DNA of 64,000 nucleotides, taken from Candidatus Aegiribacteria sp. (lineage in GTDB: Bacteria; Fermentibacterota; Fermentibacteria; Fermentibacterales; JCC-6). Where the stretch lies: contig JAUXIK010000006.1 in the NCBI GenBank assembly GCA_030620995.1, positions 137-64,136 of the forward strand, read 5' to 3'. Below the pieces are notes generated by a model that did no database searches, had not been told where the DNA came from, and saw only the letters and a list, made by a program, of their open reading frames with translations. Made by a program: the position numbers and the translations under genes. Below, one piece after another: positions 1 through 64,000 of this stretch (its first letter is position 1; every line of letters starts with the position of its first letter).

Positions 1-149
1 CTTTGAGCGAAGAATTCTCTTTTGGTTTATCTTGTATTCCGAAAATACATACTCAATTGCTGTTTGCAAACGGCTATCGGGGACGCACAAAGAGTTGCAT
101 GTCCCCAAGACAGCGGAATTAGTTGTATATTCACTTGAATTGGAGGAAT

Positions 150-401
150 ATGTCAGAAAGCAGAGAGCTTCTTGTATCGCTTGACAGGATTGAAGAGGAG
201 ATTGCCGTTCTTGTTACAAGAGAAGGGCATATGTGGCTTCTTCCTGCGGATTATCTTCCGGAGGGATCACTTGAGGGTGATGTTTTCAACGTAATTATTG
301 AGAAGAACAGGAAAGAGACCGAGAAGCTTGCCGACAGCATACAGAGCCTTCAGCAGAGACTGCTTGATCGAACCAGTGAGCGGAATAAGAGCGACCGGTG
401 A
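150..401 (+). CDS. small DUF3006-like protein (start uncertain: 123, 135 or 150)
   Basis: ORF 123..401. ATG at 150 lies just after GGAGG (142-146). The 'LDRIEEEIAVLV...EGDVFNV' pattern recalls DUF3006. Its TGA overlaps the GTG start of the next gene. Confidence 0.5.
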   Translation: MSESRELLVSLDRIEEEIAVLVTREGHMWLLPADYLPEGSLEGDVFNVIIEKNRKETEKLADSIQSLQQRLLDRTSERNKSDR

Positions 402-1105
402 TACCAGGCAACTTAAACAAGGCTGGAAAGCTTATCCTGGTTGCCACTCCTATAGGCAATCTGGGGGATATGTCTCCCCGCGCGGTTGAGGCAATTGAGA
501 AAGCATCGGTTGTGTTTGCCGAGGATACGAGGAGGACGGCAAAATTCATAACTGAAAAGAAGAGACTTTACAGTTACCACGATCACAATGCTGCCGGAAG
601 GCTTCCCCAGTTAAAAGAATTTCTTCAGAACGGACTGACAGTAGCTCTTGTCTCAGATGCGGGTATGCCCGGAATTTCAGATCCATCGTTCAAAGCTGTC
701 AGAATTGCTGTGCAGGAAGGATTCCAGATTGAAGTTATTCCAGGTCCAACCGCCGTTACCACTGCACTTGTCGGATCCGGTCTTCCGGTGGACAGATTCG
801 CGTTCGAGGGTTTCCTTCCCAGAAAAATAGGAGCCAGAAAGAGAAAAATTGAAGAGATGTCTTCTTATACTGGTTCAATAGTATATTTCATTGGTCCTCA
901 TCATCTCCTGAAGTATCTGGGAGAGATACAGGGGATTTTAGGTAATAGACCTGTCGGCATAGCGAGAGAATTAACAAAAGTGCACGAGGAGTATATTCGA
1001 GGGAATATCTCCGATGTTATCAGGCGATTCGGTGACAGAAAGGTGCGGGGGGAGATCACAATTGTTGTTGGCGGGAAGGAACTCGGTGAAGATTACTTTG
1101 ATTGA
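398..1105 (+). CDS. rsmI: 16S rRNA (cytidine1402-2'-O)-methyltransferase
   Basis: The N-terminus 'GKLILVATPIGNLGDMSPRAVEAIEKASVVFAEDTRRT' is typical of the RsmI tetrapyrrole-methylase fold. Length is 235 aa. Confidence 0.85.
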   Translation: MIPGNLNKAGKLILVATPIGNLGDMSPRAVEAIEKASVVFAEDTRRTAKFITEKKRLYSYHDHNAAGRLPQLKEFLQNGLTVALVSDAGMPGISDPSFKAVRIAVQEGFQIEVIPGPTAVTTALVGSGLPVDRFAFEGFLPRKIGARKRKIEEMSSYTGSIVYFIGPHHLLKYLGEIQGILGNRPVGIARELTKVHEEYIRGNISDVIRRFGDRKVRGEITIVVGGKELGEDYFD

Positions 1106-1165
1106 CGATTCCCGCTCCAGTTCCTATTTTACAATGTTTATGCAAAACGATTCCCAGGAGGATAT

Positions 1166-1780
1166 TTGAACCTGGAAAGTATAAGAAATGCCGGTAGAAA
1201 ACTTCTGAATCCCGTTATCAGACTACTGGTTATAACAAGGATAAGTCCTTTTGCGGTTACGGCACTTGGTCTCATTTTTACAGTCGTTGCCTCATGGCTT
1301 GTCTGGGACGGAAAGTATATTGCCGGTGTCGCGGTTTTCATTATCGGCAGCATTCTTGATGCTATGGATGGGGAACTTGCGCGCAGGCAGGGTATAGAGA
1401 GCAAAGCTGGAGCAGTCTTTGATTCCAGCTGTGATCGCATAGGTGAGTTATTCATGTTTGCGGCTATTCTTGCCGGAAAAGCGGGAGACGCTCATCATGA
1501 GCTGGTTTACCTTGTGCCTGCCGCGCTTGGCGGCTCGTACATGGTCAGTTATGTCAGAGCCAGAGCTGAAGGAGTGAATCTTTCATGCTCTGTGGGGCTT
1601 GTCACACGGACAGAAAGGCTCATATTGCTTATACTGGGTTTAGTTGTTTCTGGATTATGGGACACAAGAGCTATAGTAATTACACTGGCCATATTAGTTG
1701 CAGGAACATGGTTCACGGCCGGTCAAAGAATGGTAAAAGTATTCAGGGACGGCAGGGAGATTTCAACTGATGATGAATAA
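1166..1780 (+). CDS. CDP-alcohol phosphatidyltransferase (candidate phosphatidylinositol-phosphate synthase)
   Basis: Complete signature D-x2-DG-x2-AR-x8-G-x3-D-x3-D in 'LDAMDGELARRQGIESKAGAVFDSSCDRIGE'. Polytopic membrane protein. TTG start after AGGAGG. Lies directly upstream of ino1. Confidence 0.8.
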   Translation: MNLESIRNAGRKLLNPVIRLLVITRISPFAVTALGLIFTVVASWLVWDGKYIAGVAVFIIGSILDAMDGELARRQGIESKAGAVFDSSCDRIGELFMFAAILAGKAGDAHHELVYLVPAALGGSYMVSYVRARAEGVNLSCSVGLVTRTERLILLILGLVVSGLWDTRAIVITLAILVAGTWFTAGQRMVKVFRDGREISTDDE

Positions 1781-1831
1781 TCCCGTAAAGTCGTCTGCAA
1801 TTTCGTTTCAATCCCTTCAGGGAGGCTATGA

Positions 1832-2953
1832 ATGTCCAAGAAAGTAAGAGTAGCGATAATTGGAGTCGGAAACTGCGCCAGCAGTCTTGTTCAGGGCGTG
1901 GAGTTTTATAGAAAAACACCCGATCATGAAAAGGTCCCGGGCCTTATGCATGTTAACCTTGGTGGATATCATATCAACGATATCGTTTTTTCAGCTGCGT
2001 TTGATATCAACGTTACAAAAGTGGGCAAGGATCTCAGTGAAGCGATATTCGCTGACCCCAACTGTACGGTCAAACTATGCGATGTTCCTGAAATAGGTGT
2101 TTCCGTACATCGTGGAATGACACATGACGGTCTGGGAAAGTATCTGAAGGAAGTTATTAAGAAAGCGCCCGGCCCCACATCTGACATTGTTGGTATTCTC
2201 AAAGAAACAAAGACCGATGTTGTTGTGAGTTATCTTCCGGTAGGCAGCGAAGAAGCGACAAAATGGTACGTTGAACAGATACTTGAAGCCGGTTGCGCAT
2301 TTGTGAATGCCATCCCGGTATTTATCGCCAGTGAGGAATACTGGCAGAAGAGGTTCCGTGATAAAGGACTTCCCGTTTTCGGTGACGATATCAAGAGTCA
2401 GGTAGGAGCTACAATCCTGCACAGAGTTATGACCCGGCTTTACGAAGACAGAGGTGTAAGACTTGACCGTACATACCAGCTGAATGTCGGCGGCAATACT
2501 GACTTCCTGAACATGCTTGAGCGTGAAAGACTTGAAAGCAAGAAGATATCCAAGACCAATGCTGTAACTTCACAGCTTCCCGGCGGACTCGCTCCCCGGA
2601 ACGTTCACATCGGCCCAAGTGATTACATACCCTGGCTCGATGACCGGAAGTGGTGCTATATCCGCATGGAAGGTACCAGTTTCGGTGAAGTTTCATTGAA
2701 TATTGAAGCCAAACTTGAAGTTGTGGACAGCCCGAACTCGGCCGGAGTTATCATAGATGCGGTAAGATGCGCTAAACTTGCTCTGGACAATGGACTTTCC
2801 GGAGCAGTCGAAGCTCCTTCATCCTACTTCTTTAAAACTCCCCCCATTCAGTACTACGATGATGAGTGCAGAAGGCTTACCGAGGAGTACATCACGGAGT
2901 TTGGACAGAAAAAGCAGGATAAGACGACTTCTGAGAAAAAGTCAAAGAAATAG
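1832..2953 (+). CDS. ino1: myo-inositol-1-phosphate synthase
   Basis: The N-terminal Rossmann motif '[22 protein letters not shown]' and a length of 373 aa fit bacterial/archaeal MIPS. RBS GGGAGG. Confidence 0.85.
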
Positions 2954-2961
2954 AATAGATC

Positions 2962-3633
2962 TTGGATAGAGATTCCGACAGTTCTGCAGGTTGTTTCATC
3001 ACCTTTGAAGGTGTTGAGGGAGCTGGCAAATCGTCAAGGTGTTTGACCCTTATCGATTCACTTGAGAAGAGTGGTATTGAAGTCGTTCATACCCGTGAAC
3101 CGGGTGGCCCTTACGCATCTGAGAAAATACGATCAATACTGCTTGATCCCGATCTGACAGTACCACCTTTAACCGAACTGATGCTGTATCTGGCTTCCAG
3201 AGCCTCAAATGTTGAACTGGTTGTCAGACCGGCGCTTGAAGCGGGAAAGCATGTTGTCTGTGAGCGGTACTCAGACGCAACATATGCTTATCAGATAGGA
3301 GGAAGAGGGCTTCCTTCGGAACCGGTGAAGGAGTCGAACAGGCTCGCTACCGGAGGTCTTGTCCCCGATTTGACGATACTGCTTGATATTGACCCTGAGG
3401 AAGGTTTCCGAAGGCTCATGAGGCAAGGTCGGAAGCGTGATCGAATTGAACTTGAGGATATCTCTTTTCACAGACGTGTCAGGCGGATGTATCTTGATAT
3501 GGCCAAATCGTTCGATAGGTACTTTGTAGTGGATGCGATGTTGAATCCCGCTCAACAGGATGAAATTATTTTAAGTAACGTGATCAGTTTGATTGCGAGA
3601 AGATCGATCAAAACGGAGGAGAAAGATAGATGA
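2962..3633 (+). CDS. tmk: thymidylate kinase
   Basis: P-loop 'FITFEGVEGAGKSS', plus 'TREPGG' and 'DRYxxS'-like 'ERYSDAT'. TTG start. Confidence 0.85.
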   Translation: MDRDSDSSAGCFITFEGVEGAGKSSRCLTLIDSLEKSGIEVVHTREPGGPYASEKIRSILLDPDLTVPPLTELMLYLASRASNVELVVRPALEAGKHVVCERYSDATYAYQIGGRGLPSEPVKESNRLATGGLVPDLTILLDIDPEEGFRRLMRQGRKRDRIELEDISFHRRVRRMYLDMAKSFDRYFVVDAMLNPAQQDEIILSNVISLIARRSIKTEEKDR

Positions 3634-5108
3634 AAAAGTTTCTGCCAGGCTGGGTGACAGTCATGTTCGCCGCTGGTCTTCTGCTTGCCGGTGGATTGAT
3701 GGTCCTTCCCTCCGCGATCGCGTATGACTCGGTTTCAACGAGTTCCTCCATTGAACTGTTCATGGAAGTATTCTCAAGAACTTCAGTAACATATGTTGAT
3801 CCGGTTGAATCAATAGAACTGATCGAGGCTGCTCTAAGAGGTATGCTGGAGTCCCTTGATCCGAACAGTGTTCTTCTAAATCCGGAGGACTATGAAAACC
3901 TCAGGATACAGCTGACAGGTTCCTTTGAAGGAGTTGGGATTACGATTGGAATCAGGGATGACTGGCTTACCGTGATATCTCCGCTCGAAGGTACACCTGC
4001 GTTTCAGGCAGGCATGAAAGCGGGAGACAGAATCGTTGAGATTGACGATAACTCCACAGAAGGAATCACAACGGATAAAGCAGTAATGCAGATAAGAGGG
4101 CCAAGAGGAAGTACTGTAAATCTCACGGTTGTACGACCAGGTTCACCAGATTCCCTTGAATTTGAAATTGTGAGAGATGTTATAGATCTTCCCTCGGTTT
4201 CTGCCGGATTCATGATAGATGATACTACCGGTTTTATTCGCTTATCAAGGTTTGGAGAGGAATCCGCGAAGGAAGTAAGAGCGGTTCTTCGGGATCTTAT
4301 TACCGAGGGCGCTGAATATCTGATACTTGATATACGTGGAAATGCGGGTGGACTGTTTTCAGCAGCAGTTGATATTGCCGACTTATTCCTTCCTGCGGGA
4401 ACACTTGTTGTTTCCACCAGAGGAAACGCGGTCGGAGAGCACCAGTACTTCACTTCGAAAGGACGAACTTTCACTGGAGAACTTGTTATTCTCGTTGATG
4501 GAGGGAGTGCAAGCTCGTCTGAGATTCTGGCGGGAGCTATTCAGGATCATGGTGCCGGTACTCTTATCGGAAACAGAACTTTTGGAAAAGGATCCGTTCA
4601 AACATTGATAGATCTTGGTGATTTTCACAATCTTGGACATTACGGAGTCAAGCTTACCACCGCGAGATACTTTACACCTGAAGGAAGAAACATTGACAGA
4701 ACCCTGTCCGACGATTTCATGAATGGCCCCGAGGAAGACAGCCTTGCGGACTGGGGCATTCTTCCGGATATCACCATCGAATCTCCCGAAATCATCGGAT
4801 CTCTGCCGGTAGAGCTGATCGTCAGATCAATGTTCTTTAAATTTGCGACAGATTACGTTCTTGAACATGAAATTACAGAAGAATTCTGGCCTGACAGCAC
4901 ATGTATGGCGGAGTTCATGCAATTTCTGGATGAAGAAGATCTGGAATGGGACTGCGGAGAATTTGAAGAAAATCTGTTTTATATCGAGAGAGCGCTATTC
5001 GCGGAGATTGCTGCTAGAACCTATGACAGGGAGACTTTCTACGTAGCTATGACACCTCACGATGAAACGGTTCAGAGAGCGCTGATGCTTTTTCGGGAAG
5101 GTGAGTAG
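3630..5108 (+). CDS. S41 carboxy-terminal processing peptidase with PDZ domain
   Basis: Signal/TM N-terminus. PDZ 'GVGITIG...VISPLEGTPAFQAGMKAGDRIVEID'. Catalytic region 'GGSASSSEILAGAIQDHGAGTLIGNRTFGKGSVQ'. Confidence 0.85.
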   Translation: MKKFLPGWVTVMFAAGLLLAGGLMVLPSAIAYDSVSTSSSIELFMEVFSRTSVTYVDPVESIELIEAALRGMLESLDPNSVLLNPEDYENLRIQLTGSFEGVGITIGIRDDWLTVISPLEGTPAFQAGMKAGDRIVEIDDNSTEGITTDKAVMQIRGPRGSTVNLTVVRPGSPDSLEFEIVRDVIDLPSVSAGFMIDDTTGFIRLSRFGEESAKEVRAVLRDLITEGAEYLILDIRGNAGGLFSAAVDIADLFLPAGTLVVSTRGNAVGEHQYFTSKGRTFTGELVILVDGGSASSSEILAGAIQDHGAGTLIGNRTFGKGSVQTLIDLGDFHNLGHYGVKLTTARYFTPEGRNIDRTLSDDFMNGPEEDSLADWGILPDITIESPEIIGSLPVELIVRSMFFKFATDYVLEHEITEEFWPDSTCMAEFMQFLDEEDLEWDCGEFEENLFYIERALFAEIAARTYDRETFYVAMTPHDETVQRALMLFREGE

Positions 5109-6508
5109 TGAAGATAAAATTCGGCACTTCCGGGTGGCGGGGAGTCATTGCGCAGGAGTTCACATGGGAAAAAGTAAACCGTGTCGTTGACGCAATTTCA
5201 GTTCTTCTACAGAGGGAGGGGCACAAAAGTATTGTTGTAGGTGGAGACTGCCGCTTTCTCTCGCCTGAACTTGCAGAATCTACAGCCTCACGAATGTCAG
5301 ATTACGGTTTTCATGCAGTACTCGCTGATACTCCCACACCCACTCCAGTTCTCTCTCATGCATGCAGACTTGGCGGACATGGCGGGGTAATAAACTTTAC
5401 CGCAAGCCACAATCCGCCCTTGTACAATGGTATCAAATTTTCTCCTTCGCATGGCGGACCTGCAGGAGATGAGACCACCGGTGTGATCGAGGAACTGATT
5501 GAGGCAGAAGTCCGACCTTCCTTCGCAACAGGATCGGTATCGACTGATGATTTACTTCGAGCCTATACGGAAACAATTCTGGAGTATCTGGATGAAGATG
5601 CTTTTCGGCAGGGCGGTCTGAGGGTTGTTTACGATGCTTTTTCCGGAGCCGGCTCCGGACTTCTCGATAGAATACTGGTTGATCTTGGCGCAGCAGTGAG
5701 AGTCATCAACGGGAAGCGTGATCCGCTGTTTGCCGGACGGCAGCACCCTGAACCGGGAATAGCTGGAACAGTCGATCTTGCTTCACAGGTTATTAAGAGT
5801 GGCGCGTCTCTGGGAGTTGCAACGGATGGCGATGCTGATCGCTTCGGACTTATCGATGAAAATGGATGCTTCATTTCACCCCATGATTACTTACCGTTAC
5901 TTCTGGAATACCTGGTTGAGAAGAAGGGAATGAAGGGTCTTGTACTCAGATCAGTCACAACAGGAAGCCTTATTGACAGAGTTGCTCATGCTCACAACCT
6001 GGAGATTGAGGTTACTCCTGTTGGATTCAAGTATCTTGGTGCCAGAATGCTTGAAACTGATGTTATTCTGGCGGGAGAAGAAAGCGGCGGGCTTTCAATA
6101 AAGGGTCATGTTCCTGAGAAGGATGGAATCCTGGCCTGCCTTCTGGCCGCTGAAATGGTATGTGCCAGAGGAAAGGGGCTGGCTGCACAGCTTGAGGAAC
6201 TCTGGTTCAAGTACGGCAGAGTACATGTTTCAAGAATTGATCTGCAACTTGATGACCGGCTGAGAGAATTCCTGATTGAGCATTTCTTCGAATCGATTCC
6301 TTCAAAAGTCGCGGGCAGTTCCGTCAGATCAGTTGACCATACTGATGGTGTCAGATTTCTTCTTGAGAATGACAGCTGGGTTCTTATAAGACTAAGCGGA
6401 ACAGAGCCGCTTGCAAGAATATATGCTCAGGCCAATACACCGATCGAGAGAGACAGAATACTGAATACAGTGATTGAGGATGCAGGTGTACAGGGAGACT
6501 CTCAATGA
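5108..6508 (+). CDS. phosphoglucomutase/phosphomannomutase family protein
   Basis: 'FGTSGWRG', active-site 'TASHNP', Mg loop 'ATDGDADR' and sugar loop 'GEESGG'. GTG start overlaps the previous stop. Confidence 0.85.
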   Translation: MKIKFGTSGWRGVIAQEFTWEKVNRVVDAISVLLQREGHKSIVVGGDCRFLSPELAESTASRMSDYGFHAVLADTPTPTPVLSHACRLGGHGGVINFTASHNPPLYNGIKFSPSHGGPAGDETTGVIEELIEAEVRPSFATGSVSTDDLLRAYTETILEYLDEDAFRQGGLRVVYDAFSGAGSGLLDRILVDLGAAVRVINGKRDPLFAGRQHPEPGIAGTVDLASQVIKSGASLGVATDGDADRFGLIDENGCFISPHDYLPLLLEYLVEKKGMKGLVLRSVTTGSLIDRVAHAHNLEIEVTPVGFKYLGARMLETDVILAGEESGGLSIKGHVPEKDGILACLLAAEMVCARGKGLAAQLEELWFKYGRVHVSRIDLQLDDRLREFLIEHFFESIPSKVAGSSVRSVDHTDGVRFLLENDSWVLIRLSGTEPLARIYAQANTPIERDRILNTVIEDAGVQGDSQ

Positions 6509-6933
6509 AGATGGATACAGCTTCGCTGACTATCAATATGAAAAGTCTGTCTCACGGAATCAATAAGGAAAGATTTGAGCTTTCGCTCAAGGAAATTGAC
6601 TGGAACATGGATAATATCGAGCCCGGGGACAATCAGGCGTTCATTGATCTGGAAGTTAACCTGGAGGACAGGGGTATTATCTGTCAAGGCATTCTGGAAG
6701 CCGTATTTGTCATGCCCTGTGCGAGATGCCTTAAAAAAGTGAGTTTTCCGATTACCGAGGAAATCTACAGAGTCTATTCATGGGACGATAGTATCTCTGA
6801 TGACTTAGACTCGGAAACCGTTATTCTGGGCGGGGGATTCAGCATTCTGGACGCTGTCCGGGAATCCATAATTCTGTCTATACCGGGGAAACTTCTCTGT
6901 ACCCCGGACTGCCGGGGAATTAGTTATATTTAA
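6505..6933 (+). CDS. yceD: DUF177 (YceD-like) protein
   Basis: Cys pairs 'CARCL' and 'CTPDCRG', and the conserved position immediately upstream of rpmF. Confidence 0.7.
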   Translation: MKMDTASLTINMKSLSHGINKERFELSLKEIDWNMDNIEPGDNQAFIDLEVNLEDRGIICQGILEAVFVMPCARCLKKVSFPITEEIYRVYSWDDSISDDLDSETVILGGGFSILDAVRESIILSIPGKLLCTPDCRGISYI

Positions 6934-7008
6934 GTATACTTGGTTAGGTTGACTTTTTTAAACACGAAGACAGTTACATCCTGTTAATACAGGGAAAGAG
7001 AAGGAATA

Positions 7009-7191
7009 ATGCCAGTACCTAAAAGAAGACATTCATCAACCAGACGAGATAAACGGAGAGCTAACGATGCTCTGAAAGCTAAATCAACAAGCAGTTGTCC
7101 TCAGTGTGGTGAACCGAGACTTCCGCACAGAGTATGTAAACATTGTGGATTCTATGATGGCAGACAGGTCATAGAACCGGAGGAGAAGTAA
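7009..7191 (+). CDS. rpmF: 50S ribosomal protein L32
   Basis: '[18 protein letters not shown]' plus zinc-ribbon 'CPQCGE...CKHCG'. Confidence 0.95.
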
Positions 7192-7224
7192 TCATCCGCA
7201 GTTGTTTTTCCGGAACTGAAGGAT

Positions 7225-8256
7225 TTGTCCTTGCCTGATTCACTCACTATTGCTATTGACGCTATGGGGGGAGACAACGGGCCTTCTGTAGTAGTTGACG
7301 GAGCAATACTGTTTTTCAGGGAATGCCACAGATTAGTTACTGAAAAAGTTTCTCTGATTCTCGTAGGAGACAGAGACTTGCTTGCAGGGCTGATTTCCCG
7401 CAGGGGAGGAGCCAGGCTTCCAATATCAATTCAGCATGCCTCTCAGGTCATTACAATGGATGATCATCCGGCTGAATCCCTGAAGAATAAGCCGGACAGC
7501 TCGATGCTTGTAATGGCCGGGCTCCAGAAGAAGGGGCTTGTGCAGGCAATGGTCAGTGCGGGCAATACCGGCGCAATGATGGCTGCAAGTCTTTTTGCTC
7601 TGGGAAGAATAAAAGGGGTTCCCCGTCCGGCAATTGCTGCTTCACTCCCCAGCCAGAATAATCCGACAGTCGTGCTGGATGTGGGGGCAAATATAGGGTG
7701 TAAACCGGAGCAGCTTCTTCAATTTGCGCTTATGGGAGATGCCTATTCAAGGTGCGTATTCGGAATTGATAATCCCAGAATAACTCTGCTCAATGTCGGT
7801 ACGGAGAAATCAAAGGGTCCTGCGATTATTCGGGAAGTATATGAAATGCTGGCTGTTTCGAAGTTGAATTTTAAGGGTTATATCGAAGGTGATGGAATAC
7901 TAAAAGGAGAAGCTGACGTTGTAGTCTGCGATGGATTTGTTGGCAACGTTCTTCTTAAAACCTTTGAGTCAATTGCGGACCTTGTTGGCGGATCTCTCTA
8001 CCTGGAAATGAAACGTCACTGGGCCTCAAGAGCCGGTTACCTTCTTATGCGGCATTCCTTTTCAAAGCTCTGGGAGAAACTGGACTCCGCGGAATACGGC
8101 GGGGCTCCCCTCCTTGGTCTTAATGGAGTATCAATTGTAGCTCACGGAAGCAGCAGCTCGAAGGCAATAAAGAACGCGATTGTTGCTTCCTGTGATTTTT
8201 ATCGAAGCGGGGTAAAAGAACGAATTCAGCAGGAAATTCAAGATACGATATCGTGA
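7225..8256 (+). CDS. plsX: phosphate acyltransferase
   Basis: 'IAIDAMGGDNGP', 'SAGNTGA' and 'DGFVGNVLLK'. Sits in the rpmF-plsX-fab context. Confidence 0.9.
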   Translation: MSLPDSLTIAIDAMGGDNGPSVVVDGAILFFRECHRLVTEKVSLILVGDRDLLAGLISRRGGARLPISIQHASQVITMDDHPAESLKNKPDSSMLVMAGLQKKGLVQAMVSAGNTGAMMAASLFALGRIKGVPRPAIAASLPSQNNPTVVLDVGANIGCKPEQLLQFALMGDAYSRCVFGIDNPRITLLNVGTEKSKGPAIIREVYEMLAVSKLNFKGYIEGDGILKGEADVVVCDGFVGNVLLKTFESIADLVGGSLYLEMKRHWASRAGYLLMRHSFSKLWEKLDSAEYGGAPLLGLNGVSIVAHGSSSSKAIKNAIVASCDFYRSGVKERIQQEIQDTIS

Positions 8257-8269
8257 GATTGGAGACATA

Positions 8270-9259
8270 GTGAGTAGGAATGCCTATATCGTTGGAACAG
8301 GTCATAAAGTCCCTGACGGAGTGCTGACAAATGCCGATCTTGAAAAGATCGTTGATACTACAGATGAATGGATAACAACCAGAACCGGGATAAAGGAACG
8401 AAGAAAAACAGATGACGATACTGCTACTTCGGATCTTGTAGCAGTTGCTGTTGAAAAAGCCATGAAGGATGCCGGCTGGAAGCCTGAGGATGTACAGGGT
8501 ATTATTGTAGGCACAGTAACACCGGATTATTGCTTCCCGTCAACTGCCGCTCTCGTGGCTGACAGGCTTGGTTTAGGCACAGTACCTGCCTACGATTTTG
8601 AAGCAGGATGCACCGCGTTCATCTATGGCCTTGTGCAGGCTAAAGCATTTATCGAATCCGGAATGATGGACAGGATTATAGTGGTAGGCGCAGACTGTCT
8701 GACAAAGATAACCAACTGGAACGACCGCACCAGCTGTATCCTATTTGGCGACGGAGCCGGAGCGGTAGCCGTGTCATCGGAAGGACCGGGCGGAAGACTG
8801 GGAGGGTGGCACTGGGGCAGTGACGGTTCTCTCGGAAAACATCTCATTCAACCCGGGGGTGGAGCCAGAAGACCCGCCTCTCACGAGACGGTTGATCTTA
8901 TCGAACACACGATTCATATGGATGGTTCCAGAATATTCAAGCATGCTGTAAGGGCAATGCGTGATTCATGCATGAAAGCGCTCGAGAAGGATGGCACGGA
9001 GAAGAAGGACGTTGATCTTCTCATTTCACATCAGGCGAACCTCAGAATTATAGATGCAACGGCACGAGCTCTTGAACTCAAACCTGAACAGGTTTACATA
9101 AATATTCAGAAGTATGGTAACACATCCGCGGCTTCCATTCCCATGGCGCTTGATGAAGCGATGAGAGATGGAACTATCAGCACTCCTAACACGGTTGTGC
9201 TTGCCGCTTTCGGTGCAGGGCTGACCTGGGGTGGAATGATATTGCACTGGGACGAATGA
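8270..9259 (+). CDS. fabH: 3-oxoacyl-ACP synthase III
   Basis: 'TSDEWI..RTGI' equivalent 'TDEWITTRTGIKERR', active-site Cys in 'EAGCTAF', 'HQANLRI' and 'GNTSAASIP'. Confidence 0.9.
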   Translation: MSRNAYIVGTGHKVPDGVLTNADLEKIVDTTDEWITTRTGIKERRKTDDDTATSDLVAVAVEKAMKDAGWKPEDVQGIIVGTVTPDYCFPSTAALVADRLGLGTVPAYDFEAGCTAFIYGLVQAKAFIESGMMDRIIVVGADCLTKITNWNDRTSCILFGDGAGAVAVSSEGPGGRLGGWHWGSDGSLGKHLIQPGGGARRPASHETVDLIEHTIHMDGSRIFKHAVRAMRDSCMKALEKDGTEKKDVDLLISHQANLRIIDATARALELKPEQVYINIQKYGNTSAASIPMALDEAMRDGTISTPNTVVLAAFGAGLTWGGMILHWDE

Positions 9260-9993
9260 GGGGGGCGACAGTGAACAGACTGGCTGTTGTAACAGGTGCC
9301 GCCAGAGGGATAGGTTTTTCGATTTCTGAGAAGCTTATTAACTCCGGATGGTCAGTAGCGGGCTGTGATGTGCTTGAGGAAGATCTGAATAAAAAATCCG
9401 AGCAGCTTGGAGATCATTTCAGTGCCTGGGTACTCGATATTGCAGACGAGGACGCTGTAAATGAAACCGCAGGCAGAATCGAGAAAGAGCTTGGCCCTGT
9501 ATTCGGCCTTGTGAACAATGCTGGAATCACCCGTGATGGTCTCATTATGCGAATGAAAAAAACTGACTGGGATGCCGTTCTGAATGTGAATCTTACAGGT
9601 GCTTTTCTTATGTGCAGGGCTTTTTCCCGTGGAATGCTGCGCCAGAAAGAGGGATCGATTGTTAATATTTCATCTGTTGTGGCATTACTGGGAGCAGCCG
9701 GACAGGCGAATTACGCATCTACCAAAGCAGGACTGATCGGTCTGACCAGAGCTTTATGCCGCGAGTTCGCGGCACGGAATATCCGCGTAAATGCGATTGC
9801 TCCAGGATTTATCGAGACAGAAATGACGAGTGAGCTTTCGGATGAGGTTCGAGAGGACTATGCCAGCAGGGTTCCAATGAAGAGAATGGGATTGCCCGGT
9901 AATGTTGCGGATGCGGTGCATTTTCTTCTTGATGATGTTTCCGCATATATTACCGGGGTAGTACTTCCGGTAGATGGCGGATTGACAACCTGA
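9256..9993 (+). CDS. fabG: 3-oxoacyl-ACP reductase
   Basis: SDR motifs 'VTGAARGIG', 'NNAG' and 'YASTKAG'. The start may instead be GTG at 9271. Confidence 0.9.
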   Translation: MRGATVNRLAVVTGAARGIGFSISEKLINSGWSVAGCDVLEEDLNKKSEQLGDHFSAWVLDIADEDAVNETAGRIEKELGPVFGLVNNAGITRDGLIMRMKKTDWDAVLNVNLTGAFLMCRAFSRGMLRQKEGSIVNISSVVALLGAAGQANYASTKAGLIGLTRALCREFAARNIRVNAIAPGFIETEMTSELSDEVREDYASRVPMKRMGLPGNVADAVHFLLDDVSAYITGVVLPVDGGLTT

Positions 9994-10006
9994 GAAAGGA
10001 CAAAAT

Positions 10007-10243
10007 ATGTCACTAGAAAGCCGTGTAGCTGAAATCATAATTGACAAGCTTGGCGTTAAGCCTGAGCAGATAACAGCGGAAGCACAGTTTGATACGGACC
10101 TCGGTGCTGACTCCATAGATCAGTACGAACTCATAATGGGGTTTGAAGATGCTTTCGGACTCAGGATCGATGAAGATGAAGCAACCAAGCTTACTACGGT
10201 TGGCAAGGTAGTAGAGTATCTCAAGGAAAAGGGTCTCGATTAA
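10007..10243 (+). CDS. acpP: acyl carrier protein
   Basis: 78 aa. Phosphopantetheine site 'LGADSIDQYELIM'. Confidence 0.9.
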   Translation: MSLESRVAEIIIDKLGVKPEQITAEAQFDTDLGADSIDQYELIMGFEDAFGLRIDEDEATKLTTVGKVVEYLKEKGLD

Positions 10244-10267
10244 AGGAACTGCTTTATTCGCACGGTG

Positions 10268-10298
10268 CGCACCGCAGGAAAATGTTTGCTGCGGTGCG
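10268..10298 (+). other. 10-bp perfect hairpin in the acpP-fabF spacer (no U-tract)
   Basis: cgcaccgcag (10268-10277) pairs with ctgcggtgcg (10289-10298) around an 11-nt loop. It could be an attenuator or processing site. Function not established. Confidence 0.3.
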
Positions 10299-10356
10299 GT
10301 ACTGTGTAAATAGACTGGTTCTGTTCAGAACGATATAAGAACAGGGGACGAATTCT

Positions 10357-11601
10357 ATGAGGAAACGTATTGTAATTACTGGAGTAGGTGCTATCAGTCC
10401 TGTTGGGTTGACAGTTCCTGAAAGCTGGGAGAGTACTCTGGCTGGACGGAGCGGGGTTACGAGAATGACCATTGTTGATCCGGAAGAGTTTCCCAGTCAG
10501 ATAGCTGGGGAAGTAAAGAATTTCGATCCTTTTGACTATTTAGATCCTAAACTTGCAAAGAGAACAGATAGATACACACAGTTCGCCATGATCGCATCCA
10601 GAGAGGCATTCGCTGATTCAGGTCTTAAGGGAAAGATCTCCCCTGAAAGGCTTGGTGTTATTGTTGGTTCGGGTATAGGCGGGATAACCACACTTGAGAG
10701 AGAGCATAAGGTTGCTCTGGAACGCGGTGTGCGTCGAATCAACCCGTTCTTCTGTCCGATGATGATCAGTAATATCGCAGCCGGAAGAGTAGGCATCGAT
10801 ATCTGCGCAAAGGGATTGAATTTTTCAACTGTAACCGCTTGTGCTTCAAGTGGACACGCTATTGCTGTCGCTACAGATATGATCAGACTCGGCAGGGCTG
10901 ACGCGATACTTGCGGGAGGATCGGAAGCTCCGTTGACTCTTACCGGAGTTGGTGGATTCTGTGCTCTTAAAGCTCTTTCAACCCGGAATGATGACCCTGA
11001 AACCGCATCAAGACCGTTTGATCGGGATAGAGATGGATTTGTAATCGCTGAGGGTGGCGCTGTAGTGATACTTGAGGAATTGGAACATGCTCTGAACAGA
11101 GGGGCTCATGTTTACGCTGAAGTTGTCGGGTCCGGAATGACCTGTGACGCTTTCCATATAACAGCCCCCTCTGAGGGTGGTGAAGGCTCAGCAAGAGCTA
11201 TGAAACTTGCCATGGAAGATGCCGGGATAGAACCTGAACAGGTTGATTACATCAATGCCCATGGAACATCCACGGTGCTTAATGACATAAACGAGACAAT
11301 AGCGATAAAAACAGCTCTTGGTGAGGAAAAAGCCAGAAGAATAGCGGTATCTTCAACTAAATCAGTTACCGGACACATGCTTGGAGCTGCCGGTGCGATA
11401 GAGGCAATATTTACATCTTTTGCTCTCAGCGAAGGAATTGTACCTCCCACCGCGACTCTGGTAAATCCTGATGAAGGGTGTGATCTGGATTATGTACCGG
11501 GCAGAGCCAGAGAAGCCGAATTGGTATATGCGCTATCCAATTCACTTGGTTTCGGTGGTCATAATGTCACACTTGCCCTGAAGAAGTACATGGGGAAGTA
11601 A
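10357..11601 (+). CDS. fabF: 3-oxoacyl-ACP synthase II
   Basis: Active-site 'TACASSGHAI', 'NAHGTST' and 'GHMLGAAG'. 414 aa. Confidence 0.9.
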   Translation: MRKRIVITGVGAISPVGLTVPESWESTLAGRSGVTRMTIVDPEEFPSQIAGEVKNFDPFDYLDPKLAKRTDRYTQFAMIASREAFADSGLKGKISPERLGVIVGSGIGGITTLEREHKVALERGVRRINPFFCPMMISNIAAGRVGIDICAKGLNFSTVTACASSGHAIAVATDMIRLGRADAILAGGSEAPLTLTGVGGFCALKALSTRNDDPETASRPFDRDRDGFVIAEGGAVVILEELEHALNRGAHVYAEVVGSGMTCDAFHITAPSEGGEGSARAMKLAMEDAGIEPEQVDYINAHGTSTVLNDINETIAIKTALGEEKARRIAVSSTKSVTGHMLGAAGAIEAIFTSFALSEGIVPPTATLVNPDEGCDLDYVPGRAREAELVYALSNSLGFGGHNVTLALKKYMGK

Positions 11602-11605
11602 TCAG

Positions 11606-12289
11606 ATGACCGGGCATCCGGTATCTGAGGTGGAGAAAATTCTCGGATACAGGTTCAGTAATCCAGACCTTCTCGAAAAAGCACTTACACACAGTTCCTG
11701 TACCGAAGGCAGTAGCTCCGGAGATAATTATGAAAGACTGGAGTTTCTTGGCGATGCCGTACTTGAACTGGTAACCAGAGAGTATCTTATGACTGAATAT
11801 CCTCAGGAGTCAGAGGGACATCTGACCAGGAGGAAAATCAAAATTGTCATGAAACAGAATCTGTCCGAACACGGACGCAGATTCGGATTGAATCGTTTCG
11901 TTCAGGTTGGGAATGGATTTGATGCATCTGAAGGAGCAATCGATACTATTGCCGCTGATGCTCTGGAGGCAATTATCGGGGCAATCTATCTGGATTCAGG
12001 TCTGAAGGCGGCGGAAGAATTTTTGCAGAGGGAGATTTTACAGAAATCTTCGGATATCAATCCCTTGCCTGACGCAAGGAGTGCTCTTCAGGAGTACTGT
12101 CAGGCAAAAGGGCTGACACTCCCTGAATACAGACTGGTTTCCAGTACCGGACCGGATCATAATCCTGTGTTTACTATTTCGGTCATTATTGATGGAGCAG
12201 AGGCTGGAACAGGTATCGGCCGAACGCGCAAGGCAGCCCGTGAAGCGGCAGCTGCCAGAGCGTTTGAATTTTTTGAGAGGATGGTTTGA
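11606..12289 (+). CDS. rnc: ribonuclease III
   Basis: Signature 'ERLEFLGDAVLEL' plus a C-terminal dsRBD 'GPDHNPVFTISVIIDG...GRTRKAAREAAA'. Confidence 0.9.
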   Translation: MTGHPVSEVEKILGYRFSNPDLLEKALTHSSCTEGSSSGDNYERLEFLGDAVLELVTREYLMTEYPQESEGHLTRRKIKIVMKQNLSEHGRRFGLNRFVQVGNGFDASEGAIDTIAADALEAIIGAIYLDSGLKAAEEFLQREILQKSSDINPLPDARSALQEYCQAKGLTLPEYRLVSSTGPDHNPVFTISVIIDGAEAGTGIGRTRKAAREAAAARAFEFFERMV

Positions 12290-12290
12290 T

Positions 12291-13463
12291 GTGAATTATT
12301 ACATTTCCGAAGAACTTAATGATATAAAGGAAATTTGTGCTGAAATTGCCGAGAAGTATATCGTTCCGATCAGAGCTGAGCTTGACGAAGAGAACCGTTT
12401 CCCGCGGGAAATAATGAAAATCATGGCTGAGAGTGATCTGCTTGGCATTTACATTCCGGAGGAGTACGGCGGATCAGCAGAGATGTTCGGTGGCGGTTCA
12501 ATGGCGCTTAGTGTTGCAACAGAGGAACTCAGCAGGGCATGCGGAGGAATTGCCGTATCCTATGCAGCGAATGCTCTTGGCGCAATGCCGATTCTGATTT
12601 CCGGTTCCGATGAACAGAAAAAGAAATATCTTCCCGACCTGGCATCCGGTGCAAAACTTGCAGCCTTCGCGCTTACCGAACCGGAAGCAGGAAGCGACGC
12701 GGGTGGAGTGAAGACCAAAGCGATAAAGGATGGTGATCACTACGTTCTCAATGGAACGAAACAGTGGATTACGAATGGCGGAGAGGCACAGATTTACACT
12801 GTTATTGCTCTGACAGATCCTTCCAGAGGTGCGAGGGGGCTTTCAGCCTTCATCGTTGAAGAGGGAACCCCGGGTTTCAGTTACGGCAAGAAGGAAGATA
12901 AGATGGGTATCAGGGCTTCCGCCACACGGGAGCTGATATTCGAAGATTGCAGAATTCAGGAGGAGAATCTCATTTCAAGAGAGGGCTACGGTTTCATAGT
13001 AGCCATGAAAACACTCAACAGATCGCGCCCAGGCGTGGCTTCCCAGGCAGTCGGCATCGCTCAGGGAGCGCTTGATGAAGCGGCTAAATATGCTTCTGAG
13101 CGAAAACAGTTCGGTCAGCGGATTGACTCTTTCCAGGGAATACAGTTCATGCTCGCCGATATGGCCACACAGGTTGAAGCGGCAAGGGCGCTCACGTACA
13201 GTGTTGCGAGAATGATCGATGCAGGAGAAAAGAAGTATGACAAGGAATCCGCAATGGCAAAAGTATTCGCCAGCGATGTCGCGATGAAAGTTTCTACTGA
13301 CGCTGTGCAGATTCTAGGCGGATACGGTTATATGAAGGAGTATCCTGTTGAAAAGATGATGCGCGACGCGAAGATCACTCAGATATATGAAGGCACGAAT
13401 CAGATTCAACGCAGCGTGATTGCTTCCGCGCTTATCAAGGAAACAGCGGCCAGGAGGAAATAG
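12291..13463 (+). CDS. acyl-CoA dehydrogenase (butyryl-CoA dehydrogenase-like)
   Basis: 'ALTEPEAGSD', 'KQWITNG' and 'YEGTNQIQR'. I start it at the in-frame GTG 12291, 1 nt after the rnc stop. The track ORF from 12189 overlaps rnc. Confidence 0.85.
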   Translation: MNYYISEELNDIKEICAEIAEKYIVPIRAELDEENRFPREIMKIMAESDLLGIYIPEEYGGSAEMFGGGSMALSVATEELSRACGGIAVSYAANALGAMPILISGSDEQKKKYLPDLASGAKLAAFALTEPEAGSDAGGVKTKAIKDGDHYVLNGTKQWITNGGEAQIYTVIALTDPSRGARGLSAFIVEEGTPGFSYGKKEDKMGIRASATRELIFEDCRIQEENLISREGYGFIVAMKTLNRSRPGVASQAVGIAQGALDEAAKYASERKQFGQRIDSFQGIQFMLADMATQVEAARALTYSVARMIDAGEKKYDKESAMAKVFASDVAMKVSTDAVQILGGYGYMKEYPVEKMMRDAKITQIYEGTNQIQRSVIASALIKETAARRK

Positions 13464-13465
13464 TC

Positions 13466-14251
13466 ATGCGGATAGTTGTGGCGGTAAAACAGGTTCCGGA
13501 TACTGCTGAGGTGCGGATAGACGAAGAGCGGGGAACTCTCATCCGTGAGGGAATTCCCTCGATCCTCAATCCCTTCGATGCGTATGCTCTTGAGGAAGCT
13601 TTTAAATGGAGGGATGAACTGGGCGGAACCGTAATTGTCGTTTCAATGGGTCCTCCACAGGCGGAGGCGGTGCTTCGCGAAGCGGTTTCCATGGGAGCTG
13701 ACGAAGCTGTACTTCTTTCGGACAGAGCATTTGCGGGAGCTGATACATGGGCAACCAGCCATACTCTGGCTACGGCTGTGGAGAAAATAGGTGACATTGA
13801 TATTGTCTTGACCGGCAAACAGGCGATTGACGGTGATACCGCTCAAACCGGTCCCAGCATTGCAGCATCACTGGACTGGCCTCAGATAACCTTTGTAGGG
13901 AAGGTCAGAGAGCTTACCGGGAAACACATCATAGCTGAACGATACGTTGAGGGCGGCAGTGAAGTGATCAAGTCGTCACTTCCCGTTGTCGTTACCGTTC
14001 TCAAAGACGCGAATATCCCGAGGCTTCCATCGCTCAAAGGAAAAATGAAGGCGAGAAAAATAGAGATTCCCGTATGGGGAAAAGATGATCTCGAACTCTC
14101 TGAGGGAGAGGTGGGGCTTGATGGTTCACCTACCAGAGTTGTGAGCATAGCAACTCCGGAAATTTTCACAGATGGACAGATACATCATGGGGAGCCTGAA
14201 GAACTGGCAAAACTCATGGCTGACAGCCTGCTTGGAACGGAGGTTTCCTGA
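13466..14251 (+). CDS. etfB: electron transfer flavoprotein, beta subunit
   Basis: 'MRIVVAVKQVPD' and 'NPFDAYALEEA'. 261 aa. Sits between the acyl-CoA DH and etfA. Confidence 0.85.
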   Translation: MRIVVAVKQVPDTAEVRIDEERGTLIREGIPSILNPFDAYALEEAFKWRDELGGTVIVVSMGPPQAEAVLREAVSMGADEAVLLSDRAFAGADTWATSHTLATAVEKIGDIDIVLTGKQAIDGDTAQTGPSIAASLDWPQITFVGKVRELTGKHIIAERYVEGGSEVIKSSLPVVVTVLKDANIPRLPSLKGKMKARKIEIPVWGKDDLELSEGEVGLDGSPTRVVSIATPEIFTDGQIHHGEPEELAKLMADSLLGTEVS

Positions 14252-15444
14252 TGGCAAGCATAGAAGTGCGTAAGGAAACCTGCGTGGGGTGTGGAGCCTG
14301 CGTACCGGCCTGTCCTTTCGGAGCCATCTCCATGGAGGATGATCTTGCCGTTATCAGTGATGATTGTACGCTCTGCGGTGCCTGTGAGTCTTCCTGCTCT
14401 TTTGGAGCTATTATCATTCGCACAGGTGAAACCGACGGTACCTGTATCAGCGATTACTCCGGGGTAATGGTCATTTCCGAACACCGCGACGGGATTGTAG
14501 ATCACAGTACTCTTGAACTCCTTGGCGAAGCGAAAAGACTAGTCGAGGTAGACGGCAGCGTCGTGTCAGTTGCCCTGCTTACTGAAAAAGGAGGGGAATG
14601 GCCGGAGAAGCTTATTCATTATGGTGCTGACAGAGTATATATCGCTGAAGATCCCGTATTCAAACATTACAGGACGGAACCTTTTTCGCGAACGGTTGAG
14701 AAACTGATTAAACAGAAGAAACCGGCTATAGTCCTTGCCGCGGCAACAACCACAGGCCGGGATCTCATGCCGAGAATCGCGAAGAATCTTAATACGGGGC
14801 TTACAGCTGACTGTACAGAACTTGCGATTGATCCGGAAACAGGCGGTCTGCTTCAGACAAGACCTGCCTTTGGCGGGAATATTCTGGCTACAATTGTTTG
14901 TGCGGATACCAGGCCCCAGATGGCAACTGTCAGGCCAAGAGTCATGAAAGCCCTTGAGTTCGATGGAAACCGCAATGGAGAAATCGAGAAAATTGAACTG
15001 ACTCCCGAAGACCTGAAAAGCAGAACCGAAGTGCTGGAGTTCAATCCTCTGGATGAAGGGGAAGTCGATATCACAGAGGCCGAGATAATAGTAGCAGGTG
15101 GAAGAGGGCTCAAGAATCCAGAGAACTTCGCTCTCCTGGAGGAACTGGCTGACCTTCTGGACGGCAGCATAGGAGCGAGCCGGGCGGCAATCGACTCCGG
15201 ATGGATTTCCTATCCTCATCAGGTCGGTCAGACAGGTAAAACCGTGCAGCCGAAAACCTATTTAGCCTTCGGAATATCCGGCGCAGTTCAGCACAGGGTC
15301 GGCATGCAGTCCTCCGACCGGATATTTGCCGTCAATAAGGACGCTACCGCGCCGATCTTCGAGTTCTGTGACGAGGGTTATGTTGGTGACCTCTTCGAGA
15401 TAATCCCGCTGCTTATCAAGGAGATCAAGCGCAGAAGAAAGTAG
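14251..15444 (+). CDS. etfA: electron transfer flavoprotein, alpha subunit with N-terminal 2x[4Fe-4S] ferredoxin domain
   Basis: Two CxxCxxCxxxC(P) motifs ('CVGCGACVPACP', 'CTLCGACESSCS') precede the Etf alpha core ('VAGGRG', 'QVGQTGK', 'AFGISGAVQH'). Confidence 0.85.
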   Translation: MASIEVRKETCVGCGACVPACPFGAISMEDDLAVISDDCTLCGACESSCSFGAIIIRTGETDGTCISDYSGVMVISEHRDGIVDHSTLELLGEAKRLVEVDGSVVSVALLTEKGGEWPEKLIHYGADRVYIAEDPVFKHYRTEPFSRTVEKLIKQKKPAIVLAAATTTGRDLMPRIAKNLNTGLTADCTELAIDPETGGLLQTRPAFGGNILATIVCADTRPQMATVRPRVMKALEFDGNRNGEIEKIELTPEDLKSRTEVLEFNPLDEGEVDITEAEIIVAGGRGLKNPENFALLEELADLLDGSIGASRAAIDSGWISYPHQVGQTGKTVQPKTYLAFGISGAVQHRVGMQSSDRIFAVNKDATAPIFEFCDEGYVGDLFEIIPLLIKEIKRRRK

Positions 15445-15518
15445 TCCTCCTGTTCAGAGAACTACCAAGATCCATTGCGTGAAGTCAGATCAGTCAAACA
15501 ATTAGAAACAGTGGTAAT

Positions 15519-18320
15519 ATGCAGAAAGATAACAGCGGATCAGCACTTATGGAGAACACTGATTATTACCGTTTGACTCCGCGGGAAACCCTTGAAAGCC
15601 TTGGTTCTTCCGAAAAGGGATTATCCAGAAAGACCGCTGAAAAGATACATTCTCGGGTGGGTTCCAACGAAATTGTCGCAGATGTAACCGTTCCAAAATG
15701 GATGGTTTTTCTAAAGCAGTTCCGGGACCTGCTGGTTCTTGTACTTATAGTGGCGGGAATCGTTTCAATTGCCATAGGCAGTTACCGTGATGGCGCCGTA
15801 ATGTTCGTAATAGTCATTATCAACGCAATTATCGGTTTCATTCAGGAGTACAAAGCCGCGAAGATACTGGAGCGGCTGAAGGAGCTCATCAAATCTCCCG
15901 CTAAAGTAATGGTTGACGGGGAGCTTACGGAGATAGCCCAGGGCATGCTTGTGCCCGGGGATATAGTTGAAGTTGAGGCAGGGGACAGGATTCCCGCCGA
16001 TATCAGGCTTCTTGAATCTTTCGACTTCCGAACTGTCGAATTTTCACTTACAGGTGAATCCATGCCCCAGGAGAAGCATACAAACGCTATCAGAGACAAA
16101 TGCATAATATCCGATCAGGAAAACATGGCATTCATGGGTACAACGGTAGCGACGGGCAGCGCAACAGGAATTGTTGTCAGAACCGGTATGGCCACCGAGA
16201 TGGGCAAGATAGCAAGCATGACCCTTGAAACGGCTGCTGTTAAATCCCCTCTGCAGAAGGAACTGGGAATCCTGGCAAAATGGCTGACCTTAATAGTCGT
16301 TGTTCTCAGCATCGGGCTCTTCGGAGTGGCTCTCTGGCAGGGATTTCCGGTTGTGACAAGTATGATACTTGCTCTTGGTGTTGCTGTTGCTTCAGTTCCA
16401 CAGGCACTTCCCGCCCAGGTAACCGTCGCTCTTACCGCTGCCAGTAAAAGGCTTGCTGACCGAAAAGCTGTCGTTAAAAGTCTTCCATCTATTGAGACCC
16501 TGGGTTCAACTACAGTTATCTGTACGGACAAAACAGGCACCCTTACTAAAAACGAAATGACCGTAACGAAGGTCTGGTTCGACCGAAGTGAATACGAGCT
16601 TACAGGAATAGGATACAGGCCGGAGGGCACGATACTTGATTCGAATGGCAACCCTCTAACCGAAGAAGATATAGATGAAATAGAGATAATGATGGATGCC
16701 GCAACGATGGCGTCCAATGCTGAAATACACTCTCCGGATGAAGATCATAAAAGCTGGTATCCAGTTGGAGACCCGACTGAGGCTGCCCTTGTAACCATGT
16801 CCACAAAACTGGGAACCAGAAGTCCAGGTGAGGACGAGGAGAATCCTGAGATTCACGAATTTCCCTTTGATTCCGAAAGAAAGAGGATGAGTTCCGTACG
16901 GAAATTCGGCGACAGGATTGAACTGGCCATGAAGGGCGCAACGGACAGTGTTCTTGCCATTTCGAAGTACATTTACAGGAACGGTAAAGCCGTACCCATT
17001 ACCGATGAGGACAAAGAACGGATAAGGGCTGTCAACGAGGAGTATTCCAACCAGGCACTGAGGGTATTGGCTATTGCCTTCCGACCCCTCGAATTGAATG
17101 GAAGTGATTACGTACTGGAGGAGATTGAGAAAGATGTCGTCTTCCTGGGCCTTGTGGGAATGACCGATCCCCCAAAAGAGGGAGTGAGAGAGGCTATAGC
17201 CGCATGTCGTGAGGCCAGAGTAAGAATAGTAATCATGACCGGAGATCATGCCATAACCGCAAAGGCGGTTGGCAGGGAGATCGGCCTGTGCCGGTCGGGG
17301 GAACCCTCCGTTTACATAGGGGAACAGCTGGAAGACATGAACGATGAGGAGCTTACACGGATTCTCATGACGGATGATTCGGTGATATTTTCAAGGGTGA
17401 GTCCTGCGCACAAACTCAGAATCGTCAATATTCTTGAGGATCAGGATGAGGTGGTAGCTGTAACAGGCGACGGCGTCAACGATGCTCCCGCGCTCAAGCG
17501 GGCGGATATAGGTGTTGCCATGGGAATTACAGGAACCGATGTTGCTAAGGAAGCTGCCGAACTGATACTCCTTGATGACAGCTTCCCGACCCTGGTGGAG
17601 GCTATCAGGGAAGGAAGGACGATCTACAGTAATCTCAAGAAAACCGTTCTTGCTTCAATGACCACGAATGCCGCCGAACTTGCCATCGTAATACTCGGGC
17701 TTACCGCGGTTGCCCTGGACAACTGGGCAATACCAATCCTTGCCCTTCAGATCCTTGCAATCGATCTCCTCGCGGAAGTAATGCCCCTTACGTGCCTAAC
17801 CTTTGATCCCTCAGCAAAGGGTATCATGCATATATCCCCCAGAAAACAGTGCGATCATATAATGAACAGGCAGTCATCCATGGAGGTGTTGTTCCTCGGA
17901 GTACTGATTGGCGGGCTCGCTTTCGGCAATTACGCGCTCAGTATGTTCCGGACCGGGGAGATTTTTCCCTCACACATGGCTGCATTTCCGGCTGAATATC
18001 TCAGGGCGACAACAATTGCTTATCTGACAATCGCTTTCTGTCAGTTCGCCAATGTGTTATCCCGGAGATATAAACTTACCTCCGTCTTTAACAGGAATTT
18101 CTTCAATAACAGAATTCTGCTCTGGTCAATTCTGGGATCTATCGGTCTTATACTTACGGCAGTATATGTGCCGTTGATAAGCGGGTTTTTGTACTTCAGC
18201 AGTCCCGGAATGATTGACTGGCTGTTCGTTATTGGTGCAGCACTGATATTCCTGGGCGTATTCGAGGTGATGAAATTTCGCAGACGGATGAAGTATGAGA
18301 AGACAACTGTCCTCAGCTGA
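15519..18320 (+). CDS. P-type cation-transporting ATPase (type II-like; ion unknown)
   Basis: 'ICTDKTGTLT', 'TGES', 'MTGDH' and 'VTGDGVNDAPALKRADIGVAMG'. 933 aa with about 10 TM segments. Confidence 0.85.
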   Translation: MQKDNSGSALMENTDYYRLTPRETLESLGSSEKGLSRKTAEKIHSRVGSNEIVADVTVPKWMVFLKQFRDLLVLVLIVAGIVSIAIGSYRDGAVMFVIVIINAIIGFIQEYKAAKILERLKELIKSPAKVMVDGELTEIAQGMLVPGDIVEVEAGDRIPADIRLLESFDFRTVEFSLTGESMPQEKHTNAIRDKCIISDQENMAFMGTTVATGSATGIVVRTGMATEMGKIASMTLETAAVKSPLQKELGILAKWLTLIVVVLSIGLFGVALWQGFPVVTSMILALGVAVASVPQALPAQVTVALTAASKRLADRKAVVKSLPSIETLGSTTVICTDKTGTLTKNEMTVTKVWFDRSEYELTGIGYRPEGTILDSNGNPLTEEDIDEIEIMMDAATMASNAEIHSPDEDHKSWYPVGDPTEAALVTMSTKLGTRSPGEDEENPEIHEFPFDSERKRMSSVRKFGDRIELAMKGATDSVLAISKYIYRNGKAVPITDEDKERIRAVNEEYSNQALRVLAIAFRPLELNGSDYVLEEIEKDVVFLGLVGMTDPPKEGVREAIAACREARVRIVIMTGDHAITAKAVGREIGLCRSGEPSVYIGEQLEDMNDEELTRILMTDDSVIFSRVSPAHKLRIVNILEDQDEVVAVTGDGVNDAPALKRADIGVAMGITGTDVAKEAAELILLDDSFPTLVEAIREGRTIYSNLKKTVLASMTTNAAELAIVILGLTAVALDNWAIPILALQILAIDLLAEVMPLTCLTFDPSAKGIMHISPRKQCDHIMNRQSSMEVLFLGVLIGGLAFGNYALSMFRTGEIFPSHMAAFPAEYLRATTIAYLTIAFCQFANVLSRRYKLTSVFNRNFFNNRILLWSILGSIGLILTAVYVPLISGFLYFSSPGMIDWLFVIGAALIFLGVFEVMKFRRRMKYEKTTVLS

Positions 18321-18341
18321 ACTGATTCCCACGCTGATTGA

Positions 18342-19328
18342 ATGTTCGATAGATTCGCTATGTCCAGCCTGATAGAGAAGACTGCGATTCTGCATGTTCA
18401 TACAGACGCATCTGATGGAACTGCTTCCATAACTGAAGTGATCGAGGAAGCCAGATCAGCGCATGTGGATATACTCGGTATTAACGATCATAACACTCTT
18501 CAAGCCAGGGATGAGGGCTTCGGAGGCTGGCACGACGATCTCTATGTGCTGGTGGGAGCTGAACTCGAAGATCAGTATGAGAATAATCACCTGCTTGTAT
18601 ATGGTGTTGACAGGCTCCCTGATTCCCATGATACCGGGGAACAGATACTTTTCGTGAACAGAAGCGGCGGGATCTGTATTGCAGCTCATCCAACAGAAAC
18701 CGCGGGAAAGCTGCGCGGAACTCAAAGTTATCCATGGACACTTGAAAATATATCCGGATTATCGGGTGTTGAAATCTGGAATTACATGTCCGAATGGAAG
18801 GCTGGAATAAGTATTTTCAACGCCCCCTTGAAGCTTCTGTCTCCGGACAGGTATGTGGAACATCCGGATCCTGCCGCGGTAGAGTTATGGGAAGTTACCG
18901 GAGGTTGCGTGATCGGAGGCCCTGACGCGCATGCATTCAGATATGGATTTGGACCGTTTATAATTAATGTCTTTCCCTACGGAATGCTGTTCGAAAGGCT
19001 AAGAACGCATATACTTCTTGATAGGGAATTGTCAGATTCGAGCAATGAAGCTGAGATTCAACTAATCAACGCGCTTAGAACTGGCAGATGCTTTATCAGT
19101 AACCATTTGTATGGAGACGCAACAGGATTCAGAGCTTCGAGAACTGATGGTGAAATAGTGATTGATCTTCCGGGAAAGGGAGAAATAGTGATAGAGAGAT
19201 CTGGAAGGATCGCAGGAAGAAGAGTTTGCTCTCCTGGAAGACATAGATTTGAAATCGCTGCGGATGGCAGATTTTACGTATCGGTTATCAGGGAAGGAAG
19301 AACATGGATTTCCTGCGGAATCTCCTGA
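18342..19328 (+). CDS. PHP-domain (polymerase/histidinol-phosphatase-like) metal hydrolase
   Basis: 'LHVHTDASDGTAS', 'GINDHNT' and 'IAAHP'. Confidence 0.7.
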   Translation: MFDRFAMSSLIEKTAILHVHTDASDGTASITEVIEEARSAHVDILGINDHNTLQARDEGFGGWHDDLYVLVGAELEDQYENNHLLVYGVDRLPDSHDTGEQILFVNRSGGICIAAHPTETAGKLRGTQSYPWTLENISGLSGVEIWNYMSEWKAGISIFNAPLKLLSPDRYVEHPDPAAVELWEVTGGCVIGGPDAHAFRYGFGPFIINVFPYGMLFERLRTHILLDRELSDSSNEAEIQLINALRTGRCFISNHLYGDATGFRASRTDGEIVIDLPGKGEIVIERSGRIAGRRVCSPGRHRFEIAADGRFYVSVIREGRTWISCGIS

Positions 19329-19786
19329 TTGCTGCTGTTATTCTGTCTTTGTCTTCGGTTGTCCCTGCAACGCCCATTGATACCGCATGGGACCTGCTTT
19401 ACGCTGTGGAGAGTCGAGATGGGCAATGGTTTCTCGATCTGATGTCGGAAAGTCTTCATGTTCAGATTGAAATGAGATTTGAACAGCTTCAGGAACTTGC
19501 TGAGAATGAGCCTGATATGGCAGAAGAACTCGTCCGATATGCAGGTCTGTCGATTACCGTATATGATTTGTTATGGATGACATCAGCAGATTTCATTTCC
19601 ATGGTGCTTGAAAGTACTTCTATTCCACCGCTGGGTAACATTGTATCCGAAGAAGCCTCCTTGAACGGCCGCAATGCAACCGTTGTCTTCAAATGGTCTT
19701 CAGGTTATTCTCTGAATCTGCAGGTGACCTGGGAAGAATCCTCCTGGAAAGTAAACGGATCTTCTATTCTGGAACGAGTTTTCTGA
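19304..19786 (+). CDS. secreted hypothetical protein
   Basis: RBS GGAAGGAAG. Signal peptide 'MDFLRNLLIAAVILSLSSVVPA'. Overlaps the PHP gene by 25 nt. Confidence 0.55.
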   Translation: MDFLRNLLIAAVILSLSSVVPATPIDTAWDLLYAVESRDGQWFLDLMSESLHVQIEMRFEQLQELAENEPDMAEELVRYAGLSITVYDLLWMTSADFISMVLESTSIPPLGNIVSEEASLNGRNATVVFKWSSGYSLNLQVTWEESSWKVNGSSILERVF

Positions 19787-19801
19787 TACCCTTTCAGTCT
19801 G

Positions 19802-19831
19802 TTGACTTTGCGGAGATTTCATTTGTAGTAT
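19802..19831 (+). promoter_or_regulatory. candidate sigma70-type promoter (TTGACT-N18-TAGTAT)
   Basis: ttgact at 19802-19807 and tagtat at 19826-19831, about 90 nt upstream of the lipoprotein gene. Confidence 0.3.
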
Positions 19832-19921
19832 ACTTCAGTTCTATTTAATTCATCAGGGGTTGCAGAATTCCATCTTTCTGGAAACATGTACTGCTCCTAA
19901 ATACTCAATCGGAGGTTGAAA

Positions 19922-20284
19922 ATGCGTAAATTTCTTGCTGTTCTTAGTATTGCCGGACTTGTCATTATGGCTTGTGGCGGCGGTGGTGCAGGTAATCCTG
20001 AGGATGCCGTAACAGGCTTTTATGATGCTCTAAAGGGTGGCGACATCGATAAGGCATCGGAATTTATCGCGGGTGGAATTCCAGAGGAAGTACGTCCAAT
20101 GTACGCTGATATAGGTCCAGCGATGGAAATGTTGGAATTCGAAGTTACCGGCAGCGAAATTGCTGAAGATGGTGAAAGCGCTGTTGTATTCACTTCAACA
20201 GGATTCATGGGCGAAGTTCAGGAAGACGAAGTTGAATGCGTAATTGAAGATGGCGCATGGAAAATGGTTGGTACGGGCTTCTAG
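19922..20284 (+). CDS. small lipoprotein (DUF4878-like)
   Basis: ATG at 19922 lies 6 nt after GGAGG. Lipobox in 'LSIAGLVIMAC-GGGG'. Confidence 0.6.
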   Translation: MRKFLAVLSIAGLVIMACGGGGAGNPEDAVTGFYDALKGGDIDKASEFIAGGIPEEVRPMYADIGPAMEMLEFEVTGSEIAEDGESAVVFTSTGFMGEVQEDEVECVIEDGAWKMVGTGF

Positions 20285-20310
20285 GGCATCGGACCAAATA
20301 GTTTAAGTAA

Positions 20311-20347
20311 AAAAGGAGACCGAGGAAATTATCCTCGGTCTCTTTCT
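20311..20347. terminator. bidirectional rho-independent terminator
   Basis: 10-bp stem gagaccgagg/cctcggtctc (20316-20325 / 20333-20342) with a 7-nt loop. AAAA lies upstream and TTTCT downstream. Confidence 0.7.
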
Positions 20348-20351
20348 GTAT

Positions 20352-20415
20352 GGGGTCGGACGCCACTTACGGCACTTGCAAATAACTACAAGTGCCGCAA
20401 GTGGCGTCCGACCCC
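20352..20415. repeat. long palindromic hairpin H1 (27-bp arms, one A-C mismatch, 10-nt loop)
   Basis: ggggtcggacgccacttacggcacttg (20352-20378) pairs with caagtgccgcaagtggcgtccgacccc (20389-20415). It lies 3 nt beyond the 3' end of tRNA-Ser. Confidence 0.85.
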
Positions 20416-20418
20416 TTC

Positions 20419-20504
20419 TGGCGGAGGACCGGGGACTCGAACCCCGAAGGGATTAAACCCGGCGGATTTCAAATCCGCTGCCTTACCAATTAGACTAGTC
20501 CTCC
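20419..20504 (-). tRNA. tRNA-Ser (anticodon UGA), CCA encoded
   Basis: Hand-folded cloverleaf. Acceptor GGAGGAC/GTCCTCC, T-arm CGGGG-TTCGAGT-CCCCG, anticodon arm GCGGA-TTTGAAA-TCCGC, long variable arm. 86 nt. Confidence 0.9.
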
Positions 20505-20571
20505 ACAAGCCTGAAATTTACGTTATCATAGTGCCATGGTCAAATATCATAAATCGAGAGGAGATGGAACA

Positions 20572-21120
20572 TTGCTTGAGATGGAGCTCAAGTTCAAATT
20601 AGAGGATTTCTCGGATATCGAGAAGCGACTGGATGAACTGGGTATTCATATAGGAGATCCGGTTGAAGAAGAAAATCTGATACTGGATCTTATGGGCGGA
20701 CCTCTCAGGGAAAGGGATGTGCTTCTCCGTTTGCGAAACGCAGAGAAAGGAACTCTCCTGACAGTCAAGAAACCTATTCCAGCCACTGCTCTGAAAGTAA
20801 GGCTGGAAAAAGAAGCGATACTCGATTGCTCCCCGAAGGATGCTCTGGAGCTTCTGAGCCTTCTGGGATATGGCGTAGTGTACAGATATGACAAGATTAG
20901 AAGAGAGTGCAGGCTTGGAGAAGCTCAAATATGTCTGGATGAACTCTGGTTTGGCCGCTTCGTTGAAATAGAGGCTCATTCAGAGGATGATGTGATGAAC
21001 GCTGTTGAAAAGCTGGGACTTATTCCAGAAGAGGGAATACGGTTCAGTTATGCCGCGCTTGAGAAGGACGCAGAGCAGCAGCGGAATTCAGAAAGCAAAC
21101 TCGGAGCCGTTACGGGATAA
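20572..21120 (+). CDS. CYTH-domain protein (class IV adenylate cyclase / triphosphatase family)
   Basis: The ExExK signature is read as 'L-E-M-E-L-K'. That requires a start upstream of the ATG at 20581. TTG 20572 lies 7 nt after AGGAGA, and ATG 20536 is also possible. Confidence 0.65.
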   Translation: MLEMELKFKLEDFSDIEKRLDELGIHIGDPVEEENLILDLMGGPLRERDVLLRLRNAEKGTLLTVKKPIPATALKVRLEKEAILDCSPKDALELLSLLGYGVVYRYDKIRRECRLGEAQICLDELWFGRFVEIEAHSEDDVMNAVEKLGLIPEEGIRFSYAALEKDAEQQRNSESKLGAVTG

Positions 21121-21222
21121 CCTTGACAAAAAGCGGTTTATGCGCCATTTATCGACACTGTTTCCATTCGCAAAAATATCAACACTTAGCTAATTTGAAA
21201 ATATTATAGAGGGAGTAATCAG

Positions 21223-21786
21223 ATGAACGATCATACTACAGCCGAAAGAAGACTGAAGACAGACATTCACTACAAGAACTCGCTTCGCAGAGATCTTGTT
21301 GACAGTTTTCGCCAGATGCACGTCTGGCAGGAAAAGCTCAACGGTATTCAGAACAAACGCAAGGAGAAGAAGCTTGTCCGGACAGTTCAACGCTATCAGG
21401 ATTTCATCGATGATATGCGGTCATTTCTTTCCCCGCTGCTTGATGAAATTGAAGAGGCTATCAAGGAGGAGATGAGTTTCAGCGAGGATGAGATAAAGGA
21501 ATTCAAGAAGGAAGTAAAAGAGGAGATAGAACTGGCGTCAGAAGCAAGAACGGCCTACCAGAAAGCCAAAGAAGCTACAGAAAATGCTGAAGGAAAAAAG
21601 CTGGAAAAAGAAGAACTTGTCCAGCTGCGAGACGTTTACAGCAAAGCCTGGAGAGCTTTCCGTCTTGAGAAGCATAAGCTTGAGGAAGCCGAGCAGGAAC
21701 TGAAGAGTGAAAAAGTCGACAGGAAAATCTTCGCCAGAGAACTCAAGAGAATACATGTGGAGCGGCATTTCATAAAGGAAATGTAG
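21223..21786 (+). CDS. K/E-rich coiled-coil hypothetical protein
   Basis: RBS GAGGGAG. Heptad-like charged sequence. No recognisable domain. Confidence 0.5.
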   Translation: MNDHTTAERRLKTDIHYKNSLRRDLVDSFRQMHVWQEKLNGIQNKRKEKKLVRTVQRYQDFIDDMRSFLSPLLDEIEEAIKEEMSFSEDEIKEFKKEVKEEIELASEARTAYQKAKEATENAEGKKLEKEELVQLRDVYSKAWRAFRLEKHKLEEAEQELKSEKVDRKIFARELKRIHVERHFIKEM

Positions 21787-21791
21787 GCTTC

Positions 21792-22664
21792 ATGGAAATA
21801 TTTCCACGTAGACAGATTGAATTCAGACTCTTTCTTACCGCCCTGGTCTGCATATTGTTCAGCCTTCCATTCATTATTACAGGCAAAGCTTTGATCGTCA
21901 TTCCATTCGTATTTGCCGGTGGCTGGCTGTACTACTTTGTTTTTTACTATCCGAAATATCTGAAAAGAAGAAAAATCTCGAAAAATCCTCTTACAGATGA
22001 AGACAGAAAGATACTATTGGAATGGGTATCGTTCTACTCATCTCTTTCAAATGAAGATAAACACATTTATGAATCGGATATAGCAATATTCCTGTCTGAA
22101 CATACAATTTCGGGTGTGGATGATGTGGAGATTACGAGGAAGATTGAACTGCTTGTAGCGGCAACCGCCATACGTCTAATCTTTAAAAGACCGGAATGGG
22201 AGTACCGTGATTTTGGTGAAATCCTTATCTACCCCGGAGGTTTCAGGGCGGACGGGTCATATTCCACTGATTTAAGAGGATCAGATACTGTCGCTACCGG
22301 GCTTGTGCATTCCGCAGGTAGCGTAATACTCTCACTCCCGCATCTTCTACGCGGATTTCAGCATGACAATGACGGATACAATGTAGGATACCATGAGTTC
22401 GCTCATATTCTGGACGGTTATCACCCGGATGGAGTTCCCAGCGAACTGTCACTGGGAGCTTATCGTCCATGGGTGGAGGTCATGCAGGCGGAGTTTGAAA
22501 AGGTTCATTCCGGAAGATCGATACTTCGCCAGTACGCGGGTACCAATCCTGCTGAATTTTTCGCCTGTTCAGTTGAAGCTTTCTTTGAAAAACCACTTGA
22601 AATGAAAAAGAGAGCTCCTGAACTTTATAAGCAGCTTGCGGAATTTTTCAATCAGAATCCCTGA
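21792..22664 (+). CDS. membrane-anchored MtfA-like (peptidase M90) zinc-dependent protein
   Basis: Two N-terminal TM segments. 'GYHEFAHILD' and 'NPAEFFACSVEAFFEKP' are typical of the MtfA/M90 family. Confidence 0.65.
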   Translation: MEIFPRRQIEFRLFLTALVCILFSLPFIITGKALIVIPFVFAGGWLYYFVFYYPKYLKRRKISKNPLTDEDRKILLEWVSFYSSLSNEDKHIYESDIAIFLSEHTISGVDDVEITRKIELLVAATAIRLIFKRPEWEYRDFGEILIYPGGFRADGSYSTDLRGSDTVATGLVHSAGSVILSLPHLLRGFQHDNDGYNVGYHEFAHILDGYHPDGVPSELSLGAYRPWVEVMQAEFEKVHSGRSILRQYAGTNPAEFFACSVEAFFEKPLEMKKRAPELYKQLAEFFNQNP

Positions 22665-22792
22665 TCGTGAATCTGGCCTGAAATCTAATTCAACGTCAAT
22701 GTCTTAAGATTCCCTTTTTTCTCATATGCTCTTGTTTCAGTAGCATTTTCAGTGAATATTGTATAAAGAACTACAGAAGAATGGAAATCTGA

Positions 22793-23704
22793 ATGAGAAT
22801 TCTTATCGCAGATGATGATCCGGTCATCAGAAAAATCATATCCAAACTGGTTTCAGATATGGGGCATGAACCTGTTACCGTCAACGACGGTAACTCAGCG
22901 ATTGAACAGATCAAGCAGCATGGGTATCCTGTTGTAGTACTTGACTGGATGATGCCCGGTATGGATGGGATAGATGTCTGCCGTGCCATACGCGGTATTG
23001 AAAACGGGAATATCTGTTACATCATAATGAACAGTGCCCGTGAAGGATCTAATAGTATCAGTGAGGCTCTGAAGGCTGGAGCGAATGATTATATCACCAA
23101 GACGACCGATTCAATTGAACTGAGAGCCAGGATAGGAGTTGGAATAAGAACCGCGCAGCTCGAGATAGAATTAGTCGAGTTGAATCGAAGGCTTATATAT
23201 CTTGTAAGAACTGACGGTCTTACCGGACTTCTTAATCATGCCGCGATTTTAAAAGAACTCGATATGGAACTTGATCGTGGAAGGAGAGATGGCTCATCGA
23301 CAAGCGTACTCATGCTGGACCTGGACAAATTCAAGGCGGTTAATGATACATACGGCCATCAGGCAGGAGATAAGGTATTAATCAATTTCTCCGAAAAGCT
23401 TATCGAGAAATGCAGATCATTTGACAGAATAGGGCGTTACGGTGGTGAGGAATTTCTTATTGTACTTCCCAGAACTAACAATAATGAAGCAATTCTAATT
23501 GCAGAGCGCATTCGATTTGAAATAGCGGAAATGAATCTGAATAAGATTATTCAGGGACTCAAAATTACTTGCAGCATCGGAACCTGTACAGCAGCTCTTT
23601 CAGTGCAACACTCCTCGGCGCTTGTATCTGCTGCTGATGCGTCTCTTTACAGAGCAAAGGAAGCAGGACGAAACTGCGTGATATCCTGTACCCGAAAGCA
23701 ATAA
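22793..23704 (+). CDS. response regulator receiver + GGDEF diguanylate cyclase
   Basis: REC domain 'ILIADDD...VVLDWMMPGMDG'. Active 'GGEEF' with an RxxD I-site ('RSFD') 5 residues upstream. Confidence 0.85.
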   Translation: MRILIADDDPVIRKIISKLVSDMGHEPVTVNDGNSAIEQIKQHGYPVVVLDWMMPGMDGIDVCRAIRGIENGNICYIIMNSAREGSNSISEALKAGANDYITKTTDSIELRARIGVGIRTAQLEIELVELNRRLIYLVRTDGLTGLLNHAAILKELDMELDRGRRDGSSTSVLMLDLDKFKAVNDTYGHQAGDKVLINFSEKLIEKCRSFDRIGRYGGEEFLIVLPRTNNNEAILIAERIRFEIAEMNLNKIIQGLKITCSIGTCTAALSVQHSSALVSAADASLYRAKEAGRNCVISCTRKQ

Positions 23705-23725
23705 TAACCGGCGAAGCGGTTGCTG

Positions 23726-24331
23726 TCATACAGCGGATTTGCCGGATGAGCCCGGTGTTGTAATAGGAATCCCTCTGTTGCAAAGAGGACACTCATCCTG
23801 AGGCCAACTCTCAGCTTTAACAGACAGAAGTGCTTTATATGGTACTCCGATATTCATGGTTCCTGCTGTTCTATCCACAATAAGCCCGACTTGAACAACC
23901 CTGGCATTGAGTGCTTCCAGCGCGCTTATTGATTCAATGATACTTCCACCGGTGGTAGACACATCCTCGACAAGCAGTATCCTGCTGCCTGCAACGAGAT
24001 TTCTGAAACCTGATCGAACAGACATATTTCCGTCATTGTTTCTCTGAAGAAAAGCGAAGTTTTTCCCCATATGCAGTGCTGTGGAAAATCCGAAGACTAT
24101 TGCGCCATATGCAGGAGCACAAACTACGTCTATCTCATTTTTCAGAGTATCCATTTGTATGGCCATCATTCTGCCTAGTTCATCGACGAAGCGTGGTTCG
24201 AGAATTATGCGGATTTTCTCGAAGTATTCGCTGCCATGACGACCGGATGTATACCTGAAATGTCCTTCCAATAATGCGTTGCATGACCTGAGAATCTCAA
24301 GTACTCTGCTTTCACTCAATCTATTCTCCAA
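23726..24331 (-). CDS. pyrE: orotate phosphoribosyltransferase
   Basis: 'LLEGHFRYTSGRHGSEY' and PRPP loop 'ILLVEDVSTTGGS'. Confidence 0.85.
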   Translation of the reverse strand: MENRLSESRVLEILRSCNALLEGHFRYTSGRHGSEYFEKIRIILEPRFVDELGRMMAIQMDTLKNEIDVVCAPAYGAIVFGFSTALHMGKNFAFLQRNNDGNMSVRSGFRNLVAGSRILLVEDVSTTGGSIIESISALEALNARVVQVGLIVDRTAGTMNIGVPYKALLSVKAESWPQDECPLCNRGIPITTPGSSGKSAV

Positions 24332-24359
24332 TTCATGGTTAAATACTGTTTATCGTTTA

Positions 24360-25616
24360 TCAGTGCGAGAAATTAAAGGGATAAACTACCGGAAGTGGAC
24401 CTTCATCCGCATCCACTGCGCCGAATCTCCATGTTCCCACAGCTGCAGCAAGTTCGAGATCGAAAGCAGGATTGTATGTTGTCGATTCAAGGATCGAGAC
24501 GTCTGAAACTCTACCGCTGGGTTGCACTATCATTTCGATCAGCACAGTTCCTGCAAGGATAGGATCAGCACGAAGATGCTTGTTATAAATGAATGCAAGA
24601 GAACTCGATTTTGAGGTAAGAACTTCCATGATTTCTGTTGAAGTTCTTGAACTGTATGTTGAACCGGGCGCTGTCTGAAGAATATTATCATTTCCCAGAT
24701 TGATGTCGGAGAAAACCATTCGAGCCTGACTTTCAGAAGTTGTCTCAATTGTCTGGTTGGTATTCTCGAATAGTGTTGGATTTCTTTCAATTTCCTGGTC
24801 ACCGCTGGACCCCGTCTGTGATGAAGGCCCTGAGGTGAGAGGACCGATGTTTCCTAGGGAGGTCATTTGAATACCACCCTGGAGGAGTTCAGTCAGCTGA
24901 TCCGTGTTTATGGATCCGACAATCTCGGCAGAGCTTGCGTTTGTTGTTTCTACAGCTATTAATTGCCCGGAATCTTCCTGAAGATCTGAAGACCCATTTT
25001 CCATTTCTTCAGTTACGTTGGGAATCAAATCAGGGTGAGATTCGATTGCCGTTGTGTCCAGGAAGGCAACTTCTGTTTCAGAAGTAATCAGGGTCATATC
25101 ATAGATTATTGTATGAAGCTGTCCGGGAAGCGTTTCACAGGACAGTACGTCCGAATTGTAACCTTCCGCAAGAATAGCGAAAGAGTAAGTCTGACCTCCA
25201 ATAAGGTTGTCCTGGATGTATGGAGCAGTTCCAACATAATTACCATTCATAAACACGAGAGCGCCCTCCGGTTCTCCCTGGATAAGAACTGTAGCCAGGC
25301 TTTCCTGTCTTACCTGATCAAGCAATTGTCTGAGGGCTGGATTTTCCCAGGGACCAAGATCGTAATATGGATCAAGAAGGAGGACATTCAGGAAAGCTGA
25401 TTCAGTTTTTTGAGGTTCACCGATTCCATAGTATGCAGCACCAAGCCTGTGGTAGGCTCGAATTTCTTCATCTAAGGAGAGATCTTCCTCTTCAAGAAGG
25501 ATCTCAAGCGCGGTAATGCTTCCGTTCATATCACCCATCAGGTAAAGTTCAATTGCCTGGTCGAGAGGAGTACTACCTGCAAGGGATATGAACAGTGTCA
25601 GTGATATATAAATCAA
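24360..25616 (-). CDS. secreted TPR / PEGA / TonB-C-like protein
   Basis: TTG start 5 nt after GGAGG. Signal peptide. PEGA-like 'PEGALVFMNGNYVGTAPY'. The C-terminus 'GTVLIEMIVQPSGRVSDVSILES...' is TonB_C-like. Confidence 0.55.
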   Translation of the reverse strand: MIYISLTLFISLAGSTPLDQAIELYLMGDMNGSITALEILLEEEDLSLDEEIRAYHRLGAAYYGIGEPQKTESAFLNVLLLDPYYDLGPWENPALRQLLDQVRQESLATVLIQGEPEGALVFMNGNYVGTAPYIQDNLIGGQTYSFAILAEGYNSDVLSCETLPGQLHTIIYDMTLITSETEVAFLDTTAIESHPDLIPNVTEEMENGSSDLQEDSGQLIAVETTNASSAEIVGSINTDQLTELLQGGIQMTSLGNIGPLTSGPSSQTGSSGDQEIERNPTLFENTNQTIETTSESQARMVFSDINLGNDNILQTAPGSTYSSRTSTEIMEVLTSKSSSLAFIYNKHLRADPILAGTVLIEMIVQPSGRVSDVSILESTTYNPAFDLELAAAVGTWRFGAVDADEGPLPVVYPFNFSH

Positions 25617-25812
25617 CGATACCTCCTATCATAAAAATGAAGCCAATTATTACCGTCGTCAACAGACCATGGAATCTGCATTTACTGCAGAATACTTCTG
25701 TCACTTGTATTGATGATCCTGGAGATATTTAGGTTACAGGGTTGACGAATCGAGGTTCAGGAACAATTATTCTCTTCTGGTGTTGATACCATATGAACCG
25801 GGGGTCTTACGA

Positions 25813-26379
25813 ATGAATCGATATTATAGAAATATCAGAAACAGCAGAATGCCTATGCTTGTTTCTGCAATTATTGCTGCAATTATTGTCGCGGGATGCT
25901 GGAATCCATTCTCTCCTGATACGGAGGAGGGCGGACAAATTCAGTACTACAGCCCTGTTGACAGCGCCTGGAAGGTTCTTAAGAATCTTGAATATGCCTA
26001 CATCAGTAAAGATGTAAATCATTACCTTGCGTGCTTCAGAGATGATTTTGAATTTCACCTTCTCGAAGTAGATTTTTATGATTACGATGGAGACGGTGTG
26101 GTTGACGAGTACTGGGGTATCGATTCTGAGGAGGAATACCACATAGCGATGTTCAATTCAGTCGCTTCGATTGAACTGACTCTCTCGGGAACCACGGAAT
26201 ACCCCTGGACAGGTGATACACTCCAGACATCGTATGCTTTACCGCGTACCTTTGATCTTAAGATCTATACTGTTGGAGTAGACGGATTCTGTGCTTCGGG
26301 ATCAGCTCTATTCGTATGCAGACAGGACTCCACAGGGGAATGGTACGTCTGGCAGTGGTGGGATCAATCAGATACCTGA
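25813..26379 (+). CDS. lipoprotein, unknown function
   Basis: In-frame ATG 25813 gives 'MNRYYRNIRNSRMPMLVSAIIAAIIVAGC', which has a lipobox. Confidence 0.55.
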   Translation: MNRYYRNIRNSRMPMLVSAIIAAIIVAGCWNPFSPDTEEGGQIQYYSPVDSAWKVLKNLEYAYISKDVNHYLACFRDDFEFHLLEVDFYDYDGDGVVDEYWGIDSEEEYHIAMFNSVASIELTLSGTTEYPWTGDTLQTSYALPRTFDLKIYTVGVDGFCASGSALFVCRQDSTGEWYVWQWWDQSDT

Positions 26380-26398
26380 TACAGCAGATACCAATTTT

Positions 26399-28273
26399 GT
26401 GAAACTGATTCTCTTAATCCTTATTGTTAGCGGTTATGTTATTGCAGACGGCCAGTCATCTGATAACAACGGAGTATGGTGGGTATATTTCACGGACAGA
26501 GGTCCGGACCTTGAGAATAGACTAGCCCTTAAGTCTGTTGAACTTATTGATTCCCCATCATTTGAAAGGCGTATCTCTGCCGGTCTTTTCGAGGCTGACG
26601 AACTGGATCTTGATCCCTGGATCGATTATGTGGAGAACGTTGCGTCACTCATGCCATCCGGCAGCGTCAGGACAGCTTCAAGATACCTGAATGCTGTGAG
26701 TGTATGTACTTCATCTGATGATATTGATAGAATAAAGAATCTGCCATCTGTTGATCGTGTCAGTCCTGTTTCCATCAGTACATTTCAACCTCCTGTCTTT
26801 TACCCGATTATGGGAACAACATCAGGATTGACCTCTTTTCAGCTTTCACAGATTCATATGGATGATCTGCATGAACGGGGCTGGACAGGACAGGGTGTAG
26901 TAATAGGCGTGCTTGATTCCGGTTTCAATTTGACACACATCGTATTCCAGCAGATAAATGTGATTCTGCAGTACGACTTCATAAACGATGACAATGACCC
27001 CTCACAGCAGTCGGAGGATCCTCCGGGACAGTCTGATCATGGGACTGCCGTACTCTCTCTCCTGGGAGGATACTGCAAAGATACCTTCAGCGGTGGAGTA
27101 CCTGATGCTTCGTTCATTCTGGCAAAAACAGAAGATATCAGTGACGAATACCAGGCTGAAGAAGATTACTGGGTTCAGGGTCTTGAATGGGTCGAGGAAA
27201 ACGGTGCTGACATGGTTTCAAATTCCCTTGGATACATCGATTGGTATACTTATGCTGATATGGATGGGAATACTGCCGTTACTACAATTGCTGCAGATGC
27301 TGCCGCATCAAGAGGTATGCCTGTTTTCAGCGCTGTTGGAAATCGTGGACCCGACTCGGGATCCCTGATCGCACCGGCTGATGGTGATTCCGTGTTTGCT
27401 GTGGGAGCTGTCGATGTCATGGGGAATGTTGCTCAGTTCTCTTCAAGAGGGCCAACTTATGATGGAAGAATAAAGCCTTCTGCATGTGCTCTTGGTGAGA
27501 ACGTAGTGCTTGCCTACCTGGGAGAAACCGAATACTCATTCAGCAACGGGACTTCTTTTGCTACACCTCTGGCCGCTTCGGCTGCCGGTGCAATTCATCA
27601 GGCTCATCCGGAATGGTCCATGATGGAAATCATTGATATTCTCGAAATCACGGCCTTGAATGCGGATTCTCCTGACAATGATACAGGTTACGGAATTCTG
27701 AACGCCTTTTCCGCCTTGAAATACCGCTCACTGACAGGATCGGTAAGACTGAGTTACTCAGGCGCATTTCTGCCTTATTATCCACTTACTATAATCATGG
27801 GTGATTCCACCTACACCATTGAAACGAATCAATCGGGCTGGTTTGCATTCTGTCCGGGAGAACTGGGTTCATTCTCCATAAACGATTGCGGGGGAGATGG
27901 CATTGTTATTCCGGTTTCCGGCACACTTGAAGAAGCAGGACTGGAGGTCCAGGTATTCGTTAATCAGACTACCGGATATGAAAGTCCATCAGTATATCCA
28001 AATCCCTCAACCGGAGATATCTATATAGGGTTTGATATGATGAACGGACCGAATGATGTGTCTATGACGGTGTATGACCTGCTTGGACAGACTGTCCACT
28101 CCTCAATAAGAAACGCTATTGGTCCCGGTTCCTTCAGGGCACCGCTTCCGGGAGAAGCTTTCTTCTGGAACGGGCTTGATGATAAAGGGGAACCTGCTGC
28201 GTCCGGGATATATATTATTCTGCTTAAAATCGGAGAAGCCACTCATTTAATCAAGTTTGCTCTTGCAAGGTAA
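26399..28273 (+). CDS. subtilisin-like S8 serine peptidase with Por/T9SS-type (FlgD-Ig-like) C-terminal domain
   Basis: Asp/His/Ser blocks 'VIGVLDSG', 'SDHGTAV' and 'SNGTSFATP'. Tail 'VYPNPSTGDIYIGF...GIYIILLKIG'. I start it at GTG 26399, which gives a signal peptide. The track ORF from 26291 overlaps the previous gene. Confidence 0.8.
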   Translation: MKLILLILIVSGYVIADGQSSDNNGVWWVYFTDRGPDLENRLALKSVELIDSPSFERRISAGLFEADELDLDPWIDYVENVASLMPSGSVRTASRYLNAVSVCTSSDDIDRIKNLPSVDRVSPVSISTFQPPVFYPIMGTTSGLTSFQLSQIHMDDLHERGWTGQGVVIGVLDSGFNLTHIVFQQINVILQYDFINDDNDPSQQSEDPPGQSDHGTAVLSLLGGYCKDTFSGGVPDASFILAKTEDISDEYQAEEDYWVQGLEWVEENGADMVSNSLGYIDWYTYADMDGNTAVTTIAADAAASRGMPVFSAVGNRGPDSGSLIAPADGDSVFAVGAVDVMGNVAQFSSRGPTYDGRIKPSACALGENVVLAYLGETEYSFSNGTSFATPLAASAAGAIHQAHPEWSMMEIIDILEITALNADSPDNDTGYGILNAFSALKYRSLTGSVRLSYSGAFLPYYPLTIIMGDSTYTIETNQSGWFAFCPGELGSFSINDCGGDGIVIPVSGTLEEAGLEVQVFVNQTTGYESPSVYPNPSTGDIYIGFDMMNGPNDVSMTVYDLLGQTVHSSIRNAIGPGSFRAPLPGEAFFWNGLDDKGEPAASGIYIILLKIGEATHLIKFALAR

Positions 28274-28402
28274 GACTGCGGAGGGTGTTTCTGCGTAATC
28301 TATTTAACTCTTATATATTACCACTGTTTGATATACAATACTAGTGCTTATATTGGAAATGCAGGCAGGAACTGATGAACAACCCTAAAGGAGAAGCAAT
28401 TA

Positions 28403-30106
28403 ATGAAAATACTTGCGTTTTTGGCTATCGTGGTTGCAGGGATCACATTCGCGCAGCCGCAATCCTTCCGGTCCATGTCTACCGGAGGAATGATACTGGA
28501 TGATCTTGACCTGTGGTATTCAGGCATGCTCTTTACCCAACCGGTACCCGACAGGCTGCTTGATCTGGATGGAATAAGGGTTTATACAGGGCTTTCGAAT
28601 CTATCTACGGGTACTGATATGATATTCGAAGAAACTGACAGCACCAGAGGTGGATTCCTTCTTGGTGGCAGCTGGTCTCCAAACGGAAAGCCTTACGGAG
28701 TAGGAATCCTGACTGAATTCATGGATGACAGGATTCTGGAAGATCTTATTCTGCCTGGTCCCGGAGGCTCTGTCCTAGTGTCCGGTCAGGGGGAAGTGGA
28801 AGGTACATGGTCGGAGTATACCGATTCTGACGGTGACGGTACTCTGGATACCAGACATACAGTCTACCAGAAAATGTCAGGAAGATCAGATTCAACGAGC
28901 ATATCTGGTGGAGTATACGGTGCATGGGCTCCAAATGAGTCTCTGAAACTGGGTCTTGGAGTTTCAATGACTCAGACGGTATCAGAGATAAACAGTGGTG
29001 ATATGAACTATTCAACCACGATATCTGATTCGAATATGGTGACCGGCGTAGAAACCTATTTCATGGATAACGATGTAAGCGGAACTGATAAAGAGACCAG
29101 CAATGGTTTACAGATATCCGCTTCCGGAAGTGGATCCATGACGGACAAATTGGATATTGGCGGAATGTTCCAGTTTTCTTCGCTCTCATCCGATATGTCG
29201 CAGGAAATCGGACAGACTGGAATAGAGGACTTCCTTCCGGGCGAAAGCGGTGTTTACGATTATTCCGTCTGGAATATGTCAGAAGAATTTACCGTTTCTA
29301 GCAGCGGTAACAGGTTTGGCGGCGGTCTGGATATGGGGTTCCAGATTGATGAGGATTGGAAACTGGAGTTTGCCGGGGCGTACTATACGATGAGTCTTAA
29401 CGGCACATCCGGAGATTATTCAAGTAATTCTGATTCAACATACATTGTGACCATCGGTTCGCTGATAGATACCACAGATGTGAGTATGACAGGTTCCGGC
29501 AATGTAAGCAGGGATATCAGCGATAACGTATTCACCGGTGGACTCAAAATCTCGGCAACCCCTGCCAAAGCTCTGACTATAAGCATGGGAACGATGTTTT
29601 CGATGTATGATAATGTAAACACCGTGCAGTATTCTTCTTCAAACACGGAAGTAGAGACTTATTCAGATGGCGATGATGAGTTCGCTGATCCGGATGATTA
29701 CGTCTCAACGAGTACCTGGTCACAGACTGAGGAAACGAGAACTACGAACAATACAACCAGGATATCCATCCCGGTTGGACTTGAATTTGGAGTACTTCCG
29801 AAAGTATCAGTCAGGCTTGGTGCAAGTCCTGGATTTGTCTGGGAGAATGAAGTGGAAACAACAAACCTGATATCTGCCTCACCGATGACAACACATACAG
29901 TATACGGTGACGGAACCGAGCTTCTGGTTGTTGAAGATCCGTGGAATACCACTGACGGAACCAGGATTGAATCGGACGATTCGTATACTGAAATCCCATT
30001 CACGTACGGTGTGGGATACTCACCGAGTGATTTTGTACAGATTGATCTCATGGGTCTCGGAAGCAGTTTTGACCAGTGGCGGCTTTCAGCCACTCTGTCT
30101 TTCTAG
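28403..30106 (+). CDS. putative outer-membrane beta-barrel protein, unknown family
   Basis: RBS AAGGAG. Signal peptide 'MKILAFLAIVVAGITFA'. S/T/G/D-rich with alternating pattern. Terminal '...LSATLSF' ends in an aromatic residue. Confidence 0.5.
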   Translation: MKILAFLAIVVAGITFAQPQSFRSMSTGGMILDDLDLWYSGMLFTQPVPDRLLDLDGIRVYTGLSNLSTGTDMIFEETDSTRGGFLLGGSWSPNGKPYGVGILTEFMDDRILEDLILPGPGGSVLVSGQGEVEGTWSEYTDSDGDGTLDTRHTVYQKMSGRSDSTSISGGVYGAWAPNESLKLGLGVSMTQTVSEINSGDMNYSTTISDSNMVTGVETYFMDNDVSGTDKETSNGLQISASGSGSMTDKLDIGGMFQFSSLSSDMSQEIGQTGIEDFLPGESGVYDYSVWNMSEEFTVSSSGNRFGGGLDMGFQIDEDWKLEFAGAYYTMSLNGTSGDYSSNSDSTYIVTIGSLIDTTDVSMTGSGNVSRDISDNVFTGGLKISATPAKALTISMGTMFSMYDNVNTVQYSSSNTEVETYSDGDDEFADPDDYVSTSTWSQTEETRTTNNTTRISIPVGLEFGVLPKVSVRLGASPGFVWENEVETTNLISASPMTTHTVYGDGTELLVVEDPWNTTDGTRIESDDSYTEIPFTYGVGYSPSDFVQIDLMGLGSSFDQWRLSATLSF

Positions 30107-30127
30107 CCTGTGAAGGAAAGGAATATC

Positions 30128-31348
30128 ATGATAAGGGTAACGACAGGTCTTACGATTCTATTCCTTCTTCTGATTGGGTGCGCTGAAGACAATCCCTTCA
30201 AAGCGAACTCGGATGCGGAATGGCAAAGTGGAATCGATCATCCCCACATTATTCTGGCAGGTACCGAGAGTAACGGATTCGGGAATTATCAGTTCACTGA
30301 TCTCAATCCCGAAATTGAGGGTATACAGGATGCGATAATACTCAAGTTCGATGAAGCAATGGATGCCGCGACCATTATCGCCTCCTCTTTTAATCTGATA
30401 CCCACAGATCCCGAGGGAGCGCTTTTTCAGTTCGATTCCATTGAATACTGTCTAGAGAATGAAACTGCAGTTCTCAGCGGGACATTTTCCGATGATACTG
30501 CATACCTCCTTACAGTTATTGCCGGTGGAACAAGGGATCTTGTCGGAAAAGAACTTGATCCCAATCACAATGCTCTCTACGATGGTTCTCCATGGGACGA
30601 CCGGCTGATAACTTTCGTTGCCGGTACGGCTGAAATGCGGGATATCATTTCACCTGTAATTAACAGTCATTATCCGGTTGGTGGCGGACAGGTTAATCAG
30701 AACCCCGAAATTACCATCATCTTTCTACAGGGCCCAATGGATGTTTCTCTGTTGAATCTTGATAACATCACGCTTGTCAGAACATCCGATTCCACCGCGG
30801 TCAGTCTTGAGCTGAGTTCCGCTACTGAGAATGAGATTGTTGTTGTTCCAACCGACCGTCTCAGTTATGGAACAAGGTACACCATCAGACAGTCAGCGCA
30901 GGTAGCTGATTCTACAGGCAACTATCTGGATACGGATGGTAACGGGTACATCTGGCCTGATGAGGCGGATTTCGTCTGGGACATACAGATGGAAGATGAT
31001 TCAAATACAAATGCTACCCCTCCCACTGTTGCTGCGGCGTTCAAGGCTGATAACAGCGTTGTGATCGAATTCGAGCAGAGTCTGACCGGTAACGATGTGG
31101 TAATGGATGAGATTACTTACATCGGAGCGAATATACAGATTTCAGATGATAGCAGCTCAATTCCTCTCAGGTTTGAAGGGGGAAGTAATCCAGCGACTGT
31201 ATATTGCCTCCTTCAGCGGAATTACGTTGGTTCACTAACTGTCCATGTCTCCTGCAATGTTGCCGACCAGTACGGCAATCTGCTCGATGGAAACAATGAT
31301 GGACTTGGCGGAACTCCCGGTGAGGACGACTGGTCAGGAGTTCTGTAA
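30128..31348 (+). CDS. lipoprotein with Big_5 (SbsA-Ig)-like repeats
   Basis: 'MIRVTTGLTILFLLLIGC' has a lipobox. Repeated 'ss/nitL....v....t...t.Y.i......D..GN.LD' pattern. Confidence 0.55.
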   Translation: MIRVTTGLTILFLLLIGCAEDNPFKANSDAEWQSGIDHPHIILAGTESNGFGNYQFTDLNPEIEGIQDAIILKFDEAMDAATIIASSFNLIPTDPEGALFQFDSIEYCLENETAVLSGTFSDDTAYLLTVIAGGTRDLVGKELDPNHNALYDGSPWDDRLITFVAGTAEMRDIISPVINSHYPVGGGQVNQNPEITIIFLQGPMDVSLLNLDNITLVRTSDSTAVSLELSSATENEIVVVPTDRLSYGTRYTIRQSAQVADSTGNYLDTDGNGYIWPDEADFVWDIQMEDDSNTNATPPTVAAAFKADNSVVIEFEQSLTGNDVVMDEITYIGANIQISDDSSSIPLRFEGGSNPATVYCLLQRNYVGSLTVHVSCNVADQYGNLLDGNNDGLGGTPGEDDWSGVL

Positions 31349-31354
31349 GCTGCC

Positions 31355-31852
31355 ATGATCATCAGATTTGTACTGATCATCGCTGTCATAGCCGTGCTTT
31401 CGGTTCTGGGAGTGATCCATCCTGAAGACCTGCCCTGGCAATCCAGGGAATTTCAGGTATGTGGAATCACTGTTCTTATTTACCTGTTCTGGAGCGCGGC
31501 TGAATCAAAATTCAGGGGAGGACAGGGAGGCCTCCCCTATACCGTATTCTACGCTGTTCTGCTTGTCAGCGTAGTTGATAGTTTTCTTCTCCAGCTGACA
31601 GCGTACGGTTCTCCCTGGATTCTGCGATGGGCGGGAGCAGCGCTTTTCGCAGCCGGATCAGTCATTCGCCTTGCTGCTTTCAGACACAATTCGGTTCGGG
31701 CTCTACGACTGGGAAGATTCTGCCAGCTGGCTGGATTGCCTGTTGCATTTGGCAGTATTATCGGAACTGTTGTGGCGTTATCCGCCGGTATTCCCGGTTC
31801 TCTTCATGAAGAGATTAACCTTGATACAGAGATGGAAAAAACCGAACAGTGA
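31355..31852 (+). CDS. integral membrane protein, unknown function
   Basis: Four or five hydrophobic segments. No motif recognised. Confidence 0.45.
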   Translation: MIIRFVLIIAVIAVLSVLGVIHPEDLPWQSREFQVCGITVLIYLFWSAAESKFRGGQGGLPYTVFYAVLLVSVVDSFLLQLTAYGSPWILRWAGAALFAAGSVIRLAAFRHNSVRALRLGRFCQLAGLPVAFGSIIGTVVALSAGIPGSLHEEINLDTEMEKTEQ

Positions 31853-32301
31853 AGGTTCTTCTTCAGCGTGTCTCCAGAGTGTCTGTAACAGTAAGCGAAA
31901 GAGTAGTCAGTGAAACAGGACCGGGGCTTCTGGCACTAATCGGTTTTGGCAGAGAAGATACTGATAAAGACCTGGAATGGATGTCCAGGAAAATAATGGG
32001 TCTGCGGATATTTCCTGACTCAAGTGATAATATGAATCTTTCCATATCGGACATTAATGGTGAATTAATGATTGTCAGCCAGTTTACGCTTCATGCTGAT
32101 TCAAGAAAAGGCAGACGTCCCAGCTTTATTGATGCCGCTTCCCCTGATAAGGCGGAACTTCTATATAATCTTTTTATCGAAATGCTGTCACACAGCGGTC
32201 TTACAATCCAATCCGGTATCTTCGGTGCGATGATGAATGTGGAACTTGTTAACAGTGGTCCGGTCACGATCATGATCAAATCACCGTCCGAGAGAAAGTG
32301 A
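31849..32301 (+). CDS. dtd: D-aminoacyl-tRNA deacylase
   Basis: 'VLLQRVSRVSV', 'GLLALIGFGREDT' and 'SQFTL'. 150 aa. Confidence 0.9.
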   Translation: MKVLLQRVSRVSVTVSERVVSETGPGLLALIGFGREDTDKDLEWMSRKIMGLRIFPDSSDNMNLSISDINGELMIVSQFTLHADSRKGRRPSFIDAASPDKAELLYNLFIEMLSHSGLTIQSGIFGAMMNVELVNSGPVTIMIKSPSERK

Positions 32302-32897
32302 ACAGAATCTTGTGGTTTCAGACTGAAGTCCCACTTGTTCTGGCAAGCAAGTCTCCAAGACGGAAGACAATACTGGAAATGGCGGGTATACCGTACATCC
32401 AGGCACCGGGAAACATAGACGAAGACGGCTTCAACGGCTTACCCTCGGAAGTAGTACTTCACTGGGCCAGAATGAAGGCAGAAAACGTCATGCCTTCCTG
32501 GAATGATCATCCCATTCTGGGAGCGGACACAATGGTTGCCATCGGAGATAAGCTGCTCGGAAAGCCTGAAAATGCAGCCCGGGCAGAAGATATGCTGACG
32601 CAGCTGTCTGGAAGATGGCATAGTGTTTACGGGGGTGTCTGTATCATCTGGCCTGAAAGGGGAATTGATTTTGAATTTGTCGAATCTACGAGAGTTCATT
32701 TCAGAACGCTTTCCGCGGAAGAGATAAGGATGTACGTTTCATCAGGTGAGCCGATGGATAAGGCTGGAGCCTACGGCATACAGGGATTGGGGTGTGCGCT
32801 TGTAGATCGAGTGGATGGATGCTATTTCAATGTAATGGGTTTACCGATCGCCCGGCTTGTTCATGAATTCAGGATTCGGTTGATGAATGAAGTGTAA
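32298..32897 (+). CDS. maf: Maf-like nucleoside triphosphate pyrophosphatase
   Basis: 'LVLASKSPRRKTILEMAGIPY' and 'DKAGAYGIQG'. Confidence 0.85.
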   Translation: MNRILWFQTEVPLVLASKSPRRKTILEMAGIPYIQAPGNIDEDGFNGLPSEVVLHWARMKAENVMPSWNDHPILGADTMVAIGDKLLGKPENAARAEDMLTQLSGRWHSVYGGVCIIWPERGIDFEFVESTRVHFRTLSAEEIRMYVSSGEPMDKAGAYGIQGLGCALVDRVDGCYFNVMGLPIARLVHEFRIRLMNEV

Positions 32898-32898
32898 A

Positions 32899-32991
32899 AT
32901 GTCTCTTATTGCATACTGTGGGTTGAACTGCGAAGAATGTATGGCTTACACGGCAAAGGCGGTTTTAGCCCGTATTCGCGAAGCGAAGTAG
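32899..32991 (+). CDS. 30-codon ORF resembling the N-terminus of DUF3795 proteins (possible remnant)
   Basis: 'MSLIAYCGLNCEECMAYTAK' matches my recollection of the DUF3795 start (CGxxCxxC). Full-length members are more than 100 aa. No clear RBS. Ends 15 nt before hairpin H2. Confidence 0.25.
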   Translation: MSLIAYCGLNCEECMAYTAKAVLARIREAK

Positions 32992-33006
32992 TTTTTGCAC
33001 AGGTAT

Positions 33007-33063
33007 AAGTTGAAGAAGTGTGGTGCGTCCCCGTGCAGGGGACGCACCACACTTCTTCAACTT
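33007..33063. repeat. long palindromic hairpin H2 (26-bp perfect stem, 5-nt loop)
   Basis: aagttgaagaagtgtggtgcgtcccc (33007-33032) pairs with ggggacgcaccacacttcttcaactt (33038-33063). All 26 pairs were checked by hand. Confidence 0.85.
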
Positions 33064-33267
33064 GCTTGATAAATATCGGAACTGTGTATTCAAGATTACC
33101 TTTTGATAAGACCAATTTCACTGCATAGTTCTTCCATCTGCGGAATCCTTCTATTTTCTCTATCTCTTTCAAGAGAGACGGTATTTCTCTGCAGGGAGGG
33201 TTGACCGGGTGAATTCCAGGTATAGATTTGCAAAAGTTCGAACATTCACAAACAGAAACGGATAATT

Positions 33268-33909
33268 TTGACAGGCAGAAAAATTTCAGAGAAAACCATC
33301 AGGCGCCTCAGTCACTATGCGCGGTGTCTCAGGCATACCAGAATCAAAGGGAAAAAAATAGTTACATCAGAATATCTGGCGAAAAGATGCAGTATTTCTT
33401 CAGCGGGAGTAAGAAAGGATCTTGCTGTATTCGGAGAGTTTGGGAAACAGGGCTCCGGATACGATGTTCAGGAACTCCTTGCGAACATTGAGAAGATACT
33501 GGGAACCGGGAAACCTTTGCATGTTATTGTGATAGGGGCAGGCAATATTGGTCAAGCTCTCCTTGAGTCCGGTCTTGAAGGTACCGGCGGATACAGCTAC
33601 TCAGCAATTTTCGATAGTGATCCTGAAAAACAAGGGAAGATCTATGCCGGGATTGCCGTTCAACCGATGAAGGAACTTCGGGAAACAATCAGAGAACTTG
33701 GTGACAATATCGCGGTGATTGCAGTTCCCGATGGTGAGGGGCAGAAATGTGTAGATCAGCTTGTGGAAGCCGGGTGTAATGCGATTCTGAGTTTTGTGCT
33801 GGAACCTCTGGATGTTCCGGAAGGTGTAAAGTTACGATACATAGAAATTTCCACAGAACTGGATATACTAACTCACTCACTTATGCGTACCGGCAGAATT
33901 GGAAGATGA
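33268..33909 (+). CDS. rex: redox-sensing transcriptional repressor Rex
   Basis: Winged-helix 'ISEKTIRRLSHYARCL...VTSEYLA...VRKDLAVFGEFGKQGSGYDV' plus Rossmann 'VIVIGAGNIGQAL'. TTG start. Confidence 0.8.
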   Translation: MTGRKISEKTIRRLSHYARCLRHTRIKGKKIVTSEYLAKRCSISSAGVRKDLAVFGEFGKQGSGYDVQELLANIEKILGTGKPLHVIVIGAGNIGQALLESGLEGTGGYSYSAIFDSDPEKQGKIYAGIAVQPMKELRETIRELGDNIAVIAVPDGEGQKCVDQLVEAGCNAILSFVLEPLDVPEGVKLRYIEISTELDILTHSLMRTGRIGR

Positions 33910-33969
33910 ACCGTCTCCAGACTTTCTTCCTTCTGCAACACTGCTTATCTTTATACTCGAAGGAGCGAT

Positions 33970-34494
33970 ATGGAAGGTCGGTTTCAGTTATACACCGGTA
34001 ATGGAAAAGGCAAGACCACAGCTGCTATAGGACTCGCTGTCAGAGCCGCCTGCTCCGGTATGAAGGTTTACATAGGTCAGTTCATGAAGGGGCAGGATTA
34101 CTCTGAACTGGTTCTCTCTGAACATTTTCCTGAAACTATTACTATAGAGCAGTATGGTACTCCAAAACTGCTGTGCAAGGGTGAGAAACCTACAGCTGAG
34201 GATACAGCCGCTGCCCGGAACGGTCTTCTCAAATTGAAGAAAGCCATGCTATCAGGCAGGTATGACATGATAATAGCAGATGAGCTTAACGTAACCGTTT
34301 ACCTTGGCCTTCTTGATAAAGAAACCGTACTGGAAGTACTTAAGAAGCGCCCGGACAATGTCGAGCTTGTTGTAACAGGCAGATACGCTCCTGACAGTTT
34401 TATAGATCTGGCTGATCTTGTGACAGAAATGAGGGAGGTTAAACATTACTATGAAACAGAAAACCTTCCAGCCCGAAGAGGAATAGAAAATTAG
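33970..34494 (+). CDS. cobO: cob(I)yrinic acid a,c-diamide adenosyltransferase (CobO/BtuR type)
   Basis: 'YTGNGKGKTTAAIGLAVRA' P-loop, 'DELN' and 'TGR'. 174 aa. Confidence 0.8.
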   Translation: MEGRFQLYTGNGKGKTTAAIGLAVRAACSGMKVYIGQFMKGQDYSELVLSEHFPETITIEQYGTPKLLCKGEKPTAEDTAAARNGLLKLKKAMLSGRYDMIIADELNVTVYLGLLDKETVLEVLKKRPDNVELVVTGRYAPDSFIDLADLVTEMREVKHYYETENLPARRGIEN

Positions 34495-34563
34495 GGTCAA
34501 ACCTTGTATTTTAACATTTTCATCATATTAATAGTGTTATATAATATTAATAGGAGGTAAAAC

Positions 34564-35127
34564 ATGAAAATTGCTATCCTGTTCCTTGTACTGTTGTGCG
34601 CACTCGTTGCTGCGTCTGAGAGAAGCGAGCTTGAAATGAGTTTCGGCGGGGGTGTCTGGATGCCTTCACTGTTCGATTCCGATACACAGCTGAACCCTGG
34701 CCTCGCATTTGTGCTATCAATACAGATACCACCTTCTCTTGGTAACTGCTTCATTATTGAAACCGGATACTTGAGTGTTACCTCAGACAGAGATAACTGG
34801 AAGGGTGTTACCGGTCTACCTTTGACAATTGGATACAGAACATATCCATTCTATAGAAAATATGCGGGACCGAGGGGAATTGAACCGTTACTGGGTATAT
34901 ATGGAGGCGGAATTTTTCTATGGGATAGAGCAGATGAAAATCAGGACAGTAAGAAAACAGGAGCCGCTGTAATCGGAGCTGAAATAGGAGCAAGGATAAT
35001 GCTGGGTGGATCAACTTCCCTTGATCTCGTTGTTTCTCCGGAATGGGTACCTGCTGGTTCTGCTCTTGCAGGGGAGTCGAACAAGGATTTCTCCGGATTG
35101 AAGATACTTGCTTCTATTGTCTTCTGA
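34564..35127 (+). CDS. small outer-membrane beta-barrel protein
   Basis: Signal peptide 'MKIAILFLVLLCALVAA'. Alternating hydrophobic pattern. Ends '...LASIVF'. Confidence 0.5.
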   Translation: MKIAILFLVLLCALVAASERSELEMSFGGGVWMPSLFDSDTQLNPGLAFVLSIQIPPSLGNCFIIETGYLSVTSDRDNWKGVTGLPLTIGYRTYPFYRKYAGPRGIEPLLGIYGGGIFLWDRADENQDSKKTGAAVIGAEIGARIMLGGSTSLDLVVSPEWVPAGSALAGESNKDFSGLKILASIVF

Positions 35128-35238
35128 TCGGTGCTTGAATTCTGAGTGGTTATAGAATAAAACAGTGTAAAACGCAAATAATATCCTATTTATCTATAAT
35201 ATAAATTCGATATATGTCCATTAGATTGACCAAACAGA

Positions 35239-36276
35239 CTACGTCCCTAGTTGGCCGCAGGCTGCCGCGACATCGGCTCCTCTTGAACGGCGCAGTGTAA
35301 CAGCCTGGCATCTGGGGTAAAGGTAACTCATGAACTTCTCTACGACATCACTGGCGGGTCTTTTGAAATCAGCTCCTTCAATACGGTTATAAAGCAGAAG
35401 GTTGATTTTGCATTCAAGATCCTTCGTAAATTCCACAAGAGCTTCAGCTTCTTCAATTGTATCGTTAACACCTTCAATAAGGCAATACTCAAGTGTAACC
35501 CTTCTGCCTTTTTCCTGATTGTACTCAAGAATGTCCTGTTTGAGTCTGTGAAGAGGTAGAGCCCTTGAAGCAGGTACCAGCATTCTTCTCGTTTTCTCCA
35601 CAGCGCTGTGAAGAGAGACTGCAAGACCGTACTGCCCTGGAAGATTGGCCAGCTTCTCAATACCACCCGGCAAACCGACCGTGGATATTGTGATTTTTCT
35701 TGATCCGATACAGATACCACTGTCATCGCTGATGATGGAAAGCGCATCACGTACATCGTCAAAGTTATCCATGGGTTCGCCCATTCCCATGAAGACCACA
35801 TTGCTGATTCGTGTCTCAGTCGTACTTCGCAGCTGATAGAGCTGAGAAACAATTTCATCAGTGGTGAGATTTCTCGTTAAACCCATTTTTCCTGTCTGAC
35901 AGAAAATACAGCCAATCCTGCACCCGACCTGAGTTGAAAGGCATGCTGTAAGCCTGGGAGGATCCGGTATCAGTACAGATTCAATTCTGTTATCATCACA
36001 TAATAAATAGGAATATTTAATTGTTCCATCTTCTGCTGAAAGTGAGCTGTCAGTTCGGAGAGTTGTTATCACAGCCTGAGTTTCAAGCAGCTCCCTGGTA
36101 CTCCTGGATAAATTTGTCATCTGCTGAAACACAGTGGCTCCTCTAAGATGAATCCAGGAGAAGATCTGGTTTGCTCTGAAAGGCTTCATATCCATGTTCT
36201 CAGATAGCCAGAATTTCAGTTGTTCGTATGTTAGACCGGATAGCTTGATTCTTCCATGGTTATCGTTTCTGAGCAT
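35239..36276 (-). CDS. rlmN: 23S rRNA/tRNA (adenine-C2)-methyltransferase, radical SAM
   Basis: 'FRANQIFSWI', radical SAM cluster 'GCRIGCIFCQTG' and 'GMGEP'. Confidence 0.9.
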   Translation of the reverse strand: MLRNDNHGRIKLSGLTYEQLKFWLSENMDMKPFRANQIFSWIHLRGATVFQQMTNLSRSTRELLETQAVITTLRTDSSLSAEDGTIKYSYLLCDDNRIESVLIPDPPRLTACLSTQVGCRIGCIFCQTGKMGLTRNLTTDEIVSQLYQLRSTTETRISNVVFMGMGEPMDNFDDVRDALSIISDDSGICIGSRKITISTVGLPGGIEKLANLPGQYGLAVSLHSAVEKTRRMLVPASRALPLHRLKQDILEYNQEKGRRVTLEYCLIEGVNDTIEEAEALVEFTKDLECKINLLLYNRIEGADFKRPASDVVEKFMSYLYPRCQAVTLRRSRGADVAAACGQLGT

Positions 36277-36293
36277 GTTACTTTAAACTACCT

Positions 36294-36322
36294 TTCAAAC
36301 AGTTGTATAAGTTATATATAAT
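36294..36322 (+). promoter_or_regulatory. candidate promoter TTCAAA-N17-TATAAT
   Basis: ttcaaa at 36294-36299 and tataat at 36317-36322, 42 nt upstream of the mtnP ATG. Confidence 0.35.
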
Positions 36323-36363
36323 CTCTATACATGCAAGTGCCTTTTTGCCAAGAACGGAGAATA

Positions 36364-37230
36364 ATGAAAAACCGCATCGGGATAATAGGGGGCTCCGGAG
36401 TTTACTCGTTTGACGGAGTCAGAATCGAAGGAGAACTGAATACCGAAACTCCCTTTGGAAGACCGTCAGCGCCTCTGATTCTGGCTGAATACGATGGAAT
36501 CCCTTTAGTTTTTCTTCCACGACATGGCGAGGGTCATATACTGTCTCCCTCCGAAGTTCCATATGCAGCGAATATATATGCAATGAAACATATTGGCGTA
36601 CGAAAGATCATCTCGGTATCAGCTGTTGGAAGTCTTCAGGAGAAGTATCACCCCAGACACTTTGTTATTCCGGATCAACTTTTCGACAGAACAAAGGGAA
36701 TAAGAAGATCGACTTACTTTGGCGGCGGATTAGTTGCTCACATAGGATTTGGTGATCCCTTCTGTCAGGAGTTATCCGGGATCCTTGCCAGTTCAGCGGA
36801 AGAAGCAGATGCTACAGTACATAGAGGTGGAACTCTTGTCTGTATGGAAGGACCTGCTTTTTCCACAAGGGCTGAGAGTGATATTTACCGCCATCAGGGG
36901 CATGCTATTATAGGCATGACCGCACTTCCAGAGGCTAAACTTGCAAGGGAAGCAGGGATATGCTATTCGATTCTTGGATTGGTTACAGACTACGATGTTT
37001 GGCATGAATCAGAGGAAGATGTCTCAGTTGAAGCTGTAATGGCAAACATCAGGGTGAATACTGCTCGGGCAAGGAGAACGATTGAGAACGCGCTGAAAAA
37101 GATGGATCCTGATGATACGGAGTGCAACTGCCACGGAGGGGCAGAGGCAATCGAGAGTTCGATCATAACAACTCCCGAAAATCGAAGTTATCTGGCAAAG
37201 GAACATCTTAAAATCATTCTTGAGAGATAG
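36364..37230 (+). CDS. mtnP: S-methyl-5'-thioadenosine phosphorylase
   Basis: 'IGIIGGSG', 'FLPRHGEGH' and 'VSAVGSL'. ATG 36364 follows GGAGA. Confidence 0.85.
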   Translation: MKNRIGIIGGSGVYSFDGVRIEGELNTETPFGRPSAPLILAEYDGIPLVFLPRHGEGHILSPSEVPYAANIYAMKHIGVRKIISVSAVGSLQEKYHPRHFVIPDQLFDRTKGIRRSTYFGGGLVAHIGFGDPFCQELSGILASSAEEADATVHRGGTLVCMEGPAFSTRAESDIYRHQGHAIIGMTALPEAKLAREAGICYSILGLVTDYDVWHESEEDVSVEAVMANIRVNTARARRTIENALKKMDPDDTECNCHGGAEAIESSIITTPENRSYLAKEHLKIILER

Positions 37231-37236
37231 GTTTTC

Positions 37237-38208
37237 TTGACTGGTTTAACTGCAGGTGATATCGGAGAGAGAGGTCTGATACGAAGGCTGAGGGATACCT
37301 TTCCATCACTCAGTCTTATCGGTGATGACAGCAGTATTCTTCCAGCTCTCCAGTGTCCCGTTGTGACTACGGACAGCTTTTTTGAGGGATCCCATTTCTA
37401 TCGCTGGTGGGCACCGCCGGAGGTTCTCGGACGACGATTGCTTGAAGCGACACTATCGGATATCGCAGCCATGGGTGCTTCTCCCCGATGGATTCTTGTC
37501 GCAGTCACATTACCGCCCGGTTTGAAGATTGATTGGATTGAACGATTCTACAAAGGGTTGATGGAGAGAGAGGACTGTGTTATTGCCGGAGGAGAAACAA
37601 TCCGGGGGAGTAATTTCGGAATCACACTTACCGCAGTTGGTGAAGGAGATAACTCCGAAACTCTTTTAAGAAGATCAACGCTGCGACCGGACGACAATCT
37701 CTGGCTTTCCGGACCGATTGGCAGGGCACTTGATGCTCCTGCAATACTCGAGAAAACAGGTGGTCTTGAAGGCGAGAATCTGAAACCTCGCTCCTGGAAA
37801 ATTTCAGCGGACAGACTGGAACAGGTGAGAGCCTTTCTGCTTCCTCGGGCTGAGCTTGAACTGGCAGCGGAGCTTAGAAGAAGGGGAGTGCGGTGCGGGA
37901 TTGATATTTCCGATGGTCTGTTTTCCGAAGCTGCTCATCTCGCCTCGGAGAGTATGGTTGATGTTGTTCTTGATATTGATGAATCAATTTTCTACAACTC
38001 GGTGAAAGGCAGACCTCTTGAGGCCGCTTCATCCGGGGAAGATTTTGTTCTGCTTTTCAGTGCGCCTGAGCAGAGTGAATTTACATCTGAAGGATGTAAA
38101 AAAGTCGGTTACGCAAAAGAAGGCGTTGGGATAGTGAGTGTTTTGATAAATGGAAGATCAGTTAATGTGGAAAAAACCGGATACGATCATCTGGAGGTTT
38201 TGAAATGA
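37237..38208 (+). CDS. thiL: thiamine-monophosphate kinase
   Basis: 'GERGLIRRL', 'IGDDSSIL', 'TTDSFFEGSHF' and 'LSDIAAMGA'. TTG start. Confidence 0.85.
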   Translation: MTGLTAGDIGERGLIRRLRDTFPSLSLIGDDSSILPALQCPVVTTDSFFEGSHFYRWWAPPEVLGRRLLEATLSDIAAMGASPRWILVAVTLPPGLKIDWIERFYKGLMEREDCVIAGGETIRGSNFGITLTAVGEGDNSETLLRRSTLRPDDNLWLSGPIGRALDAPAILEKTGGLEGENLKPRSWKISADRLEQVRAFLLPRAELELAAELRRRGVRCGIDISDGLFSEAAHLASESMVDVVLDIDESIFYNSVKGRPLEAASSGEDFVLLFSAPEQSEFTSEGCKKVGYAKEGVGIVSVLINGRSVNVEKTGYDHLEVLK

Positions 38209-38462
38209 CGGAAGAAAAGGATACGACAACAAAGGAATTTAATATTTGTGGCAAGGACATCATTGCCAAATTGAGAGAGCTTGTTCATCAGGGTAATGTA
38301 AGGCATATCATCATAAAGAACAAAGATGGAAAAATCCTGATTGAAGTACCGTTAACATTGGGCGCTGTAGGGGTGGCACTGCTTCCAATATGGGCTGCAA
38401 TCGGAACAATCACTGCTCTGGTGGCTGAATGTACTATCCTGGTGAATATTGTAGAAAAATAG
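38205..38462 (+). CDS. DUF4342-like small protein
   Basis: 'GNVRHIIIKNKDGKILIEVPLTLGAVGVALLPIWAAIG' pattern. Confidence 0.55.
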   Translation: MTEEKDTTTKEFNICGKDIIAKLRELVHQGNVRHIIIKNKDGKILIEVPLTLGAVGVALLPIWAAIGTITALVAECTILVNIVEK

Positions 38463-38501
38463 CGCGTACTGATACTTGCAATCCGGAAGTTCTATTTCCG
38501 T

Positions 38502-39407
38502 TTACTGTATCCAGCTGAAAGGAACCATCCCCAGGTAGAATCTGCTAATAACTATATCCGGATCCTGAGGTGATTCCAGCCTGATCGTTGTCATTCTGTC
38601 GATCGTACTAACGGGAATTCTGAAGACCAGCAATCTGTCTCCATGCCATTCACCGCTCAGAACATAATCTTCCCACGTGTTCCACAGGTCATTGAGTTCA
38701 TCGGATTTCATGTCTCCATTTGACCATTCACAGAGCGTCTCCATTACAGTTTTCCGTGAGTACGGAACCATCTCCGGCGAACTGTTTGCTATCTCATCCG
38801 CTCCGCAGAGCGTTATCTTAATCTGATTATTTTCATTTGAAAAGACCAGCACCTGGCCTTCAAACGAGGAATCGAGACCTCTCCTGCGGGTGAAAGGATA
38901 TGGAGGGTTATCTACATCAAACGGGATTGAGCATTCGTAGAAGATGAATCGGTCCATTATCCCGTTTCCGAAATCCAGTACATGAGCAGCCCCGTTCCTC
39001 CATTCATCCATCGCCCATCCGGAACAGGTTCGATTCTCCGGAAGAACTGATGGTGGAAGCTCGTATTCCCCCATGTTGCATCCCGAAAGAATACTCCACG
39101 TGATTGTGAAATCATCAGGGTTGAAATCATCCGGGCAAGGAAAAACCTCGGTGAAGTGTCCTGATGAGAGTTCTACTGTGAATTGCGCATCATGGAAATC
39201 ATGTCCGTAAAAGTAGACTACCGGAGCTTTGTCATCCAGGGACGGAGAATTCCAGGGGTGCGATGAGTATTCCTGGTCCGGAACGCTCTCGATAAACATT
39301 TCCTCGGAGATGGTTATCACTCCCCACTCGTGTATGATTACGCTGTTCCAGTCATCTGGAGCAATAATAGTATCGACTAGAGCCGCGGCAAACATCAGAG
39401 GGATCAT
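38502..39407 (-). CDS. unknown-family protein, paralog A of tandem pair
   Basis: RBS AAGGAG. Shares blocks with paralog B: MFAAALVDT, HEWG.IT, APVVYFYG, F.YEC, ETLC.W..G.MKSDE.N..W.TWED, LLVF and SRFY.G. Confidence 0.6.
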   Translation of the reverse strand: MIPLMFAAALVDTIIAPDDWNSVIIHEWGVITISEEMFIESVPDQEYSSHPWNSPSLDDKAPVVYFYGHDFHDAQFTVELSSGHFTEVFPCPDDFNPDDFTITWSILSGCNMGEYELPPSVLPENRTCSGWAMDEWRNGAAHVLDFGNGIMDRFIFYECSIPFDVDNPPYPFTRRRGLDSSFEGQVLVFSNENNQIKITLCGADEIANSSPEMVPYSRKTVMETLCEWSNGDMKSDELNDLWNTWEDYVLSGEWHGDRLLVFRIPVSTIDRMTTIRLESPQDPDIVISRFYLGMVPFSWIQ

Positions 39408-39455
39408 AATCCACTCCTTTCATTTACTTATCCGGATTGAGCAATCCTGAAAACG

Positions 39456-40385
39456 TCAGTTTGAGAGTATCCCCACATAGAATCTGCTGTATTCTATATC
39501 ATGCTCTTCTGTGGTTTCCAGTACAATACTGCTCATTCTCTCAACAGTTTCATCAGGCAGGGGAAATACAAGAAGAGTATCACCGCTCCAGGAACCGTCG
39601 TAGATCCAGTCTTCCCATGTGGTCCACATGGCGTTGATCTCATCTGATTTCATCGTTCCACCGGCCCAGGAACAGAGGGTTTCAAGGATATCCCCATATT
39701 CGGTTGCCTGCTGTATTTCACGATGTGTTCCGTATCTTCCGGTAATCGGATCGATGATTACTTTCCCGTCTGACTTGATGAATCTTATCAGTTCACCATG
39801 ATATTCAGGGCTCAGTACAGTTCCATCATTCGTAAGTAGTGCCGGATAGAAGTCGTCATTGTTCAGCGGTCTTAGAGCACACTCGTAATAAATGAATTTT
39901 TCACGGATTCCATCACCGAACTCCAGCAGAAACGATGGAGGCCACCTCCATATATCGAGGATCTCGGGGGAAAAACTTAGTTCATGCCTTCCAGCTGGAG
40001 TTTCAGTTCTATCGCGTTCTCCCCACGAAGTACCGGAGATGGTCCACACGGCTCTGGAAGAGCTGGCCAGATGCAGGGGGGCAATAGCTGTCAGTTTCTC
40101 AGGGACCGGCCAGGTTTCTATAAATGTTCCGGATGGAACCGTGACAGTGAAAGTACCCTGAAAAGCAGCGCCGTAGAAGTAAACAACAGGGGCTCTGGCC
40201 AATGGTTCGTCCCAGTCATCCGGAGTTGTGTAGTTACTCAAAGGATCAGATGGTGGAGCTGCTCCGATTGTTATTTCCTCAGCAAAAGTTATTGCTCCCC
40301 ATTCGTGTACATAAATTGTATTCAGGTCGGCCGGGGGAACAATAACCGTATCGACCAGTGCAGCAGCAAACATCAGCGGTAACAT
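39456..40385 (-). CDS. unknown-family protein, paralog B of tandem pair
   Basis: ATG 40385 lies 5 nt after GGAGG and gives 'MLPLMFAAALVDT', which is collinear with paralog A. Confidence 0.6.
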   Translation of the reverse strand: MLPLMFAAALVDTVIVPPADLNTIYVHEWGAITFAEEITIGAAPPSDPLSNYTTPDDWDEPLARAPVVYFYGAAFQGTFTVTVPSGTFIETWPVPEKLTAIAPLHLASSSRAVWTISGTSWGERDRTETPAGRHELSFSPEILDIWRWPPSFLLEFGDGIREKFIYYECALRPLNNDDFYPALLTNDGTVLSPEYHGELIRFIKSDGKVIIDPITGRYGTHREIQQATEYGDILETLCSWAGGTMKSDEINAMWTTWEDWIYDGSWSGDTLLVFPLPDETVERMSSIVLETTEEHDIEYSRFYVGILSN

Positions 40386-40666
40386 TCGATCCTCCAATCA
40401 AAGAATAAACTTTTATTGCATTTCTTATACATATCACCAGGATATTTATTCCCACCACAGTCCAGTCCAGGCAAACAGCAGCCGGAAAACAGGAGTAATT
40501 CAATTTCAATACGTCTGTATTTGCATTGATAGTCTAACTGAAAGAACAGGTCAACTTTCGTGCATGCTTCGCTTCTGTCAGTTCCGATATATATGCAGGT
40601 ATTCTCATACCCGGTCTGCTCCTGTTATTGTATACTACTGTGATCTTAATCCCGGGAGGTTGATTC

Positions 40667-42172
40667 TTGAGTCAGCAGATGATTTTGCACGGTATCGAGG
40701 CCGTTGTTCTCGGTCTTGCGGTAGGGCTCATTCTCTGGATGATCCGAAAGCATTCACCGGGCAGCAGGCTGAAACTATGGATTCTGCTGGCCGGGATTGC
40801 CGGCGCATCATACCTTGTGATGAAGATGTTCGGTGTATCTGAAGAATCATCCATCTACAAGATTGCTCTTGCTGCTACAATCATACTTAGCGCTAATACG
40901 ATCCTGCAGGTTCTTAACCTGTTGCTGTGGGACTATCTTCTGAAGAAACAGGGCGATATTCACATTCCGCGACTGATAATAGACATGATCAACTTCATCG
41001 TTCTGGCTATTGTCGCAGTTGCCATTCTCAACGGGATATTCGGAGTAAAGCTCACGGCGTTTCTTGTCACGTCAACCGTTCTTTCAGCCGTTATCGGACT
41101 TTCTCTTCAGGATATACTTGGCAATCTGTTTGCGGGTCTGGCCCTGCAGATGGAGAGACCCTATAAAGTGGGTGAATGGATAGGTGTCGGGGAAGAAGAA
41201 GGTAGAGTCGTACAGATGAACTGGAGGACTCTCACTATTCAAACCAGAGCCGGCGATCATGTCATCATTCCAAACGCTACCGTATCGAAGAATATCGTTA
41301 CCAATTACTCCCGCCCTGATAGACACCATATGTGCAGGATAGAAGTCGGAATGGCTTACGATCATTCACCTGAAAAGGTAAAAAAAATAATATCAGGGAT
41401 ATTCGATAAGACCGATGGAGTTTTAAAAAAACCGAATCCTCAGGTATTGCTTGATGAATTTGATGATTACTCTGTTAACTATGATGTGCGTTTCTGGGTT
41501 TCGGAATATCACAGAAAACCTGAAATTGAAAATACAGTCAGAACACATATATGGTACAGCCTTCGAAGAGCTGGACTTTCAATTCCATTCCCGATCAGGG
41601 ACGTAACAGTCAGAACTGTCCCTGAGGATCACGATGCCAGAATAAAGGATCTGCTCATAACAGAAATAATCAATGAGCTCAGAAAAGTAGAACTATTTGA
41701 ACTGCTTAACGACGAACAGATCCTGAAACTTGCTGAGAGTTCCTCCAAACAACTCTATTCAAAGGGAGAAGTGCTTGTTCACCAAGGGGATTCAGGTGAT
41801 TCCCTGTTGATTATCGAGGATGGCAAGGTTGAGGTTTATGTCTCTGATAACTCCGGTCGAAAAACTCATCTCGCAGATCTCCAGGAAGGAGATTATTTCG
41901 GTGAAATGAGCCTTCTTACAGGTGAACCCCGCTCCGCATCAGTCTCCGCGGTGTCCGAAACTGAAGTAATCATTGTTGAAAAATATGGTCTGGCTGACCT
42001 GTTGAAAACTGAACCCTTGATCCTTGAACCACTCTCTGAGATGCTGGAAAAACGGCTGGAGGATCTTTCAAGCAGAGTTGTGGATAGAGCCATCGAGGAG
42101 CAAGAACGCGAACAGCCTGTTCAAAGAGATCATATTCTTGGTCGAATAAGGGATTTCTTCGGGATAAGATAG
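40667..42172 (+). CDS. MscS-family mechanosensitive channel fused to a cyclic-nucleotide-binding domain
   Basis: 'GNLFAGLALQMERPYKVGEWI...IIPN' is the MscS core. The C-terminus 'GDYFGEMSLLTGEPRSASVSA' is a cNMP-binding domain. Confidence 0.8.
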   Translation: MSQQMILHGIEAVVLGLAVGLILWMIRKHSPGSRLKLWILLAGIAGASYLVMKMFGVSEESSIYKIALAATIILSANTILQVLNLLLWDYLLKKQGDIHIPRLIIDMINFIVLAIVAVAILNGIFGVKLTAFLVTSTVLSAVIGLSLQDILGNLFAGLALQMERPYKVGEWIGVGEEEGRVVQMNWRTLTIQTRAGDHVIIPNATVSKNIVTNYSRPDRHHMCRIEVGMAYDHSPEKVKKIISGIFDKTDGVLKKPNPQVLLDEFDDYSVNYDVRFWVSEYHRKPEIENTVRTHIWYSLRRAGLSIPFPIRDVTVRTVPEDHDARIKDLLITEIINELRKVELFELLNDEQILKLAESSSKQLYSKGEVLVHQGDSGDSLLIIEDGKVEVYVSDNSGRKTHLADLQEGDYFGEMSLLTGEPRSASVSAVSETEVIIVEKYGLADLLKTEPLILEPLSEMLEKRLEDLSSRVVDRAIEEQEREQPVQRDHILGRIRDFFGIR

Positions 42173-42204
42173 AAGATATCACACTGTTCTTGTAACTTTT
42201 TTCG

Positions 42205-42642
42205 TCAATCGTATGCCAAACGTGTTTCTTTATCTGTCAAGATGGGCTGAATACGTTCTTGCCATCTGGCTGACTTCCAAGTACCTAACTCATGGTGAGT
42301 CAAGTAATAGTTTTGTGGGATTGGATGAGTGCCTACAACCACATCCAGTCCATATTTGGCGGGAATAAATTCACAGAAAGCTTGCAGGCGTGGGCAGGGT
42401 GGATAGCCGACCACTAAACCTGTAGCTAAATGGATGACATCTGTTCCATTCTTCTTCATTTCCGCAGGAGCGTACTCTACGTTGCTGCCAGGACAACCTC
42501 CGCATGTGGTGTAGCCCACTATTTCAATTTCCTCTCCCTTGTACAGAACAAAAGCACCCTCTCGGTTTCGCAAAGCACGCAGACACTTCCCACCTGCACA
42601 CGTTTGGTAACGGTTGCAAATGATTATGCTGATTTTCTTCAT
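42205..42642 (-). CDS. CGGC-domain protein
   Basis: 'YTTCGGCPG'. The second ATG (42642) follows AAGGAG. Confidence 0.65.
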   Translation of the reverse strand: MKKISIIICNRYQTCAGGKCLRALRNREGAFVLYKGEEIEIVGYTTCGGCPGSNVEYAPAEMKKNGTDVIHLATGLVVGYPPCPRLQAFCEFIPAKYGLDVVVGTHPIPQNYYLTHHELGTWKSARWQERIQPILTDKETRLAYD

Positions 42643-42683
42643 CTTGCTTACTCCTTCTTTAATCATGTTAAGAATACTGAGGG

Positions 42684-43823
42684 TTACTGTCTCCTGATAT
42701 GCAGTTTGAAGTGTGCGGAATCCGATGAGAAGTCAGTGCCGATACTGCCCTCTACCACTCCCTTTTCAAGCACGTCGATTATATCTGTGACAAGATGGCC
42801 TGATGGGCCTTCCGGCAGTCCGCTGAAGTCAAGAAAGATAGAAGCGGCATTATCTCCGATACCGCCGAATCCTATGGTGGGTCTTCTGTTGGTATTCATT
42901 ATGTAGATTGAGCATATCGGAAGAAGCCCATTCTCACCGCTAAGCATCAGATTGCCCCATTCATCAGTTGTCAGGAAAGGTTCTTCCAGAAGGCCAAGAT
43001 CCACAGGATCCGCTCCGATTATTTCAATATCAAGCACAGGCGGTTCTGGAAAGACTCCGTCTGACAGGTAGAGAGATAGAGCATCAATAGTTCTGATTAC
43101 CGGAGCTGCAGGATATACTCGGCATCTGTAAATATTCTCTGAGCAGGACATGACCCTTCCCGATAGAGTCAGATCGTTTCCATCATCAGCCGGGATTGTG
43201 ATGCAGACAGATGATTCGAGTTGCTGGTTGTCCATTCCTCCGAGTCGCAGCTGCCACTTTGAAAGATCAAGTTTATGCAGAAGCGGATAATGTGATTCGA
43301 TATGCCAGCCCTCTTCCGTTTCAATGGCTCTCGCATCGAGGAATTGACTGGCTCCGGCGAACCAGATATCGATCTCCAGAACTCTCTCATTCAAAGATTC
43401 GTTTGAACAGAGCATTCTAAGTTCTTCTCTGCTCAGGACGCCTGGCTCAAGCAGGAAAGCATTGAAATCATAATACCCTTTGAGTAGATAGAAACCGTTG
43501 CCTGGAAACCCCACAATCTGCAGATCCCCGCTGCTGTCGGGAATAAGGAGTATTTCTTGTCCCACGGTCAGGTCATAGGCTATGCTTTCACCCATCTCCC
43601 AGAAATTGATATTGAGGGTATCGCCGGCAAGCGCATCTCCAAGGAAAACTATCTTCACGATAACGGTGGCTGAACTGTTTTCGACACTTAGAATGGTGGC
43701 TTCGTATATCCATGGCAGATCGTTAATTGATGTCTCAAGGTCTTCGAACCACGGCTCAGCGTTAACGCTAAGAGGGGGAATAGCTGTCATCATTAACAGA
43801 AGCATTATCATTCTTCCGTACAT
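42684..43823 (-). CDS. secreted hypothetical protein
   Basis: The internal ATG 43823 gives signal peptide 'MYGRMIMLLLMMTAIPPLSVNA' and removes the overlap with the upstream gene. Confidence 0.5.
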   Translation of the reverse strand: MYGRMIMLLLMMTAIPPLSVNAEPWFEDLETSINDLPWIYEATILSVENSSATVIVKIVFLGDALAGDTLNINFWEMGESIAYDLTVGQEILLIPDSSGDLQIVGFPGNGFYLLKGYYDFNAFLLEPGVLSREELRMLCSNESLNERVLEIDIWFAGASQFLDARAIETEEGWHIESHYPLLHKLDLSKWQLRLGGMDNQQLESSVCITIPADDGNDLTLSGRVMSCSENIYRCRVYPAAPVIRTIDALSLYLSDGVFPEPPVLDIEIIGADPVDLGLLEEPFLTTDEWGNLMLSGENGLLPICSIYIMNTNRRPTIGFGGIGDNAASIFLDFSGLPEGPSGHLVTDIIDVLEKGVVEGSIGTDFSSDSAHFKLHIRRQ

Positions 43824-43890
43824 GGCTTTTCCTTTCTTTCCTGTATTACAATTGTAATCAGAACAAATTCCATCTTTATCCTTGTTGAGT

Positions 43891-44385
43891 TTATCCGAAA
43901 AGTACCTTGCTGAGTGCATAATAGAAAACCATCAGAGACGAGAACACTGCACTGGCGAGAAACCTCCATTTCAGAGAAATTTTGTTCTGAATAGCGTAGT
44001 TGGCAATGAACGTTATAGGGATATTTACAATAAAAGAGTACAGACCAAGTTTGAGGAGATTGAAATTGATACCGCCCCAGTTTCCTGAGAAAACCTGGAT
44101 GAAAAGCAGATGACGGGCTATCCAGAGCGGGTTGAAGTACAGAAAGGCAAGTCCCGTTCTGAGAAGAGATGCCTGCATTCCTTTTAGACCACCCGTTCTG
44201 TAATCAATCCATCTGAAGTAGTTTGGTATCTCGAATGCGTAGACTGTCCCGCCGATAAACATCATTCCAAGAAGTCTCCAGATGGAGAACTCCGAAAGCA
44301 TGAGAGAAGCTGCGGTGTCACCGGATGAATAGATAAGAATACCCAGAATGATATCGAATCGTCTGTACCTGAACTTCACTTTCAA
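43891..44385 (-). CDS. Mpv17/PMP22-like four-TM membrane protein
   Basis: The size and 'GDTAAS...W' / 'NFFWIDxxT'-like pattern resemble the Mpv17/PMP22 family. Assignment is from memory. Confidence 0.4.
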   Translation of the reverse strand: MKVKFRYRRFDIILGILIYSSGDTAASLMLSEFSIWRLLGMMFIGGTVYAFEIPNYFRWIDYRTGGLKGMQASLLRTGLAFLYFNPLWIARHLLFIQVFSGNWGGINFNLLKLGLYSFIVNIPITFIANYAIQNKISLKWRFLASAVFSSLMVFYYALSKVLFG

Positions 44386-44390
44386 CCGCT

Positions 44391-45724
44391 TCAGTTCGAG
44401 CTCTGTTCGAGAAGCAGCAGCATTTTCTCAGTACTCAGTGGTGTTGAGTATTCCGGTTCGATTCCGGGATTGCATTCCCGAAGAGCGTTTAGAAGCGCGA
44501 AATAGGTTCCTATACCGTACATGAATGGTGGTTCTCCAACGGCTTTAGAGTTGAATACTCCTCCGTTTTCCGAAAGGTTCTCAAGAAATTCAATCTGTAC
44601 TTCATCGGGTACGAAGTAAATATCGGGGATCTTGTAAGTAGCGAGTGAGTCTGAAAGCAGCGCATGTGTTTCATTACTGTATTTCAGTTCTTCGAGAGTT
44701 ACCCATCCTATGCCCTGAAGAAGACCGCCCTCTATCTGTCCTCTGTCAATAAGGGGGTTGATACTTGTTCCGCAATCATGGACGATCTTTACTGAATCCA
44801 GCGAATATGTCCCTCTCAGCCTGTCCAGAGTTACTTCAGTCAGTGCTGTTCCGGCAACATGATACGCAAAAGGTTTTCCCTTCTCTTTCGATTTATCGAA
44901 ATAGAGTCCCGGTGTCGCGTAGTGAGCCTGAGAGGAGAGACTGACTCGATCCCTGGAAGTCTCTCTCAAAAAAAGGGGAACAGGCGCTACGCCTCCAGCC
45001 GAAAGATCGGCTTCAAGAATCTTTCCGTTCTCCACTTTAAATCGCGCTGCAGTATTGACGGTGGCTATATCGAGGTGTTTTCTCATAGAAACTTTTTCAA
45101 AATTGAATCTTGTATTCCTGTCCGGTATCCTGAATGCGAGACCTTCGATGCAGTTGAACACTTCCGAATCCATCATGTTCCTGACTGTCGCCGAAGCTCC
45201 TGTAAAACAGCGATCATCTTTTACGGTAATTATGTTCATTCCCCGTTCTCTGGAAAGGAACAGCAGTTCAGAATCCCGCAACTTTTCCGCTTCTGTGGCA
45301 AAAAGATCGGTTCCTCCGCAGTCGGGAAAACCGTGCTGAGGAGATAACCGGTAAGAGACATTACTATACCTGGTGTGCAGAAACCGCACTGAGAAGCCCC
45401 TTCGTTTACAATAAGGCTCTGAACGGGGGAATATCCTTTGGACGGGTTCAGTCCTTCCACAGTAACCAGGTGATTGCCCTGCAGCTCTCCCAAGGGTAGA
45501 AGGCAGGAATTGACGGCCATATATTTCATTCCATCCTGCTGAGGGAATCCGAGAAGCACTGTACATGCTCCACAGTCCCCTTCTCTGCAGCCTTCCTTCG
45601 TGCCGGTAAGCCGTGCTGCCTTTCTTATGAGATCAAGCGCAACTGATCCTGGCGGCAGTTCGGTAGAGAATTGCTGATCATTCAGTATGAATGAAATCAT
45701 CTTTATAAGCCCTCCATTCAGCAT
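44391..45724 (-). pseudogene. eroded xanthine dehydrogenase-family gene (2Fe-2S + FAD fragments + Moco C-terminus; frameshift and internal deletions)
   Basis: ORF 45236..45724 carries 'CREGDCGACTV' and 'CGFCTPG'. ORF 44391..45566, in a different frame, carries 'GGTDL', the FAD C-terminal block 'FEKVSMRKHLDIATVN' and then directly the Moco C-terminus 'DCGTSINPLIDRGQIEGGLLQGIGW...SKAVGEPP'. That is about 444 codons against more than 1200 expected. Confidence 0.7.
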
Positions 45725-45814
45725 ATTCTAATGTGACAATTACATTATCGCACTACCTTGAATCCCCACTCATATTTCAGTATTGTCTTCCGGTAGCTCC
45801 AGGAAGGAGTTCAA

Positions 45815-46687
45815 ATGAAAAAAATACACTGTTCATCACTGTTCAGCTTCTCTCTGCTGACAATTCTTTTGTTTAGTGTATCGCCGTCCCTTGCCGAAGA
45901 TTCCGGATTCTATCTGGAGGAATGGGAGATCAGAAAAGGCGGTCCGGATGTGATAAACGTTCAGGATTTTCCCGCGGAACTGCTGCCTGAAGGGCTGGAC
46001 AGTCTTGACCTTCTCGTTATGGGTGAACCGACGGATGGACCCGAACTTGCACTGATCGGGTATGGGGAAGATACCCAGTATCTTGGTTCAACTTCTTTCG
46101 GCATGTTCATGAATCCGGTAAAGACCTGTTCCTGGTTCGATGAGGAGGAAGATATTGTAGTAGTAGCCTCGCAATATCCTTACAGCATGTCAACTAATAT
46201 TATATCCTACAGCTGGAATTCGGAGACACTTATACTTGTTCCTGTTGACTCAGTGAATGAGGATTATTCGATTGATCAACTGTTACTGGTGGACTCACTC
46301 CTTGAAGCGCGTGAAATCGGACTGGCCGCTGAAACCCTGGATAATGTCATGTATCCTTCAAGGTACTGTTACAACGAGGAGATGTCCTGCAAATTCCTGA
46401 TTGCAGCTCATGACGCTTCCATGGCCGCTTTTCAGGAGAGAAACATTCAGGATGCAGTGCAGTACTACGAAGTAGCCTGTTCAGTGTTCGAGCGAACCTC
46501 TTGTGATATAAGCTGGTGCCATACATTTGAATCAGTCGAACACTTTCAGGAAAGCCCTTTCTCTGAATTCATAAACATGGATGAGCTCGCATCGATACTC
46601 GGCGATTACGCCATTATCTTCAAGAATGAGGATCAAATAATGGCAGGAGCATTCGCGTGGTGTGCAGCAGTGCTTGGTCTTGAGTAG
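45815..46687 (+). CDS. secreted hypothetical protein
   Basis: RBS GGAAGGAG. Signal peptide 'MKKIHCSSLFSFSLLTILLFSVSPSLA'. Confidence 0.5.
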   Translation: MKKIHCSSLFSFSLLTILLFSVSPSLAEDSGFYLEEWEIRKGGPDVINVQDFPAELLPEGLDSLDLLVMGEPTDGPELALIGYGEDTQYLGSTSFGMFMNPVKTCSWFDEEEDIVVVASQYPYSMSTNIISYSWNSETLILVPVDSVNEDYSIDQLLLVDSLLEAREIGLAAETLDNVMYPSRYCYNEEMSCKFLIAAHDASMAAFQERNIQDAVQYYEVACSVFERTSCDISWCHTFESVEHFQESPFSEFINMDELASILGDYAIIFKNEDQIMAGAFAWCAAVLGLE

Positions 46688-46745
46688 ACTAATCACATTA
46701 AATCCATCCTGATAGTCATATGACTGACCGGTGGAGGAAAAAAAC

Positions 46746-47225
46746 ATGAAAAATCTGATTGTATACGCAACGAAGTATGGCAGTGTTGCAAACGCGGCAC
46801 AACTTCTTGCGGGAGAACTTCAGGGTACGACGGATCTTGTAAGACTTGGACATGATGATGTGCCTAATCTTGATGAATACGATTCTGTAGCGATTGGCGG
46901 CTCTATCTACATAGGAAACATACAGAAAGAGGTTAAGGAATTCTGCCGGGATTTCAAGGCAGAGTTGCTTGAAAAGAAACTTGGTCTGTTCATATGTGCT
47001 GGAGAAAAGAACGAAGAAAAGCAAAGGGATATCATCAGGAAGAATTTCCCGTCAGAGCTGATTGATCACTCAACCGCGACCGGGTGGTTCGGATATGAGG
47101 TTCATTTCGAGAAAGCTTCTTTCATGGATAGAACTGTCATACGACTCATCATGCGGGTAAAGGAAAGCTTTTCTGATCTGAAGAAGGAGAACATCGCTGA
47201 GTTTGCCGCGAGAATTAACGCCTGA
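46746..47225 (+). CDS. flavodoxin-domain protein (HemG-like)
   Basis: 'MKNLIVYATKYGS' and 'YDSVAIGGSIY'. ATG 46746 lies 8 nt after GGAGG. Confidence 0.7.
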   Translation: MKNLIVYATKYGSVANAAQLLAGELQGTTDLVRLGHDDVPNLDEYDSVAIGGSIYIGNIQKEVKEFCRDFKAELLEKKLGLFICAGEKNEEKQRDIIRKNFPSELIDHSTATGWFGYEVHFEKASFMDRTVIRLIMRVKESFSDLKKENIAEFAARINA

Positions 47226-48076
47226 ATAGGGGCCGGGCCAGTCAGGGTTTTCTCCATGCAGCCATGATGGAGGAGTGCTGCTCCAGCTCTGCTGCCAGTA
47301 GTACCTGTAATCCTCAGCCTCTCCAATGCTCATATAGGCGATAATCAGTCTTGATCCGCCACCCGGTTTGTCTCTCAGCTGACTGATGTCCTGGGCTGTC
47401 AGCTGTTCCCCGTTCCAGAACAGGTCAATTATCAGAAGATCATATTCGGTTGCAGCGATAGCGTTCATGAACTCCTGTCGGCTCGGATATTCTCCGGGGT
47501 GTTTATGAGGTAGAGGAAATTATCCGTATCAGCAAGATCGGAAACATTCTCCTGATTCATATTCCAGGGCTCCGACGGATAGGCTGGGATATTGTCGAGG
47601 TCTTTGTGATCTGCTGCAAAGGAGATGCAGCATGCCTCTTCGCACCAGGTATAAGAGCTGTCCATTTTCCAGTGCGTCGAGCAGTAATCGGTGACCAGCG
47701 CTTCAATTCCCTATGCTTCTCCAAGATCGAGAAAAGAGAGCATCCACTCCGTATCAGATGCGGGAGTTGATATGTCATCACCTGTGTATCCGTAGAAAAG
47801 ATCCTCACGGCCGGAACCGTCGATTGTATTCAGGTAGGAGGATGCTGGTAATCCATCCGGTGTACCTGTTGTCGTGAACAGCTCCTGTCCGTTCTGTGGA
47901 ATAATGAAAAAACCGGGTGAAGAGTATTTCGCCCAGGAGCTTATATCCTGGATGAATTCACACATCTCATCTCTGTAATTCATTGATGAAGACGGTCCGT
48001 TATTACTACCAGTCACACATGAAGTGTGCAGAAGCATTATGGAGAGAAATCCATAGAAGAGGTCCTGAATTTTCAT
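47070..48076 (-). pseudogene. disrupted TM1410/GH114-like putative glycosidase
   Basis: The signature 'IIAYMSIGEAEDYRYYW...ENPDWPG' is present. There is an in-frame TAG at 47711-47713 and a frame change at the ATGA at 47465-47468. Similarity stops about where the convergent flavodoxin gene ends (47225). Confidence 0.5.
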
Positions 48077-48078
48077 AC

Positions 48079-49275
48079 TCAGCCCTTCACAACACCAAGC
48101 GGTTTCAGCCTGACAACAGGTGTTACAAGATCCCGCTGGGCATGCATCACATCTTCTATGTTCTTATAAGCTGCCGGGGCCTCACTGAGATCAAGTGATG
48201 GAGATCCATGTTTCTTTCGGCCGTATCCTCTGTATCTTTTCCATCCGTCAAAAACGATGCCTTTCATAGATCTGTCACAATCACCGATAGAAAGTTTTCT
48301 GGAAGCTTCTCTTCTGCCCATGACTCTTCCAGCTCCATGAGAGCAACTGTTGAATGAATCAGGATTTCCGAGACCTTCGACAATGTACGAGAATGTTCCC
48401 ATGCTGCCGGGGATAATTCCTTTTTGACCTTTCCGTGCTGAAGTAGCGCCTTTCCTGTGAACCCAGACCTTTCTGCCGAAGTGCTTTTCCAGGGCTGCGT
48501 AATTATGGTGTATATTGACTTCCTTTGAGAAACTGACATTTCCCTTCACTTCGGTAAATACCTCCCTGAAAGATGTCATAAGCCTTCTCCGGTTCTCGGA
48601 GGCGAAATCCATTGCGAATTCCATTTCTCTGATATAGTCTCTTCCATCAGCAGAATCGACGGGGAGGTAGGAAAGATCCTTTGAAGGCAGTTCTTCGCGG
48701 TTACTGATACAGAACTTTACGGCCTTTTCATGATGATGTCCGGCAATTCGATATCCCGGATTTCGTGAACCGGAGTGAATCATGAGCCAGATCCACCCAT
48801 CGTCACCGGCCTGAATTTCCAGAAAGTGATTTCCTCCGCCAAGGGTTCCCAGACTTTTCTCCGCCAGATCTTTCCCTCTTTTGTCGAACCATGACGGAAG
48901 CCGCACGAACTGATTCCAGCTTTGAGCTGACCTGTGAGAATTTCCTTCTCCTGTCGGAATTCTCTTCCCGGTAATATCGATGATTCTTCTGATATCACTG
49001 ATGCTCAGATTGTCAGCCGGAATATCTGTTCGTGTGGCAACCATACCGCAGCCTATGTCCACACCTACAGCGTATGGAATAATAACTTTTTCGCAGGCAA
49101 TAACTCCACCTATGGGCATTCCGTATCCGGGATGGCAATCAGGCATTATTGCCACATGATGGAAGGTCTGGCTGTGCCGGGACAGGTTGATCGCCTGGTC
49201 CATCGCAATCTTCTCCACATCAGTGCTCCAGAACATTATGGGGATTCTGCCTGAATCCTTATCAACCCATTCCAT
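48079..49275 (-). CDS. rtcB: RNA 3'-phosphate ligase RtcB
   Basis: 'MPDCHPGYGMPIGG', 'GGGNHFLE', 'HSGSRNPG' and 'SCSHGAGR'. Confidence 0.9.
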   Translation of the reverse strand: MEWVDKDSGRIPIMFWSTDVEKIAMDQAINLSRHSQTFHHVAIMPDCHPGYGMPIGGVIACEKVIIPYAVGVDIGCGMVATRTDIPADNLSISDIRRIIDITGKRIPTGEGNSHRSAQSWNQFVRLPSWFDKRGKDLAEKSLGTLGGGNHFLEIQAGDDGWIWLMIHSGSRNPGYRIAGHHHEKAVKFCISNREELPSKDLSYLPVDSADGRDYIREMEFAMDFASENRRRLMTSFREVFTEVKGNVSFSKEVNIHHNYAALEKHFGRKVWVHRKGATSARKGQKGIIPGSMGTFSYIVEGLGNPDSFNSCSHGAGRVMGRREASRKLSIGDCDRSMKGIVFDGWKRYRGYGRKKHGSPSLDLSEAPAAYKNIEDVMHAQRDLVTPVVRLKPLGVVKG

Positions 49276-49443
49276 GATAGCCTCCTTATCAAAATGTAAT
49301 GCAATTCCAGGGCAGGGTCATCTCTTTCCTTTTAACATTGTCATCAGCTTTTCCAGCTTAACCGAAAAAGTATTGACTGCATTTGTTCTTTTTGACATGA
49401 GTCTTCATACTACAATAAACATTCTTATTTGGAGGTTTTGCTC

Positions 49444-52233
49444 ATGATGTCAGGATTAGTTCTTTTGGTTCTGGTAGCTGCCGGTTATCCCGGCCCTGAA
49501 AGCAGGGCTGACTACGATATGAATGTCTCGCTTCAGACGGATTCAAACATGATTCACGGTTCCGTGGAAATTGTCTTTACCAACGGGGTGGAATTCCCTG
49601 TTGATACACTCTGGCTTCATCTATATCCAAACGCTTACAGAGATCATACAACTGCATTCGGGCAGGATCTCGAGGCAGTCGGCCGTTACGGATTCAGAGC
49701 ATCTCCGGAATCGGAAAAAGGCTGGATCGATCTTTCGGACTGGAGTGCGGACGGGGAAGCTGTTGTGCCTTCAGTTGATGGCTCTCTGGCATTCATCCCG
49801 CTTGCTGATCCTCTTCAACCAGGTGAATCAATTCTGCTTTTTGGCGATTTCGACGTGCATGTTCCCAAATTCTGGAGCAGGATGGGGCATCTGGGAGATA
49901 CTTATCAGATAACGCAGTGGTATCCTAAAATGTGCGTTCTCGATGAGAATGGATGGCACAGGGCACGATATCACTGGAGAGGAGAGTTTTACAGCGATTA
50001 CGGGAATTATTCGATAACACTTGATGTTCCCGGGGAATTTATCACTGCTGCTACAGGATGTGTTGAAAGCACTTCTTTCAGTGAGGATTCACTTAGAAGA
50101 ACAGAAGTCTGGACCGCTGAAAATGTTCATGATTTCGTGTGGGCGGCCAGTCCTGACTATACTGTTCGCGAACACACATACGTCTATCCTGAAAGTCTGG
50201 GTTCCTGTTCGGTGAGTGTGCACCTGGTTCTGCTCGATGATTCAGATGATCACTGGGATGAGGTTCCCGCGGTTATCGATTCCACTCTTCTCTATTATGG
50301 AGAATGGTACACTCCATATCCTTACGAAGACCTCTGGGTAGTGGAGCCGGTTGTAGTGAGCGCAGGGGGGATGGAATATCCCCAGTTCGTATTCTCCGTG
50401 CCTGATTTTCCATTTCTCAGGATTCTTGAGATGGTCACAATGCATGAAATCGGGCACCAGTGGTTTTACGGGATGCTCGGTAATGATGAAGTAGAAGAGG
50501 CATGGCTGGATGAAGGAATGAACACCTTCAGTGAACTTCGCTATATGCAGAGAAGACATGGCTTCAGTGGTAATATGTCCAGAACTCCGGACTGGATACT
50601 GGAACTGAGTGATCAGGACATGAGTCTCATGACATATGTAACAGGTACTCTGGCCGGGGAAGAGGTTCCTGTACTCAGTAATGCTACCGAGGCCGGGGAT
50701 GGAAGCCATCCAACCGGATTCACCTATTACGCCAAGCCAGCCCTGTTCATGCGGATGCTTCAGCGGCAGATGGGTGAAGAGGATTTTAATCAGGTCATGT
50801 CGATCTACTTCGAAAGATTCATGTTCCACCATCCTCATACTGATGATTTTCAGGCAATAGTGGAAGAAGTTACAGGGAAATCCTGGGACGAGGAATTCAA
50901 TTTCTGGCTTAGAGGAACTGCAAATGCGGACGTTCTCATAAAGAATGTAACCTTCAACGCGGATTCAACTACTGCAATTGTTGCGGGTGATATCCCGCAC
51001 GAACTGGAACTTGATCTTTTGTTCCTTTCCGGTGAGGATTCTCTTATTACAAAGGCCACACTTACTCCGGGATTGAGTGATACAGTCACAGTTTCTGGAA
51101 ACTGGAGCACCGCCGTAATAGATCCGTTTCTATGCATGCCTGACAGGGCCCCATGGAATAACGCCTCGCCACCTCTCGGCCAGCTTAAACCGATGTTTCT
51201 TCCGATTCCAAGACCGACCCATCACAGCCTGTGGGTTCTCCCGTTCCCATCTTACGCCGATCATTCATGGAGAGCTGATATCATCTGCATGTCATCAACA
51301 ATTCCATCGTATATGGGAGGTCCGTACACCTGGACCGCATTTGCCTCTATTCCATTCAAAAGCGAGAGTTACTCGGCATGGGGTGCTTCTTTCCATATGC
51401 CTCTGTACCGGGAATATCGACGCAGCATCTATATGTCTTCCGGAATTTCAAGAGGGTACGGAATCGGCAGGGCTTCTCTCGGTGCTGACTATCTGCGAAG
51501 CGGCAGAGTGGCGACCGATCCTCATTACAGGATCTCGCTTGATATGGATCTGTTCTGCGTGGAGGACACAACGGTATACGGTGCTCTGAACGTCGAGGAA
51601 GGTAACGCTTTTGAATTCACAACATGTATAGCTGCCGTTGATCGGAACTACAGGTTATCATGGAACGGGGCTTTGAGTATTCTGGCTTCTCCGGAATGGA
51701 ATAACGAAGCTTACGCCAGGATTGACGGCAGGATCGAACTGACAGGCAGACTCTGGGGAGATTATCTGGCCAGAACCAGGATATATGCAGGCAGAATAGC
51801 CGGTGATGCTCCCGTTCAGCGCTTCTTAAGACCCGGTGGCGGACTCTTCGCAGAGGGTATTATGGGGGCATTTGTTCCCCCGAGCGGTTCGCTTTCCCCT
51901 CTGGAGCATTATTTCGTTCGGTCAGGACCAGCGCTTCCAGGCTACTGGAACAGCACCCTTCGAGGAAGAGCAGCCTTCTCGATTGAACAGAGATTACCGT
52001 TGCCCTCGCTGTTTATTCCTGTTGAAATATTCGGAGGAGCTGGATGGCTCGGCGATTCCTTTGGAGATTTCTCAGGTGATGATATTCTCTTAAATGCGGG
52101 AATAGCCGTGCGGATTGCGATGCTTGAAGCGATCTTTCCCATATGGGTATCCGATCCGGAAGGTGATGATAGCGAATGGGAATTCCGCTGGAGGATTGGA
52201 CTGTCACCCGCCGGTTTACCCGATCTGTACTGA
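49444..52233 (+). CDS. M1-family zinc metallopeptidase domain fused to a C-terminal Omp85/surface-antigen-like beta-barrel region
   Basis: ATG 49444 follows GGAGG. Signal peptide. 'GGMEY' and 'HEIGHQWFYGMLGNDEVEEAWLDE' give HExxH-X18-E. The C-terminus 'LPGYWNSTLRGRAAFSIEQRLPLP...FGGAGWLGDS...NAGIAVRI' resembles the Bac_surface_Ag barrel. Confidence 0.7.
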   Translation: MMSGLVLLVLVAAGYPGPESRADYDMNVSLQTDSNMIHGSVEIVFTNGVEFPVDTLWLHLYPNAYRDHTTAFGQDLEAVGRYGFRASPESEKGWIDLSDWSADGEAVVPSVDGSLAFIPLADPLQPGESILLFGDFDVHVPKFWSRMGHLGDTYQITQWYPKMCVLDENGWHRARYHWRGEFYSDYGNYSITLDVPGEFITAATGCVESTSFSEDSLRRTEVWTAENVHDFVWAASPDYTVREHTYVYPESLGSCSVSVHLVLLDDSDDHWDEVPAVIDSTLLYYGEWYTPYPYEDLWVVEPVVVSAGGMEYPQFVFSVPDFPFLRILEMVTMHEIGHQWFYGMLGNDEVEEAWLDEGMNTFSELRYMQRRHGFSGNMSRTPDWILELSDQDMSLMTYVTGTLAGEEVPVLSNATEAGDGSHPTGFTYYAKPALFMRMLQRQMGEEDFNQVMSIYFERFMFHHPHTDDFQAIVEEVTGKSWDEEFNFWLRGTANADVLIKNVTFNADSTTAIVAGDIPHELELDLLFLSGEDSLITKATLTPGLSDTVTVSGNWSTAVIDPFLCMPDRAPWNNASPPLGQLKPMFLPIPRPTHHSLWVLPFPSYADHSWRADIICMSSTIPSYMGGPYTWTAFASIPFKSESYSAWGASFHMPLYREYRRSIYMSSGISRGYGIGRASLGADYLRSGRVATDPHYRISLDMDLFCVEDTTVYGALNVEEGNAFEFTTCIAAVDRNYRLSWNGALSILASPEWNNEAYARIDGRIELTGRLWGDYLARTRIYAGRIAGDAPVQRFLRPGGGLFAEGIMGAFVPPSGSLSPLEHYFVRSGPALPGYWNSTLRGRAAFSIEQRLPLPSLFIPVEIFGGAGWLGDSFGDFSGDDILLNAGIAVRIAMLEAIFPIWVSDPEGDDSEWEFRWRIGLSPAGLPDLY

Positions 52234-52247
52234 AACCGGGGAGGAGA

Positions 52248-52505
52248 ATGAAAGCACTTGCGCTTTTCCTCTTGATGTTCCTTGTCCTGACAGGAGCAGT
52301 TTCTGAGGAATTCCAGTCCGAACAGGACAGCACGGATTCCGGACTGTTTCAGTTTCTTGTACGTATGGCCAGGACTGAGATCCGTCCATGGGCAAAACCG
52401 ATCGAGAATGTAGACATGGAGTGGATGCTGGAACTCTTCGAGAGTGGAATAATCACTTTTCATACTGCTGACTGGTATGTTGAAAAGGATGATCCGGATG
52501 AGTAA
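52248..52505 (+). CDS. small secreted protein
   Basis: ATG 52248 follows GAGGAG. Signal peptide 'MKALALFLLMFLVLTGAVS'. Its stop overlaps the start region of the next gene. Confidence 0.45.
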   Translation: MKALALFLLMFLVLTGAVSEEFQSEQDSTDSGLFQFLVRMARTEIRPWAKPIENVDMEWMLELFESGIITFHTADWYVEKDDPDE

Positions 52506-53490
52506 CAGGGTTCAGTGTGTTCTGTGTCCCCATTTATGTACCCTTGCTCCGGGGGAGAGGGGAAGGTGTAGCGTAAGATTGAATGTTGACGGTGAACTTG
52601 TCAGTCTTGTGTATGGCAGACCTGTCGCGGTGCACGTTGACCCGGTTGAGAAGAAGCCGCTCTTTCATTTTCTGCCTGGAATCGACGTGTTTTCTATCGC
52701 GACTGCCGGGTGCAATCTTCGATGTGAATTCTGCCAGAACTGGGAAATCTCCCAGGCAGCTCCTGAGGACGTTACACCATACGATTTACCCCCTGAGGCT
52801 GTTGTTGAGCAGGCAATCGCTTACAATTGCGAGGCTGTTGCTTACACCTATACGGAACCGGTTGTTTATTTTGAATACACCCGTGACACAGCAAAACTGG
52901 CAAAGGAGGCCGGACTGAAGAATATCCTTGTTACAGCAGGGTATATTAATCAGGGTCCGCTTACCGAACTCGCTGAGTATATCGATGCTGCAAATATTGA
53001 TCTTAAATCGATGTCAGACAGCTATTACAGAAATGTATGCGGTGGAACTCTCCAGCCTGTACTTGATACGATAACTACTCTGAAGGAACTTGGAACCTGG
53101 GTTGAAGTAACGAATCTTATTGTACCGACTTTGAATGATGACTCTGGAGAACTGGATGAGCTTGCCAGGTGGATTCTGGAGAACACCGGAGCTGATACAC
53201 CTCTTCATTTCTCAAGATTTTTTCCCATGTACAGACTGATTGATCTTGCTCCCACACCTGTATCCACACTGCAAAGTGCCAGGGAAAGGGCTCTTGAGAT
53301 AGGTCTTCATCATGTTTACGTCGGGAACGCAGTTACGGAGGAGGGGATGATAACAACATGTCCGGAGTGCAATGAAGTTCTCATCAATAGACAGGGATAC
53401 ATTATTACGGAGAACAACATTGAAAATGGAAAGTGCGGTAAATGTTCAACCCCGGTAGCAGGGGTATGGCATGGAATGGAGGAACAGTGA
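52477..53490 (+). CDS. AmmeMemoRadiSam-system radical SAM enzyme
   Basis: 'VQCVLCPHLCTLAPGERGRCSVR' and the radical SAM cluster 'CNLRCEFCQNW'. Adjacent to the Memo/AMMECR1 gene. Start alternatives are 52489 and 52498. Confidence 0.8.
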   Translation: MLKRMIRMSNRVQCVLCPHLCTLAPGERGRCSVRLNVDGELVSLVYGRPVAVHVDPVEKKPLFHFLPGIDVFSIATAGCNLRCEFCQNWEISQAAPEDVTPYDLPPEAVVEQAIAYNCEAVAYTYTEPVVYFEYTRDTAKLAKEAGLKNILVTAGYINQGPLTELAEYIDAANIDLKSMSDSYYRNVCGGTLQPVLDTITTLKELGTWVEVTNLIVPTLNDDSGELDELARWILENTGADTPLHFSRFFPMYRLIDLAPTPVSTLQSARERALEIGLHHVYVGNAVTEEGMITTCPECNEVLINRQGYIITENNIENGKCGKCSTPVAGVWHGMEEQ

Positions 53491-53498
53491 TCAGTAAA

Positions 53499-53660
53499 AT
53501 GAGCAGAAGAAAATTTCTCTCAAGGACTGTTCTACTGCTGTTCTCCGCGGTCGCGGCTGTTGCAGGAGGAAAGCTGCCGCAGGAGAAGGAAACAGCAGAA
53601 CTGGCAGTTAAAAGAACATCAAGAAAGAAGGCGGATTACTACAGGGAGCTTGCGGGATGA
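53499..53660 (+). CDS. 53-aa micro-protein with twin-arginine signal
   Basis: 'MSRRKFLSRTVLLLFSAVAAVAGG' followed by a 29-aa highly charged tail ending 'ADYYRELAG'. Starts 8 nt after the rSAM stop. An ATGA overlap joins it to the next gene. Confidence 0.45.
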   Translation: MSRRKFLSRTVLLLFSAVAAVAGGKLPQEKETAELAVKRTSRKKADYYRELAG

Positions 53661-55162
53661 GAACATTCATAATATTCGCAGTAGTCCTGTTCACCGCCTG
53701 CGGGAACAGTTCCCCCGGAGATGAAGAAGAAGTGTCCGGTACAGGGAGAGCAAGGCCGCCTGTTGTTGCCGGGATGTTCTATCCGGCGGATCCTGTTGAA
53801 CTGAGCAGTATGGTGGACAGACTGATCGACGCATCAGTAGTTCGGAGTACCGGCGGAACAATAATAGCGGGCGTTGTTCCACATGCGGGATACGTCTACA
53901 GTGGTGCTACCGCAGCTGATTTCTACAGTCTTATTGATGGGCTTGAGTTTGATGTTGTGATTCTCATCGGACCATCACACCGTGCTGCCTTCCAGGGCAT
54001 GTCCATATTCGATGGAGATTTCTACCTTACTCCTCTTGGAAGCGTTCCGGTTGCTGCAGATGTCGCTGACAGATTGAGGGAATCACATCCAGCAGCCTCA
54101 TTTATTCCAGCTGCTCACGAGGAGGAGCACAGCCTTGAAGTTCAGATCCCGTTTCTTCAGAGATCAATTGAACCAGGTTTCAGGATAGTACCGATAGTGA
54201 CCGGTTACACAGGAGCCAATGAGCTGCAATACATGGCCGAGTTGATCCTTGCTGAATCGTACAATGAAAAAATGCTTGTCCTTGCAAGCAGTGATCTGTC
54301 CCATTTTCCCGCCGAGAGTCTGGCAAGAGTTGTTGATTCTCTTACCGTGGAAGCGATATTGAGTGGAGACATGAATCAATTCCTTCAGGTTACTTCTGAA
54401 GAAGAACTTCCCTCCGGGCTTGATACGTTTGCGTGTGGAAGGCTTCCAATTGCTCTGGTTATGGCTTATACCGGTCTTTATCCCGGAGTTACATCTGAAC
54501 TGCTGTCGAGCACAACAAGCGCTTCTGTCTCCGGAGACTATTCACGAGTTGTCGGATACGCTTCCATTGCATTTGAATCGTTAGAACCTGAACCGTCGGA
54601 ATGGAGCATTTCAGAGGAAGGGCGAGAAGAACTTCTTGAGATTGCAATCGCGTCTGTTGAGGCGGCAGTTGAAAATACCGGATTTAACTTGCCGGATGAT
54701 ACTTCCCTGGAGCTGTTGATTCCACGCGGAGCCTTCGTGACCTTGAAGAGAAACGGCCGTCTCAGGGGCTGTATTGGCTCTATGAGACCGATTCGACCTG
54801 TTGCCGAGACAGTATTGTTAATGGCCCGGTCAGCCGCGATGGAAGATCCACGCTTTATGCCGGTAACGCCTGGTGAACTTCCTGATCTTGAATACGAGAT
54901 TTCCGTTCTTACACCCCTTCAGATACTTGAGGACTGGCATGATGTAAGAGTGGGAACGGATGGTTTAATGATATCCGCCCGTAACAGAAGCGGTGTCCTT
55001 CTGCCTCAGGTTCCGGTTGAACAGGGCTGGAACAGAGAGGAGTTCCTTGAAGGTGTCTGTCTGAAAGCTGGATTGAGTCCTGACGCCTATCTTGGTGAAG
55101 TTACACTCTACCGTTTTCAAGCTCAGGTGTTTGGAGAAGATGAGGAATACTCAGAAGACTGA
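53657..55162 (+). CDS. Memo (AmmeMemoRadiSam protein B) - AMMECR1 (protein A) fusion with lipoprotein-type signal
   Basis: 'MRTFIIFAVVLFTAC' signal. Memo motifs 'VAGMFYP', 'PHAGYVYSG', 'GPSH', 'EHSLEVQIPF' and 'SSDLSH'. AMMECR1 motifs 'GAFVTLK' and 'LRGCIGS'. Confidence 0.85.
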   Translation: MRTFIIFAVVLFTACGNSSPGDEEEVSGTGRARPPVVAGMFYPADPVELSSMVDRLIDASVVRSTGGTIIAGVVPHAGYVYSGATAADFYSLIDGLEFDVVILIGPSHRAAFQGMSIFDGDFYLTPLGSVPVAADVADRLRESHPAASFIPAAHEEEHSLEVQIPFLQRSIEPGFRIVPIVTGYTGANELQYMAELILAESYNEKMLVLASSDLSHFPAESLARVVDSLTVEAILSGDMNQFLQVTSEEELPSGLDTFACGRLPIALVMAYTGLYPGVTSELLSSTTSASVSGDYSRVVGYASIAFESLEPEPSEWSISEEGREELLEIAIASVEAAVENTGFNLPDDTSLELLIPRGAFVTLKRNGRLRGCIGSMRPIRPVAETVLLMARSAAMEDPRFMPVTPGELPDLEYEISVLTPLQILEDWHDVRVGTDGLMISARNRSGVLLPQVPVEQGWNREEFLEGVCLKAGLSPDAYLGEVTLYRFQAQVFGEDEEYSED

Positions 55163-55178
55163 AGATAAATCACTGTCC

Positions 55179-57179
55179 GTGCTGGCCGCTTTTGCAGGAG
55201 GAATGCTTTCTGTCATTATTCAGGCGGTAGTATTAAGAGAATCCCTTTTTGGTCATCATCAGGCGGAACTGACATCCGGAATAGTCCTTGCATCATGGAT
55301 TGCCGGATCCGGTATTGGCGCGGCAATTGGTGGAAGGACTTCAAAACACAGTCTCCTATGGGTAACGGGTATGATTCTGCTTCCTGTTCTGGGATTTCTT
55401 CAAGTAGCTGCTTCCAGACTGGAGATAATTCCTACTGCGTTATCCGTGCTTCCTGCTGGATTTGTCGGCGGATTGGTGTTCGTGCAGCCATTTGCTTTCT
55501 GCAGACCTGGAAAAGTATATGCTCTTGAAGCTCTTGGTGCTGCAGTTGGTGGCGGGATATTCATCCTTCTTTCGCCGCATCTGCTCGCTTTCGAAATGCT
55601 CTCTGTTTCCATCCTTATCTCTGCCGCCGGCCTGTTGCTCTGTAGAAGACCTGTTCCCGGACTGATTGTTTCAGCTGTTCTTCTGGCAGGATTTCTGTTC
55701 GGCGCACCCGAATCGCTGGGAACCTGGCTTGCAGGTGAATCATTTAAAGAGTATGACAGTGTCAGTATCCACTCATCACCGTACGGAGAAGTGGTTACCG
55801 GAACCAGATCCGGTCAACATGCTATTTTCAGGAGCGGTTTACTGGAGGCTACATGGCCTTCGCTGGAATCCGCAGAGGGGGTTGTCACAGTTCCTCTTAT
55901 CGCGGTTCTGCCATCCCGTGTTCTATATATAGGTTCTTCGCCGGAAGAGGCGCGGATCATATCGGAATGGCCGACCGTAGACAGTGTTGTAACCGTGGTT
56001 CCAGACAGGACACTATGCTTTGTAGCGGAATATCCTGAAGGAACAAGAGCGGGAGATGGAAGACGTTTTCTATCCGGGAATGATGAGCGCTGGGATCTTG
56101 TAATAGTGTCTACGGGCCAGCCTTTGACCCTTCTCTCCAACAGGTTTTTCACCAGAGAATTCTTTGAACTGCTCTCAGGCAGGCTTACTGAGGATGGTGT
56201 CGCAGCTATCCGCCTTCCTGGAGGGATAAACAGATTACATCCACTTGAAGCGGAACTTGCAAAATCCATACTTCTATCCGCGGAGAGTGTATTCCACTGG
56301 AGCAGAATCCTGCCCTCTTCGGGTCTTGTTCTTTTGACGGGAAACGGTCTGGAGCCATCATTTGAAGGTTCGGTACTGGCAGAGAGAATGGATTCCATTG
56401 GAGCATCAGGTGTCTTTGTCAACTCAGGTACACTTCCATTTGATCTGTCACACTTGAGATTGTCCGCTGTTGAGGAACAGCTTCATGCTGCTTCAGCACG
56501 CAAAAATACCGATCTTCACCCGGAGGGCTTCCGGATTGCCTGTGAGTTATGGGATGTAAGGGTAGGTGATGATCAAAAACTCAACCTTACACTTCCCATA
56601 GCCGGTTTATGCTTATTAGCAATGATTACAGCAGCGTTTCTAAGCGGTAAAGTCAAACCTGCCCTGGCGCTGGGTATGGTGGGTTTTATCGGCTTATCCG
56701 TTGAGGTTATCGCTCTGGTTGCCATTCAAGCTGTTACAGGTCACTCATGGGTGCTTGTAGGAGCCATCACCGGCACTTTCATGGCCGGCGGAGCTCTTGG
56801 CGCTCTCGGGCAGGATAAGGGCGTGTTCTGCAATCTCAGACAGCTGGTTGTCCTATCAGGGATCTCATCTCTGTTTTCCGTCCTTGTTCTGTACTTATAC
56901 GATCAGGGGTTGCTTGGTGGCGGACTGCTCTCTTTGCTGCTCCTTATAGGAATTATGGTTTGCGGGGTGGCAAGCGGTGGAGCTTTCCCGGTCGCGGTAA
57001 CACTCCTGAAGGCGGGAGATACGAGAAGAATAGGCCTGCTGGACCTGGCAGAACACGGGGGCAGTGCTGCTGCTGCTCTTCTCATGCCCCTTGTCCTGTT
57101 TCCACTGCTCGGCGCGCAGGTAGCTCTCCTCATAACCACCGCAGCAATAATAGTGACAGGCACTCTTTTAAGAAACTGA
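55179..57179 (+). CDS. polytopic membrane protein with central spermidine-synthase-like domain
   Basis: About 7 N-terminal and about 6 C-terminal hydrophobic segments flank 'VLYIGSSPEE...WDLVIVSTGQP', a degenerate SAM/aminopropyltransferase-like fold. GTG 55179, or ATG 55140/55203. Confidence 0.55.
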   Translation: MLAAFAGGMLSVIIQAVVLRESLFGHHQAELTSGIVLASWIAGSGIGAAIGGRTSKHSLLWVTGMILLPVLGFLQVAASRLEIIPTALSVLPAGFVGGLVFVQPFAFCRPGKVYALEALGAAVGGGIFILLSPHLLAFEMLSVSILISAAGLLLCRRPVPGLIVSAVLLAGFLFGAPESLGTWLAGESFKEYDSVSIHSSPYGEVVTGTRSGQHAIFRSGLLEATWPSLESAEGVVTVPLIAVLPSRVLYIGSSPEEARIISEWPTVDSVVTVVPDRTLCFVAEYPEGTRAGDGRRFLSGNDERWDLVIVSTGQPLTLLSNRFFTREFFELLSGRLTEDGVAAIRLPGGINRLHPLEAELAKSILLSAESVFHWSRILPSSGLVLLTGNGLEPSFEGSVLAERMDSIGASGVFVNSGTLPFDLSHLRLSAVEEQLHAASARKNTDLHPEGFRIACELWDVRVGDDQKLNLTLPIAGLCLLAMITAAFLSGKVKPALALGMVGFIGLSVEVIALVAIQAVTGHSWVLVGAITGTFMAGGALGALGQDKGVFCNLRQLVVLSGISSLFSVLVLYLYDQGLLGGGLLSLLLLIGIMVCGVASGGAFPVAVTLLKAGDTRRIGLLDLAEHGGSAAAALLMPLVLFPLLGAQVALLITTAAIIVTGTLLRN

Positions 57180-57207
57180 AAGGGAGCCAGCATGAACTGG
57201 CTCCCTT
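57180..57207. terminator. hairpin between convergent genes
   Basis: 11-bp stem aagggagccag/ctggctccctt with a 6-nt loop. A T-rich run follows on the minus strand only. Confidence 0.5.
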
Positions 57208-57226
57208 GCAGCACCGTATTTATCGA

Positions 57227-57901
57227 CTAGTATAACAGAGTCTTGATCTGACCCCATGTTGTATGCTCAAGCGCGCCACCACTTATAAGTGAACAGTCAT
57301 CCCAGTAGATCGTACTTCCGCCATCCGAGAACAGATCCAGGCATCCTATTGCTATTGCGCCACCACTGCTCCAGTTAAGCGATTCCAGGAAGACGCCATT
57401 GTAGTAAATGTCCTGAGTGTCAGTGTCAAGATTGATCTCAGCCTTAACCTCGACCCACTGGTCGTAAACTATAGGAACATATACAGAACCTTCCATTATG
57501 AACATGTTACCAGAAGCAGATTCGAACTTAAGCTGTAAAGACCAGTCTTCGCTGTATGCAGTGGGGTAAGTATTGCACAGAATCCAGTACTGATCACCGG
57601 TGGAGCCGCTGGGGATGTAATGCCAGGAAGTCATGACCCATTCGCCAGAATTTTCCGAGAACGGCTGTACGATATCTGAGGTTGGAGTGATTGCAACCGA
57701 ATGGGGAGAGCTATAAGAGTAAACATCAGTCACATAAGCATCAAAAGCCGGATCGTTGTTCCAGCCTTCCCACCCCCCCTGACCGTGCAGCCCGCTGTTA
57801 AGCGCATAGGAATCGAAATTATCATCCCAGTCTGCACTGGCAGCAGGAACAAACAACATCATTATGGCAACAGCAACAAACAGATGAAGCAAATTCTTCA
57901 T
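57227..57901 (-). CDS. secreted protein with C-terminal 'ALEHTTWGQIKTLLY' tail
   Basis: RBS GGAGG. Signal peptide 'MKNLLHLFVAVAIMMLFVPAASA'. W/D-rich lectin-like body. Confidence 0.6.
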   Translation of the reverse strand: MKNLLHLFVAVAIMMLFVPAASADWDDNFDSYALNSGLHGQGGWEGWNNDPAFDAYVTDVYSYSSPHSVAITPTSDIVQPFSENSGEWVMTSWHYIPSGSTGDQYWILCNTYPTAYSEDWSLQLKFESASGNMFIMEGSVYVPIVYDQWVEVKAEINLDTDTQDIYYNGVFLESLNWSSGGAIAIGCLDLFSDGGSTIYWDDCSLISGGALEHTTWGQIKTLLY

Positions 57902-58202
57902 AGCAACCTCCTAAAAGTTAATGAACTATCACAAAAATACTTGTCAACTATTCTAAATAAAGATAAATGATTATATGATTGTAGTCAAATATATATTCTT
58001 CTGTGTCATTCCCATTCAGAAATCCAGTGTACAGATGGTTAATCCTGTTCAGAGATTTGACTCGACCCGGTCAGCTCCGGTATTTTAATATGTGGTGTGA
58101 TGAAGTGCTGGAGAGCTGACTGGAAGAAAAGCAGGAGATATTAAAACCTTTTCGGTATCATGTTACAGTTGAAACAAGTATCCTATCTGTCAGGAGCATT
58201 GT

Positions 58203-59273
58203 ATGGCGGGCATTGACAAACTTTTTAGTATTCTAAAAGCAAAAAGCGGATCCGATCTCCACATCTCACCGGAGAATTCTCCACTTCTTAGAATATCTGG
58301 TGACCTATTTCCAATTGGGGATAAGAAGGTAACACCCGGCCAGAGTAGAACGATGCTTTATGAGATAATGAATGATTCACAGAAAGAAGAGTTCGAAGCA
58401 ACTCATGATATCGATTTTGCCTATGAGGTTCCCTCCCTGGAGGCCAGGTTTCGAGCGAATATTTTTCTTGGCCGCTACGGTATCAGTGGCGCCTTCCGCC
58501 TGATTCCAAACAAGATATTAACTGTGGAGGAACTAGGGCTTCCCCCCGTTGTTTTGGAATTCACTCAATATTCAAAGGGTCTGGTTCTGGTGACCGGACC
58601 GACTGGAAGTGGAAAATCAACCACTCTGGCCGCCATGATAGACCATATTAATAAAACCCGGAAGGCGCATATTATCACGATTGAGGACCCGATCGAATTT
58701 GTTCATGTCAGCCAGGGGTGCCTGGTTAACCAAAGGGAAATAGGCAGTCATACAAAGTCCTTCAAGTCGGCATTAAGAGCATCCCTTCGAGAGGACCCTG
58801 ACATTATCCTGGTTGGTGAGATGCGTGATCTTGAAACGATCGAACTGGCAATAACAGCCGCTGAAACCGGCCATCTTGTGTTTGGCACCCTCCATACGAG
58901 CAGTGCTGCAAAAACGGTCGATCGCATCATCAACGTTTTCCCCACCAATCAACAGGCGCAAATCCGAACCATGTTGGCTGAATCTATACTGGGGGTAATT
59001 GCCCAGCAGCTTCTCAAAACCGTCGACGGCAAACGATGTGCTGCTTTGGAGATATTATTCGTTACCGCAGCAGTGTCCAATCTGATCAGGGAAGGAAAGA
59101 CGTTCCAGATTCCATCGGTTATCCAGACGGGAAGAGCTAAAGGGATGCAACTTATGGATCAGTCCCTTCTGAATCTTGTGGAGGCCAGGAGAATCTCGCT
59201 AGAGGAGGCCAACAGATATGCTGTCGACAAGAGTCTTTTTCCACTGTCTGAGGAAGGGGTCACATATCGATGA
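58203..59273 (+). CDS. pilT: PilT-family type IV pilus retraction ATPase
   Basis: Walker A 'GPTGSGKSTT', 'ITIEDPIE', 'ALRASLREDPDIILVGEMRD' and 'TGHLVFGTLHT'. Confidence 0.85.
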   Translation: MAGIDKLFSILKAKSGSDLHISPENSPLLRISGDLFPIGDKKVTPGQSRTMLYEIMNDSQKEEFEATHDIDFAYEVPSLEARFRANIFLGRYGISGAFRLIPNKILTVEELGLPPVVLEFTQYSKGLVLVTGPTGSGKSTTLAAMIDHINKTRKAHIITIEDPIEFVHVSQGCLVNQREIGSHTKSFKSALRASLREDPDIILVGEMRDLETIELAITAAETGHLVFGTLHTSSAAKTVDRIINVFPTNQQAQIRTMLAESILGVIAQQLLKTVDGKRCAALEILFVTAAVSNLIREGKTFQIPSVIQTGRAKGMQLMDQSLLNLVEARRISLEEANRYAVDKSLFPLSEEGVTYR

Positions 59274-59719
59274 ATAGTGAAAAAATCGACAAGAAAAAGA
59301 AGGAAATTCTCTTCACCCTTACCGACGGTACAGAGATTCAGGGTGAGATATATCTCTGGTTGTACTCCACTAATCATATGGGAGCACAACGGATTGACGA
59401 ACTCCTGAATGAGGGAAACCAGTTTATTCCCATCAGAACAGTTGACGGCTTTATGCTTTTAAACAGTACTCACATTATGCTTGCCCAGGCAAAGATGGAG
59501 AAGAACTGCCATGACCTCATGATGATAGGTGAGAAGTACAGGGTGCATATCACTACTCTGCTTCATGAGAACCTCGAAGCAGACCTTTTTATCAGTCTTC
59601 CTAAAGGCTTCCGACGTGTCAAAGACTACTTGAACCAACCGATCCGGTTTTTTACCTTCTTCCTGCCTGAGCATATCCTCTGCATCAATCGGGATTTCAT
59701 ACTATCTATTCGAGATTGA
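59270..59719 (+). CDS. hypothetical protein with internal two-fold repeat, translationally coupled to pilT
   Basis: ATGA overlap with pilT. The halves 'ILFTLTDG..IQGEIYL...QRIDELLNEGNQFIPI' and 'VHITTLLH..LEADLFI...RRVKDYLNQPIRFFTF' align. Confidence 0.55.
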   Translation: MNSEKIDKKKKEILFTLTDGTEIQGEIYLWLYSTNHMGAQRIDELLNEGNQFIPIRTVDGFMLLNSTHIMLAQAKMEKNCHDLMMIGEKYRVHITTLLHENLEADLFISLPKGFRRVKDYLNQPIRFFTFFLPEHILCINRDFILSIRD

Positions 59720-59778
59720 TTTCTTTTTCGGGAGTTAACAGTAAAGATATCAATCCTTTCTATCTGAAAGTTCGAACT

Positions 59779-59910
59779 TTTTCCATGCATGGCTCAGGAA
59801 TATTGCAGAGCTGATGAACTTCGTTATCTCCGTTGATGATACCGGAGACTCCGACCCCAACGGGGATCCCTTTGACTCGTCATCTGACTCGCTCAGGATA
59901 AACTCACCCT
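59779..59910. repeat. repeat copy 1: segment A (59779-59823) + 28 nt + segment B (59852-59910), contiguous
   Basis: A matches 62169-62213 at 37/45. B matches 63010-63068 at 52/59. Both were aligned by hand without gaps. Confidence 0.8.
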
Positions 59911-60001
59911 GTGAGCTTGTTTCCAGTCTTTCTTTATCATGCTGCTAAGTCGATTGAGGAATGCAGATTAATTGACGATCAAAGAATACTGAATATGCAG
60001 A

Positions 60002-60973
60002 TTAGTGCAGAGCTGTAATCCGGAGAGATTTTCGCATTTCGCTGAGCAATCTTGAAACCTCTGCCCTCTCTCTCAGATCCTCATGTGATAAGAATCTTAG
60101 AGTTTCATTAGCCATGATGAGTCTTTTGGCCAGAAGACTTCCAAGGCTGAGATTCAGACTGATGGCATTGGTACTGTTTCTATCGAGGAGTTCAAGCAGA
60201 GTATTTCTCGACAGCATCAGTATTTCAGCACTTCCAATTACCTTTGCGGTGGTTGCTCTTGGTTTGTTATCAAGGAATGACCGTTCTCCAATAACATCGT
60301 TTGGTCCAAAAGCGCCAAGAATAAATCCTCCGGAATCATCATCCATGACTACTACCTTTCCTTTTCTGATGATGAAAATATCTGTACTCCTGTCCCACTG
60401 CCTGAATAGAACCTGATTATCATGAGCGTAAATCCAGTGACACATTTCGGAAAGTATTGGATCATCGGCGGAAAACAGGGGTTTTTTATTGCGAGTACGG
60501 ATATCAGTCCTCAGCTTTTTAAGTTCTTGACGTTCGCTGAGTTTCTGGTCACTTGAGATAAGAGATCTGAGAGCATCTGCCTTTCTGAGTCTGTCAACCA
60601 TGAATTTTTCAAGAAACAGAAGAAATCTAGTTCCGGAGATTGGGTTTTTTCTCAGAAATCCTACAAATGGTTCTCGAGAGAGCATTAAAACGGTTCCGGC
60701 AGTATTCGCAGTAACAGTAGCTGAACGTTTTTCTCCAGCAAGGAAGGCCATTTCGCCGAACACAGTACCTTTTCTGAGCGTATCTAGAATCCTACTATCT
60801 CCTTTATCATCAGTTACAACGAATTGACCGGATTCAACAATAAATAGATCCGTTCCTGGATTTCCCTGTTTTATAAGTATATCCGATTTGTTCACATCCA
60901 TCTGTTTAAAGAGATCCCTCAGACTGCTTTCAGAAAGGATATCATCAGTATTAAAAAGATTTTGGATTTTCAT
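60002..60973 (-). CDS. protein with two cyclic-nucleotide-binding domains
   Basis: 'GTVFGEMAFLAGEKRSATVTA' and 'VIGERSFLDNKPRATTAKV'. Confidence 0.8.
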   Translation of the reverse strand: MKIQNLFNTDDILSESSLRDLFKQMDVNKSDILIKQGNPGTDLFIVESGQFVVTDDKGDSRILDTLRKGTVFGEMAFLAGEKRSATVTANTAGTVLMLSREPFVGFLRKNPISGTRFLLFLEKFMVDRLRKADALRSLISSDQKLSERQELKKLRTDIRTRNKKPLFSADDPILSEMCHWIYAHDNQVLFRQWDRSTDIFIIRKGKVVVMDDDSGGFILGAFGPNDVIGERSFLDNKPRATTAKVIGSAEILMLSRNTLLELLDRNSTNAISLNLSLGSLLAKRLIMANETLRFLSHEDLRERAEVSRLLSEMRKSLRITALH

Positions 60974-61482
60974 GGAAACCTCTCAACTGTTTATAGAAAA
61001 CCATAGAATTCGTAATGGGGCAATTCTTGAAATAGTTGCCGAATATCTATTCACAGCTTTCCTGTTCTGGAAAGACAATACCAAGAATTGCATTATCATG
61101 TCAAATCTGTATAACATCATGTGGATGAAGGAACGGGTTAACAAATGGCTCGGGCAACTGTGATACAGCATTTTCTATTTCCTGTATTTTTATCATGCTT
61201 CAAATATACTCCAAGGTTTCATTCAAATATGAAATTGTTACGAGCAGTAAATGATGATATGAGTGGCCTGTCGCGAGTTGTTCTGGCAATTATCTCTTCC
61301 TGCGGAAGAAGGTTCCACCAAAAATAATTGGAGTCGAATCTCCGGCTATACAGTCACTGCACAGATGTGGATAATTACCTATAATAAGTTCGCGGAGGGT
61401 GCAGAAACCACGCATACACCAGCCCCGTCACTATATTGCTCAAAGCCAGGTAATACAAATATGACTTTTAAAGAGAGGCACA

Positions 61483-62130
61483 TTGATATTGTTTGTTATT
61501 AGAAGATTCTTAAAACTGTTACTTTGTTTGTCACAATATACACCATTAGGCCTTCTACTCGCGATAAAAGCCCTATCTGTTGGTTGGGTCGCAAAAAAGT
61601 GGTCGCTCTCAAAATTGCCCGGGGTAGGTGCGAAAATTGGATTAATACATAAGAAATCAAGCCATCTCAAAGAGTTTGGAGAGCTTTGTGGCATGATTAA
61701 TGGTTATTATGTATCAGTAAAGCCGGACATGTCTATGAATTCAGTAATCCGGGTAGAATATATTGGCACCTATAAAGGACTTGATTTATCGCTAAGCAGG
61801 CCCAACCTTCAACTCAAGAAGAATGTCATTGATTTTAAAACATCAAATTGGAAGTTTAACTGGACTTTCAAAACCATACGTGCTCATAAGAATATGGCCG
61901 GTATAATTAGCGCTGATCATGATTTAATCCAACATATTATTTCATTTTATAATAAATGGATTTTTGCGCTTGATGAGTTAATAATTAGCGATAACGATAT
62001 ATACTGTCGCTTAAGATATGGATTTTATGTTTATCCCTATATACCATCTTCAAAGCTGGAACCCCTTGTTAATGAATTACTTGTACTGGCAGAAAAGATT
62101 GATTCTGCGCTGGACAAACATAACAAATGA
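61483..62130 (+). CDS. hypothetical membrane-anchored protein in AT-rich islet
   Basis: TTG start 6 nt after AGAGAGG. N-terminal hydrophobic segment. No motif recognised. Confidence 0.45.
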   Translation: MILFVIRRFLKLLLCLSQYTPLGLLLAIKALSVGWVAKKWSLSKLPGVGAKIGLIHKKSSHLKEFGELCGMINGYYVSVKPDMSMNSVIRVEYIGTYKGLDLSLSRPNLQLKKNVIDFKTSNWKFNWTFKTIRAHKNMAGIISADHDLIQHIISFYNKWIFALDELIISDNDIYCRLRYGFYVYPYIPSSKLEPLVNELLVLAEKIDSALDKHNK

Positions 62131-62168
62131 GCAATAGCCTAAGATGAGTTGATCATTTAGTCCGCACA

Positions 62169-62213
62169 TTTTCCATACGTGGCTCAGGAATGTTGCAGAG
62201 TCAATGAACTCTG
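62169..62213. repeat. repeat copy 2, segment A
   Basis: ttttccatacgtggctcaggaatgttgcagagtcaatgaactctg aligned against 59779-59823. Confidence 0.8.
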
Positions 62214-62229
62214 ATGGCACAACCGTATA

Positions 62230-62258
62230 TTGACATAGGATAATCAATACTTTACAAT
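62230..62258 (+). promoter_or_regulatory. near-consensus sigma70 promoter TTGACA-N17-TACAAT
   Basis: ttgaca at 62230-62235 and tacaat at 62253-62258. AAGGAGG at 62282-62288 and ATG at 62295. Confidence 0.55.
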
Positions 62259-62294
62259 CTATTTGGGTACATCTTCATCGTAAGGAGGTTTGCA

Positions 62295-62978
62295 ATGAAG
62301 AAACTCCTTTTTACATTGCTATTCTTTTCCACAGCTTCTATCATGGCTGATCAGCCTCTTGTTCTGAGTCCCCGTCACGTTCAGGGAACTGGTTCGATTG
62401 AAACTGTCATGACTGACGGAGAAGCCTATTCACAGCCATACAGTTGGGAACTGTTAGATAATGCTGTAACAATAATGTATGACCGCTGGTTCTGTGACGA
62501 TTTCGAGCTTGATAACGATTATTATATCACAGACATTTATGTCTGGACCATCTGGACGGGTGAACAGGCTTCAGTAATGAACCTGGTTATCTCTGAAGAT
62601 GACACAAATGATTCCGATCCAAACACAAACACCGATGTATGGTCCGAGAGTGTACCATGTATACACACCTTTACCGGTGACAGCAACTGGGGTTACGATA
62701 TCTACGAAACACACTGCGTTATCGATACAGACATTTATCCTGAACTGAACGCCAACATTCACTATTACCTGGAAATCCAAGCGGGAACAATTGACTGCAC
62801 GTTTATCCTGTTCAGTTGGTATTGTGTTGAGGATTGTGCATGGTGGGATGACGGCAGTGGTATTTGGGTTAGTATGGATACATGGTGGACAGAATCTGAC
62901 GGATTCTTTGTATTGGAGGGAGAAATAATAAATGCTCTGGAACCTGAAACCTGGGGCAGCATCAAGACTCTCTTCTAA
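62295..62978 (+). CDS. secreted protein with C-terminal 'ALEPETWGSIKTLF' tail
   Basis: Strong promoter and RBS. Signal peptide 'MKKLLFTLLFFSTASIMA'. W/D/C-rich body. Confidence 0.65.
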   Translation: MKKLLFTLLFFSTASIMADQPLVLSPRHVQGTGSIETVMTDGEAYSQPYSWELLDNAVTIMYDRWFCDDFELDNDYYITDIYVWTIWTGEQASVMNLVISEDDTNDSDPNTNTDVWSESVPCIHTFTGDSNWGYDIYETHCVIDTDIYPELNANIHYYLEIQAGTIDCTFILFSWYCVEDCAWWDDGSGIWVSMDTWWTESDGFFVLEGEIINALEPETWGSIKTLF

Positions 62979-63009
62979 AAATTCGTAACAATTCTGAATT
63001 ATGAAGCGG

Positions 63010-63068
63010 CGACCCCAACAGGGATCCCTTCGACTTGTTATATAACTCGCTAAGGATAAACTCACCCT
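63010..63068. repeat. repeat copy 2, segment B
   Basis: cgaccccaacagggatcccttcgacttgttatataactcgctaaggataaactcaccct aligned against 59852-59910. Confidence 0.8.
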
Positions 63069-63090
63069 ACGGGTTCTTGAAAAATATATG

Positions 63091-63117
63091 CAAGTGTCGC
63101 AAGTGACGTCCGGTCCC
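63091..63117. repeat. solo copy of the H1 hairpin arm
   Basis: caagtgtcgcaagtgacgtccggtccc matches the H1 right arm caagtgccgcaagtggcgtccgacccc at 23/27. Confidence 0.55.
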
Positions 63118-63205
63118 ATTACAATTGACTTGCGTTTGAGATTACTATATTTGAAGTTATCATGTTAAGTCATACGAGTCCGGTAAGGCGTATGTTTTAC
63201 AGTGA

Positions 63206-64000
63206 TTGTTTCATATCATCATAAAAAGCGTTCTTCCTTGGATTTGTAGGGTCTGGAAGGAGAGTATCATACAATTAAGAATTATTGTCCTTGTTATTTC
63301 CTTGATGCTACTCACACCGTTTGAAGCTTACACCGGTACCGCGATCCAGACCGACTGGTCCGGCGGGGACGGAATCTGGGGGCCTGTTTTCGATTGGGGC
63401 GATGAGTTCTACATGGGCACAAATATCGAATGCTACAGTGACCCTTTGAATCTAACTCTCCTGAATATACCTCTGGAATATACTGTTGATGGGTATTTTG
63501 ATGGTACCAAGTCCGTACATTCCGCAGATATTAACGGAGACGGCTACATGGATGTACTCGGAGCTGCCTTTGCTGACGACGACATTACCTGGTGGGAGAA
63601 CGTAGACGGCTCGGGCACCAGCTGGATAGAAAATATCGTAGATTGGGGTTTCTATGGTGCCAGTTCAGTGCTTTCCGCGGATATCAACGGAGACGGTCAC
63701 ATGGATGTGCTCGGAGCAGCCTATTATGGCAACTGGATCACCTGGTGGGAGAATAATGACGGTTCAGGCACCAGTTGGACGGAGCATACAGTGGATGTGG
63801 CTTATAATGGCACCAAGTCTGTGCATTCCGCGGATATCAACGGAGACGGCTACATGGATGTCCTCGGAGCTGCCTTTACTGACGACGACATCACATGGTG
63901 GGAGAACGTAGACGGCTCGGGTACCAGCTGGACGGAACATACAGTAGATGGATATTTTAATGGTGCCAGATCCGTGTATTCCGCGGACATTAACGGAGAT
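63206..64000 (+). CDS. FG-GAP/VCBS-repeat secreted protein, 3'-partial (start uncertain)
   Basis: The frame is open from 63206 to the window end. Signal-like 'IIVLVISLMLLTPFEA'. At least four 'ADINGDGYMDVLGAA...ITWWEN.DGSGTSW' units. Confidence 0.75.
   Translation, partial: MFHIIIKSVLPWICRVWKESIIQLRIIVLVISLMLLTPFEAYTGTAIQTDWSGGDGIWGPVFDWGDEFYMGTNIECYSDPLNLTLLNIPLEYTVDGYFDGTKSVHSADINGDGYMDVLGAAFADDDITWWENVDGSGTSWIENIVDWGFYGASSVLSADINGDGHMDVLGAAYYGNWITWWENNDGSGTSWTEHTVDVAYNGTKSVHSADINGDGYMDVLGAAFTDDDITWWENVDGSGTSWTEHTVDGYFNGARSVYSADINGD

Follow-up and report, generated by a model that had tools for sequence, protein, structure and literature searches.

Memo and AMMECR1 occur as conserved proteins in organisms from archaea to humans and have been linked to human disease, and to our knowledge there is no agreed biochemical function for either protein. 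In the cytoplasmic AmmeMemoRadiSam system of archaea and Proteobacteria, both are found together with a radical SAM enzyme, for which we found no assigned reaction in the literature. SAM and low-potential reductants are cytoplasmic; we know of no SAM source outside the cytoplasm and of no earlier case of an extracytoplasmic radical SAM enzyme. Anaerobic sulfatase-maturating enzymes are cytoplasmic radical SAM enzymes that carry no signal and are linked to exported sulfatases. Folded redox enzymes of two subunits, e.g. the small and large subunits of [NiFe] hydrogenase, use hitchhiker export by the twin-arginine (Tat) pathway (PMC10924467).

We analysed a 64-kb stretch of DNA (the window) from Candidatus Aegiribacteria (Fermentibacterota). 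The three AmmeMemoRadiSam families (TIGR04335, TIGR04336, TIGR04337) are found here above their cut-offs in adjacent, co-oriented, overlapping genes, as they are adjacent in most related loci, and Memo and AMMECR1 form a single protein, which is also the case in thousands of database entries. In contrast to the cytoplasmic system, each component has an export signal or a partner with one, and two extra conserved genes are present, one for a putative Tat partner and one for a protein with MFS-like helices and a spermidine-synthase fold. Based on family memberships, signal conservation, gene linkage, a split architecture found across phyla, folds and predicted topology, we consider it reasonably probable, all steps of the mechanism taken jointly, that these genes form the operon of an AmmeMemoRadiSam system located outside the cytoplasm. 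What we infer from these features is that the proteins are exported and that the small protein docks on the enzyme, as well as what the membrane protein does and which chemistry takes place.

A preliminary description of this DNA had proposed a tightly coupled block of five plus-strand genes. When the sequence was re-read, all five genes and the listed junctions were present. The features are as follows:

49429..52233, + strand: M1-family peptidase-like protein, 934 aa, with a hydrophobic N-terminus (PF01433, 65 bits)
52248..52505, + strand: secreted or anchored small protein of 85 aa (conservation; no Pfam or NCBIfam match)
52498..53490, + strand: AmmeMemoRadiSam radical SAM enzyme, short form (TIGR04337, PF04055)
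53487..53660, + strand: small protein with a twin-arginine signal, 57 aa, or 53 aa from ATG 53499 (SRRKFL, conservation, HMM)
53657..55162, + strand: Memo-AMMECR1 fusion, 501 aa, with a lipoprotein signal (TIGR04336, TIGR04335, PF01875, PF01871)
55140..57179, + strand: polytopic membrane protein, 679 aa, 7 + 7 TM (AlphaFold, Foldseek, adjacency)
57180..57207, no strand: GC-rich hairpin of 12 bp between convergent genes (sequence)

The peptidase stop at 52233 is followed by GGAGGAG and ATG 52248, leaving a gap of 14 nt. The stop of the 85-aa gene and the start of the enzyme gene overlap as ATGAGTAA at 52498-52505. The enzyme gene ends with TGA at 53488-53490, with an ATG downstream at 53499, the small Tat gene (micro-ORF) and the fusion overlap as ATGA at 53657-53660, and the fusion gene ends with TGA at 55160-55162. 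Since the micro-ORF and the membrane gene are better started at GTG 53487 and ATG 55140, the coupling is tighter than first noted. The hairpin at 57180-57207 is probably the operon terminator; no comparable hairpin was found within the five-gene block. The peptidase gene is probably the first gene of the operon. It is a lineage-specific neighbour outside the conserved core: the Aegiribacteria loci L002-L004, L081 and L083 have it upstream of the block, and locus L085 lacks it.

The fusion matched TIGR04336 (Memo, protein B) with 252.5 bits over residues 33-306 (cut-off 26) and TIGR04335 (AMMECR1, protein A) with 165.5 bits over residues 325-492 (cut-off 99), and contains the Pfam domains PF01875 and PF01871 (174 bits each). 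The fusion of the two domains had been presented as special; there are, however, 7640 matches, nearly all with both Pfam domains. Read by eye, MRTFIIFAVVLFTAC at the N-terminus (M-R-TFIIFAVVLF-T-A-C15) fits the lipobox rule of PROSITE PS51257, which we take to be [LVI..][ASTVI][GAS]C preceded by a basic n-region and hydrophobic residues, the Cys lying between positions 15 and 35. Among the Fermentibacterota orthologs P0001-P0066 (44-98% identity), almost every full-length sequence retains the lipobox Cys. The lipoprotein signal is thus shared by essentially all orthologs of the phylum, and the N-terminal extension is not a mis-called start, the error named beforehand as a possible refutation. 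The fusion would leave the cytoplasm by Sec and be held by a lipid anchor on the outer side of the cytoplasmic membrane.

The exported variant had also been regarded as unusual. The same association recurs in approximately 170 loci of more than 15 phyla, some of them archaeal. In these loci, a signal-bearing fusion is accompanied by a 14-helix MFS-like protein, whose spermidine-synthase-fold domain faces outward, and by a radical SAM enzyme, in most cases with a twin-arginine signal of its own. Fusions with Sec, lipoprotein or anchor signals occur in Acidobacteriota, Zixibacteria, Ignavibacteria, Planctomycetota and Verrucomicrobiota as well as in Bacteroidota, Chloroflexota, CPR and DPANN, and proteobacterial fusions begin directly at the Memo domain.

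Signal calls throughout rest on motifs, hydrophobicity and conservation. They could be annotation artefacts or mere membrane tethers of a system on the cytoplasmic membrane face, and the non-RR hydrophobic N-termini of some enzymes could indeed be anchors. We consider this highly improbable, as the lipobox Cys lies at a fixed distance in dozens of orthologs, basic residues before the hydrophobic stretch predict an N-in/C-out orientation, and canonical (S/T)RRxFLK motifs are found on the enzyme in bacteria and archaea. It also disagrees with the loop charge bias of the membrane protein, which fits an outward domain, and with FMN_bind domains in related loci, since this domain is extracytoplasmic in NosR, RnfG and NqrC.

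The radical SAM enzyme was placed in its family by the HMM search: it matched TIGR04337 with 390 bits (E = 7.8e-117; curated cut-off 220), residues 3-328 aligning to HMM positions 10-337 of 349, and contains a Radical_SAM domain (PF04055, 80.5 bits). The two Cys motifs of the preliminary description, CNLRCEFC (CxxxCxxC type) and the N-terminal CVLCPHLC, were found. This short form has no signal of its own and opens directly at the first Cys motif, MSNRVQCVLCPHLC; it lacks the N-terminal strand of the long forms (HMM positions 1-9). Nearly all of its 120 best homologs likewise lack an N-terminal signal; full-length short forms (321-343 aa) make up about 105 of the 120, some 11 seem to be N-terminally truncated, and four are long forms. 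The best-scoring characterised relatives are TIGR02493 (63.9 bits) and TIGR02494 (53 bits), i.e. glycyl-radical activases such as pyruvate formate-lyase activase, far below the cut-offs of those families. Because these are the closest characterised relatives, a protein partner is the enzyme's likeliest target. Unlike these activases, the enzyme has extra N- and C-terminal Cys clusters, and no glycyl-radical enzyme is encoded in the locus.

In sister lineages, the enzyme bears its own twin-arginine signal. Where a signal-bearing fusion lies next to an enzyme gene, the N-terminus of the enzyme has (S/T)RRxF(L/I)K or its KR variant ahead of a hydrophobic stretch; in the signal-less proteobacterial loci that we read, no enzyme carries a signal. 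Signals of a non-RR, lipoprotein type are present on some of the long-form enzymes (Omnitrophota, Calescamantes), and such signals fit poorly with a folded Fe-S enzyme being exported.

It had been suggested that the enzyme acts before export. In that case, only Memo-AMMECR1 would be exported, a cytoplasmic enzyme would first modify its partner or a peptide, in the manner of anaerobic sulfatase-maturating enzymes acting on periplasmic sulfatases, and the Tat micro-ORF would be an independent envelope component. The window enzyme does lack its own signal, its SAM and reductants would be at hand in the cytoplasm, and the Sec-type signal of the fusion implies an unfolded crossing with possible prior modification. 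Moreover, a search for tatA and tatC in the 64-kb window and in 212 kb of related Fermentibacterota loci found neither gene in these parts of the genomes. The likeness to sulfatase maturation, which we draw from general knowledge, lies in the genetic link of a radical SAM enzyme to an exported partner, but in many lineages the AmmeMemoRadiSam enzymes have Tat signals themselves. Orthologous enzymes of many phyla have their own Tat or anchor signals exactly where the fusion is exported, TatC (within about 4 kb in six loci) and NosR-like modules in related loci suggest extracytoplasmic activity, and the micro-ORF lies immediately 3' of short-form enzymes and matches the long-form N-terminus, including its structural strand. 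A cytoplasmic enzyme is therefore unlikely in our view. Of the proposed periplasmic or envelope function, the part based on the export signal of the fusion stands, and the evidence speaks against the enzyme acting before export; judging from these comparisons of sequences, the enzyme probably leaves the cytoplasm.

The micro-ORF had been described as a 53-aa Tat-signal ORF. The Tat motif and its conservation across Fermentibacterota orthologs were confirmed, but its length was not: ATG 53499 is ATC in the three closest relatives, whereas GTG 53487, preceded by GGAGGA and overlapping the enzyme stop as GTGA, is conserved in all four, so that the protein probably has 57 aa. It consists of SRRKFL, a moderately hydrophobic stretch (motif and stretch read as SRRKFLSRTVLLLFSAVAAVAGG) and the C-terminal RTSRKKADYYRELAG. 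SRRKFLS fits (S/T)RRxFLK; no other window ORF of 45 aa or more has such a motif, and the 212 kb of related loci gave no Tat-motif ORF of 100 aa or more. A match to TIGR02811 (formate dehydrogenase region TAT target; 16.2 bits, E = 0.0098) lies below the cut-off of 48.45 and is confined to the signal.

An HMM built from signal-bearing enzyme N-termini of other phyla ranked the micro-ORF best of 1215 window ORFs (E = 9.6e-4) and aligned it end to end, the next best ORF having E ~1. A full-length HMM gave only E = 0.82, and with the micro-ORF tail joined to it the enzyme gained 2.2 bits on TIGR04337, compared to 0.8 for a shuffled tail; the homology statistics are thus modest. A Tat-motif ORF of 40-74 aa lies immediately 3' of a short-form enzyme in 43 of 83 loci, and manual inspection added two more, including that of the Lentisphaerota strain zth2, so that at least one cultured host has the split architecture. 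In small ORFs of the PVC type, the C-terminus reads ...GKWSG in place of the KEAxFY motif. A long-form enzyme modelled with AlphaFold has an ordered KEAKYYRKL segment (pLDDT 97), which pairs with the VQC strand as a hairpin.

We interpret the micro-ORF as a putative detached N-terminus of the enzyme, comprising its Tat signal and first beta-strand, which would now act as a Tat-targeting partner encoded by a separate gene, and we infer hitchhiker Tat export of the enzyme. The enzyme would receive its Fe-S clusters and fold in the cytoplasm and then cross by Tat, the signal-less form riding on the protein of about 57 aa encoded just downstream, whose C-terminal ADYYRELAG would dock on the N-terminal VQC strand of the enzyme. 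As in known hitchhiker export, a signal-less Fe-S enzyme is encoded beside a twin-arginine-bearing partner with coupled translation (here the GTGA and ATGA overlaps of enzyme, micro-ORF and fusion), but the carrier has only about 57 aa, lies downstream and seems to be a detached piece of the cargo, which would make this an unusual case; binding and co-export would follow the same logic.

A small ORF adjoining a radical SAM gene might also encode a ribosomal precursor peptide (RiPP- or cofactor-like, cf. PqqA, MftA). The enzyme would then modify the C-terminal [W/L/M]-x-G, and the product would be exported by Tat for Memo-AMMECR1. The Gly-ending C-terminal motif, conserved across phyla, and the highly charged mature part of 31 aa would suit a precursor. 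However, the same segment is part of the long-form enzyme polypeptide and a well-ordered strand in its model, and the nearest families of the enzyme are protein-radical activases. In addition, no peptide-recognition domain of the SPASM or RRE type was found in the enzyme, which matched only Radical_SAM and, weakly, Fer4_12. We regard a precursor peptide as distinctly unlikely, and retain the micro-ORF as the probable Tat partner of the enzyme.

The membrane gene most likely starts at ATG 55140 rather than GTG 55179, with a 23-nt overlap with the fusion gene and a 679-aa product that has a 100% identity database match. The preliminary description of a spermidine-synthase-like protein with about 13 TM helices was right about the fold, and the AlphaFold model (pLDDT 89.8, pTM 0.88) corrects the count to 14 (7 + 7). 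Foldseek matched the aminopropyltransferase 1uir (E 9e-11, target-normalised TM-score 0.66) and the MFS protein SV2A (E 3e-5), and the family profile matched spermidine synthases in the PDB (7xif, E 1e-32). The window protein lies below every curated cut-off: TIGR00417 gave 21.5 bits (cut-off 249.55), PF01564 19.2 (22.9), and NF037959, the fused MFS/spermidine synthase family, 16.9 (40; soluble domain only). PF01564 is found in distant homologs, two to three of which also give weak MFS_1 matches; these matches and the SV2A structure are the two sources of the MFS likeness of the helices.

Like polyamine aminopropyltransferases and NF037959 proteins, the protein has a central aminopropyltransferase fold, which is flanked by MFS-like helices. 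In contrast to them, the domain is placed between helices 7 and 8, cf. the luminal domain of SV2A, and the GGGxG loop and D-x-x-D-P are replaced by YIGSSPEE and VSTGQP, although Planctomycetota and Acidobacteriota relatives keep GGxxG and (D/E)P. According to the positive-inside loop charge bias, the large domain follows seven helices and lies opposite the N-terminus, and is thus predicted to face outward. An active spermidine synthase was considered and is implausible here, with the G-loop and catalytic Asp lost and the domain predicted to be outside. The lost glycine loop (GSSPEE) and catalytic Asp (STGQP) also weaken a cofactor-binding role in this lineage.

The neighbourhood analysis confirmed that the membrane gene travels with the system. 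In the fusion-sampled loci it adjoined 7 of 19 fusions with a signal and none of the 57 without one (p = 2.3e-5), and about 67 of 80 loci sampled by the membrane protein carry the system beside it; the linkage holds down to 44% fusion identity. The protein is a conserved fourth component of the exported system. It would act as a fixed fourth subunit with its spermidine-synthase-fold domain on the same outer face as the fusion, and might move or hand over an adenosyl cofactor or a substrate, here without aminopropyltransferase activity.

If the enzyme works outside, it would be, as far as we know, the first radical SAM enzyme to do so, and would raise the sharp question of how SAM and low-potential electrons reach it. 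Loci of PVC, Hydrogenedentota and Omnitrophota have FMN_bind and Fer4_5 modules next to the membrane protein or fused to it: they are fused in three loci examined (L167, L179, L193), and in another (L166) a separate module abuts the enzyme. None was found in the window or in the Fermentibacterota loci examined. In other lineages, a small cytochrome-b-like protein accompanies the membrane protein. NosR/NapH-type proteins, which contain similar modules, feed electrons to periplasmic enzymes, and the NosR-like and cytochrome-b-like modules are candidate electron suppliers here. We tentatively propose a class of extracytoplasmic radical SAM chemistry, a reading that is possible though short of probable, in anaerobic bacteria and in DPANN and other archaea. 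The folded enzyme would be exported by Tat, in this lineage via a 57-aa fragment of itself, the membrane protein would supply cofactor or substrate and the redox modules electrons, and the target would be the lipid-anchored fusion or an envelope molecule. For Memo and AMMECR1, the exported form thereby adds two faithfully linked components, the putative Tat partner and a transporter-like protein with a SAM-enzyme fold, and the lineage-specific electron-transfer modules offer a further handle in some phyla.

Both small ORFs of the block, the 85-aa and the Tat protein, proved to be conserved, real proteins that accompany it down to 44% fusion identity. The 85-aa protein, with no Pfam or NCBIfam matches, has the core motif RPWAKPIExVDM...G.LTFH.A.WY and keeps its position in L002-4, L081, L084 and L085 with nine invariant columns. 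Only 14 clusters among 1.84 billion representatives matched it at E<1e-3, all of 79-107 aa and nearly all with a hydrophobic N-terminus, and on these matches it appears to be specific to Fermentibacterota.

All five plus-strand genes of the preliminary description were present as described, and each junction that it listed could be read in the sequence. The profile searches that it had proposed with TIGR04335, TIGR04336 and TIGR04337 matched the enzyme and the fusion above the curated thresholds; judged by all of these, the locus qualifies as a genuine AmmeMemoRadiSam system.

Features of the block and its surroundings in the window
20419-20504 (-): tRNA-Ser, anticodon TGA, the sole tRNA of the window
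48079-49275 (-): 398-aa gene
49429-52233 (+): M1-peptidase-like gene
52248-52505 (+): 85-aa ORF, no family match in the profile search
52498-53490 (+): radical SAM enzyme, TIGR04337 390 bits (cut-off 220)
53487-53660 (+): small twin-arginine (RR) ORF; single sub-threshold match, TIGR02811, 16.2 bits, E = 0.0098
53657-55162 (+): Memo-AMMECR1 fusion, 501 aa; TIGR04336 252.5 bits, TIGR04335 165.5 bits
55140-57179 (+): membrane gene; spermidine-synthase matches sub-threshold only in the profile search
After the last stop codon of the block: 12-bp hairpin

Two of the gene starts had to be revised. The small ORF probably starts at GTG 53487 and encodes 57 aa, because this GTG is conserved (with GGAGGA in front and overlapping the enzyme stop as GTGA), whereas ATG 53499, the start given before, is replaced by ATC in the three nearest relatives. 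For the membrane gene, the start is probably ATG 55140; the resulting 679-aa product is held in the database at 100% identity. The M1-peptidase-like gene ends 14 nt ahead of the block and probably shares its transcript. It was ruled out as a core component, since L085, the most distant Fermentibacterota locus, lacks it; the 677-aa membrane gene of that locus lies 1.9 kb further on. A 41-aa ORF, an FmdE-domain gene, a TrmO_N-domain gene and a 168-aa gene separate it there from the fusion (L085:8518-10140). The 398-aa gene and the M1-peptidase-like gene, the first of the operon, are transcribed divergently, a pairing kept in the Aegiribacteria loci L081 and L083, where the orthologs of the 398-aa gene belong to the RtcB family (PF01139).

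The nearest database proteins to those of the window come from Candidatus Aegiribacteria (Fermentibacterota), with up to 98% identity for the fusion and four genome loci at 89-94%. The order 81-93-aa ORF, enzyme, RR ORF of about 55 aa, fusion and gene of about 680 aa was kept at fusion identities of 67%, 60% and 44%, and the small ORFs and the membrane gene do travel together, as had been asked. Nearly all full-length Fermentibacterota orthologs of the fusion (44-98% identity) share the N-terminus M[RK]-hydrophobic-AC[GS]; because this signal is kept across them, the lipoprotein-type N-terminus is not a mis-called start.

Both small ORFs are conserved as proteins. The retained elements are the core RPWAKPIExVDM...G.LTFH.A.WY in the 85-aa family, and RRxF[LM] and a C-terminal RTSRKKADYYRELAG in the small RR protein. 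For the 85-aa protein, no more than 14 clusters came out of an exhaustive search of 1.84 billion representatives, every one of 79-107 aa and nearly all with a hydrophobic N-terminus. It is predicted to be secreted and seems to be lineage-specific; the idea that it is a detached piece of a larger protein was rejected, as only stand-alone proteins were retrieved. Of all window ORFs with 45 aa or more, the small RR ORF is the only one with a Tat-like motif, SRRKFL followed by a hydrophobic stretch, and the Fermentibacterota loci contained no further Tat-motif ORF of at least 100 aa.

The preliminary description regarded the Memo-AMMECR1 fusion and its export as unusual features. Both turned out to be common. 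Of 8000 scored candidates, 7640 matched the fusion at E <= 1e-10, and both Pfam domains were found in 120 of the 120 matches listed. A signal or anchor was present on 19 of the fusions in 76 non-Fermentibacterota genome loci picked by fusion similarity; the proteobacterial fusions in this sample begin at the Memo domain. In the Syntrophobacterales locus L007 (7950-11878), an exported fusion occurs together with separate Memo-like and AMMECR1-like genes and a Tat-signal enzyme, so that the partner domains are present in two copies.

In the same sample, the membrane protein adjoins 7 of the 19 signal-bearing fusions and none of the 57 signal-less ones (Fisher p = 2.3e-5). We also sampled from the side of the membrane protein: a 4-sequence alignment gave 572 relatives, and the best 80 loci were kept. 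These span Planctomycetota, Verrucomicrobiota, Bacteroidota, Desulfobacterota, Chloroflexota, Ignavibacteria, Omnitrophota, DPANN, Altiarchaeota and Methanosarcinales. In about 67 of the best 80 loci, the membrane protein has the enzyme, the fusion or both as immediate neighbours; most exceptions are truncated by contig ends. The adjacent fusions once more bear signal or lipoprotein sequences. We regard the membrane protein as a genuine fourth component of the system. Just upstream of it, L119 (7349-7777) and five other Syntrophales or Desulfobacterota loci encode a DUF2784 membrane protein (PF10861, E = 3e-16).

Enzymes in the loci linked to the membrane protein open with (S/T)RRxF(L/I)K or KR variants and a hydrophobic stretch. 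In these long forms a linker follows, and then a conserved (K)EAx(Y/F)YxKL a few residues ahead of the first Cys motif. Cytoplasmic-form enzymes, in contrast, have P(A/G)R(W/Y)WHxLxDGRIQC and no signal. To judge by its N-terminus, the enzyme of the linked loci is targeted to the envelope. The window enzyme opens directly at VQCVLCP, and its TIGR04337 alignment begins only at HMM position 10. An N-terminal signal is also missing from nearly all of the 120 homologs closest to it, about 105 of them being full-length short forms, including some from Omnitrophota, Hydrogenedentes and Thermodesulfovibrionales. In short-form loci a small ORF (for example MKRRDFLRVFLLGGILTLFAGKVKAEKKPQNNLKEAMFWRKLD) directly follows the enzyme; the pair was found in 43 of 83 loci scanned, and two more were found by hand, one of them in the cultured Lentisphaerota strain zth2.

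We interpret the small ORF as the detached N-terminus of the enzyme. An HMM built from the N-terminal regions alone of long-form enzymes from other phyla ranked the window small ORF first of 1215 six-frame window ORFs (E = 9.6e-4; runner-up E ~1), with an alignment spanning the RR motif to KKADYYREL. A full-length HMM of 55 signal-bearing enzymes gave the small ORF only E = 0.82, because its N-terminal alignment is poor. With the tail of the small ORF joined to the enzyme, the match to TIGR04337 began at HMM position 3 instead of 10, a weak gain of 2.2 bits vs 0.8 for a shuffled tail. A long-form enzyme modelled with AlphaFold (pLDDT 88.8) has KEAKYYRKL (pLDDT 97) in a hairpin with the VQC strand, so the short enzyme could be complemented by the tail of the small protein. 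In L185 (6646-8208), a Tat piece (MKLLSRRHILGLL...RKEARFYRIL) stands in frame before the Memo-AMMECR1 lipoprotein, ahead of its own lipobox signal, which reflects a natural fusion or, alternatively, the loss of a stop codon.

The membrane protein had been described as spermidine-synthase-like with roughly 13 TM helices. The fold was supported, with PDB spermidine synthases matched by the family profile at E = 1e-32, but the helix count was not: the AlphaFold model (pLDDT 89.8) has seven helices, a beta N-domain plus Rossmann domain, and seven more helices. Foldseek matched aminopropyltransferases (E = 9e-11), and the helices matched the MFS protein SV2A. In SV2A, a large non-cytoplasmic domain sits between helices 7 and 8; the window protein, too, has a large domain at this position, predicted to be outside. 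With TM helices assigned by a greedy peak picker, Lys/Arg counts in 12 homologs favoured N-in, and therefore the large domain outside. The window lineage has lost both the glycine loop (now GSSPEE) and the catalytic Asp (now STGQP), whereas other lineages retain them. A role as spermidine synthase is thus not plausible in the window lineage.

Related loci contain redox modules and, in a few cases, Tat genes.

Redox and Tat features of homologous loci
L167:9003-12545, L179:7160-10816 and L193:9620-13081: membrane protein-FMN_bind-Fer4_5 fusions
L166:4371-6014 (Omnitrophota): separate 547-aa protein with FMN_bind, Fer4_5 and Fer4, overlapping the enzyme start
L092:6155-6421 (+), L038:11757-12023 (+) and 27 further loci: paired-His protein, 80-120 aa
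L101:5977-6687 and L116:6991-7689 (-): TatC, PF00902, E about 1e-58 in both

Pfam searches of three loci, from PVC, Hydrogenedentota and Bacteriovoracaceae, showed the membrane protein C-terminally fused to FMN_bind and two Fer4_5 domains, in fusion proteins of 1150-1220 aa. NosR/NapH have an arrangement of this kind, which the fused proteins resemble. In 29 loci of Planctomycetota, Verrucomicrobiota, DPANN and Syntrophales, the genes for the membrane protein and the enzyme flank one for a small protein of two to three TM helices with a conserved His pair (...ALxIH..F.WPL.....VH....Y.A.RRWGWI). This small protein matches cytochrome b561 (22 bits) and Sdh_cyt weakly, below threshold, and may be a haem-b electron conduit. 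The ferredoxin matches of locus L176 were generic Fer4 proteins and were discarded as supporting genes. Neither NosR-like and cytochrome-b-like genes nor TatC or other Tat genes were found in the window or the Fermentibacterota loci compared.

Six loci, mostly DPANN, encode TatC no further than about 4 kb from the system (PF00902, E = 6e-59): L101, L116, L140, L143, L148 and L163, five of them archaeal (DPANN, Altiarchaeota) and one a Clostridia MAG, with Pfam confirmation covering L101 and L116. Some long-form enzymes have lipoprotein- or Sec-type N-termini with no twin arginine, e.g. MKNALKLFFSLIFFVTLIAAC: those of loci L184, L219, L220, L229, L236 and L246 (Omnitrophota) and L202 (Calescamantes), and proteins P0267 and P0295. 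Such a signal on an Fe-S enzyme is puzzling.

Taken by its gene content and signals, the locus appears to belong to an exported, four-to-five-component AmmeMemoRadiSam variant. The fusion would be exported by Sec and then lipidated. The enzyme would be loaded with Fe-S and folded in the cytoplasm, and then exported by Tat on its 57-aa partner. Such hitchhiker export is known for hydrogenases (PMC10924467). On the same face, the MFS-like protein would deliver a cofactor or substrate, and the redox modules, where present, would supply electrons. The nearest characterised relatives of the enzyme in the profile search are glycyl-radical activases, which points to a protein as its target, perhaps one of the two domains AMMECR1 and Memo.

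One paper, Burroughs et al. 2019, reportedly describes Memo-AMMECR1 gene contexts. The literature searched, which extended to works other than this one, held no description of the exported variant, and an earlier description is possible; it also held no functional or localisation study of AmmeMemoRadiSam, of AMMECR1 with radical SAM, or of radical SAM with twin-arginine. Burroughs et al. 2019 is cited in PMC7159879 and PMC7694686.

The full split architecture is present in the complete genome of the cultured Lentisphaerota bacterium strain zth2 (L203, CP071032.1, 6998-12598), with a short enzyme, a small ORF with a KR variant (AKREFIK...GDWLG), a signal-bearing fusion and the membrane protein. 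This strain is a possible experimental host for the split architecture.

What the first reader, a model, noticed from the sequence alone, without database searches (positions are those of the whole stretch)
53499..53660. Tat-signal micro-protein wedged between the radical SAM and Memo-AMMECR1 genes (candidate substrate or escort)
The ORF reads MSRRKFLS (S-R-R-x-F-L), then a hydrophobic core ending AVAGG, then a 29-aa Lys/Glu/Arg-rich tail ending ADYYRELAG. It fills the whole gap between two functionally linked genes and overlaps the downstream start, which argues for translation.

A small peptide next to a radical SAM enzyme is the classic layout for a modified peptide. Alternatively, Tat-signal mini-proteins can act as hitch-hiker escorts.

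From memory, the tail ([KR]-x-[ST]...Y-Y) loosely resembles the small 'formate-dehydrogenase-region TAT target' family. It lacks the His-[IV] part of that family's motif.
Basis: partly seen in the sequence, partly recalled or inferred. Interest (0 to 1): 0.6.

Follow-up and report, generated by a model that had tools for sequence, protein, structure and literature searches.

The report
Detached Tat signal for radical SAM enzyme
This conserved 57-residue gene looks like the broken-off front end (export signal plus one strand) of the neighbouring iron-sulfur radical SAM enzyme, and it probably clips back onto that enzyme to carry it across the membrane to its partner proteins.

Summary
The ORF is real. 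It is present in all 21 related cassette loci examined and is under purifying selection (dN/dS 0.1-0.5).

It consists of an invariant twin-arginine motif, a hydrophobic core, a variable linker and a conserved tail, TSRKKADYYRELAG.

The upstream AmmeMemoRadiSam radical SAM gene starts only 6 residues before its first Cys. It therefore lacks the N-terminal strand (EARYYEKLP) found in intact relatives. In a large clade of those relatives the strand is preceded by the enzyme's own Tat signal.

The mini-protein aligns end to end with that N-terminal module (hhalign 96.9%). It ends where the truncated enzyme begins.

Predicted docking rebuilds the hairpin of the intact enzyme: ipSAE 0.88, best control 0.12.

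Best reading, at about 0.62: a Tat signal supplied in trans by strand complementation. This would carry the enzyme to its lipoprotein Memo-AMMECR1 partner.

It is not a TIGR02811 member (16 bits against a 48-bit cut-off). The substrate reading is disfavoured.

Binding, export and expression are untested. A second small protein with a similar tail remains unexplained.

The scan noted a similar 55-residue ORF earlier on other DNA (e1-1425397).

The parts
52248..52505 (+). Upstream 85-aa protein with a Sec-type signal peptide. It is specific to the cassette. Its conserved C-terminal tail is ...TFHTADWYVEKDDPDE, and its role is unresolved.
   Evidence: Present in all cassette loci read and absent from six Tat- or anchor-fused loci. 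No Pfam or NCBIfam family. Its tail aligns weakly with the mini-protein tail (hhalign P 0.01). In the AF2 model the tail has no regular structure on its own.
52498..53490 (+). AmmeMemoRadiSam radical SAM enzyme, N-terminally truncated form (330 aa). It starts MSNRVQC, 6 residues before the first Cys.
   Evidence: TIGR04337 scores 390.6 bits, but the match starts only at model position 9. The start 6 residues before the first Cys is conserved in all cassette loci.
52516..52569 (+). N-terminal four-Cys motif of the enzyme (C7, C10, C14, C24). It lies next to the predicted docking site.
   Evidence: These columns are invariant in alignment A4. Enzyme residues 1-9, 15, 27, 30 and 32-41 are in the predicted interface.
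53478..53483 (+). GGAGGA ribosome-binding site for the mini-protein gene.
   Evidence: Conserved 3-4 nt before the start codon in the relatives.
53487..53660 (+). It overlaps the enzyme's stop (GTGA) and the next gene's start (ATGA).
53502..53519 (+). Twin-arginine motif S-R-R-K-F-L.
   Evidence: R7, R8 and F10 are invariant in 23 family members.
53520..53570 (+). Hydrophobic core of the signal, ending A-V-A-G-G. A small-x-small pattern suggests a possible signal peptidase site.
   Evidence: Alignment A3. Cleavage is inferred from the pattern only.
53571..53609 (+). Variable linker.
   Evidence: This region has the highest pN/pS of the gene (0.72) and varies in length.
53610..53657 (+). Conserved tail KRTSRKKADYYRELAG, the predicted docking strand. 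It is equivalent to L-V-E-A-R-Y-Y-E-K-L-P-H of intact Tat-bearing enzymes.
   Evidence: Column-by-column match, ending where the truncated enzyme starts. hhalign results. Residues 42-57 form the predicted interface.
53657..55162 (+). Fused Memo (protein B) and AMMECR1 (protein A) with an N-terminal lipoprotein-type signal (MRTFIIFAVVLFTAC).
   Evidence: TIGR04336 252.5 bits and TIGR04335 165.5 bits. A Cys-containing signal is conserved in all relatives.
55179..57179 (+). Polytopic membrane protein with a weak spermidine-synthase-like stretch, the last gene of the cassette. Its start is uncertain (55140 or 55179).
   Evidence: The same gene follows in distant cassettes.
57180..57207 (.). 12-bp hairpin directly after the last gene, the probable end of the operon.
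   Evidence: pattern match only.

Best explanation
The ORF is a real 57-aa gene. [quoted passage not shown]

The radical SAM gene immediately upstream is translationally coupled to it and lacks exactly this strand.

Proposed mechanism, in order:
1. The tail docks onto the folded enzyme. It completes a beta-hairpin with the enzyme's first residues and pairs with strand 33-39, next to the N-terminal four-Cys site.
2. The signal-less iron-sulfur enzyme thereby acquires a Tat signal in trans.
3. The enzyme is carried across the cytoplasmic membrane by hitch-hiking.
4. There it meets its partner, the Sec-exported lipoprotein Memo-AMMECR1.

Shown:
- The gene is conserved and under purifying selection.
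- The enzyme is truncated at its N-terminus.
- The mini-protein is collinear with the N-terminal module of intact Tat-bearing enzymes.
- Separate mini-protein and own signal are complementary in distribution.
- The docking prediction passes its controls.

Inferred:
- Actual binding.
- Actual Tat export.
- Cleavage of the signal.
- The idea that docking only onto a folded, cluster-loaded enzyme acts as a built-in export check.
For: 1. The ORF is conserved at the same position in 21 of 21 cassette loci. RR and F are invariant, as is the ...A.[YH][YWF][RK].LAG end. dN/dS is 0.10-0.47, and synonymous changes occur across the invariant tail.

2. All cassette-type enzymes start 6 residues before the first Cys. 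They miss TIGR04337 model positions 1-8. Other forms keep an aromatic-pair strand there:
- the cytoplasmic paralogue has PEWFEKD;
- an anchor-fused form matches the model from position 2.

3. Of the 120 best relatives of a KSB1 enzyme, 110 carry their own RR signal followed by L[VT]EAR[YH]YEKLP.

4. The mini-protein tail matches that segment column by column. A and L are invariant in both, the same Y/H alternation occurs, and the tail ends within 2 residues of where the truncated enzyme begins.

5. hhalign of the mini-protein family against the N-terminal module gives 96.9% and E 1.5e-10, collinear from signal to strand. The tail alone gives P 3e-4, and 0 of 300 column shuffles reach that score.

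6. Complex prediction on enzyme plus tail:
- Score 0.88; best of 3 controls 0.12.
- This mark was reached by 58 of 80 solved complexes and 2 of 110 mismatched pairs. These counts hold only roughly, because I used my own alignments.
- The runs agree in at least 96% of contacts; partner pLDDT is at least 62.
- The best contacts, Y52 with Q6/C7 and Y51 with C7/V8, reproduce the register of the hairpin that AlphaFold2 gives the intact Tat-bearing enzyme (strands 11-14 and 18-21, turn P-H-R).
- Halves of a split gene tend to pass this test by likeness to the intact fold, which here is the claim itself.
- No solved structure covers this part of the family.

7. Distribution is complementary. Six loci whose enzyme has its own signal or anchor hold no mini-protein gene, whereas six of six cassette loci do. 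Within the genus, every genome with the fused lipoprotein gene has the mini-protein and the seven genomes without it lack it.

8. TatC and TatA are present in the genome. The partner Memo-AMMECR1 always carries a lipoprotein or other secretion signal. The second, cytoplasmic system of the same genome has no signals.
Against: - There are no expression, binding or export data.
- The strand similarity is short, 11 aligned residues. A profile search for longer fused forms in 5.8 billion proteins found none at E 0.001 or better, so the relation rests on profile-profile comparison, register and modelling.
- The upstream 85-aa protein is also cassette-specific. It is collinear with the truncated enzyme, has a Sec-type signal and ends in T-F-H-T-A-D-W-Y-V-E. 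This aligns weakly with the mini-protein tail (P 0.01). It is therefore open which of the two fills the strand slot in the mature enzyme.
- SAM and a reductant are not known outside the cytoplasm, so export of a radical SAM enzyme is itself unproven. A later check of a similar earlier scan finding (e1-360152) gave only 12/100 to radical SAM chemistry outside the cytoplasm.
- In the tree, the cassette enzymes are a separate clade from the sampled Tat-bearing ones. Descent from a Tat-bearing ancestor is inferred, not shown.
Confidence: 0.62

Rival explanations
1. Membrane tether or small subunit without export. The mini-protein still binds the enzyme through its tail, but its hydrophobic segment only holds the enzyme at the membrane, beside the polytopic membrane protein. 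The radical SAM chemistry stays on the cytoplasmic side.
For: The binding prediction says nothing about location. The tail is strongly basic (RTSRKK), so the positive-inside rule does not clearly place it outside. SAM and reductant are cytoplasmic. A sister genome holds a form of the enzyme with a non-RR N-terminal hydrophobic anchor (L070). The earlier scan note e1-360152 was later given low odds for chemistry outside the cytoplasm.
Against: R-R and F are invariant across the family. 110 of 120 fused relatives keep a canonical S-R-R-x-F-L motif, which a plain anchor would not need. The partner Memo-AMMECR1 is always given a secretion or lipoprotein signal.
Confidence: 0.14
2. Substrate peptide. 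The radical SAM enzyme modifies the conserved tail (Tyr/His), and the Tat pathway then exports the product to work with Memo-AMMECR1. This would resemble a ribosomally made, post-translationally modified peptide or cofactor precursor.
For: A small peptide gene lies next to a radical SAM gene. The tail has conserved aromatic residues. A radical-SAM-matured protein that acts in the periplasm is known (HxsA, PMC13128918).
Against: The tail aligns with a structural N-terminal strand of intact enzymes, and it is predicted to lie in the sheet beside the four-Cys site rather than in the active-site barrel. Systems with an intact enzyme have no such peptide. The second aromatic position is not conserved (Y, W, F, S, A). 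The enzyme shows no peptide-recognition or SPASM domain in Pfam.
Confidence: 0.07
3. The upstream 85-aa protein is the true donor of the missing strand, because it is collinear with the truncated enzyme. On this reading the Tat mini-protein binds something else, such as Memo-AMMECR1 or the membrane protein.
For: The upstream protein ends in A-D-W-Y-V-E-K-D directly before the enzyme's start. This resembles the canonical P-E-W-F-E-K-D strand. It is as cassette-specific as the mini-protein.
Against: Its similarity to the strand is not significant: P 0.09 against the canonical form and 0.47 against the Tat-bearing form. It has a Sec-type signal, so it would leave the cytoplasm unfolded and apart from the enzyme. 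The mini-protein tail passed the docking test with controls.
Confidence: 0.08
4. Member of the small 'formate dehydrogenase region TAT target' family (TIGR02811), acting as an accessory of a molybdoenzyme.
For: A weak hit to TIGR02811 (16.2 bits, E 0.0098). Both are small proteins with a Tat signal.
Against: The score is far below the cut-off of 48.45. An unrelated Tat-like N-terminus in the same genome scores 15.5 bits, and 13 of 14 control genomes give sub-threshold hits. No formate dehydrogenase lies in any of the loci. The neighbours are always the radical SAM enzyme and Memo-AMMECR1.
Confidence: 0.02

Closest known systems
Tat 'hitch-hiker' enzyme pairs, above all the periplasmic [FeFe]-hydrogenase HydAB. 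Its small subunit HydB carries the Tat motif and the catalytic subunit HydA has none (bioRxiv 10.64898/2026.10.15.759383). The Ni-Fe hydrogenase and formate dehydrogenase pairs are reviewed in PMC10924467.
   Same: A cofactor-containing catalytic subunit without a signal is paired with a small partner that bears the twin-arginine signal. The genes are adjacent. From my own knowledge (not checked here), the hydrogenase small subunit likewise corresponds to a terminal segment of single-chain relatives.
   Different: Here the signal-bearing partner is only 57 aa. After the signal it contributes a linker and a single strand, not a folded subunit. It corresponds to the N-terminal end of relatives that already carry the signal, yet it is encoded downstream of the enzyme. 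The cargo is a radical SAM enzyme, for which I found no report of Tat export.
AmmeMemoRadiSam radical SAM enzymes with their own N-terminal Tat signal (365-396 aa; KSB1, Latescibacteria, Calditrichota, Fidelibacterota and others).
   Same: The enzyme family is the same (45-50% identity). The partner is the same, a secreted or lipoprotein Memo-AMMECR1 fusion next door. The N-terminal module has the same layout: signal, linker, A-x-[YH]-[YWF]-x-x-L strand.
   Different: In those enzymes the module is covalently attached. Here it is a separate gene after the enzyme gene, and the enzyme gene is shortened by exactly that piece.
TIGR02811, 'formate dehydrogenase region TAT target'.
   Same: A small protein of under 70 aa with a Tat signal and a short conserved C-terminal tail containing aromatic residues.
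   Different: It fails the family's score cut-off (16 against 48 bits), the context lacks formate dehydrogenase, and the tail motif differs.
Precursor peptides matured by radical SAM enzymes, and the radical-SAM-matured periplasmic effector HxsA (PMC13128918).
   Same: A small gene beside a radical SAM gene, with an extracytoplasmic destination.
   Different: The conserved part aligns with a structural strand of the enzyme family itself. No recognition domain was found on the enzyme. The peptide is absent wherever the enzyme is intact.

Membership tests
TIGR02811 (formate_TAT) | Score at or above the curated cut-off of 48.45 bits | tested here: not met
   16.2 bits and 15.9 bits in the genome search. 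This is the same level as an unrelated Tat-like N-terminus at 15.5 bits.
TIGR02811 (formate_TAT) | Encoded near formate dehydrogenase subunit genes | tested here: not met
   The neighbours in every locus are the radical SAM enzyme and Memo-AMMECR1.
TIGR02811 (formate_TAT) | Small size (70 aa or fewer) with an N-terminal twin-arginine signal | tested here: met
   46-75 aa, with RR and F invariant.
Twin-arginine (Tat) signal peptide | S/T-R-R-x-F-L-type motif followed by a moderately hydrophobic core | tested here: met
   S-R-R-K-F-L followed by about 17 hydrophobic or small residues. R7, R8 and F10 are invariant in 23 members.
Twin-arginine (Tat) signal peptide | Tat translocase encoded in the same genome | tested here: met
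   TatC 214 bits and TatA/B/E 57 bits in G000.
Twin-arginine (Tat) signal peptide | Tat-dependent export shown | not testable with these tools
   This needs fractionation in tat-plus and tat-minus hosts.
Tat hitch-hiker pair (signal on a small partner only) | The cargo lacks a signal while its relatives or partners are extracytoplasmic | tested here: met
   The cassette enzyme starts MSNRVQC with no signal. 110 of 120 relatives carry their own signal. The partner is a lipoprotein.
Tat hitch-hiker pair (signal on a small partner only) | Physical complex of signal bearer and cargo | tested here: inconclusive
   Model only: ipSAE 0.88 against a best control of 0.12. This supports binding but does not show it.
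AmmeMemoRadiSam system | Radical SAM enzyme above the TIGR04337 cut-off (220 bits), with protein B (TIGR04336) and protein A (TIGR04335) adjacent | tested here: met
   390.6, 252.5 and 165.5 bits. Proteins B and A are fused in one polypeptide.
Radical-SAM-modified peptide precursor | Maturase with a peptide-recognition or SPASM-type domain | tested here: not met
   Pfam finds only Radical_SAM and a sub-threshold Fer4_12. NCBIfam places the enzyme with the activase-like TIGR04337.
Radical-SAM-modified peptide precursor | Covalent modification of the peptide | not testable with these tools
   This needs mass spectrometry after co-expression.

The most novel reading that the evidence does not exclude
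The whole AmmeMemoRadiSam system of this organism works outside the cytoplasmic membrane, and the split signal acts as a built-in assembly check. Only an enzyme whose N-terminal four-Cys domain has folded, and presumably received its cluster, can capture the strand and so become exportable. This would replace a dedicated Tat proofreading chaperone. It would mean radical SAM chemistry in the periplasm, and a naturally occurring 'signal in trans by strand complementation' device.
Probability: 0.3. Interest if true: 0.85.

Novelty: new variant of a known kind. Interest (0 to 1): 0.7.

Why it matters
Tat hitch-hiking is known for a few redox enzymes whose signal sits on a full subunit. Here the signal bearer is reduced to a signal plus one strand that completes the cargo's own fold. 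That is a minimal, natural design for export in trans, and it could be copied to export folded cofactor proteins.

The function of the Memo/AMMECR1/radical SAM trio is still unknown. The trio is conserved from archaea to humans for Memo and AMMECR1. Evolution kept the radical SAM enzyme addressed to the same compartment as its lipoprotein partner even after the signal was split off. This argues that the enzyme must physically meet Memo-AMMECR1, and that the system's substrate exists outside the cytoplasm in these bacteria.

If export is confirmed, it would also be a case of a radical SAM enzyme working where SAM is not known to occur.

Tried and rejected
- TIGR02811 membership is rejected on score and gene context.
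- Pfam gave only a sub-threshold PetC anchor hit on the signal region.
- A profile search for longer, fused forms of the mini-protein found nothing at E 0.001 or better. The link to the Tat-bearing enzymes therefore shows up only in profile-profile comparison.
- The tree has three clean clades (cassette, Tat-bearing, cytoplasmic). It cannot show that the cassette form descends from a Tat-bearing one. The first tree attempt failed to return.
- The upstream 85-aa protein was compared with the strand profiles. It is not significant against the enzyme N-termini (P 0.09 and 0.47) and weak against the mini-protein tail (P 0.01). Its fold model is of low confidence (pTM 0.30).
- Literature searches for AmmeMemoRadiSam, for AMMECR1 with Memo and radical SAM, and for radical SAM with Tat found no paper on an exported form or on this small protein.
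- No solved structure covers the N-terminal part of this enzyme family. Only PFL-activating enzyme matches, at E 1e-4 over the core.

Full report
**Observation**

Its stop overlaps the ATG of the next gene (ATGA, 53657-53660).

The more likely start is GTG 53487, which gives 57 aa:
- It overlaps the TGA of the upstream radical SAM gene (GTGA).
- It follows a GGAGGA at 53478-53483.
- Public gene calls are 57 aa.

**Neighbours**

- Upstream lies an AmmeMemoRadiSam radical SAM enzyme (TIGR04337, 390.6 bits).
- Downstream lies one polypeptide that fuses Memo (TIGR04336, 252.5 bits) and AMMECR1 (TIGR04335, 165.5 bits) behind a lipoprotein-type signal, MRTFIIFAVVLFTAC.
- The organism is a Candidatus Aegiribacteria (Fermentibacterota) genome, judged from the names attached to near-identical proteins.
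- The same genome also has a second, ordinary system without any signals. Its radical SAM gene is on contig C1 and its separate Memo and AMMECR1 genes are on C157.

**Is it a gene?**

- I searched relatives with the fused Memo-AMMECR1 protein. The small ORF ends at the start codon of that gene in every one of 21 loci read.
- A profile of the family finds it in 28 of 70 genomes of the order. Within the genus it occurs in every genome that has the fused lipoprotein gene, and it was not found in the seven that lack it.
- R-R, F and the C-terminal A...L-A-G are invariant across 23 family members.
- The tail residues are kept through synonymous codon changes: ACA/ACT/ACC, TCA/TCC/TCG, AGA/AGG/CGG, GCG/GCT/GCC/GCA.
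- Pairwise dN/dS in unsaturated pairs is 0.10-0.47. The tail is the most constrained part and the linker the least.
- The codons AGG GAG and the final GGA are almost fixed at the nucleotide level. They probably also serve as the ribosome site and overlapping start of the next gene.
- The family is small: 18 clusters at 50% identity among 1.8 billion representatives.
- Even its most distant members sit in the same five-gene cassette. The order is a roughly 90-aa signal-peptide protein, the radical SAM enzyme, the mini-protein, the Memo-AMMECR1 fusion and a roughly 680-aa membrane protein.

**The key comparison**

In a KSB1 genome, the fused Memo-AMMECR1 lipoprotein lies near a radical SAM enzyme that carries its own twin-arginine signal, and there is no mini-protein.

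I searched with that enzyme and found a very large group of 365-396-aa AmmeMemoRadiSam enzymes. Of the best 120, 110 have an RR motif. All share the layout signal, linker, L-[VT]-E-A-R-[YH]-Y-E-K-L-P-x-R-K-I-K-C-x-L-C-P.

The cassette-type enzymes begin only six residues before that first Cys (MSNRVQCVLCP), in every locus. The window's enzyme therefore starts at ATG 52498, not 52477. It matches the curated TIGR04337 model only from position 9.

The strand is a normal part of the family, and the cassette enzymes lack it:
- The cytoplasmic paralogues keep an aromatic-pair strand at this place, P-E-W-F-E-K-D.
- An anchor-bearing form matches the model from position 2.

**The missing piece is the tail of the mini-protein**

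Counted from the end, the two sets of sequences agree column by column:
- An invariant A.
- Then R or D.
- Then the same Y/H alternation.
- Then an aromatic residue.
- Two charged residues.
- An invariant L.

The mini-protein ends within two residues of the position where the truncated enzyme begins.

Profile-profile comparison of the mini-protein family with the N-terminal modules of the Tat-bearing enzymes gives 96.9% probability and E 1.5e-10. It is collinear from the signal to A-D-Y-Y-R-E-L aligned with A-R-Y-Y-E-R-L. Any two Tat signals would align in their signal parts, so I repeated the comparison with the tail alone. That gave P 3e-4 with the same register, and 0 of 300 column shuffles of the tail reach the observed score.

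A plain profile search for longer fused forms found nothing significant. The relation is therefore too short to be seen without the profile-profile step.

**Docking**

One complex prediction was available. I used it on the enzyme (alignment of 49 sequences) and residues 25-57 of the mini-protein (alignment of 23). Results:
- Score 0.88; best of 3 controls 0.12.
- This mark was reached by 58 of 80 solved complexes and 2 of 110 mismatched pairs. These counts hold only roughly because my own alignments were used.
- The three runs agree in at least 96% of contacts. Partner pLDDT is at least 62.
- The interface is mini-protein residues 42-57 against enzyme residues 1-9, 15, 27, 30, 32-41 and a few others.
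- The most confident contacts are Y52 with Q6/C7 and Y51 with C7/V8. Residues 45-49 lie along enzyme residues 33-37.

An AlphaFold2 model of an intact Tat-bearing enzyme puts Y-E-R-L (11-14) and K-I-R-C (18-21) in a hairpin with the turn at P-H-R. In that hairpin the second Tyr pairs with the first Cys, the same register as in the predicted complex. The break between mini-protein and enzyme falls in the turn.

Halves of a split protein tend to pass this kind of test because the model knows the intact fold. Here that is exactly the claim. No solved structure covers this part of the family. The result supports binding but does not show it.

**Distribution and compartment**

- Six loci in which the enzyme has its own signal or anchor hold no mini-protein gene. 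The mini-protein profile only touches the N-termini of the enzymes themselves, weakly. All six cassette loci tested hold one.
- The partner Memo-AMMECR1 has a lipoprotein or other secretion signal in cassette and Tat-bearing loci alike.
- The cytoplasmic system of the same genome has none.
- TatC and TatA are encoded in the genome.

**Explanation**

The mini-protein is the detached N-terminal module of a Tat-targeted radical SAM enzyme. It clips back onto the folded enzyme by strand complementation, lends it the signal, and takes it through the Tat pathway to its lipoprotein partner.

The simplest history, which is inferred, has three steps:
1. A cytoplasmic enzyme with the strand.
2. The same enzyme with a Tat signal added in front.
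3. A split in the hairpin turn, with the front piece now encoded behind the enzyme, as could arise from a tandem duplication followed by loss of complementary halves.

The tree shows the cassette, Tat-bearing and cytoplasmic enzymes as three separate clades. The cassette form is closer to the Tat-bearing one by branch length, but this does not prove the order of events.

The small-x-small pattern after the hydrophobic core (A-V-A before G-G) suggests the signal may be cleaved. That would leave a peptide of about 31 residues on the enzyme. This is a guess from the pattern.

Because the docking site is built by the four-Cys N-terminal region, docking may depend on correct folding of that region, which would delay export until the enzyme is ready. 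This too is inference.

**What speaks against it, and what is unexplained**

- Nothing here shows expression, binding or export.
- SAM and a reductant are not known in the periplasm. An earlier scan finding of an exported system of this kind was later given only 12/100 for chemistry outside the cytoplasm.
- A tether at the membrane without export therefore remains a serious rival.
- The cassette has a second specific small protein directly upstream of the truncated enzyme (52248-52505). It has a Sec-type signal and a conserved tail, T-F-H-T-A-D-W-Y-V-E-K-D.
- That tail aligns weakly with the mini-protein tail (P 0.01) and not significantly with the enzyme strands. It is unstructured in a low-confidence model of the protein alone.
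- I could not resolve whether it binds the same groove after export, binds elsewhere, or is unrelated.

**Comparison with what is known**

- The closest known mechanism is Tat hitch-hiking. [quoted passage not shown]
- This case differs in three ways. The partner is reduced to a signal plus one strand, it corresponds to the enzyme's own N-terminus, and the cargo is a radical SAM enzyme.
- It is not a TIGR02811 member. It scores 16 bits against a cut-off of 48, the level reached by an unrelated Tat-like N-terminus in the same genome, and there is no formate dehydrogenase in the context.
- The substrate-peptide reading is disfavoured but not excluded. A radical-SAM-matured periplasmic protein is known (PMC13128918).
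- I found no paper on an exported AmmeMemoRadiSam system or on this small protein.
- Public records call the small protein hypothetical.
- Within this scan, a similar 55-residue twin-arginine ORF was noted in another genome with a carrier reading (e1-1425397). Tat-bearing enzymes of this family were noted in many genomes.
- New in this report are the identification of the tail as the enzyme's missing strand, the exact split point, the complementary distribution and the controlled docking prediction.

**Verdict**

This is a real, conserved gene. It most likely supplies a Tat signal in trans by strand complementation (about 0.62). It is a new variant of a known kind, of clear interest to people who work on Tat export, on radical SAM enzymes and on the unexplained Memo/AMMECR1 system.

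Noticed in passing
window 52248-52505 (+): A cassette-specific 85-aa protein with a Sec-type signal. It has a conserved R.WAKPIE.VDM..M.EL.E.G..[ST]FH.A[DE]W[YF] C-terminal region ending directly before the truncated radical SAM gene (ATGAGTAA overlap). No known family. Its tail weakly resembles the mini-protein tail.
   Followed up: partly
L005 1226-1346 (G013:C29), junction of radical SAM stop and mini-protein start: The 21-nt unit holding the ribosome site and GTG start (GGAGGAGCAGTGAATAACAAT) is present three times in tandem. This gives three possible starts and a repeated GGAVNNN stretch.
   Followed up: no
L070 1057-4600 (G013:C6) and L072 884-4605 (G036:C67): Two further forms of the enzyme. 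One has a non-RR N-terminal hydrophobic anchor followed by VEADFYEKLE. The other has a Tat signal. Each is followed directly by a 770-820-aa membrane protein of the same spermidine-synthase-like kind as the last cassette gene, without Memo-AMMECR1 next to it.
   Followed up: partly
L035 6012-7004, L036 4884-5843, L037 5990-6997: A DUF362 protein with its own twin-arginine signal lies directly upstream of the Tat-bearing radical SAM enzymes. In L036 a NIL-ferredoxin protein is also present. These are possible extracytoplasmic electron donors.
   Followed up: no
window 49429-52233 (+); L021 4752-6449 (-); L037 10685-12763 (-): Metallopeptidase genes recur beside the export-addressed systems. An M1-type gene lies 15 nt upstream of the cassette here. 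An M3/M32-like lipoprotein lies between the enzyme and the Memo-AMMECR1 gene in KSB1. An M1-type gene lies near the L037 locus.
   Followed up: no
G000 contig C1 6290-7252 and contig C157 12850-14210: The same genome keeps a second, ordinary AmmeMemoRadiSam system with separate Memo and AMMECR1 genes and no signals. This system is present in nearly all relatives, whereas the cassette is patchy.
   Followed up: partly
window 57180-57207: A 12-bp GC-rich hairpin directly after the last cassette gene, readable on both strands. It is the likely operon end.
   Followed up: no
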